This document shows, piece by piece, positions 1 through 64,000 of a DNA stretch of 64,000 nt. The stretch lies in assembly GCA_965205675.1 (NCBI GenBank), contig OZ242186.1, positions 160,001 to 224,000 on the forward strand, given 5' to 3'. Within the stretch, counting starts at the first letter, position 1. Each line of letters opens with the position of its first letter. The stretch is from Nitrosopumilus sp. Lineage in GTDB: Archaea > Thermoproteota > Nitrososphaeria > Nitrososphaerales > Nitrosopumilaceae. The position numbers and the translations under genes are program-made. The notes under the pieces are model-generated. The model saw only the letters and a list, made by a program, of their open reading frames with translations, had not been told where the DNA came from and did not search any database.

Positions 1-837
1 CTGATTGAGACTGTATCATTCATTGAACAAGATGTTGAAAATCATGATGTCGAATTTCGTTCAAAATCCTATTTTGACACAATTTCTAATTTTGAATATA
101 ATCCTGAATCAAAAGAAATCACATTTGAGATGCCTTTTGATTGGAATGAAAAGCAAATGTCTCACGTATCTGTTGTTCACATAGAAACTCATTTCCCAAA
201 AGATTTTGTAGAATTTTTATCTCCTAGCTATTCTGCATATGTTAATAATATTGAATTATTCAAATCTTCAGTATCTGTTGATGATTACACTGAAGATGAT
301 GAAAGAATAGTTCATCTAGTTTTGTTACAAGATCATTTAAGATTCATGAAAAATGAAATGAAAAAATCTGGCGACACATTACCTGATAATATGCAATTTA
401 GATTATCTACAAGTGAAATTACCTCATTTCCTTTAGAAGCATATACAAAAAGTGAAGATTTCAAAGTAAATCTTTCGTGGGATCCAATGACTGTAGAGCC
501 TGACATTGATATTAATTTTATTTTTACAATTAGAGATGGTAGAACTAATGATCCTCTAAGAAGCTCTGATTATACATTTGTGATAATTCAAAATGGTAAA
601 GAAATTCATCGAACAACCGATATTGCTCAAATAGGTGGAGAATTTGAAAAATTTAAGTTTGGAGAAGATCAAACAGGTCCTACTATAATCAAATTTGAAA
701 ATATTCGTAACACTGGACAAGAAACTGAATTTGCTCTAGTTGTTGTACCTGAATTTGGAAATATTGTAATACTCGTATTAGTAATTTCTATTATGAGTAT
801 AATTTTTATAACAAGAAAGAATTCATTGATTATCTAA
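1..837 (+). CDS. PEFG-CTERM surface protein, 5'-truncated by window edge
   Basis: Frame is open from base 1. C-terminus VVVPEFG + hydrophobic helix + basic tail. Core (MPFDW..VVH..PK) is paralogous to 9277 and 11228. Confidence 0.8.
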   Translation: MIETVSFIEQDVENHDVEFRSKSYFDTISNFEYNPESKEITFEMPFDWNEKQMSHVSVVHIETHFPKDFVEFLSPSYSAYVNNIELFKSSVSVDDYTEDDERIVHLVLLQDHLRFMKNEMKKSGDTLPDNMQFRLSTSEITSFPLEAYTKSEDFKVNLSWDPMTVEPDIDINFIFTIRDGRTNDPLRSSDYTFVIIQNGKEIHRTTDIAQIGGEFEKFKFGEDQTGPTIIKFENIRNTGQETEFALVVVPEFGNIVILVLVISIMSIIFITRKNSLII

Positions 838-1217
838 AGCGCTACCAACTTTACAGTATCCATGTTTTTATTTGTTTGAAAATCTTTCGTTATTGTAGAT
901 ACTTTTTCTGCATCTCCATCAATTAGAAAGAGTTCCATGCATTTTTCTTTCTCAATTTTACTATGAAGATGAGTTGTAATTAGATCTTCAAAATTATGTG
1001 TAATGCCTGAAACAATATGATCAAATTGATCATTATGTACAACCAAAAGAATTGCATGAATATTTCCTGCCAAATTTGCTTTTTGTTTTTCTTCAGAAAC
1101 AAATGATCTAATCCCAGCTCTGATAGCTTCCGATCTTCCTGAGAATCCTATAGATGTTTGAAGCTTGTCTAGTTCTGAGAGAATCTCATCATTTAATGAG
1201 ATTGAGACTATTGGCAT
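834..1217 (-). CDS. NikR-family (ribbon-helix-helix + ACT-like) metal-responsive regulator
   Basis: N-terminal IVSISL..RSEAIR RHH motif; C-terminal H..HLH..C-ELF NikR_C-like motif; divergent from the metal ABC operon. Confidence 0.85.
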   Translation of the reverse strand: MPIVSISLNDEILSELDKLQTSIGFSGRSEAIRAGIRSFVSEEKQKANLAGNIHAILLVVHNDQFDHIVSGITHNFEDLITTHLHSKIEKEKCMELFLIDGDAEKVSTITKDFQTNKNMDTVKLVAL

Positions 1218-1259
1218 ATGCCTAATGTTATTAATTATCTTATAAGTTTAGCAATGAAT

Positions 1260-1290
1260 ATTATTAAGATTTTATAAATTTATTAATAAT
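1260..1290. promoter_or_regulatory. Candidate NikR-type operator ATTATTAA-N15-TTAATAAT overlapping a TATA-like TTTATAAA
   Basis: Perfect 8-bp inverted repeat in the divergent intergenic region; AT-rich context lowers significance. Confidence 0.45.
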
Positions 1291-1307
1291 TTGGATTGAA
1301 TTGCTTC

Positions 1308-2351
1308 ATGAATATTCAGATAAAGATGGCAATTATCGCAATTATGGTCGTTATTCCATTAGCCTCAATTGCTGTGTATAGTATCAATCCAAGTCAACAA
1401 TTTATCAATATTGATGATAATTCTAAACTTCAAATCATTTCATCATTTAATCCACTACACGAATTTTCTCAAATTATAGGACAAGAAAAAATTGATGCTA
1501 TATTATTAGTTCCTATTGGAGTTGAACCACATGATTGGGAACCAACAATCAAAGATGTACAAAGAATGCAAAAATCTAATTTAATAGTTATCAATGGAAT
1601 AGGTTTTGAAAATTGGGTTGATAATTTAATTGAAAATAACTATCAAGGAATCATAGTTGACACAAGTAATGGGATTAAACTAAATAAATTCAAAGAACAA
1701 CATGATGAAGAACAACATGATGAAGAACAACATGATGAAGAACAACATGATGAAGAACAACATGATGAAGAACAACATGATGAAGAACAACATGATGAAG
1801 AACAACATGATGAAGAACAACATGATGAAGAACATGAACATATTGAAGGCGATCCACATATTTGGTTAAATCCTATATATGCAAAAATACAAGTTCAAAA
1901 CATTGCAAATGCTTTTTCAAACTCTGATCCTAAAAATAGTGAATTTTATAATACAAATGCAGAAAAATATAATAAAAAATTAGATTTACTTGATTCAAAA
2001 ATACGAAATGAATTATCAAACTGCAATAATGATTTTATTGTTTTTCATGATGCATTTTCATATTTTGCTGATGAATATGAGCTTAATCAACATACTATAA
2101 TCCCAACAACTAATTCTCATGGAGAAGTAACTGCAAAAACTCTTGAAAAAGTTATTTTAACGGCTAAAAAATTAAACATTAAAGTAATTTTCAGTGAAGA
2201 AAATATTTCTTCAAAATCATCAGAAATTATTGCAAATGAAATTGGTGGCAAATTTCTAATTTTATCCCCTCTGGAAGTTGTTTCTGATGGAACCTATATT
2301 TCTAAAATGACTAAAAATCTTGAAAATCTAAAGGAAGCATTATGTCAATAG
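1308..2351 (+). CDS. znuA: Zn/Mn ABC transporter substrate-binding protein with His-rich loop
   Basis: EPHDWEP, DPHIWL and HDAFSYF cluster A-I motifs; (EQHDE)9 loop; start 1308 or 1326. Confidence 0.9.
   Translation: MNIQIKMAIIAIMVVIPLASIAVYSINPSQQFINIDDNSKLQIISSFNPLHEFSQIIGQEKIDAILLVPIGVEPHDWEPTIKDVQRMQKSNLIVINGIGFENWVDNLIENNYQGIIVDTSNGIKLNKFKEQHDEEQHDEEQHDEEQHDEEQHDEEQHDEEQHDEEQHDEEQHDEEHEHIEGDPHIWLNPIYAKIQVQNIANAFSNSDPKNSEFYNTNAEKYNKKLDLLDSKIRNELSNCNNDFIVFHDAFSYFADEYELNQHTIIPTTNSHGEVTAKTLEKVILTAKKLNIKVIFSEENISSKSSEIIANEIGGKFLILSPLEVVSDGTYISKMTKNLENLKEALCQ
1695..1829 (+). repeat. Perfect tandem repeat, 9 x 15 bp GAACAACATGATGAA (EQHDE)
   Basis: Read directly from sequence. Confidence 0.97.
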
Positions 2352-3061
2352 TTGAAATCAACAATCTCACTGTTCTGTATCCTGATGTTAAAGCTCTAGA
2401 TGATGTTAGCTTCACAGTCAATTCCGGGGATTTTCTAGGCATAATTGGTCCTAATGGTGCTGGAAAATCTACTCTTTTTGATGCTATGTTGGGTCTCAAT
2501 ACAAAATATGATGGAACTATCAAATTTTTTGATGAAGATATTAAAAAATCAAAAAATTATCTTATAGAACTTGGTTATGTACCGCAGAAGCCGATTTTTG
2601 AAAAAAATTTCCCAGTAACTGTAAGTGATGTAGTAAGAATGGGATTAAGAAATGAATCTAACGAAAATAAAATAGATGAAATTTTACAACAATTATGGAT
2701 TCATGAGCTTCGTAACAGAAGAATAGGTGAATTATCTGGAGGACAACAACAACGAGTATTCATTGCAAAAGCTTTGGTCAATAATCCAAAAATATTGATT
2801 TTAGATGAACCTGTTACAGGAATTGATCAACAAAGTATTGAATTGTTCTATAGTATTCTTCGAGAATTAAATTCTAAACAAAAAATCACTATTATTTGGT
2901 CTTCTCATGATTTGGATGCAGTTAATCAGCTAGCAAACCATGTAGCATGTTTAAACAGGACCTTATTCTTTCATGGAAAATCCGAAAAATTCTTTTCTGA
3001 TGATGAACTAATCAAACAATATTCTGAAGCTTCAATGCAGGAACATATGCATCATCATTAA
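2342..3061 (+). CDS. znuC: Metal ABC transporter ATP-binding protein
   Basis: GPNGAGKST Walker A, LSGGQ signature, ILDEP Walker B, GYVPQ. Confidence 0.92.
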   Translation: MSIVEINNLTVLYPDVKALDDVSFTVNSGDFLGIIGPNGAGKSTLFDAMLGLNTKYDGTIKFFDEDIKKSKNYLIELGYVPQKPIFEKNFPVTVSDVVRMGLRNESNENKIDEILQQLWIHELRNRRIGELSGGQQQRVFIAKALVNNPKILILDEPVTGIDQQSIELFYSILRELNSKQKITIIWSSHDLDAVNQLANHVACLNRTLFFHGKSEKFFSDDELIKQYSEASMQEHMHHH

Positions 3062-3063
3062 TC

Positions 3064-3882
3064 ATGTCTTTTGAAATTCTAACCTTTGGTTTTATGCACA
3101 GAGCACTAATTTCTGGAATTGCAATTGCAATTCTCTGTTCAGTGGTTGGCTTGTTCTTGGTGTTAAGACGTTATTCTTTATTTGGAGATGCAATTGCACA
3201 TTCATCTTTTGGTGGAATTGCTCTGGGATTACTTGCTGGCATTTATCCATTATGGGCTGCATATGGAGTTTCAATAGCTAGTGCATTAATAATTACTAAA
3301 GTTAAAGATCGATATAATATTTCAGGAGATGCATCCATTGCCGTTTTATTATCTTCAGGTATAGCAGTTGGACTTGTAATCATTGGGTTATCTGGAGGCT
3401 TTACAATTGACATCTTTAGTTTTCTCTTTGGTAGTATTCTACTTGTTAGTGTAGATGACACTGTACTAATTTTGGCATTAACTGGTGTAATCCTAATTAT
3501 AATTTTATTACTTTATCGTCAAATTCTTTATTCTACATTTAATGAAGAACAAGCCAAAGTCAGTGGAATTCCTGTTGAGAAAATAAACTATTTGATAGTG
3601 TTTATGGCAGGAATTACAGTTGTTACATCTATTCAACTTGTAGGTGTGTTATTAATTTCAGCTCTATTTGTAATTCCTAACGTTACAGCAATAATGTATG
3701 GTAAAGGCTTCAAACAAACTGCAATAATTTCAATGAGTTTATCTATTTTTTCAGTTATCGCAGGAATTCTAATCTCTTACATATTTGATATAACGCCTGC
3801 CGGAACCATCGTTCTCGTATCAATTGGATTACTTGCAATAACAATGGGGATAAAATCTTTTGGGTTATTATCTAAGAATTAA
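3064..3882 (+). CDS. znuB: Metal ABC transporter permease (ABC-3)
   Basis: GDAIAHSSFGG motif, multiple TM helices, operon position. Confidence 0.92.
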   Translation: MSFEILTFGFMHRALISGIAIAILCSVVGLFLVLRRYSLFGDAIAHSSFGGIALGLLAGIYPLWAAYGVSIASALIITKVKDRYNISGDASIAVLLSSGIAVGLVIIGLSGGFTIDIFSFLFGSILLVSVDDTVLILALTGVILIIILLLYRQILYSTFNEEQAKVSGIPVEKINYLIVFMAGITVVTSIQLVGVLLISALFVIPNVTAIMYGKGFKQTAIISMSLSIFSVIAGILISYIFDITPAGTIVLVSIGLLAITMGIKSFGLLSKN

Positions 3883-6652
3883 CCATGGAATTTAATCTTC
3901 TTTTATCTTGTATACTTTTTACATAAAATAATGATGTCGCAATAATTCCTAATGCAATTATTGGTGATACAAGTTCAGCATATTTGATTTCATCACTATT
4001 TGATTCCTGAATTTGTGTAATACTTACTGGAATCTCTGTAATCTCTACCATTCCAATTTTATTTGATTGTTGTTCCACAAACCACACGTTATCATTTCCA
4101 TCTGATGTCATAAATTGAACAAAAGATGTTTCAGTTGGAATTGGAATTTCTAACAAATCCTTGTTGTCTGGATCATAAACTCCTAAACTGTCAATTGTGT
4201 GCTGTGCAAACCACACATTTCCATATTTATCAAATGTCATACCAAATGGTAATGCTTCATCATCAGGCACGGATATTTTTTCAAATGTCTCTAAAACTGG
4301 ATTAAATCTAGTGATTGCCAAGCCTGTATGTTCTGCAATCCATAGATTTCCGTCATCATCAAAAATTAGAGCCTCCGGAGACTGTAATTCTGTTTCAGTT
4401 AAAATTTGAGTCAGATGATTATCTTTTGGATCTATGAATCCTATTTTACCTACTGCTGCTGCAGAATACCACACCATTCCGTTTTCATCAACTGCTAAAG
4501 AAAGTGGAAGTGATCCTTTGTCTGGTAAAATCACTTCTTCAAATTCATCTTGTTCTGGAAGATATTTTAGAATTTTATCCTTGTTAACAATGGTGATCCA
4601 AATATTATTCTTAAAATCTGCTGTGATAACTAATGGAATATTTTTTGAAATTACTGGATCTAATTTTGGTAAAGTTTTGAGTGTAATTTCTTTTGTTTGA
4701 ACATCGATAAATCCAATTTGATTTCTTGGAGTATCTGTGAACCAAATCTTTCCAGTAGTATCCATAGTTAGAAACATTGTAGTGAGCCCATCAAATGTGT
4801 GTGCAGAAAATTCTTTTGTTTCAAGTGAAAATTGCCATAATCTTGGAGCAGAAGGATCACTTATCCAGATAGAACCATTTCCATCATACAATGGGAACCA
4901 TGGTTTTGCATCTTCAGGTAATTCATATTCAATTATTTGTGTTTGAATATCTACTAATCTTGGTTTTACAAGCAAATTCAAAATCTTAGATTCATTTGCA
5001 TTTTCTGTTCTTTGAGCTTCAATTTCTATTAACCATTCATCTGAAAATCCAAATGTTAATTCACCTTGAAATTCATTAGGTATACTTTCTTCTTGTTTTA
5101 CAAGTTCAATAGGAACTTCAATAGGTGAAATATTTTTTGATGGGTTTGAAATTTTCACTTTCATTTGATCTAAATCGTAAAGCTGATTCCCTTCAAAATC
5201 ACTTACTTTAACTAAAATTCTGTTTGCCCCACTAGAAAATGGTGAAATATAAATATCAAATTTTACATTTTCTGTAAATTCAATCGTTTTAAATCCATAT
5301 GTTACCTCTTGTGCATCTACTTTTTGGATTTCTCCTGTAGGTAATGTTCCGTTTGTTAGTAATGCCACTACGCCCAGAAGAATAATTCCCAACGCCGCAT
5401 CAACTCTCAGTGATCTTTTTAATTTTTTATAAACCATAATTTTACCTGATGAAAAATTCTTTTCAGCATTTTTTTGTATTTTAAATTGGAATATGCCTCC
5501 TAATACCACCATGACTATTGCAATCATTATTTTGAGAATAATTAATTGGCCAAATACGGACTCTTTGATTAATACTACGTCAGTTTCCAAAAACCACATT
5601 AACGTTGGTCCAGTAATTATTACAATCCCTATTGAAATGATAAATGCAATAGAAAATCTTGGAATTATCACAAGACTCATCTTTTCTCTATTTACATCTT
5701 TTAATTGTGAAAATGTTGGAAGTAATGTAAAAGCAAAATAGATTATTCCTCCTATCCAAATTGCAGCAACTAAATTGTGTATATAGTCTAGTACTAATGC
5801 TCCCAATTCTTCAGTAGCTGCACCATGTCCAATCAGACTAGAAGTTGAAATTAATACTAATGATGCTATTAGCATTGGAATTTGATTTTTCTTTGATAGT
5901 GTATTTTCTTTATCCATTGCAAACCAAATTCCAAGTAAAATTATTGTGATAATCATTCTAGCAAGCCAAACTGTTCCAAAATATGTTTGAATTACCTCTA
6001 ATGGTGAAGTTTCTAGTCTAACTGTCTGAACAGCAATCATCAAAATATCTGAAATGAATACAAGTATCAATCCTATGCCTGTAATTGACATGAATTTTCC
6101 ATGATGGAAAATTTCTATTTTATTTAATTCTTCTTTGATTAGTAGCTTATTTTGTGTTCCCCAAATTAACAATGATGCAATTACCACACCTAAAATAATA
6201 GTTTGACCTACGATTCCAGGGAATTTTGCTCCGGCATAATCAAAAAATATTATTTCTGATTCAATTACTGGTTGATTGACATCTTCAATTATTACATCTC
6301 CAACTCCAAACAAAAATGCACTTGGGACTAGATGTCCATCAAATTCAGAGAGAACTTTAACTGATGTAGTATAAACTCCATCATCTAATGGTAAGGTAGT
6401 AACAATTAGAGATAACTCTCCTTCATGATAATTGGTATCTTTGTTATCAATTTGATTTCCATTACTATCAAAAACTTTGATTTCACTAAAGTTGATATCT
6501 ACTGGTTCTGAAAAATACACAATAACTTCTGTTGTACCTACTGGAGCATTAGATGCTAAATTTGGAATAGTTTTTTCTGTAAATGGATGTGCCGCTGCAA
6601 ACGGTATTGAAATGAATGATAAAACTGTTAAAAATAGTAGAATTTTTCTCAT
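3872..6652 (-). CDS. CopC-CopD copper protein fused to an Ig-like domain and a Vgb-lyase-like beta-propeller
   Basis: Signal peptide then H-P; FSEP and DGH CopC motifs; GHGA/HNL..AIWIGG CopD; repeated D..G.IWF blades. Confidence 0.85.
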   Translation of the reverse strand: MRKILLFLTVLSFISIPFAAAHPFTEKTIPNLASNAPVGTTEVIVYFSEPVDINFSEIKVFDSNGNQIDNKDTNYHEGELSLIVTTLPLDDGVYTTSVKVLSEFDGHLVPSAFLFGVGDVIIEDVNQPVIESEIIFFDYAGAKFPGIVGQTIILGVVIASLLIWGTQNKLLIKEELNKIEIFHHGKFMSITGIGLILVFISDILMIAVQTVRLETSPLEVIQTYFGTVWLARMIITIILLGIWFAMDKENTLSKKNQIPMLIASLVLISTSSLIGHGAATEELGALVLDYIHNLVAAIWIGGIIYFAFTLLPTFSQLKDVNREKMSLVIIPRFSIAFIISIGIVIITGPTLMWFLETDVVLIKESVFGQLIILKIMIAIVMVVLGGIFQFKIQKNAEKNFSSGKIMVYKKLKRSLRVDAALGIILLGVVALLTNGTLPTGEIQKVDAQEVTYGFKTIEFTENVKFDIYISPFSSGANRILVKVSDFEGNQLYDLDQMKVKISNPSKNISPIEVPIELVKQEESIPNEFQGELTFGFSDEWLIEIEAQRTENANESKILNLLVKPRLVDIQTQIIEYELPEDAKPWFPLYDGNGSIWISDPSAPRLWQFSLETKEFSAHTFDGLTTMFLTMDTTGKIWFTDTPRNQIGFIDVQTKEITLKTLPKLDPVISKNIPLVITADFKNNIWITIVNKDKILKYLPEQDEFEEVILPDKGSLPLSLAVDENGMVWYSAAAVGKIGFIDPKDNHLTQILTETELQSPEALIFDDDGNLWIAEHTGLAITRFNPVLETFEKISVPDDEALPFGMTFDKYGNVWFAQHTIDSLGVYDPDNKDLLEIPIPTETSFVQFMTSDGNDNVWFVEQQSNKIGMVEITEIPVSITQIQESNSDEIKYAELVSPIIALGIIATSLFYVKSIQDKRRLNSMVNS

Positions 6653-6747
6653 TTGTTGTTAAGATCATTTATGACAATTTAAACAGTTTACATTTTTCTA
6701 AATTTGTACCAATTTACATAAAGATAATAACTGATGATTTTCCAACA

Positions 6748-7383
6748 ATGGTCGTGAAGATAGCATTTTTTGGCTTTATTGTTTTATTATTTTCAATTGG
6801 AATGACTGTTCCTTCATTAGGGCATACTACAGTACATGTTGAACAATATGCAATTGAAGCAGGATGGGGAATTGAACCTCCTGTAGTAGGAATTCGAAAT
6901 GATCTTGTCTTTAAAATAACTAAAGCCGGAGAAACAGAAGGCACATACACAGGTGTTACAAACGTTTTCAAAAGCACCGATGCGACTATAATGTTTGGAG
7001 GTGCAACTAAAAAAATTAGTATTAATTCTGATCCAAGACCTGGATATTATTTCTCACCTATTATTCCGACTAAAACTGGAAGTTACATGGTTGAATTAAA
7101 AGGAGAAATTCGTGATGTTCCAGTTGATATCAAAATACCTATTGAAGATGTTGAACCCACAGCAGTATTAGATTTTCCTCCAACAACAGGAGGCGGTGAT
7201 ACTGGTATTGCTGCACTAAAACAAGCAATTGCATCATTACAACAAGATGTTTCTAAAATGAACTCAGGTGAAACTAAAGTTAATTCTAATAGCGGTCAAT
7301 CTTATGACTTTGCAATACTTGGATTATCTATTGCAGCGGCAGCGATTATTTTAGCAATTATATCATTAGTAAAAAGAAAATAG
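6748..7383 (+). CDS. Secreted, C-terminally membrane-anchored protein with predicted mature N-terminal His
   Basis: Signal peptide ..SLG-HTT, GW..EPP motif, C-terminal TM; ORF-track start 6616 overlaps the neighbouring gene. Confidence 0.7.
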   Translation: MVVKIAFFGFIVLLFSIGMTVPSLGHTTVHVEQYAIEAGWGIEPPVVGIRNDLVFKITKAGETEGTYTGVTNVFKSTDATIMFGGATKKISINSDPRPGYYFSPIIPTKTGSYMVELKGEIRDVPVDIKIPIEDVEPTAVLDFPPTTGGGDTGIAALKQAIASLQQDVSKMNSGETKVNSNSGQSYDFAILGLSIAAAAIILAIISLVKRK

Positions 7384-7397
7384 AAAAAGAGGTATTC

Positions 7398-8282
7398 CTA
7401 AAATCTCGGAACGACTCTAGATTTTGAAGTTACTGCTACGATGCTTATAATTGCAACAGCTAGTATCATCATTACGATTGTACCAAATTCTGGAACAACG
7501 TTTGAGAATACGACTTCTTCACCAATTGGTCCTGTTTTAGGATCATCAACACCATAACCTTGGAAAGTAATAGTGATGTCTACTGGATCAGAAGAACTTA
7601 ATGCTGCTGTAGTATGTACGCCTTTACCATCGTGATGATGTGCGCCTTCATCGTTCAAAACTTCTTCACCGTTTTGTGTAACCATCATATCATGGTTAAC
7701 ATGTTCTGCATCGTCAAATTCAATGGAAATTTCCATCATTTCACCTGCAATTGGTGTTGAAGTCCAGATTGAAACCATTGTGCCATCAGATAACATTCCG
7801 GTTGCAGATGCATCACCTTCGTGCATCATTTCACCGTCATCGTCACCATGATCGTCACCGTCATTGTCTTTTACAGCTTCTACTTCTTGTACTATGATCA
7901 TTCCTGCCATCCATGGATGAACTATACAGAAGTATGGTTGTTCACCAACTTGTGTTGGAGACCATTCAAATGAACTTCCGGCCATTGCTAGACTGGAATC
8001 AAATACTGTGCCAACTGAATCAGCATCTTCTGCTGCACCTGATGTGAATGTATGTGCTACATTATCAGTGTTTGAGAAAATTACTTTTCCACCAACATCA
8101 ACAGTTGCAGTACTTGGAATGAAACATCCTTCTGGAGTTTCTTCACAGCCTGGTGTGCCAGAACCTGCTGTAGGTTCAACTGTGACTTCTGCATGATCTG
8201 CAAAAGCAGCTGGAGTCATTGTGACCATACCTGCTGCAATAGCAAATAGTACGAAGAGTGAGCTAAGTGCTTTAGTCTTCAT
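7398..8282 (-). CDS. Plastocyanin-like blue copper protein with PEFG-CTERM
   Basis: HTFTSG and YFCIVHPWM type-1 Cu ligands; His-rich second domain; VVPEFG + TM. Confidence 0.9.
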   Translation of the reverse strand: MKTKALSSLFVLFAIAAGMVTMTPAAFADHAEVTVEPTAGSGTPGCEETPEGCFIPSTATVDVGGKVIFSNTDNVAHTFTSGAAEDADSVGTVFDSSLAMAGSSFEWSPTQVGEQPYFCIVHPWMAGMIIVQEVEAVKDNDGDDHGDDDGEMMHEGDASATGMLSDGTMVSIWTSTPIAGEMMEISIEFDDAEHVNHDMMVTQNGEEVLNDEGAHHHDGKGVHTTAALSSSDPVDITITFQGYGVDDPKTGPIGEEVVFSNVVPEFGTIVMMILAVAIISIVAVTSKSRVVPRF

Positions 8283-8339
8283 TAGACAAATTACTCGAAT
8301 GGATACATAAAAACCTCACTGGAATTTTTAGAGATAAAA

Positions 8340-9164
8340 CTAGTTTTTTCTAAATTGATACAGTTTTAGAATTCCAAATACAGGAATCCCTACATACATT
8401 CCAATGTTTAGTAGAACTATGGATATGCCATATACCAACATATCTTGCTCTGAGTTAATTTCAACATAATCTAACAAAGACAATGACGATAACATTGGAG
8501 TTAATCCCATCTTAACAACTTCTTTGAAAACTGGATTTTTTCTTTCAAAGTCTGCTATGGTTGGAGAAAATGAATAATAGAGTTGATTAAAAGATGTCAT
8601 AAATGCTGTTCCTGAGTTTGTTTCAAGAATTGTGTTATCTCTAAGTTCTCTTAATTGTTGAACTTGTGGTGCCATTTCAGAATCATATGCTGCAGTTGCA
8701 ATAAGACAACCTCCATTCTCATCTGTTGGAGGTTCTTCTTTATCCGATAATGATGGTTGAGCAAGTGCTTCTCCTACAATAACATCAAATGATACTATTT
8801 CAGTTGGAATTGGTTGAAACAAAATTCCTTCAACTTCAAAGTCTATAGTATACACTCCTTCTCCAAGATTAAATTCAATTGGAATTTTTACAGTTCCAAC
8901 TGATGTATGAGTTAGTGGAATTGGTCCAAATACTTTTTCATCATTCTTAGAAACGGAAATTGTATAATCAATATGTTCTTGAATTTTTTGTGTTTGTGGG
9001 TTTAGAAAATCAATATTTATTTTTGTTTGAACATTTGGTTCTATAGTATCATATGTTAATTTTACATCCAGGGTACCTTTTTCTGTAGATAGAGTCTGTG
9101 ATTCTGCAAATGCAGATGGTATAATCAATAATGGAATTAATAATGCTGCAAGTAGAAATTTCAT
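8340..9164 (-). CDS. CFI-box-CTERM domain surface protein
   Basis: GGCLIATAAYDSEMAPQVQQLRELRD..YYSFSP motif; signal peptide. Confidence 0.85.
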   Translation of the reverse strand: MKFLLAALLIPLLIIPSAFAESQTLSTEKGTLDVKLTYDTIEPNVQTKINIDFLNPQTQKIQEHIDYTISVSKNDEKVFGPIPLTHTSVGTVKIPIEFNLGEGVYTIDFEVEGILFQPIPTEIVSFDVIVGEALAQPSLSDKEEPPTDENGGCLIATAAYDSEMAPQVQQLRELRDNTILETNSGTAFMTSFNQLYYSFSPTIADFERKNPVFKEVVKMGLTPMLSSLSLLDYVEINSEQDMLVYGISIVLLNIGMYVGIPVFGILKLYQFRKN

Positions 9165-9276
9165 GTTTTAATTTTAAAAATCGGAAATAAAAATTATACC
9201 TCGTTTTCTCACAGAAAACTATTACGCATAGAAATACTGTGCCAGCTTTAAATATGGAATTAACATAATTTTAGTA

Positions 9277-10986
9277 TTGTACCACAAGATTGCATTATTA
9301 GTTATAATTATCGGAATTTTTACAATTCCTGTTATTCTTCCAAATGCATTTGCTCATGGTCTTGGTGGAGATCAAGCAGAACCTATCAGTTTTGGTGACA
9401 TGGAAGTAACAGTTCGTACTGATTTGAATCCTTCTGATATTACCATTGGGAATATTGATGATGTAAATATGAAAATTAGATTTTTTGATACTCTTACTGA
9501 TATCAGTTTAGAAAAAGTAACTTACAGAGTAGAAGTTTGGAAAAGTGGGGATTTACTTGCGCGAAATCTCTTTTATGATTTAGATGGACGATTAGATGTA
9601 GAACTTCGTCCAACATTTGATTGTGACGAATCTGATCTTTGGAAATGTACTATTTATGGTGGTTCTGAACATGTTAGTGCTCCAGGTGCATTATTTGTTC
9701 AAGGCGCTGCATGTACTGATGACAATTTAGATATTTGTGCCAGACCCACAATCACGGGTCCAATTTTTGACAAAGGTGGATTATACAATATCAAAATAGA
9801 CATTGAAGCTGCAACAAGTCCTAAAATAGTTCTTGCTGAGCGATTAACATATGATACCTTTGTTAGTGTTGCACAGGAACAAGACTTTTTCATCCAAACC
9901 GCAAATGCAGAAATTCCAATAGTTGTTAAAACATATTATGACGATGTTGAGAATTTCCAATTTAATACTTCTGATAATTCAATAAGTTTTGACATGGCTT
10001 TTGATTGGAGTCCTGATTATGTTAATTTAGTACAAGTAGTTCATGAAGAAGTCAGAGTTCCTAAATCTTTTGTTCCATATGCTGAAGGAAAACAATTCAA
10101 AGGTTATGTTAACGGTGTAGAAATTGGTCAAAGAGCTTTGCTTAATGATCCATATTCTTATGATGACACAAATATAGTTCATTTCTTAGTATCAAAAAGT
10201 GACTTAGAAAAAATCAATAAAACTCTGGGACCAGATAACTATGATAATAAAAATATGAATCTAAAGTTAGTACCATTAGAAGAAACATCAAAAAGTTCTA
10301 CTGAATTTTATCTAGTAGACACTACAAACTATGAAAAAACTCCAACTACTGTAAATATTTCTTGGGATGGAAAATATGGTGCCAATCAAGAAGTTCCATT
10401 TGAGTTTACATTCTTTAATGAAGATAGAGAATTAATCAAAGATGTTAAATATGCTTATGTTGTTTTAGATGAATTTGATCAAGAAATAGCAAGAAATGGT
10501 GATGGTGTTGATTCTGTAAATCCTGGAATTGTGTCTATTGAAGGATTAGATATTCAAGAAATCTACATTCCTTCTGCAGGTCAAATTCGTATTGACATGC
10601 TAGTTTATGGAACTGGGTTAGACTATGATCCAACTTATTCTGGAATTGGTTCTGCAATTATTGAAATTGGTCCAAGTTCTACAACTGTAACACCTTTAGT
10701 TTCTGAAGAAATTCTAATCCCTAGTTGGATTAAAAATAACGCAGAATGGTGGGTAGCAGGACAAATTGATGATGATTCATTCATTCAAGGAATTCAATAT
10801 TTGATTAAAGAAGATGTTCTAAAGATTCCTCCAACTGCTCAAGGTACTAGTTCTGATTCAGATGATATTCCCGGTTGGATTAAAAATAACGCAGAATGGT
10901 GGGTAGCAGGACAAATTGATGATGATTCATTCATTCAAGGAATCCAGTATCTGATTAAAGAAGGAATCATGAGAGTACAATCATAG
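9277..10986 (+). CDS. Secreted protein with two C-terminal [11 protein letters not shown] repeats (Nitrosopumilus-type)
   Basis: Signal peptide AFA-HG; duplicated [19 protein letters not shown] domain. Confidence 0.8.
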
Positions 10987-11019
10987 GTTTTTAAATAAAT
11001 TCTGTAGAATGATAGTGTA

Positions 11020-11226
11020 ATGAAAGATATCAACGATATCATGCCAAAAGTTCCTAACATGAGATGGGGAGCTTTGATGAATAAAGCACCTACTAGTGAT
11101 AAGGTTGAAGAAATGAATAAAATTTTTCCCAACAATGGTAAATGGCATACAGTTTTTGAAGAACAAGATCAAATTACAATCGATGGAAAAGAAATTAGAA
11201 AGAAAAATCCCAACAAGTGGACCTAG
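11020..11226 (+). CDS. Small hypothetical protein
   Basis: 68-aa ORF filling the gap between co-oriented genes. Confidence 0.6.
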   Translation: MKDINDIMPKVPNMRWGALMNKAPTSDKVEEMNKIFPNNGKWHTVFEEQDQITIDGKEIRKKNPNKWT

Positions 11227-11227
11227 A

Positions 11228-12787
11228 TTGAAAAATTTCTTATTATTTGGGTTTTTGATATTATTATCTGTATTTGTCATACAACTTGATAGTGCATATG
11301 GTCATGGTGTTGGAAGTGAAACTTTTCCTCCTGTTGATCTTAACGGCAGATTTGTAACACTAGAAGTTTCATCATCACAAAGTGATCCTAAAACAAGTGA
11401 TGATCAACAAATATCAATTTCGTTAATTGATTTTGATTCAAAAATTACATTACGAGATGTTACATTTTCAATCAAATCAGAACGTGGAGAACAATTTCTT
11501 TTTGAAGATGAATTTACAGCAGATAATGGATTCATAGTTTTTAATTTTGTATCTGAAGAAATTGATTCCATAATAGTAGAGGAGGAAAATGGCGGAGGCT
11601 TTTTTGGTTCTTTATTGGGACTTGAAAGTAGAATGGTTCATGTAAAAGGTCCTAAATTAAGTGAAGGTGGATTATACAAGTTAGATGTTATTGTATTAAC
11701 AGCAGATGGATATACCAAAAAATTAGATGTACCTCTAATTTTTAATGCTGGAATCTCTATTGCTCAAACATCTAGTCATGATTTTGTTGATCCAAATTTT
11801 GGCGAGCAAAACATAGGTGTAATAACTTACTATGATGCAATTTCTAATTTCAATTATGATCATAATTCAAAAGAAATTAGTTTTTTCATGCCTTTTGATT
11901 GGACACAATCAAACATTAACCAAACTTCTGTAGTTCATGAAGAATTAGTTATTCCAAAAAATTTTGGCGATCTACTAGTATCAGGATTTACAATGCATGT
12001 TAATGGAGTGAAATTATCTGAAAATATTGTAAATATTGATGATTTTTTTACTGATGACAGAATCGTTCATTTTATTATCTATCAAAAAGAACTACAAAAT
12101 ATTTTTGATAATACTACAATTCAAAATGGCATGAATTTTACAATTAAACCAGATCGTGATTATACCCACCTAAGTTCAGTAACTAATAATGGTCAATTTA
12201 GAATTCTCGTATCATGGGAACCCGAAATTTTAAAGTCTAATTCAAATGCAAAAATATTCTTTGATGTAGCTGATATTTTCTTAAAAGATAGACCAGTTGC
12301 AACAAATTATGATTTTTCAATAACACAAAATAACAGAATTATTTTTGAACAAAGTGGAATTAGTTCTGATTCAAAAGATGTATCTAACATTGCAGAATTT
12401 ATGATACCTGATGATATTTCAGGTATTGTAAACTTGAATTTTAATAACTTAGATCATAATACTCTTGCACAGTCTACAATTCCCATTGTAATTAATAGAA
12501 TAATTACAACAAGTGATGAAATTTCATTACCTGAATGGATTAGAAGTAATGCATTATGGTGGTCACAAGACCAAATTGATGATATAACATTTATTCAAGG
12601 AATTGAATATTTAATTCAAAATAATATAATTTCAATTCCTCAAACTCAACAAACAATTTTAGAATCTCAAGAAATCCCACCTTGGATTAGAAGTAATGCA
12701 GAATGGTGGGCAAATAAACAAATTGATGACGAAACATTTGTTCAAGGTCTGGAATATCTAATTAAGAATGGAATTATTCATGTTTGA
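11228..12787 (+). CDS. Secreted paralog of 9277 with two WIRSNA.WW repeats
   Basis: TTG start before signal peptide AYG-HG; shared GGLY and PFDW..VVHEE motifs. Confidence 0.8.
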   Translation: MKNFLLFGFLILLSVFVIQLDSAYGHGVGSETFPPVDLNGRFVTLEVSSSQSDPKTSDDQQISISLIDFDSKITLRDVTFSIKSERGEQFLFEDEFTADNGFIVFNFVSEEIDSIIVEEENGGGFFGSLLGLESRMVHVKGPKLSEGGLYKLDVIVLTADGYTKKLDVPLIFNAGISIAQTSSHDFVDPNFGEQNIGVITYYDAISNFNYDHNSKEISFFMPFDWTQSNINQTSVVHEELVIPKNFGDLLVSGFTMHVNGVKLSENIVNIDDFFTDDRIVHFIIYQKELQNIFDNTTIQNGMNFTIKPDRDYTHLSSVTNNGQFRILVSWEPEILKSNSNAKIFFDVADIFLKDRPVATNYDFSITQNNRIIFEQSGISSDSKDVSNIAEFMIPDDISGIVNLNFNNLDHNTLAQSTIPIVINRIITTSDEISLPEWIRSNALWWSQDQIDDITFIQGIEYLIQNNIISIPQTQQTILESQEIPPWIRSNAEWWANKQIDDETFVQGLEYLIKNGIIHV

Positions 12788-12841
12788 TCGGTATCTATTC
12801 GATCAATGAACCAGCCCCCTTAAATTTAGAACTTTGTAAAT

Positions 12842-13243
12842 TTGATCACTTTGCTTAGACCTGAACGTATAATTGAAAAAAAATCAACCTTGTTTTCTAT
12901 TGTTGTAACTGGCGTTGTTGCAATTTTAGCCTTGCCGATAATTATTCCTCATTTGCTACATGGTTATCATCTAGTCCACATCTTCTTGCATGTTGGAGGG
13001 ATTACTCTTGCTGTTTTTATTTCCGTATTGGCAGGAATTGCATATTACAGATTAAGAACAAAACGACTTTTACTAAGTGCAGTAGCTTTTACAAATTTTA
13101 TTGCAGCTGAATTTGTTTTACTTGTAGATGCTACATGGCCATTAATTTATGATGTTGGCGATGTGTCTCTTGGAGAAGTAGGACATTTGTTGACTTTTAT
13201 TACTCTGGGATTATTGGCATTGGGAGTGTTTAGAAATGACTGA
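12842..13243 (+). CDS. Small multi-pass membrane protein with intramembrane His residues
   Basis: About 4 hydrophobic helices; HLLHGYHLVHIFLH; overlaps the downstream regulator. Confidence 0.7.
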   Translation: MITLLRPERIIEKKSTLFSIVVTGVVAILALPIIIPHLLHGYHLVHIFLHVGGITLAVFISVLAGIAYYRLRTKRLLLSAVAFTNFIAAEFVLLVDATWPLIYDVGDVSLGEVGHLLTFITLGLLALGVFRND

Positions 13244-13736
13244 TAGAGATTCTCAACTACAACAAATTATTGAACAAAACCCTGGAATTCAATTCCGAGA
13301 AATTATGCGCTCTTCTGGACTAAAAAATGGAGTTCTAAGTCACTATTTAGGAAAACTAGAAAAAAATGATATCATCAAAGTTGTTCGTGGACCACGACAA
13401 TCAAGATTTTATCCACCTCAAATTACTGAAGAAGAATCTATTGTTATCAAAGCTTTACGAAAACAAACTCCACGCGATTTGTTACTTGCATTGATCAAAA
13501 ATGATGGATTAGAATTCTCTCAATTAGTTAAAGAAGTTAAAAAATCACCATCAACTGTTTCATTATATCTCTCACAAATTGTAGATGATGGATTAGTTGA
13601 GACTAGATTAGTAGAACTTAAAAAGAGATATCATATTAAAGCGAGAGATCTTATTGATAAATTAATTGAAGAATATAGACCAAGTTTACTTGAGAAACCA
13701 ACATCTGGATTCGAGGATATTATCAACTCATTTTAA
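13236..13736 (+). CDS. Double winged-helix transcriptional regulator
   Basis: NPGIQFREI..GVLSHYL and second SPSTVSLYLSQ HTH. Confidence 0.85.
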   Translation: MTDRDSQLQQIIEQNPGIQFREIMRSSGLKNGVLSHYLGKLEKNDIIKVVRGPRQSRFYPPQITEEESIVIKALRKQTPRDLLLALIKNDGLEFSQLVKEVKKSPSTVSLYLSQIVDDGLVETRLVELKKRYHIKARDLIDKLIEEYRPSLLEKPTSGFEDIINSF

Positions 13737-13764
13737 AATTTTAGTCTTAAAATTTTCTTTATCC

Positions 13765-14964
13765 ATGTTCGGTTTTATCATTCTATTATCGATATTGCCT
13801 AGTGTTTCTTTTGGGGAGGTTTATGTTCCGGATAATGAATATGTTGGTTATTTTGATTCAAATAGAATCTATACAGTTGTTGGAAACATAAAAAATACAA
13901 ATGATTATGCAATACTTCCAACAGTTACTGTATCAGTAACTGATAATTTTGAATTATATTCTAAAACAATAAGACATGTCCCATTAAGTTCAGGTGCAGA
14001 AATTCCATTTAAAATTAAATTTCCAAATGTCTCTATTGATCCTATGTTACTTCCTGCAGAATTATCATTTGAGAAAACTACTCAAAATGTAGTTTCAATA
14101 GATGTTCTTTACGATGAAACTCTTGTACAATATGATGATGGTCATCTTACTGGTAGAATTCAGAACACTGGAGAAAAAACTATTTACAATCCTAAAATTT
14201 TTGCAGTAATTCATGGTTATGATCGAATTTTAGATATTGGACAAAATATAGAGTTTATTGAAAAAATTGAACCAGGACAAATTGTTGGTTTTACAATGTA
14301 TCCGGATCCATCAATTACTGATGAAGTTTTTTACTATAGTTGTTTTGCACCTGTTGATACAACTGTAATTCCAGTTACTGCAAAGAAAAATGATGGTGAT
14401 TTTGATTTTAGATATGATTCGGGAGCTTGGTATTCAGCTGCTGAATTTGATGAAGCAGGAACAACTTTGAGTATTAGAGGTTACAATAGTTATCCTTTAG
14501 AGACCTATGCAAATTTTGAATTCTTTCCAATTTCAGGAAACGAAAAATTTGATGTTACACTTAATGATGAACCTGTAGAATTCATTCAAAGTATTGACGA
14601 GATGGGATTTTGGCACGTGGTCTTTAAGGTAGAGCCAACATCTCAAGGCATACTCAAAATTTCAGGTTTTGATAAAGGCTTACCTCCCGAATTACCAAAA
14701 ATTCCACAATGGATTAAAACTAATGCAAACTGGTGGGTAACAGATCAAATCTCTGATTCCAAATTTCTTGAAGGAGTTGATTTTTTATTTGAAAAACAAA
14801 TTATAATAATTCCTGAACGTGACGTAATTAAGCAATCACAATGGAGTATTCCTTCATGGACAAAAACTTCAGTGAGTTGGTGGTATGAAGGAAAAATTTC
14901 TGATGATGATTTTTTAAATATTATTGAAAATTTAGTAAAACGAAAAATTATTGTGATCAACTGA
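13765..14964 (+). CDS. Secreted Ig-like protein with C-terminal IP.WIK..A.WW repeats
   Basis: Signal peptide, VVGNIKN and GRIQNTG segments, same C-terminal domain family as 9277. Confidence 0.75.
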   Translation: MFGFIILLSILPSVSFGEVYVPDNEYVGYFDSNRIYTVVGNIKNTNDYAILPTVTVSVTDNFELYSKTIRHVPLSSGAEIPFKIKFPNVSIDPMLLPAELSFEKTTQNVVSIDVLYDETLVQYDDGHLTGRIQNTGEKTIYNPKIFAVIHGYDRILDIGQNIEFIEKIEPGQIVGFTMYPDPSITDEVFYYSCFAPVDTTVIPVTAKKNDGDFDFRYDSGAWYSAAEFDEAGTTLSIRGYNSYPLETYANFEFFPISGNEKFDVTLNDEPVEFIQSIDEMGFWHVVFKVEPTSQGILKISGFDKGLPPELPKIPQWIKTNANWWVTDQISDSKFLEGVDFLFEKQIIIIPERDVIKQSQWSIPSWTKTSVSWWYEGKISDDDFLNIIENLVKRKIIVIN

Positions 14965-15038
14965 TCCCAACATAAACCATTTAGGTAAATTTTGATGATC
15001 ATTTAGATCTACGAACAATGTCATTTAGAACAATTCTA

Positions 15039-15120
15039 TGCAATTTACAGAACTAACTAACAAGCAATGGAATATGTTACAATTACATTTGTCAAAACCA
15101 GCTAAAACTGGCTAGTAGAA
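15039..15120 (+). pseudogene. IS5-family transposase N-terminal remnant
   Basis: Translates MQFTELTNKQWNMLQLHLSKPAKTG*, resembling the IS5 'LTD.QW..I.P.LP....GRP' start. Confidence 0.4.
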
Positions 15121-15434
15121 ATCATCTCATGAGATTCGTGTGTTTTTTTATTCTCTTATTTTATTTAATGTTTGGAGAATTACAAATCATATGCTTGCAA
15201 AAAATGATTCTTGTTACAAACCAACTGTAACTATACATTTACTAAAATGCTTTATTGGAATAATAATTATAAATTAATTTCCAGATAAAGAAAATAGTAT
15301 GTATCAAGCCTCACGTCTAGAATTTGTTTTTAGTTTCCATTTTTGTTCCTGATGTGATGGATGACCTTGATTCATACGAAAATATCACTTAAAATACAAG
15401 GGAAGAATTATTTTTCTATAGATTGTTGTTGTAA

Positions 15435-15737
15435 CTATCTTCTGGTAATCCAAACAAGTATTGCCAATCCAATTGTTTGAATTACATTAATTGCAAACAA
15501 ATAGTGAGATATCGTGTCTGCCGACATCATCAATGCTTTATCATCCATGTATAGCGTTGACCAAAATAATACAATTACAATATTTTGCACCATTAACAAT
15601 GCTGCAACTAAAACTAAACCGGATGTATAATATGATCTAATCACTCTCATGTTTTGAACATAAGTTGCAATTACTACTAGTAACAATGCAATGTTAAGTA
15701 ATGCAGATACAACTGCAGCTAACATAAAATCTATCAA
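15435..15737 (-). CDS. Small 3-TM membrane protein, paralog of 34924
   Basis: Hydrophobic profile; lies downstream of a wHTH gene. Confidence 0.7.
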   Translation of the reverse strand: MIDFMLAAVVSALLNIALLLVVIATYVQNMRVIRSYYTSGLVLVAALLMVQNIVIVLFWSTLYMDDKALMMSADTISHYLFAINVIQTIGLAILVWITRR

Positions 15738-15764
15738 TATGTTTCATTCCTTTGATTCGTTAAT

Positions 15765-16253
15765 TTACTTCGTTCCAATTTTTAGTATAATCTCCTCTAA
15801 AATACTTTGATTCTCTTTCATAATTTGTGTTAAATGATATTCCGCACCGTATTCTTTTTCGGCCTTTGTAACAAGCTCATTTTTTGCAAGAATTTTGACA
15901 TGGTGAATTACGGTTTTGTGATCTAAACTCAGGACTGTTGCAATCTTGTTTGCATTCATTGGGGTTTCTTTGATTAAATTGAGGATTTTTGCTCTGTTTA
16001 CACCGCCTCTTGTACCTGCAATAATTGACCAAAGTACCATTTTAAATCTTGGATTTGGTCCGCTTTGAGCACTTTCTGTTCCTGAAAATGAAAACAGTTC
16101 TTTTGGAACAAATCTTGAAAATGAAAATACAGATGAAGTTATCATTCCAGTAAACACTAATTGTTCAGATTTGGTATCTGATATAAAAAATTCCTTTTGG
16201 GAGTTTTTGGTGCTATTGAGTAGATATTTCTGCACTGCCAAATAAAACACCAA
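15765..16253 (-). CDS. ArsR-like winged-helix regulator (true start uncertain)
   Basis: GTRGGVNRAKIL..PMNANKIA..LDHKTVIHHVKIL; paralog of 35234. Confidence 0.8.
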   Translation of the reverse strand: MVFYLAVQKYLLNSTKNSQKEFFISDTKSEQLVFTGMITSSVFSFSRFVPKELFSFSGTESAQSGPNPRFKMVLWSIIAGTRGGVNRAKILNLIKETPMNANKIATVLSLDHKTVIHHVKILAKNELVTKAEKEYGAEYHLTQIMKENQSILEEIILKIGTK

Positions 16254-16875
16254 AGGCTTTACACCAAATCAATACTTTGTTGTATTTACTTAGATCTGTA
16301 TCATTTGGAATCTCATAGTTTTGATTGCCACTGTTTGCTTTGAGTGTACCTAAATTCACAAAGTCTGATGCATTATCATCAGTTGACAAGTAAACATACA
16401 AGTCTGGACCATTAGTTGATTTAAAATTCTCTAATCTTAGTATGGTACTGCTATCTTCTAATGGAATTGTAAATGCGTCTCCTTGTGCATCATGAATACC
16501 ATCACCAACACCAACAAATGTTCCTACATAAGACATTGGAATCTCATCTTCCATCATAGCATCATCTTCCATCATAGCATCATCTTCCATCATAGCATCA
16601 TCTTCCATCATAGCATCATCTTCCATCATAGCATCATCTTCCATCATAGCATCATCTTCCATCATAGCATCATCTTCCATCATAGCATCATCTTCCATCA
16701 TAGCATCATCATCTTGAGCTGTAATGGCATCTTTGTTTTTTATTTCAGATTGAATTATCGCACCAGGAGGTATTGCTTCATCAATACTTGATTCTGTAAA
16801 GTATGGAGATAATGCAAATGCTGAAACTGCACCTACAACTATTATAGCAATTGTAATTACTACAAATTTGTTCAT
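16213..16875 (-). CDS. DM13 domain protein with Met-rich acidic linker
   Basis: HDAQG, NGPDLYVYL, LGTLK..GNQNY and IWCKAFGVLFG DM13 motifs; signal anchor starts MNKF at 16875. Confidence 0.88.
   Translation of the reverse strand: MNKFVVITIAIIVVGAVSAFALSPYFTESSIDEAIPPGAIIQSEIKNKDAITAQDDDAMMEDDAMMEDDAMMEDDAMMEDDAMMEDDAMMEDDAMMEDDAMMEDDAMMEDEIPMSYVGTFVGVGDGIHDAQGDAFTIPLEDSSTILRLENFKSTNGPDLYVYLSTDDNASDFVNLGTLKANSGNQNYEIPNDTDLSKYNKVLIWCKAFGVLFGSAEISTQ
16545..16706 (-). repeat. Perfect tandem repeat, 9 x 18 bp encoding DDAMME
   Basis: Unit CATCTTCCATCATAGCAT on the + strand, read directly. Confidence 0.97.
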
Positions 16876-16997
16876 GATAAAATGATACAGTTTTGGTATA
16901 TACCAACTTTTCCAGTTTTGACCCCAATCTTTAGGCGTAAAATACCTGAATCTATTCATCGTAAGGTAGTTTAATACGATTTCATTGCCAGAATCTA

Positions 16998-17525
16998 ATG
17001 GAACTTTTTGATTCTTTCTTGATATGGATTGCAAATTTTTTAGGAGACCATCTCTATGAAGGAATTTTTCTAGCAGCGTTACTTGAAACTATAGTTCCAC
17101 CAATTCCAACACTTGCAATATTCCCAACTGCGGGATTTTTAGCATCTCAGCAAGGCATCACAATATTTGGATTAATTCCCATGATAATTCTTGGCGCAAT
17201 TGGTGCTACAATTGGAACATCTGCAATTTATCTAATCGCATTAAAATTTGGACGAGTTGTTTTGTTACGTTATCTAAAGAATATAAAAATAAATGAAAAA
17301 AAATTAGAACGAGTTGAAGTTTGGTTTGAAAAATATGGTGACAGGGCAGTATTTTTAGGAAGGATGGTTCCAGTAATGAGAGAAATGATTTCAATTCCTG
17401 CAGGATTGTTAAAAATGAAAATTCCTAAATTTGTATTATATACATTTGCAGGTTCTTGTGTTTGGTCTTCTGCAACAATTTTGTCTGGATATTATTTTAG
17501 CGAGGTTTTAGGGCTTGTGCCATAG
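16998..17525 (+). CDS. DedA family membrane protein
   Basis: LET..PPIP, WFEKYG..VFLGRMVPVMR..ISIPAG. Confidence 0.92.
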   Translation: MELFDSFLIWIANFLGDHLYEGIFLAALLETIVPPIPTLAIFPTAGFLASQQGITIFGLIPMIILGAIGATIGTSAIYLIALKFGRVVLLRYLKNIKINEKKLERVEVWFEKYGDRAVFLGRMVPVMREMISIPAGLLKMKIPKFVLYTFAGSCVWSSATILSGYYFSEVLGLVP

Positions 17526-17580
17526 AATTTATAAAATTTAAAATAAAATTTCATTTTTTTAGATAAACTCTGTAATAAAA

Positions 17581-17946
17581 TAATTATATGATATGATGAA
17601 AGTGCTATTAGCAACAAAAAATATCACAACAGATTACAATTTATTTTTAATTGTATTTTCAGCATTAACACCCATCTTAACTGCTATAGATTTTGGATTA
17701 GCCGAATATCATTTTCTAAAATGAATTGCAATAATCACTGCTGTGATTGTAGCAATATCTTCATCTGTATTACGAATTTTTAAATTTCATGATAATTGGA
17801 TAACATAGAGAAATATCTGTGAAATGTTAAAAAAAGAAATTAATTTTTACGACGGTGATTCGGGAGATTATAATAATTCGGATGATAAAGAAGCAATTTT
17901 TATCCAAAATATAGAGAATTTAATTTCAAGAGAACATAATCTATGA
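17581..17946 (+). pseudogene. DUF4231/SLATT 2-TM protein pseudogene
   Basis: Manual translation ..LIVFSALTPIL..K*IAIITAVIVAISSSVLRIFKFHDNWIT*RNICEMLKKE..EAIFIQNIENLISREH; two stops and one frameshift. Confidence 0.7.
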
Positions 17947-18499
17947 AAAACATCTTTTAAGAAAGAAACATGATAAATTTGAACATCATATCAAAATTAC
18001 TTTAATACAAGATTAAAATGTTTATTAGAATATAGATCTCATCTACAAATTAACAACATGTGTTCAAATCTGTTAAAATTTGAATATTAAATATTCTTTG
18101 AGAGTTTATTTCGAATCTAATTTAATCTGTTTCATTATTCATCTCTATCTTATGATCTAAAACTAAAATACAAAGTTACATTGAAGTTCAAATTTAATTT
18201 ACAACGTACAAAAAACTGCGTATTGTGATGTACAAGAAATACTGTGTTTTTAGATTACTAACAATTAGATGGGTTGTGCAATTACAGGTAAAACTTAACC
18301 TTTCATTGTAATTGATTTTAAAAATGATATTGATTGTATTGTAGATAAAATTATTAAAAATGTATGAAAATGGAAAAATATTCAACTATCTGAAAAAGAT
18401 AGATCAGATACAAAAATAACTGAATAATAAAATCGATCTGTTGAAAACCGCTACTAAAACATATATCTATGTGAAATCTTTAAAAACATTTGCACTCTT

Positions 18500-18690
18500 T
18501 TGCAACACATGAGAATGGCTACCGCTCGAGATGATCCCATTCATTTTCAAAAGATGAAACCGGACACATATCTATTCGAGGATCTCCCTCAGTACCATTC
18601 TTCATCCATTTATCAGAACCATGCCGCAGTTACAAAACGAGGATCTCCCTCAATATGTTTAACGAGGATTATAGTTCTGATCATAATGTT
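18500..18690 (-). ncRNA. Putative bridge/seek RNA of IS110 #1
   Basis: Stem ATCAGAAC/GTTCTGAT and stem GATGAA/TTCATC, each enclosing an identical TGAGGGAGATCCTCG hairpin; loop segments match element junctions; RNA ends are approximate. Confidence 0.75.
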
Positions 18691-18693
18691 TCA

Positions 18694-19803
18694 TTATGCA
18701 TTTTTGATGCACTGGTAAAATGTCATGTTGTTTTTTAACATCCAGTAAATTATTCTCAACAGTTTGGATGCTGCTGCCACTGCAGCTTTTGATGTCCCCC
18801 TCTTTTTTGCAAGACGTTTGTAAAAATTTGTAATGGTGCTGTTTTTTGCATATCTTACATGAGAATGTACTGCCTCCACCAGAACCCAGCGTAACATGCT
18901 ACTTCCTCTTCTTGTTATGGAACCATGGCGTATGGTGTCAGCTGAGTTTCTCACCGATGGTACAATTCCTGCATATGAACACAGTTTGTGAGAATCTGAA
19001 AATCTTTCGATATTGTCAATTTCAGAGGATATGGTTAATGCAGTGAATCTTCCAACACCAGGTATTGATTCTAAGAGTTGTGCGTTAGAACCATGTTTTA
19101 GAGCATCCTTGATTCTCATGTCTGACTCTGCGATTCTATCATTGATTGATATTATCATCTTGAGATATCCATCTATTCGATAGTCATCTAATCCCAACAG
19201 TTTGTGCACATATGAATCAGAAAATGCAGTTCCTGGTATCTTGATTGCATTTTGTAAGGTTATACTGTGAATCAAATTTTTCATCCTTGTCCTGTTGCGG
19301 ACTAGTTTGGTTCTATATCTCACCAGTTGTCTTGTTTGCACGGTATCTTTTTCTGGTACATGACAAGATGAGATGTATCCTCCTCTTAGCAAATCTGCCA
19401 AGATGTGAGCATCAATCTTGTCAGTTTTTTTCTTTGCTGCTGCAATTGCTTTTGTGTGATATGGGTTTGATAGTATTACATCAAATCCTAGTTCGTCTCG
19501 CAGAAACCTAAACACGCCATACCAGACAGATGATGATTCCATTACACATTTTGAGTTTTTTGGGATTGCAGAAAATACTTTTTTGATATCCTCTCTGGTG
19601 TTTGTAATTTTTTCATTGAATAATGTATGTCCTTTATCATCCATTGTTTCGACCTGTAAGAATTCTTTGTGCAAATCAATTCCGACATAGGTCATGGGTT
19701 TTGTCTTTCTAGTCCTAATGATTTTCTTTGGTTTTTTCTTGGAGGTGTATCTTTTAGAAACTATAGAATCAGCAGTACCATCTAAATTTCGTTGTTTATT
19801 CAC
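18694..19803 (-). CDS. IS110 family transposase (DEDD recombinase), intact
   Basis: VGIDLHK, MESS, KTDKIDA, SIPGVG, SYAGIVPSVRNSA. Confidence 0.95.
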   Translation of the reverse strand: MNKQRNLDGTADSIVSKRYTSKKKPKKIIRTRKTKPMTYVGIDLHKEFLQVETMDDKGHTLFNEKITNTREDIKKVFSAIPKNSKCVMESSSVWYGVFRFLRDELGFDVILSNPYHTKAIAAAKKKTDKIDAHILADLLRGGYISSCHVPEKDTVQTRQLVRYRTKLVRNRTRMKNLIHSITLQNAIKIPGTAFSDSYVHKLLGLDDYRIDGYLKMIISINDRIAESDMRIKDALKHGSNAQLLESIPGVGRFTALTISSEIDNIERFSDSHKLCSYAGIVPSVRNSADTIRHGSITRRGSSMLRWVLVEAVHSHVRYAKNSTITNFYKRLAKKRGTSKAAVAAASKLLRIIYWMLKNNMTFYQCIKNA

Positions 19804-19929
19804 ATATGGTTACACTAGAATACCAAAAAAATACTCTTCTCATGCGTGTGACATGTAATTTGGGATCATCAATATCAGTAAAAGTATTAGAATGCTCAAA
19901 AATCGATTTCCTAGAAATCATCTGTAAAA

Positions 19930-20010
19930 CTAAAGCAGAAATGAATTTGATGGATTTAAAAGAGATGACAAGCATGAAAATACATGCTGTCACAAATGAT
20001 AATGGATTGC
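19930..20010 (+). pseudogene. IS5-family transposase fragment
   Basis: FDGFK../MKIHAVTNDNGLP resembles the IS5 'G.K.H..VD..GLP' motif. Confidence 0.4.
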
Positions 20011-20150
20011 CAGTACCAATACCTGTTGAATTTAGCAAATAAAACATGATTTTTTCAGTTAAAGCTAGATTTTCTAGTCATGTGGCAAAATCTACGTCTT
20101 TCTGAGATTCAAGTCCTACATGTAAATCTCAAATCCCAATTTCTGCACCA
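20006..20150 (+). repeat. att-like end: degenerate tRNA 3' end plus ~130-bp arm homologous (inverted) to 48587-48717
   Basis: TCAAATCCCAATTTCTGCACCA; shared GAATCTCAGAAAGACGTAGATTTTGCCACATGACTAGAAAAT. Confidence 0.75.
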
Positions 20151-20165
20151 CTTTGATTTCTGTGA

Positions 20166-21044
20166 ATGATTAATAATAAGAAAATCTTCAGCAAACCAGT
20201 TATGAAAAAGATAGTAGTAGGAATTACAGTAGTAGGTAAAGATCGAGGAGGGATTGTAGCTACATTTACAAATTTTGTCTTCTCTAAAGGTGGGAACATT
20301 GAGAAAGTAAATCAAAATGTAATCAAAGATCTTTTTGGTATGTATCTAGAAGCATCATTTTCAAAATTAGTTGATGTTAAAAAATTTGACTTGGATATTC
20401 AAAGTCTAGCAAAAAAAGAAAAGATGGATGTCAGCACTCATCATGAAACTAATTCGCAAAAAAATATTGCAGTACTAGTAACTAAAGAGCCATTATGTCT
20501 TCAAACAATTCTATCTAATGCAAAATCATTGAAAGGAAAAATTTCGGTAATCATTGGTACTGAAAGAACTCTAGAATCACTTGCAAAAAAAGCAAAGATT
20601 CCATTTGTTGCAATAGAAGATCAAGTTCAAGACAAGGCTGAAGAAAAAATTATTCAAATTTGTAAAAAATATAATATTGATTTGATATCACTTGCAAGAT
20701 ATATGAGAATTCTTAGTCCTAACTTTGTTTGGAGATATCCAAATAGAATAATTAACATCCATCCATCATTGTTACCTGCATTTCCAGGTGCTTCTGCATA
20801 TGCACAAGCCTTTGAGAGGGGTACAAAGATTGTAGGTGTTACATCACACTATGTAACTGAAAATTTAGATCAAGGACCGATTATTTTCCAAGACTCTTTC
20901 AAAGTAGATCCAAATGATACATTAGAGAAGATGAAATCTAAAGGACAAAAACTTGAAGCATACACGCTGATAAAAGCGATGAAGATGCATTTAGATAACA
21001 AACTCGAAGTTCGTTGGAGAAAAGTTCATATCAAATCCAAGTGA
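20166..21044 (+). CDS. purU: Formyltetrahydrofolate deformylase (start likely 20202)
   Basis: ACT domain GKDRGGIVA; LARYMRILS, INIHPSLLPAFPGA, LDQGPII. Confidence 0.93.
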   Translation: MINNKKIFSKPVMKKIVVGITVVGKDRGGIVATFTNFVFSKGGNIEKVNQNVIKDLFGMYLEASFSKLVDVKKFDLDIQSLAKKEKMDVSTHHETNSQKNIAVLVTKEPLCLQTILSNAKSLKGKISVIIGTERTLESLAKKAKIPFVAIEDQVQDKAEEKIIQICKKYNIDLISLARYMRILSPNFVWRYPNRIINIHPSLLPAFPGASAYAQAFERGTKIVGVTSHYVTENLDQGPIIFQDSFKVDPNDTLEKMKSKGQKLEAYTLIKAMKMHLDNKLEVRWRKVHIKSK

Positions 21045-21049
21045 ATTAA

Positions 21050-21772
21050 ATGTCAAATATCAAAACTCAGTTTGATCCAATACTTAGAAATTTAATATCA
21101 AAGAAAAAGCAAATTGCAGTAATTCCTGTAGGCTCAATTGAACAGCACGGATCACATTTACCAATATCTACTGATTCAGATATTGTAAGTGAGATAACAA
21201 AAAAAATCTCAGAAAAATATGGATATCTCTTGTTGCCTACACTCAATTACGGAGTGTCATACGAGCATATTCCATTTTTCAATCTAAGCATTAGAGAATC
21301 TACTTTACAAACAGTTCTTACAGACTTGTGTTTGTCTTTACTATCTAATGACATCAAAACAGTTTTTATAATTAATGGACATCACGGCAATCTAAAACCA
21401 ATAAAAAATCTGGATACAAAACTCAAAAAAATCTCAAAAAATAAACTACAAGTATTTTCATTATCTTATTGGCATTTTATGAATAGAGAGTTTGATCATG
21501 CAGGATTTGTAGAAACATCATTGATGCTGGCAATCTCAAAAAATGTCAAAATGAAATTAGCAAAAAAAGGATTAATCACAGATGGAATGACAAAACAAGA
21601 AATTGCTAAACTAGAAAGACTAGCAAATCAATCATTTCCTAAAGCTACCAAAAATGGAATTTGGGGGGATCCTAGAAAAGCTACAAAGAAAGATGGACAA
21701 GTGATTTTAGCCGAAATCGTCAAAAATCTTGGAAAAAAGTGTCAAACTTGCCTTACTGAGTATAGCTCATAG
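21050..21772 (+). CDS. Creatininase-family amidohydrolase
   Basis: PVGSIEQHGSHLP..TD, NGHHGN, DHAG..ETS. Confidence 0.9.
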   Translation: MSNIKTQFDPILRNLISKKKQIAVIPVGSIEQHGSHLPISTDSDIVSEITKKISEKYGYLLLPTLNYGVSYEHIPFFNLSIRESTLQTVLTDLCLSLLSNDIKTVFIINGHHGNLKPIKNLDTKLKKISKNKLQVFSLSYWHFMNREFDHAGFVETSLMLAISKNVKMKLAKKGLITDGMTKQEIAKLERLANQSFPKATKNGIWGDPRKATKKDGQVILAEIVKNLGKKCQTCLTEYSS

Positions 21773-21829
21773 TTTCACCAATGGAAATTTAATATAATCC
21801 CTTGATATCCAAGTCAATAAGTGAAATAG

Positions 21830-22066
21830 ATGTCCGTTGATATGGCAGTAAAAGTATTGGATGAGAGTATCAATCAAGTTGTATTGGTAAAACTCAAAGG
21901 AAATAAGACGATTAGAGGCAATCTTCTTGGTTTTGACCAACACATGAACCTGCTACTCGATTCTTCAGAGGAAATTCCTGCTGAAGGCGATTCTAAGAGC
22001 CTTGGAAGCATTGTAGTCAGAGGAGACAATGTAGTCATGATCTCTCCTCCACCAGCACAAAATTAG
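21830..22066 (+). CDS. Sm-like (LSm/SmAP) RNA-binding protein
   Basis: [14 protein letters not shown] and VRGDNV; adjacent to rpl37e. Confidence 0.95.
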
Positions 22067-22076
22067 GTGATTTACA

Positions 22077-22244
22077 ATGACGAAAGGTACAACTTCTATG
22101 GGTGGTTTTACAAAGAAGAAAGTTCATATCAGATGTAGACGATGTGGTAAAAACTCACTTCACAAACGCCATCACCAATGTGCAAGTTGTGGATTCCCAG
22201 AGGCAAAACGCAGAAAATATTCTTGGATTAAATGGTATACATAG
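22077..22244 (+). CDS. rpl37e: 50S ribosomal protein L37e (absent from ORF track)
   Basis: [24 protein letters not shown]. Confidence 0.95.
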
Positions 22245-23120
22245 ATGCAAGAAATTATTCTTATTCTTAGTTCACTAGCAGGCGTAGCTACCGCTGCTGT
22301 TGTTCGTAAAATGCCAAAAAATAAAAATCAATTACTTAGTCTTGGTGCCAGCTCACACATCAAAAGTCAAGTTAACTTATTAAAAATTGAAAAAGATATT
22401 CTAACTAAAACTATTTCAAGATTATACCAAGCAGATTCAGAATTTACCAAAATTCAAAAAGATAAATTGTTGTTAAAGTATCAACACCAATTAGGAATTG
22501 TATTAGCTAAGCTAGAAAAACTTGAACAAGCAGCCAACCATCCAGATTTGGGTCCAGTAGGTGATGGTTTGATTACATTAATGGATCAAAAATTATCAAA
22601 ATTAGATGATAGATTATACGAATTATCATCAAAAATGACAACTGTTAAAGATGAAACATCAAAAAATAAAGAACTAGAAATAAAACAAAAACCATCCAAA
22701 GTATTCAACTTTGATAAACCAAAACAAAAAACTGATCTAATTGAAATTCCCACAACAAAACCAAAACGACCGTTTGAACTAACAACACTTACAGATATTT
22801 CAGGAAAAAAACCAAAGTCTTCACTGTTTGAAGAAATAAAACAAGTTACAAAACCAATGCCACAATCAAAAGTAACTCAAACTGAATTAATCAACCCAAA
22901 ACAAGAGATTGATTTTGGAACCATTCAATCAACATTAATTGGAACGAAAACTGGATTCGACAATAACAAAAAAATTGCTAAAATCTCTGAACATAAAGCA
23001 CTTCCCGAACCAATCAAAGAAAAACTAGATACACTAGATGATGATGCAGATGATTTAGACGAAATTAAAGGTAAGATTATGAAAGTTCTATCAAAGCTTG
23101 ATCAAGCAGAGGTAGAATAA
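22245..23120 (+). CDS. Hypothetical coiled-coil protein with N-terminal anchor
   Basis: 291-aa ORF abutting its neighbours in the operon. Confidence 0.7.
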   Translation: MQEIILILSSLAGVATAAVVRKMPKNKNQLLSLGASSHIKSQVNLLKIEKDILTKTISRLYQADSEFTKIQKDKLLLKYQHQLGIVLAKLEKLEQAANHPDLGPVGDGLITLMDQKLSKLDDRLYELSSKMTTVKDETSKNKELEIKQKPSKVFNFDKPKQKTDLIEIPTTKPKRPFELTTLTDISGKKPKSSLFEEIKQVTKPMPQSKVTQTELINPKQEIDFGTIQSTLIGTKTGFDNNKKIAKISEHKALPEPIKEKLDTLDDDADDLDEIKGKIMKVLSKLDQAEVE

Positions 23121-23795
23121 TTGACATTCGATGATGCCGTCAAGGTATTATCAAGTGATGCATTGAAATTTGTTAAAGATGATTATACTGTAGGATTAGG
23201 TAGTGGACGAGCTGCAACTACACTTGTAAAATTACTTGGAAAATTAATTAAACTAAAAGGATATAACATTAGAGGGGTTCCCACATCATTACAAATCAAA
23301 CTAGTTGCAGAAAAAGTAGGTATACCACTAGTAGAAGCTGATCAAGTGCAATACATCGATGTTATCTTTGATGGCGCAGATCAAATTAATTCACAAAAAT
23401 ATGTAATTAAAGGTGGTGGGGGGGCATTATTACGAGAAAATATTCTCTTTAGTCTTGCAAAAAAAGTTGTAGTAATAGCAGATAAAACAAAGTTTGTAAA
23501 AAATTTCAATAGAGCAGTACCAGTAGAAATTCATCCACTTGCACGGAACTCAATTGTAAAATCAATAAACAAATTTGGTGGAGATGCACAGATTCGTTCA
23601 CTGGATAGAGGCTATCCATTTTTTACAGAAAATGGAAATATTATTCTAGATTGTAATTTTGGAATAATAAAAACTCCCAAAGCATTAACTCAAAAAATTA
23701 AACAAACAGCAGGAGTACTAGAATCAGGAATATTCTTGAGAAAACCAGATGTGATTTACAAAGCCAAAGAAAAAGGCAAATTCGATATAATCTAA
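23121..23795 (+). CDS. rpiA: Ribose-5-phosphate isomerase A
   Basis: GLGSG, DGADQ, KGGGGALLRE, TENGNIILD. Confidence 0.95.
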   Translation: MTFDDAVKVLSSDALKFVKDDYTVGLGSGRAATTLVKLLGKLIKLKGYNIRGVPTSLQIKLVAEKVGIPLVEADQVQYIDVIFDGADQINSQKYVIKGGGGALLRENILFSLAKKVVVIADKTKFVKNFNRAVPVEIHPLARNSIVKSINKFGGDAQIRSLDRGYPFFTENGNIILDCNFGIIKTPKALTQKIKQTAGVLESGIFLRKPDVIYKAKEKGKFDII

Positions 23796-24317
23796 AAATC
23801 CATAATATTCTAAATATTCATGTAATGTAGATTAGATGTATTTTGGGAGGGGTCAATATCACTGAGATTCACCTATAAATTAAGGATAAAAATTGATACA
23901 GATCGATGTTAATTATTCTATAGTTGTAGAAGATTTCCCATTCACCAAAACAAGAATTGTAATTACAACTCCAACAGATGTAATCTAAAACACTTCAATC
24001 AAAATTCCATGTCACTAATTCGTCCTTCTTTTCCAGCGATGAAGTTATCAGAAATCCTAGTGATTACTCAAATTGAGAAAGACAATTGTTTCTTCACCCT
24101 ACTAGATCTAACATTGGTGGTAAGTTTTGTGGAATTAATATGATGTGCTCTGATTCAGCCTAAATACAATTACATCACAATCACTATCCACCCAAATTCA
24201 TCCAGATCTGCTACATGACTAGTAAAACAAAGTGGCTTGATTTTTTTTAAATAATAGTTTGATTCATCTAGTCTGTATTATATGAATAAGATATTATAAA
24301 AATAATCATCTTGAAAA

Positions 24318-25709
24318 TTAGTTAATTTTTCTCTCAACTAGTTTACCGTGACCTAATTTTCCAACCACTTCAAAGTCTTCTGCAACTAACTGACCTCTGA
24401 CAAGAGTTTTGACAGGCCAGCCTTTCAGATTTTGCCCTTCATATACAATGTAATCAGAGAATCCACCAAACAATTCTGAAGTAACTATTTTTTCTTTCTT
24501 CAAGTCTAGCATGATAATATCTGCATCAGAATTTTTCTCCAATGTGCCTTTTTGTGGATACATACCAAAGATTTGTGCAGCATTTTGGCTGGTAAATCGA
24601 ACAAACTGTTCCAACGTAATCTTGTTTTGATTGACACCATCATTGAGTAGTATAGGAATTACAGTGCCTATCCCAGGAAAACCTGCGAGAGCACTCCAAA
24701 CATCATCACCATCTAGTTTGAGTTTGAGTTGATTTGCAACATGATCAGTTCCTATTGTATCAATTTGATTATTAGATAAAGCATTCCAAACAGCTTTTTG
24801 GTCATTTTCAGTTCTAATTGGAGGCATAACTTTAGCAAGATAACCTGATTGTTTCTCATAAGATAACGTCAAGTAATGAGGACAGGTTTCAACAAAAATT
24901 TTTGTTCCAAGTTTTTTCTCCTCTTGGATTTGTTTTAGTGCACGCTCTGAACCAATATGGACAAAGTAGATCACACAATCATAATCTCTACCAAACTTGG
25001 ACACTGTTTTGATTGCTTTAGCTTCAAATTCTGGAGAACGGCTAGAAGACCATGCAGATAATCCATCTTGATTTTTTTCTTTTGCTGTTTTAATTCCACA
25101 TCCACAAGACTCATAGTCTTCTGCATGAACTAGTACAGGGCAACCAAGTTTTGCGGCAGTCTTTACGGTCTGCTCAACTATATCATTAGTTACATCCACT
25201 TTAGCTGCAACAAGACTAGAAGAATTTGGTGGCATATCCATGTATACATGACCAATTTCACCACCAAGATTCATGTAAATTTTAAATGATGTTATTCCTT
25301 TGTCAACACATAAATTCATCTCATTGATTTGTTGTGGTGTAAAAATTGAAGCATGTATTGCATAATCAACATAATGATTTTGTGATGCTACATCAAGTTG
25401 AGATTGTAAAGAATTAGAAAAAGGATCTCCTAGTCTAAGCATTCGCATCATTGTGGTAATTCCACCTATAGCTGCTGCATGGGATTCCGTTTTTGCAGCT
25501 TCATTAATTGGAGAATAAACTCCATAGTGAATATGAGTGTCAATGGGTCCAGGAACTGAAACTAGACCTGCGCCATTGATTTTATTATCACATGCAGGAA
25601 CATTAGTACTTAGTCCTACAATTTTTCCCTCATCAATTAGAATATTTTTCTCAACCATTCCTTGAGACAAGATAACATGTGAATTAGTAATTACAGTGTC
25701 ATATGTCAT
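24318..25709 (-). CDS. Cyclic amidohydrolase (dihydroorotase/allantoinase family)
   Basis: IDTHIH, VHAE, ETCPHYL, PPIR, GTDH; substrate not determinable. Confidence 0.88.
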   Translation of the reverse strand: MTYDTVITNSHVILSQGMVEKNILIDEGKIVGLSTNVPACDNKINGAGLVSVPGPIDTHIHYGVYSPINEAAKTESHAAAIGGITTMMRMLRLGDPFSNSLQSQLDVASQNHYVDYAIHASIFTPQQINEMNLCVDKGITSFKIYMNLGGEIGHVYMDMPPNSSSLVAAKVDVTNDIVEQTVKTAAKLGCPVLVHAEDYESCGCGIKTAKEKNQDGLSAWSSSRSPEFEAKAIKTVSKFGRDYDCVIYFVHIGSERALKQIQEEKKLGTKIFVETCPHYLTLSYEKQSGYLAKVMPPIRTENDQKAVWNALSNNQIDTIGTDHVANQLKLKLDGDDVWSALAGFPGIGTVIPILLNDGVNQNKITLEQFVRFTSQNAAQIFGMYPQKGTLEKNSDADIIMLDLKKEKIVTSELFGGFSDYIVYEGQNLKGWPVKTLVRGQLVAEDFEVVGKLGHGKLVERKIN

Positions 25710-25785
25710 CTATGAGTTTTGTATACTTTAGGCTATTATGCGTTGAGAAAATGAATAAAAGAAGAACAAAATGAGGTTAAACTGA

Positions 25786-25860
25786 GGGCCGGTGGTTTAG
25801 GGGTATAATTCCTCGTTCGCAACGAGGATGTCGAGGGTTCGATTCTCTCCCGGTCCACCA
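25786..25860 (+). tRNA. tRNA-Ala(CGC) with encoded CCA
   Basis: Acceptor GGGCCGG/CCGGTCC with G3:U70; anticodon arm CCTCG-TTCGCAA-CGAGG; GTTCGA T-loop. Confidence 0.93.
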
Positions 25861-25969
25861 TTTACTTTACAAAATAATTTAACAAAATTCTAAAAAATTA
25901 CAAAACACGATAATTCCAATCATTATTTATCTAGATCACCATCAATATCATCGTCAGATGTATATTTTC

Positions 25970-26657
25970 TGATCTGGACCCTCCCTAGAATAAGAATAGC
26001 ACCATACATACATTTTTCAGATAATCTAGAAGGTCTACTAACTCACGATAAAGAGTAAATTCATATCATCAAAAAAATCAAGGATTGTATTAGAATCACT
26101 AAACACAAACATTACAACTACAGAATTATGCAGAAAATACAATATTTATCCTCAAATATTTTATTCTTGGAAAGAAAAGGTTGTAGATGGAGGCAAAACT
26201 GTACTTGTATTCAAACCTGATGATGATACGTACAGAACTTTACAAAAGAGAAATGATACTCTAAAAAGAATTGTTGATAAGTTGACCATTGTCACTGACG
26301 ATTTTAAAAAAACATTGGAGGAACACAAAAGATAATCATTACAAAACAATTCATTACACAATTAATTTTGAGAAAGTCATTATTTTGTGTTGGAGTATCT
26401 CACAATAAAATGTATATATAAAATCATTCCACAAGGCACTCAAAGAATATTTGTGGTCATATGGGTTTGAAAACTTTCAATCAGCATGAGTAACAATTAC
26501 AAAAGCATTTGAGGATTACGAACATTGTAGAATTCATTGTGCATATGAATATTTCACACCAAATAAATTTTCAGAGACTTGGGAAATGAAACATAAATGA
26601 AAGCGGATACATGTATGATCATGCAAAAAATATTCTCATTTAACGGAACCCATTTTA
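25970..26657 (+). pseudogene. Degenerate, internally deleted IS3-family element related to the copies at 40164 and 54078
   Basis: Left end TGATCTGGACCC..; orfA KSKF..RIVLESLNTNI..ELCRKYNI; orfB tail RIHCAYEYFTP..WEMK. Confidence 0.8.
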
Positions 26658-27075
26658 TTAGTACTCAAAGAAGCAATTGTAAAACATGGAAAACCTGCAT
26701 CTGTTTTAATTGACCATAATTCCCAATTTTATGCAAATCAATCAAAAGAAAAGAAGTATCACAGTTTGAGATGGAACTGATAGAATTGGAGATAAACCAT
26801 ATCCTTGCAAGAGTGAACTGTCTACATACAAATGGAAAACTAGAGCAATTTCACGGTAAGATCCAAAGAAAGTCAAAAATGGTTTGATGGAGTCGATGAG
26901 TTGGTCCACTGGTACAACCACATAAAGCCACACATGTCACTTGATTGGGACAATCTGAGACCCCTACAAAAGCATATGTAAGAAAGATGCAAAAGAATGA
27001 AACAAAAGTTATTGATGAACAGATAGGAGGAAAATACAATATGAAACAAGGGATGAATTGATTTTGGGATATAAC
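26658..27075 (+). pseudogene. IS481-family transposase C-terminal remnant with right end
   Basis: EAIVKHGKPASVLIDHNSQFYAN, TNGKLEQFH, WYN..KPHMSL across frameshifts; ends GGGATATAACA. Confidence 0.75.
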
Positions 27076-27118
27076 AACATGAATCTCACCCAGAAACTAT
27101 TATACATAAATAAAAAAT

Positions 27119-27487
27119 ATGATCAACATGGAAGGTTTTGACGGTAAAAAAGCTGCACAAGATTATATGTCAAAGCATACTTTAGCATTCTCAACTCCAG
27201 AACTAACTCTAATGAGATTTGCATTTTGGTTAGGAGACTCTGTTCCAGATCCAAAAAATGAAGGTAAAGGAATTCCAAGAATGATGACATATTTGATAGA
27301 ACAAGACTTTGAACCAGTTTTAATTGATGATGAAACATATGTTCCATCAGGGGCAGTAAAAAGTTCAGCAACAGTTGGAAATGCGTACAATGAACAAGTT
27401 CAAAGTGGAAACTTTTGTTCTGAATGTGGAACCAGCCTTTCAGCTACTGCAAAATTCTGTCCAGAATGTGGAACAACACAAGAATAA
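27119..27487 (+). CDS. Zinc-ribbon domain protein
   Basis: C-terminal FCSECG..AKFCPECG. Confidence 0.85.
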   Translation: MINMEGFDGKKAAQDYMSKHTLAFSTPELTLMRFAFWLGDSVPDPKNEGKGIPRMMTYLIEQDFEPVLIDDETYVPSGAVKSSATVGNAYNEQVQSGNFCSECGTSLSATAKFCPECGTTQE

Positions 27488-27512
27488 GAAAATAATTTTT
27501 AAATTACTAATT

Positions 27513-28058
27513 TCATGCCTTTGCACCACACTTTGTGCAGAACTTTGCATTTACTCTAAGTGCTGCACCACAAGAAGAACATCCATTTCCACTTTGTGGT
27601 GGTGGTGTTTGTCTTGGCATTAATGCAGGATCAGGGGATGGTAAAGTTCCAATATCCCCAAATGTTTTGTCTGCAGATACAATTCCGGGTGGACTTCCAC
27701 CTACAGGATTATCTATTGTGCCAGCTCTTGGTGGTTGACCCATACCACCTGTCATCATTCCAGGTTGACCCATACCAGGCATTAGTCCGGGAGATTGGGT
27801 GTTTCCAAAACCAGAACCCATTGATTTTTTTAGTTCAAAGATTACTTTGATGGCCAAAAATTCTAATGCAGAATATGCAACTGTATAATCACCTAATTTT
27901 TGAAAGAATTCTTTATCACTAATTTGGCCTTTCTTGTACATGTTGTTTGTGTCTAAAAATGATTCATAGTATCCTTGGGATTCATCAAACAAACTCTGTA
28001 GTTTGTCAAAGAGCATACCAAGAGTATCTACTTCACCAAGTGACATAATCTCACTCAA
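27513..28058 (-). CDS. Zinc-ribbon domain protein with Gly/Pro/Met-rich linker
   Basis: C-terminal CSSCG..AKFCTKCG. Confidence 0.85.
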   Translation of the reverse strand: MSEIMSLGEVDTLGMLFDKLQSLFDESQGYYESFLDTNNMYKKGQISDKEFFQKLGDYTVAYSALEFLAIKVIFELKKSMGSGFGNTQSPGLMPGMGQPGMMTGGMGQPPRAGTIDNPVGGSPPGIVSADKTFGDIGTLPSPDPALMPRQTPPPQSGNGCSSCGAALRVNAKFCTKCGAKA

Positions 28059-28115
28059 TTTTTGTAATATTAATTACTTTAGAATCAAAAAAGAGGAAGA
28101 AACATATGTTTGAAT

Positions 28116-28442
28116 TTATGCGAGTGCTCTATCAATCATACCTTGATATGATTCTTTAGAAGCTGCGCCCACTTGCTGGCTAACTATCTTACCTTTGTTT
28201 AAGATGATTAAGGTTGGAATACTAAAGACATTGTATTTTGATGCCAATTCGTTGGATTCATCAACATTAACCTTGACAAATTTTACTTTGCCATCATAGT
28301 CAGCTGCTAGTTCTTCAACTACTGGACCTACCATTCTACATGGACCACACCATTCGGCCCAAAAGTCTACAAATACAGGAATGTCAGAATTTATCACGTC
28401 AACTTCCCATGATTTTGCATCTGAAATTTGTGTTACAGCCAT
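28116..28442 (-). CDS. trxA: Thioredoxin
   Basis: VDFWAEWCGPC, SIPT. Confidence 0.95.
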   Translation of the reverse strand: MAVTQISDAKSWEVDVINSDIPVFVDFWAEWCGPCRMVGPVVEELAADYDGKVKFVKVNVDESNELASKYNVFSIPTLIILNKGKIVSQQVGAASKESYQGMIDRALA

Positions 28443-28557
28443 TGTAACATTATTTTATTGAACATACCTAAAAATGTTCACCAAAATCAACATCATATTT
28501 TTTGTTGGATAAATAATTTTGATATATACTTAAATGACGTTTTGGTAAAACTCAACT

Positions 28558-29352
28558 ATGAGTGAAGAACTTAGACTTAAAAAATTAAGAGGATCAGGTG
28601 GCTATGTTATAGCTTCTGTTACTGATGAACAACAAATGAAAGGTAATTTAGGTGGTCCTGACTTATTTTTAGCACCAATTGGCAGACTAGATGCTGAAAA
28701 AATTACTAAACATTTTTGCAATACTTGTGAGAAAGAATTTGAAGGTTCTCCCAAGATAGAATTTGAGAATCCAAACGAAGAAGTTGCAGAAAACCTAATC
28801 CTTACAGAACGAGGTCAATACATTTGTAATTCATGCAATGCATCAATTGCAGAATATAGGGAATTTAAAAAAGAAGATGAAGCAGGAGAAGTTGGAAGTG
28901 CAAAACCATTAGAATCACAAGTTCAGAGTAGACAGCCAGAAATTGCATCACAAAATATACCAGAACCTATAGCTGCATCACAAAATATACCAGAACCTAT
29001 AGCTGCATCACAAAATATACCAGAACCTATAGCTGCATCACAAGAAACTGTTACACAATCAAGTCCAGCAACTTCAATTACTTCAATTGAAGGAAAATTT
29101 GTATTTAATGAAAGTGCAAACAAGATTGGAACTGCAAAACATGTTGGTATTGATTCTACACAATCTATGGTTTTAGTAATTACTAAAGAAGATGGCACAG
29201 AAGGTAGCATGCCATGGACTAGCATTAGGAAAATTGGTGAAGTCGTTCTTTTAGGAAATCCTGAGGTAGTAACACCAAGAAAATGTTCCAACTGTGGATT
29301 TAAAAACAAAGAAGATTCCAAATTCTGTGAAGAATGTGGAACCAAGATCTAA
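28558..29352 (+). CDS. Zinc-ribbon / PRC-barrel-like protein
   Basis: Four CxxC pairs; IRKIGEVVLL PRC-like motif. Confidence 0.75.
   Translation: MSEELRLKKLRGSGGYVIASVTDEQQMKGNLGGPDLFLAPIGRLDAEKITKHFCNTCEKEFEGSPKIEFENPNEEVAENLILTERGQYICNSCNASIAEYREFKKEDEAGEVGSAKPLESQVQSRQPEIASQNIPEPIAASQNIPEPIAASQNIPEPIAASQETVTQSSPATSITSIEGKFVFNESANKIGTAKHVGIDSTQSMVLVITKEDGTEGSMPWTSIRKIGEVVLLGNPEVVTPRKCSNCGFKNKEDSKFCEECGTKI
28945..29043 (+). repeat. Tandem repeat, 3.3 x 30 bp (ASQNIPEPIA)
   Basis: Unit GCATCACAAAATATACCAGAACCTATAGCT. Confidence 0.95.
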
Positions 29353-29395
29353 TAATTAGTAAATTTAATCAATGACACTATAAGCGAGAATATAA

Positions 29396-30160
29396 TTGGC
29401 AAAAAGATCAATCCCCAAAGGAGTAATAAAAGACATTGTAATTGTCGGAGTAGGAGTTTTAGTTATTTGGATTGGCCTGCAAGTAGCATTTGGAACACAA
29501 AATCCATTTTATGTTGTTGCAAGTGGAAGTATGATTCCAGCTTTAGAAGTGTATGATGTTTTGATAGTTTCAGGTCATGTGCCTTTTGAAGATATAGAAG
29601 TAGGCGATATTATCGTGTTTAATCGTCCATCAGATCATAATAGGGTAATAGTACATAGAGTTGCCTCAATACTTGAAGATGAACCTAGAGAACTTAGAAC
29701 AAAAGGAGATGCAAACCCAGCATCAATTCCTGGAACTGACTTTCCAATTACAGAAAAAGAATACATTGGTGAAGTAGCATATACTCTTCCTCAAGTAGGA
29801 TATATCACACAGTTACTAAGACCTCCAATTAACTATATCATAATTGTAATCGTTGTTGGGGTAATGATTGCAAAACAGATGATAAAAAAGAAAAATGAAA
29901 AGGAAGAGTCAGTTATAAACACATCAGATTCAGTTAATCCTGATACTTTAGAGGAACTATCAGATATTGATAAAATTGAGAAAGATTCTGAATATTCAGA
30001 ACATGTTGAAAAATCAACTGGGGATGAATTAAAAGATTCAGAATCTAGAGATATTGCAGAATCATCAGATATTGAAGAAAAAATGGAAGGAATAGAGGAA
30101 TCAATAGAAGATAAGCCAACAAAACCTAAAGATTCAGAAGAAGAAAACAATAATTTTTAA
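29396..30160 (+). CDS. Signal peptidase I (S26B/Sec11-type)
   Basis: VVASGSMIP, GDIIVF, IVHRV, TKGDAN. Confidence 0.93.
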   Translation: MAKRSIPKGVIKDIVIVGVGVLVIWIGLQVAFGTQNPFYVVASGSMIPALEVYDVLIVSGHVPFEDIEVGDIIVFNRPSDHNRVIVHRVASILEDEPRELRTKGDANPASIPGTDFPITEKEYIGEVAYTLPQVGYITQLLRPPINYIIIVIVVGVMIAKQMIKKKNEKEESVINTSDSVNPDTLEELSDIDKIEKDSEYSEHVEKSTGDELKDSESRDIAESSDIEEKMEGIEESIEDKPTKPKDSEEENNNF

Positions 30161-30337
30161 GAATATTCAAGCAAACAGGTTCACATACGCTTATGGCAAG
30201 AGAATGATAGATCGTCCTGTTGACTTGGTAATCTAAATACGTCAAGTTCTCTAAAAAAGGATCCTAAGGAATCAGAAGTTTCAAAAGAGGCATTGTTTAT
30301 CTAATACAAAATATGTGAAATTAAAAAATACTTTTTC

Positions 30338-31864
30338 TTAAAGAACTGAATTTTTTGTTTTGAAAACTCGTTTAAAGTAGTCAGAGGGTTCTTGTGGCTC
30401 TTCAATGTCATTTTTGATACCAGCTAGATGCTTTGCCAAATTCTTTTTGTAACCCACTTGCATTTGCCTCTGAATTTGGATTCTTTGTGCTTGTGGTGAA
30501 CCTGCCCCATGCATTGATTCAGTAAGATAGCCAACGGCATTTCTTCCCAAAGTCATGTTTTCAATTAATCTTAAAATCCTCATTCTATTTTCTACATCTG
30601 TTCCTTTTCTACCAGCAAGATATTTTTTCAGTAATGGTCCTGCTTCTGGATGTCTAAAGTCTTTCTCAGAGGGTAATGTAACTACTAGCCCACCTGCAAT
30701 GTCTTGTGCCAATCTACTAATCTCATATGGGAATCTTGTAACATTATGTTTGCAAACTTGTGCAAGCATATCATCATTTAAAAATACACCGGACTTCATC
30801 TTTTGCCCTTGATATGAAGATGCAATACCTGCTGCAAAAATTGTTTCATTAAGATGAGTCATCTCAATAATTTTATCTTTTATGTGAGATACCTTAGGAA
30901 CCCCGTTGTAATCGGCAATTGTAGCTGCTGCACCAATTAAGACGTCACCAAGACCGGTTTTGCATACATAACTACGTCTATGATAACACGTGAATCGTTC
31001 CACAAGCATTGATGCAAATTCATATTCGCCGTGCATGAAGACCTTGTCCCATGGGATAAACACTTTATCTAAAATTATCAAGGCTTCTTGGCCACCAAAC
31101 TTTGCATTGCCATCATCAATATCACCTTCTTCCATACTTCTTGTGTCACAAGATTGTCTGCCGTAAATGTAAGTAACACCTTTTGCATCTGCAGGTATTG
31201 CCCCAACTATTGCCCAATCTTTATCAGATTCCGTTAGTCTAATAGTTGGCATCAGAATTATCCAATGTGAATTAATACAGCCAGTTTGATGTGCTTTGGC
31301 ACCTGAGACATATACTCCTTTATCATCAGTATCAACAATTCTAGTGAATAAATCAGGATCATCTTGCTCGGCAGGACCTTTGCTTCTATCTCCTTTAGGA
31401 TCAGTCATTGCACCACCAATTACAAGATTTTCTTGTTGTATCATTTTTACAAATTCTAAGAATCGTTTATGATAATCTGTCCCATGTTTCTCATCTATCT
31501 CAAATGTAGTAGAGTGTAAAGAGTTCAGGGCATCCATTCCAACACATCTTTGGAAACATGTTCCAGTGTTTTGTCCAAGTTTTCTCTGCATTTTATTTTG
31601 TAAAACTAAATCTTCTGCACTTTCTGCAATGTGTAAAAACCTATTTACTTTTAATCCAGTAATTGATGAATCAACAGATGCTAATGCTTCTTCACGTACT
31701 GCAAGATCATAAGTTTCTGCAACTGCATTAATTGATGGTCTGATCATAGGATGATCTACTGGTTCTTTAACTAGTTCTCCAAAGAGGTAAATTTTGAGAT
31801 CACGGCCTCTAAGACTTTTAATGTAATCATCTCCAGTTCTAATTGTCTTTAAGACATTAGCCAT
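30338..31864 (-). CDS. hcd: 4-hydroxybutyryl-CoA dehydratase (HP/HB carbon fixation cycle)
   Basis: CFQRCVGMD, AMTDPKGDRS, YHRRSYVCK, ESMHGAGSPQAQR. Confidence 0.95.
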   Translation of the reverse strand: MANVLKTIRTGDDYIKSLRGRDLKIYLFGELVKEPVDHPMIRPSINAVAETYDLAVREEALASVDSSITGLKVNRFLHIAESAEDLVLQNKMQRKLGQNTGTCFQRCVGMDALNSLHSTTFEIDEKHGTDYHKRFLEFVKMIQQENLVIGGAMTDPKGDRSKGPAEQDDPDLFTRIVDTDDKGVYVSGAKAHQTGCINSHWIILMPTIRLTESDKDWAIVGAIPADAKGVTYIYGRQSCDTRSMEEGDIDDGNAKFGGQEALIILDKVFIPWDKVFMHGEYEFASMLVERFTCYHRRSYVCKTGLGDVLIGAAATIADYNGVPKVSHIKDKIIEMTHLNETIFAAGIASSYQGQKMKSGVFLNDDMLAQVCKHNVTRFPYEISRLAQDIAGGLVVTLPSEKDFRHPEAGPLLKKYLAGRKGTDVENRMRILRLIENMTLGRNAVGYLTESMHGAGSPQAQRIQIQRQMQVGYKKNLAKHLAGIKNDIEEPQEPSDYFKRVFKTKNSVL

Positions 31865-31937
31865 GTAACATTATTGGTTTAGATGTTGTATAAATATTCT
31901 AGATTAGTGAAAGCTAAATTTTAGGAATAAATAGCGA

Positions 31938-34034
31938 TCAGAGTCCAATTCTAACATCAAGAATTCTGCAACCCTTACCTTTTTCCATAACTAGTACTGG
32001 GTTCATATCTAATTCCTTGATCTCTTTAAAATCTGAAACTAGTTGAGATAATCTCTGTATACATTCCGAAAGTTTTGCAATATCAGATGGTTTTTCACCT
32101 CTTACCCCTTGAAGTAATTTTTGAGTCTTAATTGATGCAATCATATCATCAGCTTCTTTGTTAGTTACTGGCGCAAGTTTGAATGTTACATCTTTGAGAA
32201 CTTCAACATAGATTCCACCCATACCAAGCATAATGACAGGACCAAATCCTGGCTCTAGTTTTGAGCCTATGATGAGCTCTTTTCCCCCTTTTACCATTTC
32301 GACAATTAATACGCCTTTAATCTCAGCTTTCTTGTTGTATCTTTTGGCATTTTTAATTATGGTTTTAAATGCAGTTTTAATTTCAGCATCGTTTGTCAGG
32401 TTTATTTTAACTCCACCTGCATCAGATTTGTGAATAATTTGAGGAGATGCAATTTTCATTACAACAGGATAGCCAATCTTTTTTGCAATTTTTACAGCTT
32501 CAGATTCTGATGTAGCAAGTGTGCTTTTTGGTAATGGTAATCCATAAGCTTTGAGAACTTCTTGCCCTTCTTCTTCTAAGAGATTAGGTCTACTTTCCAT
32601 CTTGACTTTATCAAATATTTTTTGAGCCTTTGCTTTGTTTACTTTGAATTTTGTAACTGTTCCACTTGATGTTTTAATCCAATTTGAAAAACGAATCATT
32701 GCTGCAAGAGTTCTGATTGCACCTTCAGCATATGTATAATATGGAACATCTCCTTTAGCAAAGATTTCTCTATTTGTTATTCCCTCATCTAATCCCATCA
32801 AACTTGCAAGCATTGTCTTTTTGTATTTCTTTGACATTGAAACAATAACTTCAGCTAGTTTATCATAGTTTAATGTTCCAGATGGCGTGCACATTGAGAT
32901 TACAGAGCCAACCTTTGGATGTTTTAGAACTCTATCTAATACATTCTCAAAGCGATTAAAATCAGCATCACCTACAATATCAACAGGATTTCTAGAGCTT
33001 CCCCAAGGAGGAATTACAGAATCAATTTGTTTTCTAACAGATGTGATATTTGCCATTTTGATATTCAGTTTAGAACATGCGTCAGTTGAAATAATTGCTG
33101 GACCTCCCGCATTTGATACAATTACAAGTTCACCTTTAGACGGAAGTGGTTGTTTTGAAAATGCTGTTGCATAATCAAAGAGTTCTTCCATGGTATTAAC
33201 TCTGATTGCGCCAGACTGTTTGAGTAAAGCATCATAGATTTCATCAGAACCCATCAATGCTCCCGTGTGAGACATTGCAGCTTTTGCACCTTCAGGACTA
33301 CGTCCAGATTTGAGTACCAAAACTGGTTTTTTGAGTTTTTTAGTTATATTTTTACAGATTTTGAGGAATTCTTGACCATCTCCCATATCTTCAAGATACA
33401 TTACGACAACTTTGGTTTGTTTATGATTTGCAAGAATTTTTAGAACGTCGACTTCGCTCATCACAGCTTTATTTCCTAAACTGACAACAGCTGAGAAACC
33501 AATTCCTTGTGCGCTAGCATCTTCAACTAGTGCTGCACATATTGCACCACTTTGTGAAACAAGTGCAATTTTTCCAGACTTTGGTGTAACTTTAAGAAAA
33601 GTAGAATTCATCATTGTTTTTGGATCAAGATTCATGACACCGAGACAATTTGGTCCGATAACTTGCATCTTGTATTTTTTAGCAATATCTTTTACTTGCT
33701 GTTCACGCTTTGCTCCTTCTTCATCTACTTCTTTAAAACCAGCTGTGATAATGATAACGCCTTTGATTTTTTTCTTTCCGCATTCTTCTAAAACAGGAAT
33801 TACAAGTGTATTTTTAATTACGATAACTGCAAGATCAATTGATTTGGGAACATCTAAAACACTTTTGTAAGCTTTTTTAGAAAAAACTTTGTCCCTTGAT
33901 GGACTAATTGGATAAACAATTCCTTTGAACCCATTCATAATATTGGATGTAATAGTGGCTCCAACACTTCCTAGCTTATTAGAAGCACCAATTATTGCAA
34001 TAGATTTTGGAGATAAAATTGCAGAATCTGCCAT
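31938..34034 (-). CDS. ADP-forming acyl-CoA synthetase, probably 4-hydroxybutyrate-CoA ligase
   Basis: GPNCLG, SQSGA, SHTGAL, NPVD, HKSDAGGV; immediately upstream of hcd as in Nitrosopumilus. Confidence 0.9.
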   Translation of the reverse strand: MADSAILSPKSIAIIGASNKLGSVGATITSNIMNGFKGIVYPISPSRDKVFSKKAYKSVLDVPKSIDLAVIVIKNTLVIPVLEECGKKKIKGVIIITAGFKEVDEEGAKREQQVKDIAKKYKMQVIGPNCLGVMNLDPKTMMNSTFLKVTPKSGKIALVSQSGAICAALVEDASAQGIGFSAVVSLGNKAVMSEVDVLKILANHKQTKVVVMYLEDMGDGQEFLKICKNITKKLKKPVLVLKSGRSPEGAKAAMSHTGALMGSDEIYDALLKQSGAIRVNTMEELFDYATAFSKQPLPSKGELVIVSNAGGPAIISTDACSKLNIKMANITSVRKQIDSVIPPWGSSRNPVDIVGDADFNRFENVLDRVLKHPKVGSVISMCTPSGTLNYDKLAEVIVSMSKKYKKTMLASLMGLDEGITNREIFAKGDVPYYTYAEGAIRTLAAMIRFSNWIKTSSGTVTKFKVNKAKAQKIFDKVKMESRPNLLEEEGQEVLKAYGLPLPKSTLATSESEAVKIAKKIGYPVVMKIASPQIIHKSDAGGVKINLTNDAEIKTAFKTIIKNAKRYNKKAEIKGVLIVEMVKGGKELIIGSKLEPGFGPVIMLGMGGIYVEVLKDVTFKLAPVTNKEADDMIASIKTQKLLQGVRGEKPSDIAKLSECIQRLSQLVSDFKEIKELDMNPVLVMEKGKGCRILDVRIGL

Positions 34035-34097
34035 GATAAAATGATTTTAAGATTTTGTATAATAAAGTTATTCTCAGAAATTTTTGATCTCTTGTTT

Positions 34098-34455
34098 TTA
34101 GCTTCCCAGCATTTTTCCAGCCAAATTTTCTTTTCTAGAAACCAAAACAATTGATAAATTAGAATATTTTCCAAGAATCTTCCATGTTTTATAGGTGAAA
34201 TTTCTTAATTCTTCATTATTTATTGCGAATTCATGATTCAATTGATTTACAGTATTTTTAGAATATCACTGTAAATCATAATTTCTTCATTTGAACCAAC
34301 GTATTTGTTTAATGTGGAAATTATAACCAAATATTCAGTCTGATTGTTAGTAAGTTTAGGTTGTTTTTCATAAAATGATCTCCAGTTTCTTTTACAAAAT
34401 AACCCTATCTACTATTTGTTCCACTAGAATCATCAACGTAAATGCTAAGACTCAT
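34098..34455 (-). pseudogene. rnhA: Ribonuclease HI pseudogene
   Basis: Manual translation MSLSIYVDDSSG..*GYF../TNNQTEYLVII..IYSD/SKNTVNQLN..RKENLAGKMLGS; one stop and two frameshifts. Confidence 0.75.
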
Positions 34456-34888
34456 GTTTATACAACCTCGTAATCTTTACACTAAGATTTAACACTATCA
34501 TGTAAATAATTGTAGATATTACTTGTGAGATAATTGATGCCAAGTATGGATCATAGTTTATTGCTAAGAAAGAATATTGTAATATCCATCTACATACAGT
34601 ATAAACAGCTTCAGCGATCCCTAGTGACGTAATTAATTTTTTTAAATCATGTTTTAGTTTTTCAGTATCATTATTACCAGACTTTAATCTGTATTTTTTT
34701 CTATTATCTAAATGAAATAAACTACTAAAAACTGAAAAATAGATTACATAATCCACAATTGTTGTGTATGTTGTATTTAGATAATCATCTTGATCAGATA
34801 AGAGTTGAGCAATTACAGATGAAATAATTATTGATGCTGCAAGTGCAATGAGAATATTTTTATTTAATGTGACATATGCTTGTAACAC
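34445..34888 (-). CDS. Hypothetical membrane protein
   Basis: About 4 hydrophobic segments. Confidence 0.65.
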   Translation of the reverse strand: MLQAYVTLNKNILIALAASIIISSVIAQLLSDQDDYLNTTYTTIVDYVIYFSVFSSLFHLDNRKKYRLKSGNNDTEKLKHDLKKLITSLGIAEAVYTVCRWILQYSFLAINYDPYLASIISQVISTIIYMIVLNLSVKITRLYKHES

Positions 34889-34923
34889 TATTTTAAACCA
34901 TTTTTGTTACAATTAAACTAAGG

Positions 34924-35208
34924 TTATTCAAGGGTAATCTTAAGAAATATTATTAATCCTACAAATTCAGCTATTCCAACTCCAAGCATGTATGGGAAAA
35001 TCTCATGAGAAAATATCATTTCATGTGAGAAATAACCAATTGCACCAATCACATTATGTAAAATCAGCATGCTTGCAACTACAATCATTCCCAAAGGTAG
35101 TTGAGCTTGTGTTTTACGATACATATTTCCAAAAATAACAATCAAGATTCCCAAAATTCCCATATTTGTAACAGATACAATAGATAGAATTAATGAAGTA
35201 GGTTCCAT
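34924..35208 (-). CDS. Small 3-TM membrane protein, paralog of 15435
   Basis: N..IL..Y..GM..VA.ML..HN pattern shared with 15435. Confidence 0.7.
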   Translation of the reverse strand: MEPTSLILSIVSVTNMGILGILIVIFGNMYRKTQAQLPLGMIVVASMLILHNVIGAIGYFSHEMIFSHEIFPYMLGVGIAEFVGLIIFLKITLE

Positions 35209-35233
35209 TTAATCAAAAACATCTTTAGATCTT

Positions 35234-35536
35234 TTATTTACTTTTATCCAATTTCCCTTCAATTTTTTCAAATGTCTCCATATTAGCTTCCAAAAACATT
35301 GAGATAAAATAAATTACATTGTATTTTTCTCCAATTTTGCTTATCATGTTATTTTTTTCCAATACTCGAATATGATGTTGAATAGCCTTGTAATCAAGAC
35401 CCAATTCTTTTGCCAATTGATTTGTGTTAAACGGATTTTCTTTTAATTTTGAAATTATTTTTAGTCGGTTCAATCCACCTCGCGAACCTGTAAATATAAA
35501 CCACAAGAGTCTTTTTGCATCAGGATCATTGGCCAT
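35234..35536 (-). CDS. ArsR-like winged-helix regulator
   Basis: GSRGGLNRLKII..PFNTNQLA..LDYKAIQHHIRVL. Confidence 0.85.
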   Translation of the reverse strand: MANDPDAKRLLWFIFTGSRGGLNRLKIISKLKENPFNTNQLAKELGLDYKAIQHHIRVLEKNNMISKIGEKYNVIYFISMFLEANMETFEKIEGKLDKSK

Positions 35537-35589
35537 AAGTTATGAAATTTCTCTATATTTAGTACTAAAAGGTATTCTAAGATAGTATT

Positions 35590-35988
35590 AGTTCTATCCC
35601 CAAATTAGTTCATTCATCATTTCCAGACTAAAGTCAAGATATGTTTGGAAAAGAGGAAATAATTACAGTCCTGCAAAAACTAGATCTAATCCAAGTATCA
35701 TGAATAAACAAGTCAAAAGAGAGCAGAGCCAAGAATGCATGTGTGGCCTCCTCATCCATGAAGGTATCTGTTCGTTGGATACAGAAACTCTACTCACGAT
35801 ATTACAAGACTGAAACAGTTTCATTCAACCCTGGAAGAAGGATCAAAGAGAATAATCACAGATTAGATGAGACAAGCTGTACACTCGGCATTTGATAAAT
35901 TCAAGTGTTGTGCAGGTGTTCCTAGAAAGAATAATTGGTTCAGTGGAATACACATGCCACACAAGATGATCCCTCACGATTCATCATA
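35590..35988 (+). pseudogene. IS481-like left end and degenerate transposase N-terminus
   Basis: End CTATCCCCAAATTAGTTCA resembles the inverse of 27055-27072; MKVSVRWIQKLYSRY HTH. Confidence 0.55.
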
Positions 35989-36503
35989 AGACCTCTTGCG
36001 TAATTACAAACAAAATCTTACCTTTCACTGAATTTAGTTTCAAATAATTTCTAATCTTATGGAATCACAACAAACTCTTGCTTCCATCTTGTCTTGAAAT
36101 TTACAATTTCACATACGATGTCACTTATTGCATCATACCTGCACAATCTATTCCTAAATGTCTCAGAATTAATCCTAAACTTTTTGATTTGAGAGATGAT
36201 GTGCTCCACTTTAATTTTGATTTTGGATTGCAGTTTATTCCATTCTTTTTGAGTGATGGTTAATTTTTGATCTTTCTTTTTCTTGTATGGTAGAATGCTT
36301 GTCTGTTCTGGGAAATCTTTTTCCACTCCCAAATACCCAAGGTCATAAAATATCATCACATCTTCGTGTAGTGCAGGATGCTCTATTTTCAATATGGCAT
36401 AATCATGTTACCTGTAGAATGTGGAGGTTTGTGGATTATCTCACCTTTCTGGTTTACGGTGTTTAGTTTTTTACCGTATGTTTTTTCTTTTTGCCAGAAT
36501 AGT
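35989..36503 (-). mobile_element. Truncated IS5/ISL2-like (DDE_Tnp_4) element: right end and transposase C-terminus
   Basis: DLGYLG..PYKK..KVEHIISQIKKFRI..FRNR (ORF 36057-36392); TIR AGACCTCTTGCGTAATTA. Confidence 0.8.
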
Positions 36504-36643
36504 AGACGTCTTGCGTAATTATTTCTAGGCGTGAATTTTGCTGCAGGATTTTTCAAATTGGTTGAGAAATTTGAATTTTCAGGTATGAATTCTGTTAAAA
36601 TACAAAATTTGAGAAAAAATCTCTATAATTACGCAAGAGGTCT
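36504..36643. mobile_element. 140-bp MITE with ISL2-like TIRs
   Basis: AGACGTCTTGCGTAATTA ... TAATTACGCAAGAGGTCT, no ORF. Confidence 0.8.
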
Positions 36644-36766
36644 ATAGAAGAGGCACTAACAAATATCAAAGAAGCCGTTAGTCTTTATCTTGAAGAATTA
36701 CCAGATACAAAAAACACAATAGAAAATATGGATATGGTTGGTGCATTAAGTGTCGAAATTCCCTAG
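36644..36766 (+). pseudogene. hicB: HicB antitoxin C-terminal fragment
   Basis: IEEALTNIKEAVSLYLE; 5' part missing at the MITE boundary. Confidence 0.75.
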
Positions 36767-36980
36767 ACTTGCAGGAAATTAAATAGTAAAAATTCTTGTT
36801 GATGACTTTGATTTTCAAATCTCACGTCAGAGAGATAGTCACATTGTTTTGCATAGATTTCTAAAAGGTAGAAAGACAGTTACGGTTGTTCCGTTGCACA
36901 AAGAGGTGAAGGTTGGGACTATTTTTGGTATTTTGTCACTTGCAGAAATCAAAAAAGAAGATTTTTTGAAAAAATTATGA
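36750..36980 (+). pseudogene. hicA: HicA toxin with in-frame stop
   Basis: MSKFPRLAGN*IVKIL..RQRDSHIVL..VVPLHKEVKVGT. Confidence 0.8.
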
Positions 36981-37301
36981 TAGAATAATTCTCAAAGTTT
37001 CTGGTGCAAAATAGTGATCAGATCACCAAAATTCACCAGAGCCCAATTCACACGGATGCATCTTGATGACCATCTTGCTGGAATGCTTTTCTTTGGAATT
37101 TTTCATAAATCTTTGTTTGCAATCTTTTATGAGTATGATGACAATGTATCACAAAAAACGGGCTTTAACTAGAATCATTCCATGACATCCCATGAAACAT
37201 CATGATGCATTTTTAAATTTATTCCAGGATATGCACTCCTATGTGCATAGATTTCATTAATTTCATAGGTTTTAGGAATTTCAAGTCTGATATTCTTTGT
37301 T

Positions 37302-38399
37302 TATGCCCCAGATCATAAGTCTTTTCAATTTACTGTTCTTGCAAAATAATACATATTCAAATTAAATTTGTGGGTTCTAAAATATTCCATAACTGTATGC
37401 CTCATTTCATGAATAGATTCATAAAATTCTGATTCAACATTAACATGTTTGCTTTGTCTCCAAATCTCTTCAATCATACTCAAATGTGGAGAACCTCTTG
37501 GAAGATATGCCAGTTTGACATCTTTGTTTTTGTGCAGATATTTTTTTACATCATTAGCTTTGTGTTGTGGTGCCCTATCGACGATAACAAATATTTTTCC
37601 AAATTTTCTACGAGCTGCTTCCAAATAGTCTATAAATGCAATTGAATTAAATTTTTCATACGATCTAAAAAAACTTTGATTATCATCAGTCATCATTTCC
37701 ATAAACCAAAAATCTTTGATGTGATCCTCTCCAACGTACAATTAATCTTTGGTGTGCATCTGTCCAGTATTTTTTACCAAGACGTACATCGTCTACAAAT
37801 ACAGACTCGTCTTGGATAAATACTGTAAAACCTTTCTTTTTTGCCTTTTCTATGCGTGAAATGATGCGGTTTTTCCACTTGCGGCATGCATCCTTGGATG
37901 CGGCACGTACATGTAGTTTTTGTGGAACCTTTGGTTTTAGATTCCATTTATGCATCAAACGACGCACGTGAGTGATATGATATGTAATGCGTGTTCTGTA
38001 AAATATGAATTGTATCAGTTTTTTTGGAGTCATGTCGTCTGAAATTTTCTTAAATGTACGCTCTATTTTTTGTAATTTTTTGTGTGAGATTAATGGCGGA
38101 CGGCCAGAACGAGGGAGATCCTCCAGGCCTTCTAGTCCGTATTTTTCAAATGAATCAAGCCAATTCCTTACAGAATTATATGTACAAAACATTTGGTTGG
38201 CAGTTTCAGCAATTGTAGATTTATTGATTTTAATCTTACACATTGCATGTAATCTTGTTTTTTTGTGAATATTTTTTTCTTTTTTGTAGGCCTGGAGTAA
38301 CTCGTCATTTGTGATGTCCATGAAATTATTTCTAACTACTGATCAAAAAGTATTACTATTTGTTTTGAAAAATTGCAAAGAATGATGCTCCAAGGTATA
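37302..38399 (-). mobile_element. IS630-family element A copy 1 (frameshifted; ORFs 37686-38321 and 37325-37741)
   Basis: Near-identical to 61528-62621; QDES, DRAPQH, SPHLSMIEEIW; TA-bounded ends. Confidence 0.92.
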
Positions 38400-38437
38400 T
38401 GCTTATATTGAGATTTTTTTTGTCAGAATTTAATAAC

Positions 38438-39457
38438 ATGAAAAATGATAAAAAAGTACAGACCGTATTATTTGCCGGAATAATTGGTATGATGATTCTG
38501 CCATTTAGTACGATGAATGTAGCAGATGCAGTAGAACTACCCGATGATAAATTTTCGGTAAAAGAAAAATTAAAGGAGAAAATGTTTGAATTATATGAAA
38601 AGGACAAAAAAGAGAAAGATACTGGCACAAAACATACGTCTGAAGAATATGGAATACCATACAACCTCGTTTTTGAAAAGAATGGAAAATTGATTGTAGG
38701 CATTGATGCCAAAAAGACATTGGAATTTGACGAAGAGTATTCCAAAAACGATGTAAAGTCTGATCTTGACACATCAATGGATATGGATATTAAATATTAC
38801 GTATTTGAGAGGGAATCTAATGTACGAGCTGGCGATGCTTTGTCACATAATCTACAGTCTTCAACTATTACCGTAGTAAAAAATAACAAAATCATAACCA
38901 CCGGTCATGCTTTTAATCTGAATGACATTGTAAGTGCGGGATTGGTTGGCGGAGTAGGTTGTCAAGAAGTTAGAATTACACATGACAATAACTACAGTGG
39001 GGCATATGCCGATGCATCTTATGGATTTGATACATACAATTCTGATTGCGACAATAACTATGTCAATGACTCACTACACTACAATGGTAATAATTATTCT
39101 GTTACCTATGGAACTGCAAGTGACATCACACTAAACAAATTCATCAGAATTGCAGGTATTATAACTACAAGTAGTGGACATATTCTAGACACTGATGTTA
39201 CTGCCAAAACTCCTGAAGGTCTCTTAAATGATCAGGTCATAGGAACTTATTCAAGTACAAATGGTGATAGTGGAGCCCCAATTTTCTCAATTACCGGATC
39301 CTCCACAGTCAAACTCTTAGGTCAACATGTGGGCAGAGCTTGTGAAGTGGATCTCAACAGTGAAACAAACTACGCTTACTGGTGCAATTCCGACATGGAA
39401 GGAGGATTGAAATTCTTCTCTCCATGGGATCAAGTAAAATCACATTTGGGAATTTAA
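38438..39457 (+). CDS. Secreted chymotrypsin-like (S1) serine protease with shared MKNDKK leader
   Basis: TTGH, ADAS and GDSGAP catalytic triad motifs; signal peptide ..ADA. Confidence 0.8.
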   Translation: MKNDKKVQTVLFAGIIGMMILPFSTMNVADAVELPDDKFSVKEKLKEKMFELYEKDKKEKDTGTKHTSEEYGIPYNLVFEKNGKLIVGIDAKKTLEFDEEYSKNDVKSDLDTSMDMDIKYYVFERESNVRAGDALSHNLQSSTITVVKNNKIITTGHAFNLNDIVSAGLVGGVGCQEVRITHDNNYSGAYADASYGFDTYNSDCDNNYVNDSLHYNGNNYSVTYGTASDITLNKFIRIAGIITTSSGHILDTDVTAKTPEGLLNDQVIGTYSSTNGDSGAPIFSITGSSTVKLLGQHVGRACEVDLNSETNYAYWCNSDMEGGLKFFSPWDQVKSHLGI

Positions 39458-39472
39458 TTTTTTTTATTTACA

Positions 39473-40111
39473 ATGAACAAAAATATTTTAATGATATTTA
39501 CAATTCTAATTTTCACATCTGCACATACTACATTGGCTTTTGGTGAACATATAGAAGGTATCTTGACTGCAGAAGAATTTAGTGAGGCCATAAATAAATT
39601 CGCCAGAGATGGAGATTATGTACAGCAATACGTTGACTTTTTCATCACTGATCATGAGTGGTATCGTGTTTATGGTTTGGCAAATGGTGATCCTGAAAAA
39701 GCAATTGAGATTTTCAATCATTCTGATTACCCATTCAATGTTTTTGATCTTAATGGACAATCAATCACATGGATTGATGATAAACGTCTTATTGACCCAG
39801 AATTTGATGTATTATTTGTACATGAGATTTTAGATTACAAAAGTGATCAACAAGATTTGGGAATCTTGCTATTAATTGATGAGAGATATGCAAATCAGGA
39901 AAACTATGATCGATATGAGGAACTTCTTAGGCCCATTATCAGCATGCACCTCCCTATGACATTTCAAGTGTATCAACCAGTAACTAATGCATCTGATTAT
40001 GAAGATTTTTATTTCACATGCCAAAGAATTTCAAGTGTATCAACCAGTAACTAATGCCAGTTAGTTGGGAAAACATTGATACTCATCTTGAATTAGATGA
40101 TCAACTGAATC
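39473..40111 (+). pseudogene. Secreted partner protein, disrupted by a 29-bp templated insertion and an ISH3 end
   Basis: Signal peptide; ORF stops at 40054; removing 40029-40057 reopens the frame to 40111. Confidence 0.6.
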
Positions 40112-40163
40112 CAGTAGATGGGAAAGTAACTCAATTTAGATCAAAAACTATCAATTATTCAAT
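40112..40163 (+). mobile_element. 52-bp left-end fragment of the ISH3-family element
   Basis: Identical to 55529-55580; cut by IS3. Confidence 0.9.
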
Positions 40164-41405
40164 TGGAGTGGACTCCTGTTTTTAGTACCACTTTTTGCAT
40201 AATCTTACATACAGTCTGATTCATTTATGTTTTCATCTCCCATAACTCCATGAATTCATCAGGAGTAAGGTATCCTAACGCTGAATGAATCCTGGAACCA
40301 TTGTAATCGATTCGTGCTTTCTCTAGAGCAACTTCGGCTTCCTGATAGTTTGCAAACTCGTACCTCCACAAGTATTCCTTCTTGAGTGTCTTGTGGAATG
40401 ATTCGACATGTCCGTTTTGTTCTGGCGTGTGGTGCCAGATGAATTCGTGTCTTATTCCAAGTAGAACAACTGCTTTTCTGAAATCTCGGCTGTTGTATTG
40501 CGAACCGTTGTCAGTTCTGAGAATCAGTTTTGTGCAATCAGGCTTTGCAGTAGCTACTGCATTAATGATGCTGTTAATTGCAGTGCTCTTTGGAGCTGCC
40601 ACATCAAATGAATGCCAAATCCATTTCCTGCTAAATGCATCAATCACGTTAAAGCAGTAGCACCATCTGTCAACTCCACACCAGACATATGTGATGTCTG
40701 TCTGCCACAACTGGTTTGGTGCATCAGGCTTGAATAATGTTCTGGCAGATTTGATGATGTCATTTTTGGTCTTTTTAGGCTCAATCCAGCCCAATTTGTG
40801 AAATATTCTTCTGATTTGTTTTCTGTTTACAGGCTTGTTCAGTTCCCTTGAGACTTGGGATGCCATGCGTCTGGTTCCATAAGTTGGCCTTTGTTTTCCA
40901 ATCTTTTGAACTACATCAGTTACTGCAGGATCTGTCTGAATCCTTCTTGGTGACTTTGAGTAATACCATTTGCATTTTGAGACTCCAATTAATAACAATG
41001 ACTTGTTCAAACTGATGTGTTTGTTCAGTTGATTCACTGCAGTCATCTTTTCTGGTTCTCCAACGTTTTTTTTAAAATGTCATTGGCAATTGTGATCTCG
41101 CCGATTAGTTTTTTGAGGGAATCATTTTCCTTTTGCAGATTCTTGCAGACATCTCCGTTTGGTGTGCCATTTAATGATGCCTTGCCACCTTCTACAAATC
41201 GTTCCCTCCATTGGTAGAATGTCTGTGGATGAATATTGTACTTTCTGCACAACTCTGCAGTTGCAATGTTTGTGTTTAGTGACTCTAAAACCACTCTTGA
41301 CTTTTCTGCTGATGTGAATTTGCTCTTTACCATGAGGGTAAGCCTCCCAAGTTATCTGAAAAGTGTATGTATGCTACCGGTCCTACTCTAGAGGGGACCA
41401 GACCA
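40164..41405 (-). mobile_element. IS3-family element copy 1 (orfA 41043-41333, orfB 40225-41046)
   Basis: TG..CA ends; WQTDITY, TDNGSQY, ESFHKTLKKE; A8 slip site; no TSD. Confidence 0.95.
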
Positions 41406-41680
41406 GTCTAGTTCATCATTCTTTTTCAAATTAAGAAGCCTTGCAAACTCTATTGGAATGGTAACCTTTGTGGAATAGTATCTCTGATTCTGATATGTCT
41501 TTGTGAGCTTTTGCCTTACTTTAACAGGTGTCGAGTCTTTTGGTTGCTTTGTGTGCAGTCGTATGGTCCTAGTCTTTTTAGATGCTGTAGCATGTAAAAT
41601 CATGCCTTCTTGCAATGGTATTGTCTCTGCTGTTTTGTAGGGGATTTATGACATTGTATGAATCATGTCGCTGTATTCCA
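41406..41680 (-). pseudogene. AbrB/MazE-like DNA-binding protein truncated by IS3
   Basis: KVTIPIEFARLLNLKKNDELDW. Confidence 0.55.
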
Positions 41681-41927
41681 TAGTTTTCCTTTTTTATCTT
41701 TGAGAATACCTGAAGTTTTGGCATTATCGTATCATGGGAAAAATTGAATTTAAAGGAAGAAAAAAGCAGACTATATTTTTGATGATTCCAAATAACCGGT
41801 TTACTTGATTCTCTTATCTGCCTGTCTGTATCTAAAATGATTCGCTCTTTTGGCAGTCTTTGATTTGTGAACCAGACCGTACATTTGACACAATTATCAT
41901 CTTTTATTTCAGGTCATATGGTCAACT

Positions 41928-42026
41928 TACAAGACAGAAACAAGAGTTTGTTGTGATATCTCAGAAATTATTTGAAATTAAATTCAATGAAAGAAGAGAT
42001 TTTGTCTGCAATTACGCAAGAGGTCT
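41928..42026 (+). mobile_element. Second right-end fragment of the ISL2-like element
   Basis: Inverse homolog of 35989-36095, ending AATTACGCAAGAGGTCT. Confidence 0.8.
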
Positions 42027-42548
42027 ATTGGTGACAATCTCAACATGTACTTTTCCCTTTCTTTTCAATATACCAAATACAATTGTCTTGTTCTTGGCAC
42101 CTCTGCCACGATTTCCCTTTCTTTTTCCTCCAAAATAGGCCTCATCAGCCTCAATCTGACCCTTTAGAACATCATCTGTTTTGGATTGTTCTTCAAGTAT
42201 TGAGAATCTCATGATGTCAAAAGAATGCAATGCGGTAGGATAACTAACACCAACTTCTTTTGCTGCACGTCTTGCACTAATCCCAAGATCAAATAGTTTG
42301 ATTAGAACCAATCATTTTGGATAATCAATATTGATGATACCAAACTGTGTATCTGAGAATGGTTTGTAGTTTGTCTTACATTTACTGCATCTTAAATTCC
42401 CTCTGCTCATCAGATAATATTTTGGAGAATCACACTTGGGACAACATACAGAACTTGTACTGTTGAATCTTTTACACAGAAATTTTAATGATGTTGATTT
42501 ATCTGAAACTATTTTGGATAACTCAATGATATTGATAGTTTTTTCCAA
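42027..42548 (-). pseudogene. IS1595-family transposase (stop at 42312-42314, 3'-truncated)
   Basis: CPKC..CSKC zinc ribbon; EADEAYFGGKRKGNRGRGA; probable left end at 43876-43925, beyond the IS110 insertion. Confidence 0.88.
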
Positions 42549-42557
42549 TAACTATAT

Positions 42558-43671
42558 GTGAATAAGAAAGCAAGGAAATCAGATAGCATAAAAAATGAAT
42601 CTAGTTCCAAGGTTCGTAAATACTCGGCTCCAAAAAAGATTACAAACAAACAGATTAGGAAGAAACCAAAGAAAGGCATGTTTGTGGGCATTGACCTGCA
42701 CAAGAAGTTTCTTCAAGTAATAAATGGATGATGCAGGCAAAGTATTACAAAATGACAAAGTGGATAACACTCATGAATCTATCAGGAAGCATTTTGCAAA
42801 AATACCAATTTCTGCAAATATTGTAATGGAATCCTCATCAGTCTGGTATGACACGTATCGATTTCTCACAGATACTTTGGGATACAAAAACGTCACACTC
42901 TCAAACCCATATTTGACAAAGGCAATTGCTACATCAAAAAAGAAAACAGACAAGATTGATGCCAAGATATTGGCAGATCTTTTACGAGGAGGATACATTG
43001 CCACATGTTATGTTCCAGACAAAAAGATTGTACAACAAAGACAGCTTGTAAGATATAGGAAAAAACTAATCCAATGGAGAACATCTGTCAAGAATTCAGT
43101 TCATGGAATATTGTTACAGGAAGGAATCAGGATTCCAGGAGTTACATTCACTGAAACATACAACAGAAGACTCAAGGCACTAGGAGATTACAGAATAGAC
43201 GGATTCTTGCAACAAATCAGCCACCTTAATTTACAGATTGCAGAGATTAATTCCAAAGTGTATGCTGCTGTAAAAGTTAATCCTGATGCAATTTTGATAA
43301 ACTCGATTCCGGGAATTGGGCATTATTCTTCGCTTGTCATTGCATCAGAGATTGCAGATATTGAGAGATTCAATGATTCCCACAAACTGTGTGCATATGC
43401 AGGAGTTGTACCATCAGTTAGAAACTCTGCAGATACAATACACCATGGCAGAATAACAAAAAGGGGAAGCATGACATTGAGATGGGTTCTAACAGAATGC
43501 ATACACACTCATGCAATTCATGCCAAGGATAGTGACATTACAAAATTTTACAATCGCATTAAAAAGAAAAGAGGATCATCCAAAGCTGCAGTAGCTGGTG
43601 CATCAAAGATCCTGAGGGTGATTTATTGGATGTTAAAGGAGAGGAGAGAATTTGTACAAAATTATAGTTAG
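42558..43671 (+). pseudogene. IS110 transposase with frameshift near 42720
   Basis: FVGIDLHKKFLQV is in a different frame from MDDAG..(42724); 2 nt missing relative to element #1. Confidence 0.88.
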
Positions 43672-43830
43672 GACTGCAAGTCGCGTTGTAATTATTGAGG
43701 GACAAGGCCTCGTCTAATAACTGCGAACAATCCTAACTAGGATGAAGATAGCATTGAGAGAATAGTCTCGTATGGATACATGTCTGCCATCTTTTGATTG
43801 AAACCATTCTCTAGCGAAAGCCATGCCCTG
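43665..43830 (+). ncRNA. Putative bridge/seek RNA of IS110 #2
   Basis: Stem TAGTTAGGA/TCCTAACTA with GAGG/CCTC hairpin; second GATG/CATC loop with GAGA/TCTC hairpin; co-linear with #1; RNA ends are approximate. Confidence 0.8.
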
Positions 43831-44004
43831 ATGTATAGAAAGAGAGGAAATGTATAAAAACAATTCACATGGATAATTACATAAAATTAATTGGGGGTAA
43901 TGGGGGTAATAGGTTTACAATCACCTAAAAAAATATCTTAGGTCTCAAAGATTATAGAACTATCATGAGCATCATTTTAATACATCATTTCTCAAAGAAT
44001 CCTG

Positions 44005-45090
44005 ATGAGGTACACGACTGTAATAGGACTGTTGGTTTTGAGTGTAGCATTGCTTGCCATGACAGTATCATCGGCTGATGCCAAAGTGTTATCCCCTCTA
44101 AAGCAGTTTAAGCAAGGGGTACCAATAGAGCAGATTCAGTGCAATGGTTCTGCGGTACTACTTGAATCCCCAAAGGGAAAGCCTGCATGTGTCAAAGATA
44201 GCACTGCAAAGAAACTGCTTGATAGGGGATATGTCATAATAATACAAAATGACATTGTAGAAAACAACATTGTAAAAGGTGTCGTATCTTCAGATGCTCA
44301 AATCACAACAGAACAAAATGAAACGGTACTATCAAATGATATAATTGATAAACAACAAGAACGTGAGAATTACCTAAATTCTTTACAGTTTGGTCTAGTT
44401 GGTGATGGTGAATTTGATGGCGAGCTTTATGGATATGATCAAAATATACATATCAGACAACCAGCTACTATACAATACAGTTTTTTGTTCAGTCCAGATC
44501 ATTATGAAATGAACGAAGATGATCTTGTTGATAGAGATAGTCTTAATGATATAATCTCAATTCCCTCTAAAGGCGCAAGTGGTACTAGTGGTGATACCAT
44601 TGAGGATACCATTGATTATAGAGAATGGCTCCCAACATGGGTTGCACCAGGATACTATCTAAAATGGGTAGACATTAGGCAACCCAAGGATCAATATTCT
44701 CTTGGTCATGAAGGTGAGGGAAGAATACAATTTACCTTTATTCCAAAGGGTACGGACCTACCTGATGGTATAACCCACAAGGAATTCACAGATACCAGTT
44801 ATTATCTAGTCACAGCGAAGATATATGAGGATACGCCAAAGCCGGAGTATATGTATACAGCCAGTGAGAAAGCTGAAGTAACTGACAACGGCACAACCAC
44901 TGATCTTATTTTTGAAGACAGGTGGGATGGATACATAGAGCATTCACATGCAAACAGATCTGATCCTGCAAAACATAGTGTAAAGTATATTACTCCTTAT
45001 CTCATTATTGCTTCTGGTGGAACTGCATTAACCATGCAAGAACATGAAAATATTGTTATAGAGTTATTTGAAAGATATGACAGCAGATGA
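44005..45090 (+). CDS. Secreted protein with SPLKQ..C..PACVK domain
   Basis: Signal peptide ADA; ATGA overlap with 45087. Confidence 0.75.
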   Translation: MRYTTVIGLLVLSVALLAMTVSSADAKVLSPLKQFKQGVPIEQIQCNGSAVLLESPKGKPACVKDSTAKKLLDRGYVIIIQNDIVENNIVKGVVSSDAQITTEQNETVLSNDIIDKQQERENYLNSLQFGLVGDGEFDGELYGYDQNIHIRQPATIQYSFLFSPDHYEMNEDDLVDRDSLNDIISIPSKGASGTSGDTIEDTIDYREWLPTWVAPGYYLKWVDIRQPKDQYSLGHEGEGRIQFTFIPKGTDLPDGITHKEFTDTSYYLVTAKIYEDTPKPEYMYTASEKAEVTDNGTTTDLIFEDRWDGYIEHSHANRSDPAKHSVKYITPYLIIASGGTALTMQEHENIVIELFERYDSR

Positions 45091-48000
45091 AAGTAATTGT
45101 TTTACTAGTTGTTGTATTTCTCGGAATACTTGTTGCTGAAGCAGAAGCTGTGTGCAGTGATGGAAATTGTAGAGCAGTACAGCGTCATGCTACTCTTAAT
45201 GCAGACTATACTGGTTCACAATATGATATCAAAATACCTGATCTCTTCATTGATGATACAAACTGTGAAAACAAGGGCGCTCTTGCTGCCACCTGGATGA
45301 TTATAGAGCCTACTGAAGATGGAACTCCACAATGGATGGAAACTGGTGTAACTGTTGGTTGGATTTTAAACAATGACCATGGCAGAAGTGATGCTGAATG
45401 TATAACTAGAGAATCTGCATACTATGCTTTTGCCTCTAAGAATAATGCCGGGGAGAGAATATACGTAGAACAAAATGCAGACCCACACGGTGATAGGATA
45501 GGTATAGAAAAACATTTCAGAATAGAGAAATTAAATAATCATTTTATTGCTTATTATGGAGATTCAAATACACAGGTTTCGACAAGAGATTTTAATTTTA
45601 GGGATTCAAACACGGGAATCTCTGTCGACTATGGAGTTGAAGGTAGTATCTCGCCAATACTTGAATACTCTACAATCCCCAATGTGATATTCACTGGTGC
45701 GCAGTATGAAACTGAGAATGTCTGGCACGACATAAGCTCATCTACTGTAACCTCAATTAATGATGAAAGCGACGGATACAAGTCCCAGTTTTGCTCTAAT
45801 GGTTCTCTGGCAGCAGGAGCTGTAACTGAACTGTCTTGCAGATCAGAAATTATTCCAAACACTCCGCCACGTCATACTGCTACAAATCTATTTACATCTA
45901 CTGGAACTCCTATACTAATCCCGCTCACTGCAACTGACACAGATAATGATTATCTAAAATATACTCTAACTGGTCATCCCACAAATAGTGACGGTGCTGG
46001 CACATTGAATTTTGTAAGTCGCGGACAACCAATCCCAAATACTGATGAAACAAGTACAGAGCTTCTCTTTACACCTGTAAGGGTAGGAAGCAGTTCTTTT
46101 AATTATACAGTTACTGATGGAAGAACAGGCCATGATGTTACAAATATCATAACAGTTGACATAACAAGCCTTGATGATATATCCACACCTGATATTTTTT
46201 ATGAAGCATTTGAAAGTGGTCTTGGTAATTGGATAGTGGCAAATGATGATGATGGTGACACTCACGATTATGATTTTTGGAGGACAGATACTGACGGTGA
46301 GCCCACACCAATTGATGGAGATTATGCATACATCCAGGATTGCGATACAGGCTGTACCATAACAATGAGAAATTCAGTTAATATCTCAGATACATCATCA
46401 CCAAAACTAGAAGCTGATATCTGGATTGATGGAATTAGAGACCGTGATGAAGACTTTTACAATCTGGAGATATTTTATAACAATAATTGGATAACCCTTG
46501 ATTCTTACACCCGGGATAATATTTCAAGAGGTGTATGGCATGACTATTCCAAAGATTTGTCACCTTACAAAAGTAATGATTTTAAATTTAGATTAAATGT
46601 TCAAGGTGAAGGAAATACTGATTATCACGGTATAGATAATATCAGAATATATGATTTTGTACAGACATCACCTGCAATAGTTACTGACTTGTTATCAACA
46701 CCTACCGTATCATCAAATACATTGACTTGGAGCACTCCAAATGACGGCAATTCAGACATTACAGGCTATAGAATCCAAAGAGCAGTCGACACCCCAACTA
46801 GATTTACCATTCTAGAGAGTATCTACGGCTCTGCATCAACTGTATCATATGTTGATACTAGTGTGACTTCGGGTTCTACATACTATTATAAAATCAGTGC
46901 AAGAAATGATCAAGGAATAGCTACTGAAAGTCAATTTGCATCTGCAACTATTCCCCATCCTCCAACTGCTCCTGTAATATCTTCAATATCTGATATCACA
47001 CTATCGGAGACAGATACTGCAATAGTTACAGTTACTGTATCTGATATCAACAGAGATGTTAGCAGCATTACATTTACCGGACTTGCAAGCTTTGTTACAA
47101 TAGAGAGTACAACTCAAAACACATCCACATTATTGATATCTCCAAACCTTGAGAGCTCCGGAGTTTATGACATAGTTGCAACTGCAACTGATTCTGGAGG
47201 CAGATCAGATACAGAACAATTTAGATTGACCATTACTGATTATGTTATGCCTGTTGTATTGCCTCCCGTATTCACAAGCATGCAAAATGACATTACAGAA
47301 ATAATTGATTCGGGAAATTCCACAATAGTATCATTTGATACACCAACTGCAGACAAGGGGACAGTTATCTGCAATCCATCTTCTGGCAGCTTGTTTGGTA
47401 TTGGTACAACTGTAGTTACATGTACGGCCACATCTAACAGTACATCATCTTCCATCAGCTTTAATGTAATGGTACAGTCATCATCAGATGTTGAAGATCC
47501 AGTCCTTGTCATACCAACTGATAAAATATTTGAAGCCATTGCAAGATCAACTATTCTGACTGATTTACAGATTGGAACATCTACTGCAACTGACAATCGA
47601 GATTCATCGCCAATCATTACAAATGATTCACCAGCATCATTCCCACTTGGCATTACAACTATAACTTGGACTGCAACTGATGCTGCAGGTAACACTATAT
47701 CTGACACTCAAATAATTACCATTCAGGATACAACAAACCCTGTATTTCCAATCCCATTAGAACCAAAATCGGTTAGCGCGGATGGTGATTCTGTCTCAGT
47801 TGATTATACAATTCCTGCGGCAACTGACATATTCCCTATTGTTGTTTCATGTATTCCTGCCCCAAATAGCGTGTTCTCACTTGGCAATACAACTGTAACA
47901 TGCACTGCCACTGATTCATCAAATAACACTGCAACCACTTTTAATGTAATTACAGTATCACAAAATACAAAATCTGCATCAATCACTCAAGTCTTTGATA

Positions 48001-48518
48001 ATTCAGAATTTGTGGACTTTGAGGATGGTATAACAATATCTAATAGTTCTCCAAGGTTTACGGGAACATCATCTAATATCGAATCCATACAGGTTCTACT
48101 TGGGCAAACGCAAGTGGGAGGAAACAATGTAAATGAAGACGGTTCATGGAAAAAAGGTTGGCGCAACGCACCGCTACCTGATGGGACATACACCATAACG
48201 ATTAATGAGGATATGGTTCAGTTATTCTCAGCCAGTCTAACTATTGATGCCGATGGGGATGGTAATCCTGCAGATAATACCCCTCCAAGTATTACAGCTC
48301 CTGCTGACATTATTAGAGAATCTTCTGAACCAAATACGGTGATTGATGATCTTGGAAGTCCTATTGTCTCTGATGATATGGATTCAAATCCTACAATAAC
48401 TAACAATGCCCCAGAATTATTCCCACTTGGCATTACAACTATAACTTGGACTGCAACTGATGCTGCAGGTAACACTGCAACTGACACTCAAATAATTACT
48501 ATCAGGAACTCGTCCTAA
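45087..48518 (+). CDS. Large secreted multidomain protein: possible neprosin-like N-domain, Ig/cadherin-like, MAM-like, FN3 and HYR repeats
   Basis: WMETG motif; LTWSTP.DG.S.ITGYRI FN3; repeated F.LG.TT.T.TATD..GN HYR; 58-bp exact internal DNA repeat at 47639 and 48419. Confidence 0.8.
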   Translation: MKVIVLLVVVFLGILVAEAEAVCSDGNCRAVQRHATLNADYTGSQYDIKIPDLFIDDTNCENKGALAATWMIIEPTEDGTPQWMETGVTVGWILNNDHGRSDAECITRESAYYAFASKNNAGERIYVEQNADPHGDRIGIEKHFRIEKLNNHFIAYYGDSNTQVSTRDFNFRDSNTGISVDYGVEGSISPILEYSTIPNVIFTGAQYETENVWHDISSSTVTSINDESDGYKSQFCSNGSLAAGAVTELSCRSEIIPNTPPRHTATNLFTSTGTPILIPLTATDTDNDYLKYTLTGHPTNSDGAGTLNFVSRGQPIPNTDETSTELLFTPVRVGSSSFNYTVTDGRTGHDVTNIITVDITSLDDISTPDIFYEAFESGLGNWIVANDDDGDTHDYDFWRTDTDGEPTPIDGDYAYIQDCDTGCTITMRNSVNISDTSSPKLEADIWIDGIRDRDEDFYNLEIFYNNNWITLDSYTRDNISRGVWHDYSKDLSPYKSNDFKFRLNVQGEGNTDYHGIDNIRIYDFVQTSPAIVTDLLSTPTVSSNTLTWSTPNDGNSDITGYRIQRAVDTPTRFTILESIYGSASTVSYVDTSVTSGSTYYYKISARNDQGIATESQFASATIPHPPTAPVISSISDITLSETDTAIVTVTVSDINRDVSSITFTGLASFVTIESTTQNTSTLLISPNLESSGVYDIVATATDSGGRSDTEQFRLTITDYVMPVVLPPVFTSMQNDITEIIDSGNSTIVSFDTPTADKGTVICNPSSGSLFGIGTTVVTCTATSNSTSSSISFNVMVQSSSDVEDPVLVIPTDKIFEAIARSTILTDLQIGTSTATDNRDSSPIITNDSPASFPLGITTITWTATDAAGNTISDTQIITIQDTTNPVFPIPLEPKSVSADGDSVSVDYTIPAATDIFPIVVSCIPAPNSVFSLGNTTVTCTATDSSNNTATTFNVITVSQNTKSASITQVFDNSEFVDFEDGITISNSSPRFTGTSSNIESIQVLLGQTQVGGNNVNEDGSWKKGWRNAPLPDGTYTITINEDMVQLFSASLTIDADGDGNPADNTPPSITAPADIIRESSEPNTVIDDLGSPIVSDDMDSNPTITNNAPELFPLGITTITWTATDAAGNTATDTQIITIRNSS

Positions 48519-48537
48519 AACAGATCATTTTGTAAAT

Positions 48538-48555
48538 AATTATGCCCAAGTCTCA
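48538..48555. repeat. 18-bp motif, perfect inverted copy at 50498-50515, variant at 52169-52186
   Basis: AATTATGCCCAAGTCTCA / TGAGACTTGGGCATAATT / TTAGACATGGGCATAATC. Confidence 0.9.
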
Positions 48556-48596
48556 AGTATTTCCACATGGATTGTAGTGCGGGAGGTGGGATTTGA
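48555..48596 (-). repeat. att-like 42-bp direct repeat of the tRNA-Leu 3' end and trailer (other copy 56864-56905)
   Basis: AAGTATTTCCACATGGATTGTAGTGCGGGAGGTGGGATTTGA identical at both sites. Confidence 0.93.
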
Positions 48597-48975
48597 GATT
48601 TACATGTTGGCTTGAATCTCAGAAAGACGTAGATTTTGCCACATGACTAGAAAATTTAGCTTTAATTGAGGATATCATGATCCATTTGCTAAATTCAACA
48701 GTATTGATACTGCAATTGTTTGGTTTTGAGCACAAAGTTCCTACTTTGCCATATTTGTCGTAGAATTCTTGTTTATTTTTAAAATCTATGTTATACTTGC
48801 ATGAAAACAACCATGTTAAACAAGCTTGTTAGCATACTAGTAAAACACACATGTTATACATGGTTTGAATAAAAAATAGCATAACAAAAACGACTCTTAC
48901 TACCCTGGCTTTACAGCAAGTCTCTAATTTAACACCATGTTGAAAAGATCCTGAGATTCAACAGTGTAGGTGAAT

Positions 48976-49674
48976 CTATTGCCCGGTCTCAGATAATAAC
49001 ATGTCTCTTGTTTCAATCATTTTTAAAGTCATTTCTTCGTTACCCTTACTTATTGATTCATTTACTGCATCCAAGTATAGTTTAGCAGGGTTGTCATAAT
49101 GCACTTTATCTATGTATGATTGAATATATTGTGTTCCATCTAATTCAGCTGTAATATCATACCGTGATGAAAATCCATTTATAATGTATTTGTCGTCATG
49201 ATCTGAATTTTTTTCGATCAAGTAAAAATGCTTATCACCAATATTGTAGGTTTGAACATCCTCACGATAAAACATTGTTTTTACACCATCACTTTCACCA
49301 ATCTTACCACTTGCCCAATCATACACAATTAATTTTTCACTAAAATTTCCTGTGGTATCTTTAAAATAATGATCAACGACCAACATGATTTTTTGATATG
49401 GTCGTTTTTCCGTATGTGCGATATACTCATTACCATTCTCATCTATATCTATACCAGTATTTGATTCAAGTAATTCTATACCTACATCTTCAACTGTAGC
49501 TACTGCTATGATCTCCACACCGGAGATTTTCCAATCAAAAGACATATTCGAATTATACTGTGAAACACCATATGAAGTATTTACATATGAATTTTCATTT
49601 ATGTATATTGCAGATGATGTACTAATTACCATCACACCAATTAAGATAGATAATAGAGTTTTTTTATTCGTCAT
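48976..49674 (-). CDS. Membrane-anchored/secreted partner of the metalloprotease
   Basis: N-terminal hydrophobic segment; ATGA overlap with 49671. Confidence 0.7.
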   Translation of the reverse strand: MTNKKTLLSILIGVMVISTSSAIYINENSYVNTSYGVSQYNSNMSFDWKISGVEIIAVATVEDVGIELLESNTGIDIDENGNEYIAHTEKRPYQKIMLVVDHYFKDTTGNFSEKLIVYDWASGKIGESDGVKTMFYREDVQTYNIGDKHFYLIEKNSDHDDKYIINGFSSRYDITAELDGTQYIQSYIDKVHYDNPAKLYLDAVNESISKGNEEMTLKMIETRDMLLSETGQ

Positions 49675-50396
49675 GGATATTTAGAACCTATTTTATTTTT
49701 GTCTGCTGTTGATAAATCGTATCCAAAGTTGGATCCGCATTGATATCCGTTGAATCTTAGATCTGTTGAAACACTATTATGATCAATACCAATCACATGT
49801 AGTAATTCGTGTCCTAGGGTCTTTTCAATGTCTCTTTGTGTAGGTTGATTGTCTATATTGCATATTTCTGTTATATCCCAATTCATGGAATTATGTGAAT
49901 TTACATTTAATATCATTTTCTTAAAATGATTATCTTTTGTTATACAATGCCATAAAAATTGATTGATGCAATGGAGTTCATAATCTGTAAATCCAATATT
50001 CCCAAGACTCCCGTAATTTGTTGATGTAATATAGTTATCAGATGCTGCTACTTTATCAAAACTAATTTTTTTGTTAATGTTGTCAAATCGTGTTTCTATT
50101 GTGCTTATTTCTGATGATACATTTGCTTTTGTAACACCTGAGTTAGAAATATTATTTAGAATTTTGATTTCTACGGCACACTTATCACTGTTCGTTCCTG
50201 TCCCACAATTAAGATAATCTGTATGTCCATCTGTTAAAGTTCTAGACCACGTATGTCGTTCGAATTCTAAAAATTGATTAGAACCTTCATGTTTTGCATA
50301 TGCAGTATCTGCTGATGAAATAATGACGAGTGTAACACCCAATGTCATCAATATCAGTGAAAAGATACTGTTTTTTTCCAGCATTTTAGGAATCAT
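49671..50396 (-). CDS. Secreted zinc metalloprotease (HExxHxxGxxH)
   Basis: GHELLHVIGIDH; signal peptide AYA; canonical Met-turn not evident. Confidence 0.8.
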   Translation of the reverse strand: MIPKMLEKNSIFSLILMTLGVTLVIISSADTAYAKHEGSNQFLEFERHTWSRTLTDGHTDYLNCGTGTNSDKCAVEIKILNNISNSGVTKANVSSEISTIETRFDNINKKISFDKVAASDNYITSTNYGSLGNIGFTDYELHCINQFLWHCITKDNHFKKMILNVNSHNSMNWDITEICNIDNQPTQRDIEKTLGHELLHVIGIDHNSVSTDLRFNGYQCGSNFGYDLSTADKNKIGSKYP

Positions 50397-50419
50397 TATT
50401 TCAAGAATGAATTTAAATG

Positions 50420-50497
50420 TTAGGTGATTGTAAACCTATTACCACCAACTATTTTTGAGTAATTATTGGAAAAAACAATCAACATAATTGAGTTATC
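50420..50497 (+). mobile_element. Fragment of IS1595 left end and first codons; empty target of IS110 #2
   Basis: TTAGGTGATTGTAAACCTATTACC..GTAATTATTGGAAAAAAC..GAGTTATC matches the joined 43928-43876 and 42550-42517 flanks. Confidence 0.8.
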
Positions 50498-50880
50498 TGA
50501 GACTTGGGCATAATTAATTCTAATTTTTGAGTCAATTCTCAAATTATTCAAATCAAAAAAGCTAAGGATCTTATCATGTTTTGTTCATTGGAATGTCAAA
50601 ACAAATGAAAATCCCTGGCAACATAAGATGCCAGTCATTCCTTATTGGTGTTTTGTATCTGTACTGTCTAACAAATATTCATGACCCAAAATCTTCCAAA
50701 TTATGCTAATTCCTGAAATTTAAACTTGAATCTACAATGTACGTAAATCGAGTTCAGAATAGGGTGACGAATTTTTGTTATTGAGTATAACTGACCATTC
50801 CATCACCAGAATTGACAATTAGTTGGAAATCTGCCTAGTTCTGACCAAAGTAAATTTCTTTATCTGTGCAATAACCTATT

Positions 50881-51198
50881 CTACTTTAATTCTAATTTTT
50901 TTCTGCGATTATCTAAAAATCTATTAATATAATGTGCAATTGGAATCCAGAATACAAGATTAGTGATTGGTATCAAAACATAAGCAAGTTCATCATAATA
51001 TTGAAAATTAAAATCTCTATGGGTTTTGCTATGCTCCAATACCATTTCATATGGAAAAATAGCAAGGGTGTTTGGGATTATATTAAGATAAAATGTATAC
51101 TGATTCTGTAAATCAAGAACAGCTGGAATGATGACTGAGAAAATTCCAAAAAGCGGTAAACTAACAAACAGTATAATTTTTAATTTTTTCATAATCAA
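50881..51198 (-). CDS. Small 2-TM membrane protein, partner of 51212
   Basis: Two hydrophobic helices; starts about 14 bp downstream of 51212. Confidence 0.65.
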   Translation of the reverse strand: MIMKKLKIILFVSLPLFGIFSVIIPAVLDLQNQYTFYLNIIPNTLAIFPYEMVLEHSKTHRDFNFQYYDELAYVLIPITNLVFWIPIAHYINRFLDNRRKKLELK

Positions 51199-51211
51199 AA
51201 AAGAAAAAAGA

Positions 51212-52126
51212 TTAAGGTACTGAGATCTTGGATAGGGATCTGTTTGTGTCAGATGTATCCATCATATGGTTCCAAGTGTTGCTGACATAGATTGTTTGAC
51301 CTGGAACATACGACTTTGTTATTGTGGAATGACATCCACGTTGTAGCCCATCCAGACAATCATAACTATTTAAAGAACTCCACGTATCACTAAATATTAT
51401 TTGGTTGTTGTTCTTAATTACAAATGACTCGATATCAAATGTTCTGTTGAACATGAAGAATCGTACACTATCGTAAAATGAATCCAAATAAGGATGATCC
51501 TCATCTAGAAAAGACAAAGTATACGTTCTTTCACAGGTTCCAGGACTGTCTTGGTATAATACAAGATACAAGTCATTATCGCCATTGTATGCATTGCCGT
51601 TGTGTATGCCGCCATCAATGTCTAGACGTAGTTGTTTGTATGTTGGATTTGTAGTACTTGAACATGCGGCACTTGCACTAGGAATACCAAACCAATCTAG
51701 AAAACTAACATCTATCCTATCTGCATAATCTGACTCTTGTAATGTTTTTAGTTTCTCGTCTTTTATTGTTTCATCAAAGATATAATTTTTTACAGCTGCA
51801 ATCTCTACATCAGTCAGGTTTCTAGTTTCTGAATCCACACGGGCTTGTTCAATTACAGTACTAAAGAACTCGTCATATTCTGCCTTGATTTCATTAGATT
51901 TTACTTGAAAATCTTTTGTATCTGCATCATCTATTAATTCTCGAATATCATCTTTGAACTCTTGTTTTGTTAGTTCATCAACAACTCCAACTGGTCCTAC
52001 CTCATCTGTAGAATCCTCACCTGGTCCATTCTGAGCATCTGCAAAATCAATCATACTAAACGGTAGAATCATTGCAGTAATTATTCCTGCAAACAAAATT
52101 GTCTGTACTTTTTTATCATTTTTCAT
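51212..52126 (-). CDS. Secreted protein with shared MKNDKK leader, acidic pro-region and Cys-containing C-domain
   Basis: Leader near-identical to 38438; no recognisable catalytic motif. Confidence 0.75.
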   Translation of the reverse strand: MKNDKKVQTILFAGIITAMILPFSMIDFADAQNGPGEDSTDEVGPVGVVDELTKQEFKDDIRELIDDADTKDFQVKSNEIKAEYDEFFSTVIEQARVDSETRNLTDVEIAAVKNYIFDETIKDEKLKTLQESDYADRIDVSFLDWFGIPSASAACSSTTNPTYKQLRLDIDGGIHNGNAYNGDNDLYLVLYQDSPGTCERTYTLSFLDEDHPYLDSFYDSVRFFMFNRTFDIESFVIKNNNQIIFSDTWSSLNSYDCLDGLQRGCHSTITKSYVPGQTIYVSNTWNHMMDTSDTNRSLSKISVP

Positions 52127-52299
52127 GTTATTGTCACATCGCAAAAATTATTCCAATATAAAGATAACTTAGACATGGGCATAATCAATTACAAAAAACA
52201 AAACCAAAAAATAATTATTATCAAATTGATTTTGTTTTAATCAACATAATCTAATGTATATTCAATATGACTTTACAATTCCATGATATTATTCCATCA

Positions 52300-53449
52300 T
52301 ATAGTTAAGGCATTAAATATTTGAACACTTTAACAACTCGAACCGCTCCATTGTCTAGTCTCTTCTGCATGTGTTTTCTCATTTCAGTTCCATTTGCAAA
52401 GAATGTATTGGCATTACCATTTTTCTCTTCTCTCCACTGTATCTCAATTGGATTGAGTTCTGGAGTGTATGCAGGAAAATATCTAATTATTACTTTATTT
52501 TTTGGTGCTTTGAGAAATTCTTTTACTCGGACACTTTTGTGGTATGATGCATTATCTGCAAACAGTAACAATTTCTTACCAAATTGTTTTTGCAGTGATT
52601 CTAAAAAATCAAGAAATGAGTCTGTGTTTGATTTATCATAGAACCTGCAAAAAAATACACCGTTATTGCCCAATGCACCAAATGATTGAAATTTTTCTCG
52701 AGTGTAATTAATTGGTGTGGTAATGTTATTGCCTGCAAGATACCATCCGCGCTTTATGTTGGGTGCTACTTTATTTGTTGACTCGTCCAGACATAGTGTG
52801 GTGTATCCCAATTTGGAATATTTTTTGATACTCCTTTTTGCGTTTTTTTAAAACGGGTTTGTTCCTCTTTTGAGGCTGATTTGTGATGAGTCTGTCTTGG
52901 TTTTTTAGATGAGAATCCGATTCTGTGCAGCAATTCACGCATTCCTCTTGCAGAGTATAGCGTGTTGTATTTTTTATTCACATGTGTAATTACCATTCTT
53001 GTACTCCACATGAATTGATTGAATCCAAACTTTTCTGGACCTGAAATTAGATCACCTCTTAATGACACTAGTTGTTTTTTATTTAAGAAACATCTAGAGC
53101 CAGAATATTTCTTGCGGCGTGATGCAGTTATTCCCTCTTTATCCATTCGATTTAGCCAGTAGGACAGAGTTGATGGTATGACATCCAAACTGGCACATAT
53201 CACAGAATACGGAATATCTTGTTTTCTTAGTATTGCAGCCTTTAATCTTATCTTCGCTTTTGCATTTTTTTCATTCTTGCATGTTTTTCTTAAAAAATTA
53301 ATGCTTGTTCCTTTCATGAAATGGCTTCCTGAAGATACCATTAATGCTTTAGTTTGTTTTGACATGATTCTGTAAGTATAAACTATGATCTAGATCTTTT
53401 GGGTTAAAATAGTTGATAATTCGTTCAAAATTTATATGCCTAAACTATA
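52300..53449 (-). mobile_element. IS630-family element B, two ORFs (52766-53365, 52305-52811) joined by a probable -1 frameshift
   Basis: ~27-bp imperfect TIR TATAGTT(A/T)AGGCAT..; TTTTAAAAAAAC at the overlap; LDES, DNASYH, TPELNPIE. Confidence 0.92.
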
Positions 53450-53508
53450 GAAAGTGGGATAAAGTAATATGGATTATATGTTAGGATTTTACCGTATTAA
53501 ATAATAAC

Positions 53509-55528
53509 ATGAAAAATTTAACAAAAAAGACACAAACAATTTTGTTTGCAGGAATAATTACTGCAATGATTCCTGCCCTTTAGTACGATGAATGTCGTAG
53601 ATGCTCAGAATGTCCCAGGAGAGGATTCTACAGATGAGATTGGACCAGTAGGAGTTGTTGATGAATTAACAGTACTAGATTCTGTATTAGATGACTATTT
53701 AGAGGAATTAGAAGTTGAACAAGATGTAGAATATACAGAATATTTGGATACTGCAGTTACTAGATTAGAAATTGCAAAAGCAATGATGCAGGTTTCAAAA
53801 AATTCTACTGATATTGCAATGAAATATCAAAACCACACTGTTCTAGAACTGCTTGTCCTTCTTGATCAAACATATGGACCTGAGGATTATCCTGCAACTA
53901 ACAGTGATAACAATTCAACACATACAAACATAGACATGCTAACTGAAAATAATCATGTATCTGGACTTTATTTTGTTAGTCATAGTACGCCAGAAGTTGA
54001 TGTGTTGAATTACAACAACCATCACCAAAAACAATATGATTGTATGGACAGAATAACCCTTACAGGTAAATCTTTATTGGTCTGGTCCCCTCTAGAGTAG
54101 GACCGGTAGCATACATACACTTTTCAGATAACTTGGGAGGCTTACCCTCATGGTAAAGAGCAAATTCACATCAGCAGAAAAGTCAAGAGTGGTTTTAGAG
54201 TCACTAAACACAAACATTGCAACTGCAGAGTTGTGCAGAAAGTACAATATTCATCCACAGACATTCTACCAATGGAGGGAACGATTTGTAGAAGGTGGCA
54301 AGGCATCATTAAATGGCACACCAAACGGAGATGTCTGCAAGAATCTGCAAAAGGAAAATGATTCCCTCAAAAAACTAATCGGCGAGATCACAATTGCCAA
54401 TGACATTTTAAAAAAAACGTTGGAGAACCAGAAAAGATGACTGCAGTGAATCAACTGAACAAACACATCAGTTTGAACAAGTCATTGTTATTAATTGGAG
54501 TCTCAAAATGCAAATGGTATTACTCAAAGTCACCAAGAAGGATTCAGACAGATCCTGCAGTAACTGATGTAGTTCAAAAGATTGGAAAACAAAGGCCAAC
54601 TTATGGAACCAGACGCATGGCATCCCAAGTCTCAAGGGAACTGAACAAGCCTGTAAACAGAAAACAAATCAGAAGAATATTTCACAAATTGGGCTGGATT
54701 GAGCCTAAAAAGACCAAAAATGACATCATCAAATCTGCCAGAACATTATTCAAGCCTGATGCACCAAACCAGTTGTGGCAGACAGACATCACCTATGTCT
54801 GGTGTGGAGTTGACAGATGGTGCTACTGCTTTAACGTGATTGATGCATTTAGCAGGAAATGGATTTGGCATTCATTTGATGTGGCAGCTCCAAAGAGCAC
54901 TGCAATTAACAGCATCATTAATGCAGTAGCTACTGCAAAGCCTGATTGCACAAAACTGATTCTCAGAACTGACAACGGTTCGCAATACAACAGCCGAGAT
55001 TTCAGAAAAGCAGTTGTTCTACTTGGAATAAGACACGAATTCATCTGGCACCACACGCCAGAACAAAACGGACATGTCGAATCATTCCACAAGACACTCA
55101 AGAAGGAATACTTGTGGAGGTACGAGTTTGCAAACTATCAGGAAGCCGAAGTTGCTCTAGAGAAAGCACGAATCGATTACAATGGTTCCAGGATTCATTC
55201 AGCGTTAGGATACCTTACTCCTGATGAATTCATGGAGTTATGGGAGATGAAAACATAAATGAATCAGACTGTATGTAAGATTATGCAAAAAGTGGTACTA
55301 AAAACAGGGGTCCACTCCATTATCTGTCTTAACATCATACTCAGACAACACTGCAACGATTACTGGTACATTTGATTATCCAGAAGATATGGATAAAAAT
55401 ATCAGAGAACGAAGAAGTAATGAATGCTTGAGTTTTGAACACGATGAAACAGTAAAACGACATGATGTTATGATATCCCTTGATCCTAGAGAAATAATAC
55501 GAGCTCAAGTGTGTACTTTGACGGAATC
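53509..55528 (+). pseudogene. Third shared-leader secreted protein, hit by a +1 frameshift (~53572), an IS3 insertion and ISH3 truncation
   Basis: MKNLTKKTQTILFAGIITAMI(L)PFSTMNVVDAQ; frame continues open after IS3 (SVLTSYSDNT..VCTLTE). Confidence 0.82.
54078..55319 (+). mobile_element. IS3-family element copy 2 (orfA 54150-54440, orfB 54437-55258), TSD TTAT
   Basis: 1242 bp; proteins identical to copy 1; TTAT on both sides. Confidence 0.96.
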
Positions 55529-56846
55529 CAGTAGATGGGAAAGTAACTCAATTTAGATCAAAAACTATCAATTATTCAATCAATCTATTCAGATAGAAAA
55601 AGCTTGATGGAAGTATGTCACTCCATCAAATATGCATTGTACTTCATTTGATACCATGACACACCAAGGCGTGATACCATCTAAAGCATTTGAGATTATC
55701 ACTAAAATAATGTACAATATCTTATTGTTTCCATGCTCTAGTAAAAATAACTCACGGTTCCACAATGCTGATGCACACAATTCTATCATGTCATTGTGTT
55801 TGGGAAATTCATATTCTGAATCTGGATTAAAGAGACTGGCAATGGAATCATATAATGCTTCTCCAACTGGTTCATGGTTGAGAAAAATCATATCAAAAAT
55901 ATCACAAAAAACAATGCAAATTCAATTACATCAGTCACTAGATAGTACAGTATCAAAATTACGAGAACTGGGAGTATTGGAACAACCAGTTACTGTAGCA
56001 ATTGACAAACATCTAATCCCAAGATATGACAAATTGCCAAACCATTCTTTAATAAAATCAAAATCTAAAAACAGTACTACTCATTTTGAGAGTTACTGCA
56101 CCATGCAGTGCGTTGAAAAAAGAATCAGGGCTCAACTAGGTTGTTATCCTTTGTATGACAACAAATCAAATGCCGATTTTGTGCGTAAATTACTCTCTGA
56201 TGGCATCAATAATGGAATCAAGATTAAACTATTGCTAGTGGATAGGGAGTTTTTCACAGCTGGAACAATTTCAGAAATAACACAAAAGAATCTGAAATTT
56301 CTAATGCCTGCAAAAAGAATTCTCGAGTCAAAGATGCCATTTTACAATACGTTAATGGAGATAGAAAGTCAATCTCGCCATACACAATAAAATCATCATC
56401 AGGACATGTAGAATCATTTAATCTAGTTATTCTGCCAAACAAAAATGCAAGAAAAAAATCAGATATTATTGATCAGTATGTTGTGTTTGCAACAAACGTT
56501 TCACCAAAAGAAATATCATATAACATACAAAACATTCCAACTGACTACAAGAAACGTTGGGGGATTGAAACAGGCTATGCATGTGTGGGAAGGTTCAGAC
56601 CAAAAACCACCAGTTCAAACCAATCCATAAGATTGTTGTATTTCTACTATTCATTGATTTTGTACAATGCATGGATAATTGCTAATTTGATTATCTCAGA
56701 AGAAACTAATGTACAAAATCACAAACCAATAATATCAATTGAAATTCTCAAATATTTCTTTGTAAAGATAATTATTCATTACTTTAGAAATAACAAAAAT
56801 AATTATTTTCTAGAATGTGTAACTTGAGTTACTTTCCCATCTACTG
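55529..56846 (+). mobile_element. ISH3-family element with frameshifted transposase (55632-56390, 56483-56827)
   Basis: Perfect 23-bp TIR CAGTAGATGGGAAAGTAACTCAA; VAIDKH..PRY, LVDREFF, YKKRWGIETGY; no TSD. Confidence 0.92.
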
Positions 56847-56886
56847 AAAATAAACAAAATTATAAGTATTTCCACATGGATTGTAG

Positions 56887-56971
56887 TGCGGGAGGTGGGA
56901 TTTGAACCCACGAAATCCTAAGATATAGGGTCCTAAGCCCTACGCCTTTGACCAGGCTGGGCGACTCCCGC
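56887..56971 (-). tRNA. tRNA-Leu(TAG)
   Basis: GCGGGAG/CTCCCGC acceptor; TAGGG-CTTAGGA-CCCTA anticodon arm; long variable arm; GTTCAAATC. Confidence 0.95.
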
Positions 56972-57019
56972 AATGAATTTGCCATTAAACACAAATTTAT
57001 CTATTATTGCGTAGTTATT

Positions 57020-58369
57020 ATGGCGAAATTTTTTGGAACAAACGGAATTCGTGGAATCTTTGATGATGATTTTACATTAGAATTCATTCATGATATGACA
57101 CTTGCAATTGGAACATATTTTGGAAAAAGATCTGTATTGATTGGATATGATGGACGAGAATCAAGTCCTGCTATATGTAAGGTAGTTAGTTCTGCTCTGA
57201 ATTCAATAGGAATTGATTGCAATGTTGCAGGTATTGTTCCAACTCCTTGTCTTGAATATGCAGTAAAGAGTTTAGGATATTCTAGTGGATTTATGATTAC
57301 TGCATCCCATAATCCTCCACAATACAATGGAATCAAACCTGTTGCTAGTGATGGAGTTGAAATTTCACGTGAAGATGAACTAGTCATTGAAGATATCTAC
57401 TTGCAAAAAAAATGGCTAGCCAAACCTACAAAATGGGGAATTACAGGAACTGAAAATAGAGCCATTGCAACATATCTTAAAGGAATCATTTCTCATGTTG
57501 ATTCTAGACTAATAGAATCAAAACATTTCAAAGTCGTTTTAGATTTAGGAAACGGCGCACAAACAGTATCTGCACCTAATTTTTGTGAATTACTTGGCTG
57601 TGAAACATTTCTTGTCAATCAAAAATTAGATGGTGAATTCCCAGGACGTGGATCTGAGCCAACTCCACAAAATCTTTCTGTACTTTCACAAACAGTACGA
57701 GAAAATAATGCAGATGTAGGAATTGCGTTTGACGGTGATGGTGATCGAAGTATGTTTTGTGATAATAATGGAGATATCTTAACTGGAGACAGATCTGCAC
57801 TTGTACTTTCACAACATATCTTAAAGAAAAATCCAAACTCTTTGATAGTAACTTGTTTGAATTCTGATTCTAACATTGAAGTTTTAGCTGATAAATTCAA
57901 TTCTAAAGTTATTCGAACCAAAGTAGGAAGTGTTGAAGTTTCAAGAAAGATGGTTTCAACTGATGCACTAATTGGGTTTGAAGAAAATGGGGGTTTTATG
58001 TATGGAAAACACAATCAAGTTCGAGACGGATGTATGGCTTTGGCACTAATGCTTGATTTACTTGCAGTATCTGAAAAATCCTTGGTCGAAGAAATTGTTA
58101 ATTTACCTCCTTCTTTTACCGCCAAAGACAAAGTTTTGTGTGCTACAGAAAAAGTTCCAAAATTGATTTCCTCCCTCAAAGAAGAGTTCCCCAATTCTGA
58201 TACTTCTGATGGCATCAAGATTATAATTGATCTTGAAAATTGGGTGATGATTAGACCTAGTGGAACTGAACCAGTTGTTAGAGTATATGCAGAAGCTGAA
58301 AGTCAGGAGAAATTAGATATTTTGATGTCTGAATTTCTTGTAAAAATTAACTCTATAATTTCCAGATAA
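57020..58369 (+). CDS. glmM: Phosphoglucosamine mutase / phosphomannomutase family
   Basis: FGTNGIRG, ITASHNP, FDGDGDR, RPSGTEP. Confidence 0.88.
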   Translation: MAKFFGTNGIRGIFDDDFTLEFIHDMTLAIGTYFGKRSVLIGYDGRESSPAICKVVSSALNSIGIDCNVAGIVPTPCLEYAVKSLGYSSGFMITASHNPPQYNGIKPVASDGVEISREDELVIEDIYLQKKWLAKPTKWGITGTENRAIATYLKGIISHVDSRLIESKHFKVVLDLGNGAQTVSAPNFCELLGCETFLVNQKLDGEFPGRGSEPTPQNLSVLSQTVRENNADVGIAFDGDGDRSMFCDNNGDILTGDRSALVLSQHILKKNPNSLIVTCLNSDSNIEVLADKFNSKVIRTKVGSVEVSRKMVSTDALIGFEENGGFMYGKHNQVRDGCMALALMLDLLAVSEKSLVEEIVNLPPSFTAKDKVLCATEKVPKLISSLKEEFPNSDTSDGIKIIIDLENWVMIRPSGTEPVVRVYAEAESQEKLDILMSEFLVKINSIISR

Positions 58370-58431
58370 CACTTTTAAAACCAAACGCATCGATGGATAG
58401 AATGGAGAATGAACCCCTAGGGTGACGAAAT

Positions 58432-58818
58432 ATGGGAAAAGCATATTATGTTAAATTTGAGACGCCAGAAGACCTCGTTAATCCAATCTTAGAGGCCATT
58501 AGAGTATCATCTACTAGTGGTAAAGTCAAGAAAGGAACCAACGAAGCAACCAAGGCAATTGAACGTGGTACTAGTAAACTAATTGTAATCGCTGAAGATG
58601 TTGAACCGCCAGAGGTAGTTGCTCATCTTCCAATTCTTTGTGAGGAACAAGGAGCAGCATATGCATTTGTACCAAGCAAAGATGAATTAGGCAAATCATT
58701 AGGTATTGATATTACTTCTGCCGCTGCAGCAATTTTGGATGCAGGTGATGCACAGCACATTGTAGATCAAGTTGTATCATCCATAGCTAAAATTAAAGGC
58801 GGTAAAACTGAAGAATGA
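58432..58818 (+). CDS. rpl7ae: 50S ribosomal protein L7Ae
   Basis: [29 protein letters not shown]. Confidence 0.97.
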
Positions 58819-59027
58819 GCACAACAACTGATGAAGTAGTTCAATCTGAAATTATACAAATTGTTGGTAGAACTGGTATTGCTGGTGAGGTAATTCAAGT
58901 TAGAGTTAAAGTTCTTACAGGTAAAGATAAAGGAAGAATCCTTACAAGAAATGTCAAAGGCTCTGTTAGAATGGGGGAAATTCTTATGCTAAGAGAAACT
59001 GAAAGAGAAGCAAAGAAAATCAAATAG
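58815..59027 (+). CDS. rps28e: 30S ribosomal protein S28e
   Basis: [25 protein letters not shown]. Confidence 0.97.
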
Positions 59028-59035
59028 GTGTTAAG

Positions 59036-59236
59036 ATGAGTCTTTTAGTTAAACCATGTAATTTCTGCAATAGACCTGTTGTAAAAGGATCTGGTACTAT
59101 GCTTGCTAAAAATGATGGAACTGTCTTATGGTTCTGTTCTGCAAAATGTAAAAAAAATGCTTTAATCTTAAAACGTGATCCAAGAAAGCTAAAATGGACA
59201 AAAAAATACGTTAAAGGTGGAATTAGAAAGAAATAG
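59036..59236 (+). CDS. rpl24e: 50S ribosomal protein L24e
   Basis: CNFC..G.GTM..DG..FCSAKC..PRKLKWT. Confidence 0.96.
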   Translation: MSLLVKPCNFCNRPVVKGSGTMLAKNDGTVLWFCSAKCKKNALILKRDPRKLKWTKKYVKGGIRKK

Positions 59237-59238
59237 AA

Positions 59239-59640
59239 TTGACTGAACAATCATTATTCATTGTAAAACCTGATGCCGTAGCTAGAAATCTAGTTGGCGA
59301 AGTTGTATCAAGATTTGAAAGAAAAGGATTCAAACTTTTGAAACTAAAAATGTTTACATTCACTCAAGCACAAGCTGAAAATTTTTATGGTATTCATAAA
59401 GACAAATCCTTCTTTGGAGAGTTGACATCGTTTATTATATCGGGACCTGTCGTAGCTGCAATTATTGAAGGAAACAATGCAATTGCAACTACAAGAATTA
59501 TGATTGGCGCAACAAAATCCTTTGAAGCAGACCCTGGTTCTATAAGAGGAGATTTTGGATTAGGATTTAGTGAAAATATTATTCATGCATCAGATTCACA
59601 AGAAAGTTTTGATCACGAATCGAGGGTAGCATTTGAGTGA
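59239..59640 (+). CDS. ndk: Nucleoside diphosphate kinase
   Basis: VKPDAV, PGSIRGDF, NIIHASDS. Confidence 0.97.
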   Translation: MTEQSLFIVKPDAVARNLVGEVVSRFERKGFKLLKLKMFTFTQAQAENFYGIHKDKSFFGELTSFIISGPVVAAIIEGNNAIATTRIMIGATKSFEADPGSIRGDFGLGFSENIIHASDSQESFDHESRVAFE

Positions 59641-59646
59641 TCTGAT

Positions 59647-61428
59647 TTGCAAATTCGTCAGCCCATAGTGGCAGTTCTTGGTCACGTAGACTCTGGAAAA
59701 ACATCCCTATTAGACAGAATTCGTGGAACCGCCGTTCAAGGTAGAGAAGCAGGTGGAATTACACAACATATTGGTGCAAGTTTTCTTCCGACTGAGACAA
59801 TCAAAGAAATGTGTGGCTCTCTATACAAAAAACTAGAAGAATCAGAAAACAAAGTTCCCGGAATTTTAGTTATTGACACACCAGGACACGAAGTTTTTAC
59901 AAATCTTCGTTCTCGAGGAGGTTCAGCAGCTGATATTGCAATATTGGTAGTTGATGTTAATCGAGGATTCCAACCACAAACAAATGAAAGTTTAAAGATT
60001 TTACAAAGCAGAAGAGTTCCCTTTGTTGTTGCCCTAAACAAATGTGATCAGATATCTGGATGGAGAAAATCTGAAACAAAATTCATCTCACAATCAATCA
60101 AAGAACAAGATGCATCAGTTCAAGCTGATTTAGATCAAAAACTGTATGATGTTGTAGGAACTTTATCTATTCTAGGATACAAATCAGAAGCATTCTATCG
60201 CATAGAGGATTTTAAATCAGAAATTGCCATAGTTCCAATTTCTGCTCGTTCAGGAGTGGGAATTCCTGAACTACTCAGCGTTTTAGTTGGATTAACTCAA
60301 CAATATCTCAAAAAAAGACTAGATCAGGAAGAAAAAGAACCTCGGGGGATTGTACTTGAAGTAAAAGATGAAGTCGGATTGGGACAAATTGCAAATGTAA
60401 TCCTAATTGATGGCGTAATTAAAAAAGAAAATAGCATTGTTGTTGCAAAACGTAATTCGATAATTGTCACAAAACCCAAAGCACTACTTTTACCAAAACC
60501 TCTTGATGAGATGCGTGATCCTCGTGATAAATTCAAACCAGTTCCTCAAGTCAAGGCAGCAGCTGGGTTGAAAATTGCATCACCGGAGTTAGAAGGAGTC
60601 TTACCTGGAAGTACTCTTTATGTTGCATCAAGTAATGAGGAGATTGAAAAATACATCAAACTCATAGAATCTGAAATGAAATCGGTCTTTGTTGATACTG
60701 AAACTAATGGAGTTATTTTAAAATGTGATACTATAGGTTCACTTGAAGCTATAATGGAAATGTTAAAACGTTCTCAAGTTCCTGTTGCCAAAGCTGACAT
60801 CGGTCCTATAACTAGACGGGATGTAATTGAAGCAAAAGCTATCAAAGAAAAAAATAGACATTTAGGAGTTGTTTTGGCATTTAATGTGAAGGTTTTACAT
60901 GATGCAAAAGAAGAATCAGAAGTTAGTCACATCAAATTATTTGAAGATAAAGTCATTTACAGTCTAATTGATAATTATAATACTTGGGTAGAAAAAGATT
61001 CTGCAAATGAAGAAGATATGATGTTTGCAGAATTGACACCAATTTCAAAATTCTCTTTTATGAAAGGAATGGTTTTCAGAAATAATAATCCTGCAGTCTT
61101 TGGTGTCCGAGTAGACGTTGGAAATCTAAAACACAAAATCCCCTTTATGAATATGGCCGGACGTAAAGTTGGATACATACATCAGCTTCAACTAGATAAA
61201 AAGACCGTATCTTCTGCAAAAACCGGAGATGAGGTTGCATGTTCTGTTAAAGATGTTACAATTGGTCGACAAATTTTTGAAGAAGAAGTATACTATACGT
61301 TTCCTCCATCACATGAGGCAAAACACATTCTCAATAAATTTATACACAAGCTTAGTCCTGAAGAACAACAAGTATTCAACGATATTGTAAGAATTCAAAG
61401 AAAAATAGAACCAGTTTACGCATATTGA
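59647..61428 (+). CDS. infB: Translation initiation factor aIF5B/IF-2
   Basis: GHVDSGKT, GGITQHIGA, DTPGHE, NKCD. Confidence 0.97.
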   Translation: MQIRQPIVAVLGHVDSGKTSLLDRIRGTAVQGREAGGITQHIGASFLPTETIKEMCGSLYKKLEESENKVPGILVIDTPGHEVFTNLRSRGGSAADIAILVVDVNRGFQPQTNESLKILQSRRVPFVVALNKCDQISGWRKSETKFISQSIKEQDASVQADLDQKLYDVVGTLSILGYKSEAFYRIEDFKSEIAIVPISARSGVGIPELLSVLVGLTQQYLKKRLDQEEKEPRGIVLEVKDEVGLGQIANVILIDGVIKKENSIVVAKRNSIIVTKPKALLLPKPLDEMRDPRDKFKPVPQVKAAAGLKIASPELEGVLPGSTLYVASSNEEIEKYIKLIESEMKSVFVDTETNGVILKCDTIGSLEAIMEMLKRSQVPVAKADIGPITRRDVIEAKAIKEKNRHLGVVLAFNVKVLHDAKEESEVSHIKLFEDKVIYSLIDNYNTWVEKDSANEEDMMFAELTPISKFSFMKGMVFRNNNPAVFGVRVDVGNLKHKIPFMNMAGRKVGYIHQLQLDKKTVSSAKTGDEVACSVKDVTIGRQIFEEEVYYTFPPSHEAKHILNKFIHKLSPEEQQVFNDIVRIQRKIEPVYAY

Positions 61429-61527
61429 TATTTTTACTAGATTACGTATTCATTTAGAGTTCAAATCATTTTTGATCTTTATTGTTTTGCTTGTTAACTG
61501 AATAGATTTAGAAGATATGTCTCAAAC

Positions 61528-62621
61528 TATACCTTGGAGCATAATTCTTTGCAATTTTTCAAAACAAATAGCAATACTTTTTGATCAGTAGTTAGAAATA
61601 ATTTCATGGACATTACAAATGACGAGTTACTCCAGGCCTACAAAAAAGAAAAGTACGGTAAGAAAAAGGAAAGACTGCATGCAATGTGTAAGATTAAAAT
61701 CAACGAATCCACAATTGCTGAAACTGCCAACCAAATGTTTTGTACCTACAACTCTGTAAGGAACTGGCTAGATTCATTTGAAAAATATGGATTGGAGGGC
61801 CTGGAGGATCTCCCTCGTTCTGGCCGTCCGCCATTAATTTCACACAAAAAATTACAAAAAATAGAGCGTACATTTAAGAAAATTTCAGACGGCATGACTC
61901 CAAAAAAACTGATACAATTCATATTTTACAGAACACGCATTACATATCATATCACTCACGTGCGTCGTTTGATGCATAAATGGAATCTAAAACCAAAGGT
62001 TCCACAAAAACTACATGTACGTGCCGCATCCAAGGATGTATGTCGCAAGTGGAAAAACCGCATCATTTCACGCATAGAAAAGGCAAAAAAGAAAGGTTTT
62101 ACAGTATTTATCCAAGACGAATCAGTATTTGTAGACGATGTACGTCTTGGCAAAAAATACTGGACAGATGCACACCAAAGATTAATTGTGCATTGGAGAG
62201 GATCACATCAAAGATTTTTGGTTTATGGAAATGATGATAATCAAAGTTTTTTTAGATCGTATGAAAAATTTAATTCAATTGCATTTATAGATTATTTGGA
62301 AGCAGCTCGTAGAAAATTTGGAAAAATATTTGTTATCGTCGATAGAGCACCGCAACACAAAGCTAATGATGTAAAAAAATATCTGCGTAAAAACAAAGAT
62401 GTTAAACTGGCATATCTTCCAAGAGGTTCTCCACATTTGAGTATGATTGAAGAGATTTGGAGACAGTGCAAACATGTTAATGTTGAATCAGAATTTTATG
62501 AATCTATTCATGAAATGAGGTATACAGTTATGGAATATTTTAGAACGCACAAATTTAATTTGAATATGTATCAGTATTTTGCAAGAACAATAAATTGAAA
62601 AGACTTATGATCTGGGGTATA
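61528..62621 (+). mobile_element. IS630-family element A copy 2, single open transposase 61606-62598
   Basis: HTH + DDE (QDES, DRAPQH, IEEIW); ends TATACCTTGGAGCAT / ATGATCTGGGGTATA. Confidence 0.94.
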
Positions 62622-62952
62622 AGTGATGCTTTGCAAATTTTTTTTGAATTTGTACTCTAGTATTTTTTTATTTGTTCATACAGATCATTGCCAATAACTA
62701 CATTGTCAACTTTACAAGCATGCTAACACACAATTGTTTTGAACCTCAGAATTTATACGTCGAGTTCATCTTCATTTTCTAATATAATAATCTGTTTTAG
62801 AATATATTTTAGACTCTTTAACATAGTACCAAAATTATTCCGTACTTGTACTGTATGTAATCAAAATATGGATTTGCGATTAATACAGTCTACTCTCTAG
62901 AAAAAAAATAAGTGCATATTGCATGCTAGAAAAGATTAATCTAGTTTTATTG

Positions 62953-63351
62953 CTATGAATGTTTTTTACAAATCATAGAAATTCCAGGAGCTCCTACGGC
63001 TCCCATCATTTTATCTACAATTTGTCCTGATTTGAACATGATAAATGTTGGAATAGATTGAACTGCAAATTTCATTGAAATATTTTGATTTTGATCAACA
63101 TTTACTCTTGCAAATTTGATATTTGGATATTTTTTTGAAAGACTCTCAAATATTGGATGTATTGATCTACATGGACCACACCATTCCGCCCAAAAATCTA
63201 CCAACGTTGGATTCTCAGCAGATACTATTTGTTCAAAATTAGACTCATTCAAATCAATTATTCCTGGCTCTATTTTAGGCGCTGGTTTTGGTTTGAGCAC
63301 TTCCTCCATCTTTTTTTGGATAATTTTTGCAATTTCTGGATCTTCAGACAA
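62953..63351 (-). CDS. Thioredoxin
   Basis: VDFWAEWCGPC, QSIPT. Confidence 0.93.
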   Translation of the reverse strand: MSEDPEIAKIIQKKMEEVLKPKPAPKIEPGIIDLNESNFEQIVSAENPTLVDFWAEWCGPCRSIHPIFESLSKKYPNIKFARVNVDQNQNISMKFAVQSIPTFIMFKSGQIVDKMMGAVGAPGISMICKKHS

Positions 63352-63395
63352 TATGTATCAAAAATCTGTTCTATTAAAAAATCTATGTTAAAAAA

Positions 63396-63542
63396 CTATT
63401 CTTCTTCTGTTTTCACAGGAATTGCTTCAAATCGCCTTGATTTACAGATTGGACACTGATCAATGTATTTTGTAAAGCTAACTGAAGTGTATGCAATGCC
63501 GCACTCACCACAAATTCTGAGATTTCTTCCTAGTTTTCCCAT
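63396..63542 (-). CDS. Small zinc-ribbon protein, 48 aa (absent from ORF track)
   Basis: MGKLGRNLRICGECG..QCPICKSRRFE. Confidence 0.7.
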   Translation of the reverse strand: MGKLGRNLRICGECGIAYTSVSFTKYIDQCPICKSRRFEAIPVKTEEE

Positions 63543-63637
63543 TAATTCAATATGAAAAAGTATTATGATTAAAACTTAGCTTTTGATTTCTTACCAGAAC
63601 AGCCACCAAGGCTTTGCAGTGGGTAGTTTTACAATTG

Positions 63638-64000
63638 TATACCTCGGAGCATAATTCTTTGCAATTTTTCAAAACAAATAGCAATACTTTTTGATCAGTA
63701 GTTAGAAATAATTTCATGGACATTACAAATGACGAGTTACTCCAGGCCTACAAAAAAGAAAAGTACGGTAAGAAAAAGGAAAGACTGCATGCAATGTGTA
63801 AGATTAAAATCAACGAATCCACAATTGCTGAAACTGCCAACCAAATGTTTTGTACCTACAACTCTGTAAGGAACTGGCTAGATTCATTTGAAAAATATGG
63901 ATTGGAGGGCCTGGAGGATCTCCCCTCGTTCTGGCCGTCCGCCATTAATTTCACACAAAAAATTACAAAAAATAGAGCGTACATTTAAGAAAATTTCAGA
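63638..64000 (+). mobile_element. IS630-family element A copy 3, partial at window edge, +1 frameshift near 63922
   Basis: Near-identical to 61528 onward; extra C in TCCCCTCG. Confidence 0.92.

Follow-up and report, generated by a model that had tools for sequence, protein, structure and literature searches.

The locus considered here lies on the minus strand of a 64,000-nt stretch of Nitrosopumilus DNA (contig OZ242186.1, assembly GCA_965205675.1; the window), and raises the question of whether an IS110-family insertion sequence carries the RNA that selects its target, and whether it works independently of a second such element in the window, element #2. An earlier note had described it as an intact IS110 with the RNA scaffold of element #2 and different guides tracking its own junctions, which was confirmed on the minus strand, and had called the two a natural orthogonal pair of guide-programmed recombinases. 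We consider it highly probable that an intact insertion sequence occupies window 18465-19812, that it belongs to the IS1111 type of the IS110 family and is probably mobile, and that its DEDD/Ser recombinase is guided by a ~145-nt RNA encoded 3′ of the gene. This reading builds on the protein family, the catalytic residues, the ends, an RNA fold in which paired bases change in compensation, and guides that co-vary with the flanks and the element ends.

Element ends and copies in the genome

The intact element (fam1, copy A) has the following ends and flanks.

18465..19812, minus strand: whole insertion sequence, fam1 copy A, ~1348 bp, counting the T common to both junctions
G19813-T19812-A19811-A19810, minus strand: left junction of copy A
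A18466-T18465-A18464-T18463, minus strand: right junction of copy A
19799..19806, minus strand: left subterminal inverted repeat TATGTGAA, 6 nt inside the left end
18468..18475, minus strand: right subterminal inverted repeat TTCACATA, 2-3 nt inside the right end
19812..19818, minus strand: left half of the target, CTAGTGT, ending at the shared T
18457..18464, minus strand: right half of the target, ATATGTTT, flank sequence that differs among copies A to D

The 2.0-Mb Nitrosopumilus genome contains three full fam1 copies and one split copy, the latter interrupted by a ~6.5-kb insertion. The copies are 99.1-99.5% identical (99.1-99.3% for the three full ones), and all four span exactly the same interval. 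Their ends were fixed by the paralogous empty sites of copies B and C: copy B sits in a repeat of which 11 unoccupied copies read ...GCAATGTTTGTGTTTAGTG, and copy C is located at the tip of another multi-copy element. Two exact empty sites, with ATAA in common, were found for family 2. Between empty and occupied sites only a T (fam1 copy B) or ATAA (family 2) was shared and direct repeats were absent; insertion is site-specific and without target-site duplication, as is characteristic of IS110. The boundaries given previously, 18455..19820, are accordingly replaced by 18465-19812, the interval supported by the copies and the paralogous empty sites, and the circle junction and empty site predicted at that time agree with the ends so derived. 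Two candidates were ruled out by the same empty sites, namely that GTAACC / AATAACT, conserved to the left of the repeat, belongs to the target and not to the element, and that a duplicated AT or GT forms the core.

Flanking sequence varies from copy to copy and is therefore not part of the element; the sole part common to all four fam1 left flanks is GT. Within the TGTA formerly read as left flank plus core, TGT is indeed target, and the A belongs to the element. By repeat analysis the subterminal repeats (8 nt) are 100% complementary, and TATGTGAA/TTCACATA, at 8 bp, falls in the 7-17 bp range of IS1111 subterminal inverted repeats. Again as in IS1111, the transposase gene is followed by the longer non-coding region: 228 nt separate the stop (18694) from the right end (18466), compared with 118 nt at the left end, which are probably coding. 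The subterminal repeats and the non-coding layout would place the element in the IS1111 type, its solved relatives ISCro4 and IS621 being distant.

An empty site for copy A was sought with its 751-bp right flank, which matched only short repeats, in 5/40 relatives, and led to no orthologous locus; the flank was unmatched in G041, the genome with the 99% copies. Neither a circle junction nor an empty site was seen in the contigs of four runs over 18200-20060, where no joints occurred. The RE-core-LE junction was absent from the genome and the fetched loci in a regular-expression search, which needs a complete left end and is blind to truncated junctions.

Transposase

18694..19803, minus strand: transposase open reading frame, 369 aa from GTG 19803, which lies within the left inverted repeat

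The conserved core of the protein begins at ATG 19695 (333 aa). The two domains that define the IS110 family were both found past the Pfam cutoffs, the N-terminal DEDD_Tnp_IS110 domain (PF01548) with 99.4 bits (2.3e-28) and the C-terminal Transposase_20 domain (PF02371) with 82.8 bits (2.3e-23), and NCBIfam NF033542, 'IS110 family RNA-guided transposase', scored 250.5 bits against a cutoff of 140 over residues 39-359. PDB matches were ISCro4 (9t56, 6.6e-12) and IS621 (8wt6, 8.7e-12). The DEDD and Ser motifs are intact, as had been claimed, D7, E53, D92, D95 and S251 (GIVPSVRNSA) aligning with the corresponding residues of ISCro4 9t56; from the IS621 literature we take the aligned D, E, D, D and the Ser of G..P....S(G/A) to be catalytic. 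The frame is open in 3/3 full fam1 copies, and among 41 unique relatives the GTG is in frame in 38, with the frame open in 37 of those.

Structure of the predicted 3′ RNA

18545..18688, minus strand: predicted bridge RNA or long seekRNA, ~145 nt, 3′ of the transposase gene
18681-18671 with 18622-12, minus strand: outer stem of the target-binding domain, after which the donor-binding domain comes

On the minus strand the scaffold reads CGTT-AAACATAT-TGAGGgagatCCTCG-TTTTGT-AACTGCG at 18664-18625 and GGATGAAG-AATGGTAC-TGAGGgagatCCTCG-AATAGATATGTGTCCGGTTT-CATCT at 18607-18552. The outer stem is ATCAGAAC/GTTCTGAT in the fam1 element and TAGTTAGGA/TCCTAACTA in element #2; the helix is real and its changes compensate one another, as had been proposed for the closing stem. 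Covariance model R1 matched 18545..18688 with 126.7 bits (E 3.8e-24) and gave 40 matches across 52 sources, and the RNA motif was found 25 times in the Nitrosopumilus genome. In the 40 matches 96.0% of cells were paired, against 36-48% when the partners were slid, and double (compensatory) changes occurred in 15 of 30 base pairs, a level reached by 0/500 shuffles, with 1-4 pairs in the slid controls; the alignment behind these counts was fitted to R1 and the relatives are not independent. The two internal loops and compensatory changes expected of a bridge RNA or seekRNA are thus present. Rfam returned only two tRNAs at the gathering threshold, and only chance-level matches of 11-17 bits at E up to 10.

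Target loop and flanking sequences

18653..18660, minus strand: 5′ arm of the target loop, AAACAUAU, 8/8 complementary to 18457-18464
18632..18637, minus strand: 3′ arm of the target loop, UUUUGU, in the sense of the left flank and ending at the shared T

AAACATAT (18660-18653) is the exact complement of ATATGTTT (18464-18457), starting 2 nt past the right end, so that the pairing with the right flank noted earlier holds. One 8-mer inverted repeat is insignificant alone, since 30 such pairs occur in 1.4 kb; this one is significant because of its position and of family-wide co-variation. A common string of at least 6 nt was shared by the right arm and its own flank in 21/31 unique pairs (mean 6.6), against 21/876 pairings with non-cognate flanks (mean 3.5). 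The score was 5 or less in 10/31 cognate pairs; copy A scores 8, a value attained by 1/876 non-cognate pairs. The left arm gave a suffix match of at least 5 nt to the left flank in 15/31 cases (5-6 nt in those relatives), against 9/870 non-cognate. In copy A, TGT alone matches the left flank (suffix 3), in keeping with the short left-target match reported before; the left match is weak in all four fam1 insertions (suffix 3, 2, 2, 3) and in L028 and L029 (2, 4). In copies B, C and D/E the right arm matches 6-7 of 8 positions or needs a G:U pair. Relative to the crossover, the register of pairing varies, family 2 beginning 2 nt earlier than fam1 and fam3; a 2-nt shift from element #2 had been pointed out before. 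As in bridge RNAs and seekRNAs, the target arms are complementary to both strands and co-vary with them.

Guides are identical in every fam1 copy (three full and the split one). The relative L072 (82% aa identity) keeps the scaffold with arm AGACAACU and flank AGTTGTCT, and in L028 and L029 (99% aa identity, another genome) arm AAACACAU adjoins ATGTGTTT. The C variant at window 18655 was read in contigs of 4/4 public runs, and all four fam1 copies have the U variant. At copy A, ATATGTTT matches perfectly with the U variant alone; at least one jump must therefore postdate the change from C to U, if the U was not spread by gene conversion.

Donor loop and element ends

18592..18599, minus strand: 5′ arm of the donor loop, AAUGGUAC, its AUGGU complementary to ACCAT at the left tip
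18557..18576, minus strand: 3′ arm of the donor loop, AUAGAUA (18575-18569) in the sense of the right end, ATAG + ATA

Both donor matches listed in the earlier note were recovered: ATAGATA at 18575-18569 is identical to the four terminal bases of the right end followed by ATA, and ATGGT is complementary to the left-end ACCAT, with the AUAG/CTAT counterpart co-varying across relatives. AUGGU paired with ACCAT and AUAG with CTAT throughout, L032 being the sole exception. AUAGAUA accompanies CACATAG, and AUGGAUA accompanies CACATGG, in all elements in which both were read, and both states of the 3′ arm occur among closely related fam3-like elements. The donor arms match the joined ends, as in bridge RNAs and seekRNAs, with one exception and with a co-variation that comprises two states per arm and few independent switches. 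The 8-mer GTACCATC in the coding region was considered as a donor-arm partner and rejected as chance because family 2 is unable to encode the equivalent.

Side features of the element ends

18478..18486, minus strand: TATA-like box TTTTTAAAG, pointing out of the right end; putative function
19773..19783, minus strand: copy of the donor-loop 5′ arm, AGATGGTACTG, in codons of the N-terminal extension (LDGT)

A TATA-like hexamer stands upstream of CACAT in 28/28 unique right ends and begins 11-13 nt upstream in 25/28; in the other three the scan took an earlier hexamer, and the sequences show a box at 11-13 nt too. The predicted circle would put the first T of the box 30 nt upstream of the G of GTG, a spacing that would correspond to leaderless archaeal promoter geometry. 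The left-end copy shares a string of at least 7 nt with its own donor arm in 19/25 unique elements (12/332 non-cognate); it is 7-10 nt long and changes with the arm despite altered amino acids (DGT vs DSI), which may point to a second RNA docking site on the left end, or to an mRNA decoy. We tentatively raise the possibility, to which we give less than even weight, that this Nitrosopumilaceae IS1111-type clade has an archaeal version of junction-dependent expression and, in addition, a guide contact that the IS621 and ISEc11 models lack. A promoter formed at the circle junction would give full-length enzyme and co-transcribed RNA only after excision.

Proposed mechanism and alternative readings

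In the proposed mechanism, domain 1 is an internal loop with the arm order reported for IS1111 seekRNAs. Domain 2 is a second internal loop, in which the 3′ arm AUAGAUA matches the right end and core and the 5′ arm AUGGU is complementary to the left tip; as its arms match both ends, it would recognise the joined ends of an excised circle. The circle junction is predicted to read CACATAG-ATAA-CCATATGTG and the copy A empty site ...CTAGTGT-ATATGTTTT..., with a crossover that would fall at the T (perhaps TA) common to both junctions, without target duplication. RNA production, its binding to the protein and the guiding of recombination by the RNA are predicted from sequence.

It is very improbable that the 3′ region is merely a structured 3′ UTR or terminator, the protein picking the target and the complementarities being chance or plain inverted repeats. 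The number of chance inverted 8-mers and a single-sequence folding z-score of just -2.0 would fit such a region, but across relatives the loop arms vary with the flanks while the stems remain paired, the flanks vary among copies and hence lie outside the element, and the mechanism is experimentally established for the family (PMC11208160, PMC11187229). We think it unlikely, though less remote, that the element is structurally intact and immobile in the present genome, its matches recording an ancestor with the C-variant guide. There are four insertions only, 3/4 flanks fit AAACACAU at least as well as they fit the resident AAACAUAU, 11 GTAT[AG]TGTTT sites are still unoccupied, and contigs, genome and loci yielded no junction. 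Against this stand the near-identity and open frames of the copies, the U variant in all four, and the position of copy A at a site perfect for U only, which implies a jump after the C-to-U change, barring gene conversion. An RNA-guided, probably mobile element remains the preferred reading.

Functional orthogonality, in which each transposase would be limited to its own RNA, donor ends and target, appears doubtful. The target arms are wholly different (AAACAUAU/UUUUGU in the fam1 element, GUAAUUAU/UCUAAU in element #2), as are the sites, the donor arms and ends of both elements differ in a matched manner, and the two proteins are 61% identical. Each donor arm differs by one base only, however, and the scaffold and both hairpins are nearly identical. 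Element #2 (window about 42552-43872, plus strand) is moreover broken, a TAA removing the N-terminal Asp; the same TAA occurs in 8/10 full-length copies of its family, whose broken copies retain intact RNAs, which would fit protein supply in trans. Rather than a pair, there are three families in the genome, with two guide variants besides, and fam3 inserts into the left ends of both fam1 and fam2, its arms UUCACAU and AAACUAU reading AACTAT^ATGTGAA in the fam2 left end. Being aimed at these ends, fam3 makes the families interact; they are not insulated. Bacterial IS1111 seekRNAs, too, are reportedly functional beyond close relatives and not strictly limited to closely related transposases (PMC11187229). 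For these reasons the natural orthogonal pair, as stated in the earlier note, was not upheld.

Comparison with known systems

As the mechanism is already known, the main finding is confirmatory, and the fam1 element is an ordinary, very clean example of it. An archaeal set is added to the catalogue of bridge/seek RNA recombinases, although published lists may already contain archaeal members. The set is naturally diverse: a single scaffold carries some 20 different versions of the target guide, and one guide variant differs by a single base (C to U), with corresponding differences in landing sites. It also shows RNA-guided targeting of one insertion sequence by another. Natural series of this kind can serve as ready-made specificity data for programmable recombinases and help account for the very heavy load of insertion sequences reported in some Nitrosopumilus genomes (PMC13343696).

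For 93% of IS1111 elements the right end is predicted to contain a bridge RNA (PMC11208160). In IS1111 seekRNAs the arm matching the top strand is on the 5′ side of the one matching the bottom strand, and natural reprogramming is described (PMC11187229). The fam1 element resembles the IS1111 seekRNA elements ISEc11, ISPa11, ISKpn4 and ISPst6 (Siddiquee et al. 2024, PMC11187229) in its ~330-370 aa transposase with G..P....S(G/A), subterminal inverted repeats, long non-coding region 3′ of the gene, short target-only domain (~77 nt here) within a ~145-nt RNA, and natural re-targeting between close relatives. Unlike them, it has an archaeal host (Nitrosopumilus), an RNA without an Rfam family, a frame that continues to the GTG in the left repeat and adds a basic stretch of 36-66 aa outside the NCBIfam profile, and a TATA-like box that would take the place of the bacterial junction promoter.

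With the IS621 bridge RNA of the IS110 group (Durrant et al. 2024, PMC11208160; 8wt6) it shares a target loop and a donor loop, each reading both strands around a short core, and a DEDD + Ser recombinase. It differs from IS621 in that its RNA sits in the right end, where IS621 has it in the left, and that the arms come in the opposite order. Its inverted repeats are longer, its core seems to be T or TA within ATAA in place of CT, and the two proteins are only distantly similar (E 8.7e-12). IS4321 and IS5075, of the IS1111 family, target the terminal repeats of Tn21-type transposons. Like these, fam3 aims at the ends of other mobile elements; unlike them, it has its own relatives in the same genome as victims, and the RNA arms behind this choice can be seen.

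Transposase and element identity

A single long ORF was found within the 1.35-kb element at window 18465-19812 (minus strand), which is copy A of fam1, the IS110/IS1111-type family under study. Both IS110-family domains were detected in its product (PF01548, 2.3e-28; PF02371, 2.3e-23), and the NCBIfam profile NF033542, 'IS110 family RNA-guided transposase', matched residues 39-359 of the 369-aa frame with 250.5 bits (cutoff 140). The protein aligned end to end with the solved recombinases ISCro4 (E 6.6e-12) and IS621 (E 8.7e-12), the conserved positions being occupied by D7, E53, D92 and D95 and by the Ser of GIVPSVRNSA. The ORF, both domains and these aligned residues bear out an earlier note on this DNA, in which an intact IS110 was claimed. 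Copy A is a bona fide, intact element of the IS1111 type, with RNA guidance predicted from its sequence.

Copies, ends and empty sites

Insertion sequences are very abundant in the genome of copy A (2.01 Mb, one contig), where 54 tblastn matches to the fam1 protein were obtained.

Table. Copies of fam1, of fam2 (the family of the window's element #2) and of fam3 (a third family).
Window 18465-19812, minus strand: fam1 copy A, full
Genome 1157627-1158983: fam1 copy B, full
Genome about 482509-483865: fam1 copy C, full
Genome, fourth copy: fam1 copy D/E, in two parts around a ~6.5-kb insertion (overlap ~9 bp)
Genome 1403286-1409825: the insertion in D/E, about 6.5 kb, breaking the copy at window-equivalent 19538-19546
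Window 42552-43872, plus strand: #2, with TAA-split ORFs 42558-42731 and 42724-43671 and an intact RNA, 43660-43799
Genome 62313-63665 and nine other places: fam3, none within the window

DNA identity among the full copies A, B and C was 99.1-99.3%, and all fam1 copies have in common the left end ...GTAACCATATGTG and the right end ...TTTCACATAGAT, beyond which they diverge. Copy B occupies a host repeat whose 11 other copies are unoccupied and read GCAATG-T-TTGTGTTTAGTG, the occupied site reading GCAAAG-T-AACC...ATAGA-T-TTGTGTTTAGTG. Copy C occupies the terminus of a different multi-copy element, and removal of the IS restores that terminus (..AGTAT). From these two empty sites, the element spans AACCATATGTG to CACATAGA, with a T common to both junctions and no duplication; the circle junction and empty site predicted in the earlier note agree with the ends so derived from paralogous sites. 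For fam2, two exact empty sites (..CCAATAATTACA..) were found, ATAA being shared, and the donor junction is ATAA in all three families (four-base frame c1-c4). Subterminal repeats of 8 bp, TATGTGAA/TTCACATA, appeared in the inverted-repeat listing of the element. No right-end/left-end junction was found in the genome or the fetched loci by a pattern search needing a complete left end, and no joints over the element were present in contigs of 4 public runs. Among public sequencing runs, none of RNA was listed for the stretch.

Several other multi-copy elements flank copies B and C. One repeat of about 105 bp is scattered over the genome, at window 41929-42027 and in more than 30 other places, with 85-93% identity. 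At window 16213-17034 (minus strand), DDAMME is repeated nine times in tandem within an ORF.

RNA fold and covariance

Downstream of the stop codon, 228 nt remain before the right end is reached; the first ~145 nt fold as two domains containing the target loop (loop 1) and the donor loop (loop 2).

Table. Parts of the predicted fam1 RNA (window 18545-18688, minus strand).
Domain 1, stems: outer AUCAGAAC/GUUCUGAU, inner CGUU/AACUGCG
Domain 1, internal loop: arms AAACAUAU and UUUUGU, either side of hairpin UGAGGgagauCCUCG
Domain 2, closing stem: GGAUG/CAUCU
Domain 2, internal loop: AAUGGUAC ... AAUAGAUAUGUGUCCGGUUU around a hairpin identical to that of domain 1

In the genome, 25 occurrences of the scaffold were counted, belonging to the three families and to two fam2 variants with different loop-1 arms; a search of Rfam returned no family matching the fam1 RNA. 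Eighty related loci (L numbers) were fetched from public genomes, and a covariance model built on 15 sequences gave 40 hits in 52 sources, reaching transposases about 45-55% identical. In the 40-hit alignment, which is fitted to the model and consists of related sequences, 96.0% of cells were paired as against 36-48% with partners slid by 1-3 columns, two-sided changes were present in 15 of 30 base pairs, and the observed values were reached by 0 of 500 shuffles.

Target-loop guides and flanks

For each model hit, loop arms were taken from the model alignment and junctions from the locus itself. Four short own-genome loci (L023, L024, L025, L027) and hits without a CACAT[AG][AG] right end (L069, L091, L060) were dropped, as were repeated combinations of one arm and one flank and, for the left side only, seven hits wanting the left-end motif (L074, L049, both L072, L078, L069, L091). 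Manual entries were made for copies B, C and D/E.

The right (5') arm, compared as reverse complement with its flank, shared a string of at least 6 nt in 21/31 cognate and 21/876 non-cognate pairs (mean longest string 6.6 and 3.5), and the left (3') arm, read back from the shared T, gave a run of at least 5 nt in 15/31 and 9/870 (means 4.0 and 1.3). The earlier claim of one scaffold with different guides tracking their own junctions is supported; 10 of the 31 cognate right-arm pairs scored 5 or less. Copy A scored 8 on the right, equalled by 1/876 non-cognate pairs, and just 3 on the left, where the six flanks seen for fam1 share GT alone; the left-target match of fam1 is short, as the earlier note had cautioned. 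Counted from the crossover, the right arm of fam2 pairs in a register 2 nt off that of fam1 and fam3; the earlier note had described this shift between copy A and #2.

On sequence comparison, the nearest relatives are the most telling evidence for this tracking. In L072 (82% aa identity) scaffold and 3' arm are unchanged and the 5' arm AGACAACU adjoins the flank AGTTGTCT; in L028 and L029 (99% aa identity), whose genome does not contain copy A's flank, the arm AAACACAU adjoins ATGTGTTT. The C variant at window 18655 (AAACACAU), as in L028/L029, was present in contigs of 4/4 public runs, and the U variant (AAACAUAU) in all four own-genome fam1 copies. Only the U variant matches the flank of copy A, ATATGTTT, perfectly; the C variant fits those of D/E (ATGTGTTT) and B (TTGTGTTT), on which the resident RNA would have to form a G:U pair. 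As judged by these flanks, U/C at 18655 is a natural one-base guide variant, with flanks differing to match. Changed loop-1 5' arms, GAAAUUUA and AGAAUUUA, were also seen in fam2-like copies at genome 754463-754571 and 1720523-1720629, the former adjoining a flank, AATTTCAG, that matches its own arm.

Donor loop and relations between the families

The donor 3' arm starts AUAGAUA where the right end is CACATAG-ATA (fam1) and AUGGAUA where it is CACATGG-ATA (fam2, fam3); arm and right end agree in every element where both are readable, and both have switched to the A state in the fam3-like L063 and L086 of another genome. The donor 5' arm AUGGU accompanies the left tip ACCAT, and AUAG the tip ACTAT, with L058 as a second independent AUAG/ACTAT case and L032 as an exception. 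This agreement, based on two states per arm, supports the earlier proposal that donor arms track element ends.

The earlier note had further described fam1 and #2 as an orthogonal pair. In #2, a TAA parts the first catalytic Asp from the remainder; it is present in 8 of 10 full-length fam2 copies, two being intact. The donor arms of fam1 and #2 are one base apart each, and the scaffold is common. The fam3 loop-1 arms UUCACAU and AAACUAU read AACTAT^ATGTGAA, the fam2 left end, and in the ten fam3 copies listed the right end adjoins ATGTGAATAAG of that left end, except in one copy adjoining a fam1 left-end fragment (954407-954612); contigs of two runs and L072 likewise have right ends of fam3 type within left ends of fam1 type. 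The families therefore interfere with each other through fam3 insertions in fam2 and fam1 left ends. The fam3 transposase is divided in every copy between two frames that overlap (about residues 2-107 and 89-330), either through programmed frameshifting or through a defect common to the copies. Given the broken #2, the one-base donor differences, the common scaffold and the third family, the evidence is insufficient for an orthogonal pair: the earlier observation as a whole is confirmed, and its interpretation is correct as to kind and overstated as to orthogonality.

Features of the element ends

A basic 36-aa N-terminal extension is encoded at window 19696-19803 (minus strand) from a GTG within the left inverted repeat, and is missing from the NCBIfam profile, whose match begins at residue 39. 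The GTG is in frame with the transposase in 38/41 unique relatives, in 37 without stops, and in-frame rows differ in length by multiples of three; the other two frames contain 1-8 stops in every row except the 15-nt L075.

An outward-facing TATA-like box lies at window 18478-18486 (minus strand), upstream of the right inverted repeat. Such a hexamer precedes CACAT in 28/28 unique right ends (L028-L092 scan), GC-rich relatives included. In 25 it begins 11-13 nt before this motif; for the remaining three the scan took an earlier hexamer, and the printed sequences have the box at the usual spot. On the predicted circle, the first T of the box is 30 nt ahead of the GTG (19803). Leaderless archaeal promoters follow a spacing rule, and this geometry would fit such a promoter existing only on joined ends.

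A same-sense copy (AGATGGTACTG) of the donor 5' arm (18592-18600) was observed at window 19773-19783 (minus strand). The copy, 7-10 nt long and 30-45 nt inside the left end, changes together with the arm across families (ATGGTAC, ATAGCAT, ATAGTAA and ATGGTAT were seen), a string of at least 7 nt being shared in 19/25 cognate and 12/332 non-cognate pairs. The change alters the encoded residues.

Comparison with known systems

The element is an archaeal addition to a known kind, of moderate interest chiefly as a natural specificity series. For bacterial IS1111 elements, a junction promoter co-transcribing the mRNA and a long RNA has already been proposed (PMC11187229). The arm order of fam1, with the top-strand match 5' and the bottom-strand match 3', is that reported for IS1111 seekRNAs (PMC11187229), and is reversed relative to IS621 (PMC11187229; PMC11208160, LTG and RTG guides).

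Follow-up and report, generated by a model that had tools for sequence, protein, structure and literature searches.

Recombinases that are guided by bridge RNAs or seekRNAs are under development as programmable tools for genome rearrangement, and the characterised examples are bacterial. Within the IS110 family, the IS1111 subgroup is defined by subterminal inverted repeats of 7–17 bp (PMC11208160, PMC11187229). Bridge RNAs have been predicted for 93% of the IS1111-type entries in ISfinder (PMC11208160), and the order of the guide segments in IS1111 seekRNAs is described as the reverse of that in the IS110 type (PMC11187229). The seekRNA elements ISEc11, ISPa11 and ISKpn4 were described as encoding a DEDD recombinase, with a long stretch of non-coding DNA downstream of its gene and inverted repeats in subterminal position; in the IS1111 seekRNAs, the segment that is complementary to the top strand lies 5' of the one for the bottom strand and the target matches overlap (Siddiquee et al. 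2024, PMC11187229). All of these properties return in the element that is the subject of this paper.

On the archaeal side, 662 IS110 recombinases have been catalogued (bioRxiv 10.1101/2024.06.21.599552), and a survey of archaeal insertion sequences noted a very IS-rich Nitrosopumilus genome (PMC13343696). No description of the family presented here was found in the literature on bridge RNAs and IS110 elements in archaea and on IS110 elements of Nitrosopumilus; supplementary tables of surveys on bridge RNAs and on archaeal insertion sequences may list it. The element lies in a stretch of 64,000 nucleotides from the genome of a Nitrosopumilus, an ammonia-oxidising archaeon; this stretch is called the window below. 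We consider it highly probable that it is an IS1111-type element of which the DEDD/Ser recombinase is directed by a bridge RNA or seekRNA encoded downstream of the gene.

The element, its boundaries and its copies

The element of about 1.3 kb (Table 1) belongs to the IS110 family and is of the IS1111 type. This assignment, in which the IS110-group elements IS621 and ISCro4 served as the protein references, is supported by Pfam domains, by homology to both references, by the downstream non-coding region, by a perfect 8-bp subterminal inverted repeat and by the order of the guide segments, in agreement with the original prediction, which was made from the sequence of the window. The prediction also holds in calling the element thaumarchaeal: relatives of the recombinase are found nearly all in records of Nitrosopumilus, Nitrosopumilaceae or Cenarchaeum, and a homologue (E ≤ 1e-20) is present in 32 of the 201 genomes of the order.

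The single-contig genome of 2.01 Mb contains ten near-identical copies (99–100% identity), which together are called subfamily A. In all ten the right terminus reads ...CACATGGATA, followed by ATTACA in eight and ATTATA in two, and in five of them the left junction is NNAATA^ACTATATGTG, the caret marking the junction. A tandem arrangement was considered for the other five copies and rejected, as these carry an element of another subfamily, B, inserted 8 nt inside the left end; when this nested element is taken into account, AATA ends the left flank in every copy. The consensus insertion site is TCYAATA^ATTACA, and when the other copies were checked for unrelated sites, the whole set of ten turned out to be located at TCYAATA^ATTAYA-like sequences, with only a short core in common. 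The element has no long terminal inverted repeats and no long target duplication, and its insertion is sequence-specific.

The strings on which the prediction was built are all present where they had been read: TCCAATA and TAATTACA in the flanks, TGTAATTA at 43687–94, TCTAATA at 43713–19 and ATGGATA at both 43772–78 and 43869–75. A repeat search extended the first arm match to 9 nt, 43687–95 pairing at 100% with 43873–81. The point of crossover is ambiguous within a shared ATAA, so that the term TA core is used here as a convention. Joining the flanks had been said to regenerate a sequence that occurs uninterrupted at 50459–50477; this holds over about 17 nt, after which the paralogue continues with ATTACT and not with ATTACA. 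An exact uninterrupted target site is present at genome position 1994512. The non-coding right end (43672–43875) measures 204 nt and is longer than the left end of 129 nt, and the RNA model is placed in the right end.

Table 1 Features of the subfamily A element and related features in the window
Feature	Position	Strand	Basis or remarks
Second IS1111-type element, subfamily C	18465–19811	−	About 61% protein identity; intact recombinase frame
Remnant of interrupted IS1595-type transposase gene	42012–42548	−	Zn_ribbon_IS1595 ORF and DDE_Tnp_IS1595 ORF
Left target half and core TCCAATA	42544–42550	+	Overlaps TTG start codon (42548–42546, minus strand) of the interrupted IS1595-type transposase ORF; intact paralogue (L139) has the same ORF start
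IS1111-type element, subfamily A	42549–43875	+	TA core written at both ends; one of ten copies, 99–100% identity
Left end, non-coding, 129 nt	42549–42677	+	CTAT at 42552–55 complements 5' strand of donor loop
Left subterminal inverted repeat ATGTGAAT	42556–42563	+	Repeat search
N-terminal recombinase fragment (MFVGIDLHKK...) with first catalytic Asp	42678–42731	+	Ends at frameshift, about 42717–42726
Rest of recombinase gene, 315 aa, DEDD_Tnp_IS110 and Transposase_20	42724–43671	+	ORF, Pfam
Predicted target-binding module	43667–43737	+	Outer stem 43667–72 / 43732–37; inner stem 43681–85 / 43722–26; 5' guide strand 43686–95; hairpin 43696–43712; 3' guide strand 43713–21
Predicted donor-binding module	43740–43785	+	Stem 43740–44 / 43781–85; 5' strand 43745–54 (contains AUAG); hairpin 43755–70; 3' strand 43771–80 (contains AUGGAUA)
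Oligo-T run just past donor module	43792–43795	+	Kept in most relatives; possible archaeal terminator
Conserved 3' segment with GCGAAAGC mini-hairpin (43814–21) and outward TATA-like box (43853–60)	43796–43862	+	Alignment of relatives
Right subterminal inverted repeat ATTCACAT	43863–43870	+	Repeat search
Core and right target half TAATTACA	43874–43881	+	String match, flanks of copies, repeat search
Uninterrupted paralogous IS1595-type end, one-mismatch target	50459–50477	−	Sequence match

A predicted, conserved two-loop RNA in the right end

Two stem-bounded loops with central hairpins had been proposed for the DNA behind the gene, and this architecture was recovered by RNAalifold. Relatives were collected as subfamilies in the same genome (by tblastn) and as 77 loci from other genomes, from which 26 distinct right ends that align well were used for the RNA alignment. 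The consensus fold comprises 26 pairs in five helices; standard pairs occupy 98.4% of the 676 cells and nine of the 26 pairs are changed on both sides, so that the stems show compensatory changes among homologues. The observed values of pairing and covariation were reached by none of 500 shuffles, and pairing falls to 32–47% in controls in which the partners were slid. Several of the conserved pairs are G:U, which fits an RNA of the recombinase strand. Both modules follow one plan, consisting of a stem, a strand of 10 nt, a hairpin, a strand of 9–10 nt and the closing strand of the stem. As a single sequence, the right end does not fold into a structure more stable than its shuffles (z = −0.66). 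A search of positions 42000–44500 against Rfam 15 with E values up to 10 gave no relevant family and only weak unrelated matches, and for the segment that separates the donor module from the right inverted repeat RNAalifold gave no consensus fold, despite the conserved blocks that are present there.

A covariance model of the RNA matches 29 places in the same genome, and the matches in subfamilies A, B and C, when compared by coordinate, are located just downstream of IS110-type genes detected by tblastn. Among the 151 genomes of the Nitrosopumilaceae, 18 contain a match, and these are distributed over eight of the 27 genera. One match in the genome (1516988–1517149, E = 1.8e-15) has a right end that adjoins TA^ATTATA and no recombinase nearby according to tblastn; it may be an orphan guide RNA or the remnant of a right end.

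Two further observations concern the ends of the element. The A/T-rich TATA-like box faces outward at about 15–22 nt from the right end, and its position is conserved in the relatives. Together with the oligo-T run it would fit transcription that passes over a circle junction through gene and RNA and ends before the box. Furthermore, the left end opens with TAACTATA (42549–42556), and these 8 nt form a perfect complement to the 8 nt at the 5' foot of the outer stem (43663–43670). Among the relatives, the variable base at this foot is a G exclusively in elements with a CCAT left end, a rule that is broken by the B-like and L106-like lineages. The complementarity may represent a second contact with the donor or may be due to chance.

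Correspondence of the loops with target and donor ends

The 5' strand of loop 1, UUGUAAUUAU, complements AATAATTACA of the target, and the 3' strand, UCUAAUAAC, equals TCCAATAA with one G:U and is an exact match to the flank of copy c2; the two matches extend over 10 nt and 8 nt of TCCAATAATTACA. In loop 2, the 3' strand AUGGAUA is identical to the right end plus core over 7 nt, and the 5' strand AUAG complements CTAT of the left end over 4–5 nt, for which an offset of one base is needed in subfamily A. A shuffling test, which took in the three longer arm strings, was carried out with 200,000 permutations of the 191-nt non-coding end; the strings occurred singly in 0.7%, 3.6% and 2.4% of these and all three together once.

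The correspondence extends to the relatives. For 24 distinct loop-1 5' arms from the same and related genomes, the longest exact run between the complement of the arm and its own right junction has a mean length of 6.6 nt and a median of 7, whereas non-cognate combinations average 3.3 nt. The observed guide/flank sum was reached by none of 100,000 permutations, a significance that is somewhat overstated since the relatives are not independent. A near-identical variant with the arm UGAAAUUA is located at TA^ATTTCA, and subfamily C, with the arm UAAACAUA, is found at TA^TGTTT. Poor matches, with runs of 2–4 nt, were found for L091, L092/L122, L095, L111 and L119, some of which are chimeric or nested copies. 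Contigs from three public sequencing runs show full identity with the window as far as 43686, beyond which they have a different loop-1 arm, that of a relative from another record (L099); near-identical elements in the environment thus differ precisely in the guide.

Loop 2 varies in a corresponding manner. Left ends with CTAT or CCAT and right ends with ATGGAT or ATAGAT are found in all four combinations, and each combination carries the matching loop-2 arms (UAG or UGG; AUGGAUA or AUAGAUA). In the exceptions (L092, L095, L099, L122, L126 and a variant, Ap) the left end that was detected belongs to a nested B element. The readable guide code that had been proposed is thus borne out by the consistency of the insertion sites over ten copies, by the covariation of guide and flank over 24 arms and by the covariation of the donor loop and the stems.

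Subfamilies differ in their exact core and in the register in which the strands pair. In some of these (L075–L086, L063, L069, L070), the base at the right junction that follows the invariant T is G or T instead of A, and in one subfamily copies differ by a single T at this junction. From these sequences, the second position of the core seems not to be fixed in the A-related family. In IS621 the core is CT.

Insertion in other mobile DNA

In the window, the insertion point lies 1–3 nt upstream of the TTG start codon of the IS1595-type gene, as judged from the uninterrupted paralogue. The genome has about 14 IS1595-type ends, of which four contain the exact 13-nt motif and three of these four are occupied. 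Three of the ten A copies have at least one flank in the start of an IS1595-type transposase gene, which agrees with the prediction that the element is aimed at another insertion sequence. The remainder of the copies narrow this claim. For three copies a flank lies in a transposase gene with HTH_23 and rve domains, two copies are found in a repeated ORF, one is positioned 22 nt from a repeat that occurs in 23 places, and two are in unique DNA. The repeated ORF (L138, 2–376), which holds the sites of copies c3 and c7, matched no family in Pfam; by its motif it may resemble the C-terminus of an IS4/IS5-type transposase. Since most copies outside IS1595-type elements are also in repeated or transposase DNA, the specificity is one for a motif of about 13 nt and not for IS1595 as such. 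As far as the flanking sequences tell, the element is often found in other mobile DNA, but it reads a short motif. Nine sites in the genome that match C[CT]AATAATTACA are unoccupied.

The genome is crowded with insertion sequences nested in one another. Another repeat, present in 23–36 places, includes window positions 50480–50530 and the left flanks of copies c2 and c5; it is associated with a DDE_Tnp_1 ORF in one locus (L141) and abuts or truncates IS1595-type ends.

The recombinase gene

As was noticed in the original prediction, the transposase gene of the window copy is frameshifted. It is split into an ORF at 42558–42731, coding from 42678, and one at 42724–43671, and the break is common to eight of the ten copies. 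An intact frame (331–371 aa) is present in the other two, at genome positions 615802–617134 and 1108045–1109379. Pfam detects DEDD_Tnp_IS110 (PF01548) together with Transposase_20 (PF02371) both in the window copy (E = 2.5e-19 and 3.5e-21) and in an intact copy (E = 2.5e-25 and 3.8e-21). The intact protein is related to the solved bridge recombinases of ISCro4 (E = 5.5e-12) and IS621 (E = 2.7e-9). Its residues D6, E52, D92, D95 and S251 (in copy P0001) align with the GID, E, DxxD and ESG positions of IS621, which we take to be the catalytic D-E-D-D and Ser residues of that enzyme. The motif around the catalytic serine in P0001 reads SA and not SG or TG. The break in the window copy leaves D6 isolated on the short upstream frame.

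Programmed frameshifting was rejected as the favoured reading, because intact and broken versions differ by an indel of 2 nt with neighbouring substitutions, and there is no slippery run. The intact version of this stretch is also present in the contigs from the public runs. The frameshifted copies occupy several different sites, which implies that they were moved in trans by intact copies or that the break was spread by gene conversion. The ends and the RNA of the intact copies are identical to those of the frameshifted ones. With a broken recombinase gene and intact ends and RNA, the window copy is best read as a non-autonomous element that could be mobilised in trans by the two intact copies.

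Related subfamilies

Subfamily B, with about 60% protein identity, has ten copies in the genome, none of them in the window; L007 (G000:C1:1663363-1667690) is an example. The insertion site is in each case TAAC(T/C)ATA^TGTGAAT, 8 nt inside the left end of an A or C element, and the loop-1 arms of B (complement ATGTGAA; sense AACUAUA) match this site. The same nesting is found in other Nitrosopumilus records (L092, L095, L099, L101, L103, L104, L122, L125, L126). In the genome studied here, the A copies with a nested B element are c6–c10 (positions 440464, 927336, 997782, 1501174 and 1664863), and in c6 another insertion, of about 1.1 kb, is present. These five copies share about nine substitutions that occur in none of the five plain A copies, and they occupy four different sites, which suggests that B was inserted once and that the resulting A::B composite of 2.66 kb was transposed as a unit. 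With tblastn, each of the ten B copies is divided into two segments that are read in different frames and adjoin near residues 89–107, implying that all B copies share a frameshift, be it a mutation or a programmed one. Subfamily B may depend on the recombinase of a sibling.

Subfamily C is represented in the window by the guides UAAACAUA and UUUUGUA and by the ends TAACCATATGTG... and ...CACATAGATA. Four C copies in the genome include the recombinase gene, one of them in truncated form, and there is another C left end with a nested B element. One could envisage a guild of related RNA-guided insertion sequences in Nitrosopumilus, of which the guide loops are quickly rewritten, with 24 arms on one scaffold, and in which B has been reprogrammed onto the left end of its siblings. 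It would then be a guided parasite of guided elements, with A::B moving as a unit; we would give this picture an even chance.

Proposed mechanism and alternative explanations

Family membership, ends, site specificity, the conserved fold and the covariation of both loops with target and donor form the observational basis of the mechanism that we propose. An RNA of about 120–130 nt, encoded downstream of the gene, would direct the DEDD/Ser recombinase. Its first loop would pair with both strands of the target TCYAATAATTACA: the 5' strand, complementary to AATAATTACA, would bind the top strand, and the 3' strand, which has the top-strand sense TCTAATAA, would hence bind the bottom strand, one of the pairs being G:U. 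The second loop would read the joined ends of the element, its 3' strand corresponding to ATGGATA and its 5' strand facing CTAT, and insertion would follow from recombination of the target with a circular form at the T-A that both have in common. We infer that the RNA is made and bound by the recombinase, that a circular intermediate is formed and that broken copies are mobilised in trans. In the contigs of four public runs the circle junction was not found. One contig joint across the element (X4), considered as a product of excision, was rejected since it carries 15 other letters that correspond to a paralogous IS1595-type end. Loose contig ends at 42551 read on into IS1595-type sequence and may be derived from paralogues.

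The RNA could also choose the target only, like a short seekRNA, with the protein reading the element ends through the subterminal inverted repeats and the matches of loop 2 being incidental. The inverted repeats are indeed conserved in all subfamilies, the complementarity of the 5' strand of loop 2 is just 4–5 nt long, and the predominant co-purified IS1111 RNAs of 82–96 nt are discussed in terms of target matches (PMC11187229). Yet the arms of loop 2 covary each with its own end, independently of the other, as is evident from the four end combinations with their matching arms, and loop 2 shares the architecture of loop 1, including a core-reading UA at 2 nt from the closing stem. We therefore regard a target-only role as improbable. 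Even less probable is that the right-end sequence works as DNA, by providing protein-binding sites or a DNA hairpin, with the protein selecting the site and no RNA guide being involved. The ends of the element are conserved DNA, which would agree with this, but closely related recombinases (74–99% identity) differ in target in step with their loop arms, the conserved G:U pairs would become mismatched in the opposite strand and in duplex DNA alike, and the solved homologues, IS621 and ISCro4, are described as bridge recombinases of the IS110 family.

A different question is whether the family is still active, or extinct in this genome with copies that are relics, in which case the matches between arms and flanks would merely record past activity. 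The frameshift that is common to eight of the ten copies points in this direction, as does the large number of copies that lie inside other elements or are interrupted by them. On the other hand, two copies have an intact frame with aligned catalytic residues, all copies are 99–100% identical, the spread of frameshifted copies over several sites indicates either movement after the frameshift or gene conversion, and nine matching target sites are still available. Extinction is thus unlikely, though less so than the two preceding explanations, and an RNA-directed recombinase that reads both target and donor is the explanation that we prefer.

Comparison with known systems

The subfamily A family leaves the known mechanism of bridge RNAs and seekRNAs unchanged. 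What it adds is an example of archaeal origin, AT-rich, mesophilic and marine, in which the predicted two-loop RNA is compact and built to a very regular plan. The natural series of reprogrammed guides on near-identical scaffolds is useful for establishing pairing rules, such as register, tolerance of G:U pairs and the variable second base of the core. The family likewise illustrates the behaviour of this kind of element in a genome crowded with insertion sequences, in which copies with defects spread and one element is directed at another.

Compared to ISEc11, ISPa11 and ISKpn4, the Nitrosopumilus element is archaeal, its RNA has no match in Rfam 15, each of the two loops is a simple internal loop around a central hairpin, and the serine motif is SA, not SG or TG. 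With IS621 (Durrant et al. 2024, PMC11208160; structures 8wt6 and others) it shares a two-loop bispecific RNA as described for that element, with a target loop and a donor loop that each read both strands around the core. In IS621 the RNA lies upstream of the gene, as part of the left end, and its guide segments are arranged in the opposite order; the proteins are only distantly similar. ISPpu9 with its small RNA Ssr9 is likewise reported as an IS110-family element that has a small-RNA gene downstream of the transposase, is present in several copies and inserts in repeated sequences, but it is bacterial and targets REP sequences (PMC12288879), unlike the element from Nitrosopumilus. A preference for a site in the end of another mobile element has been described for IS4321 and IS5075, which are also of the IS1111 type (Partridge and Hall 2003, cited in PMC11208160). 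Their target is given as the terminal inverted repeat of Tn21-family transposons in bacteria, whereas in the window it is the start of an IS1595-type transposase gene; and, unlike IS4321 and IS5075, subfamily B has its site in the left end of related IS1111-type elements.
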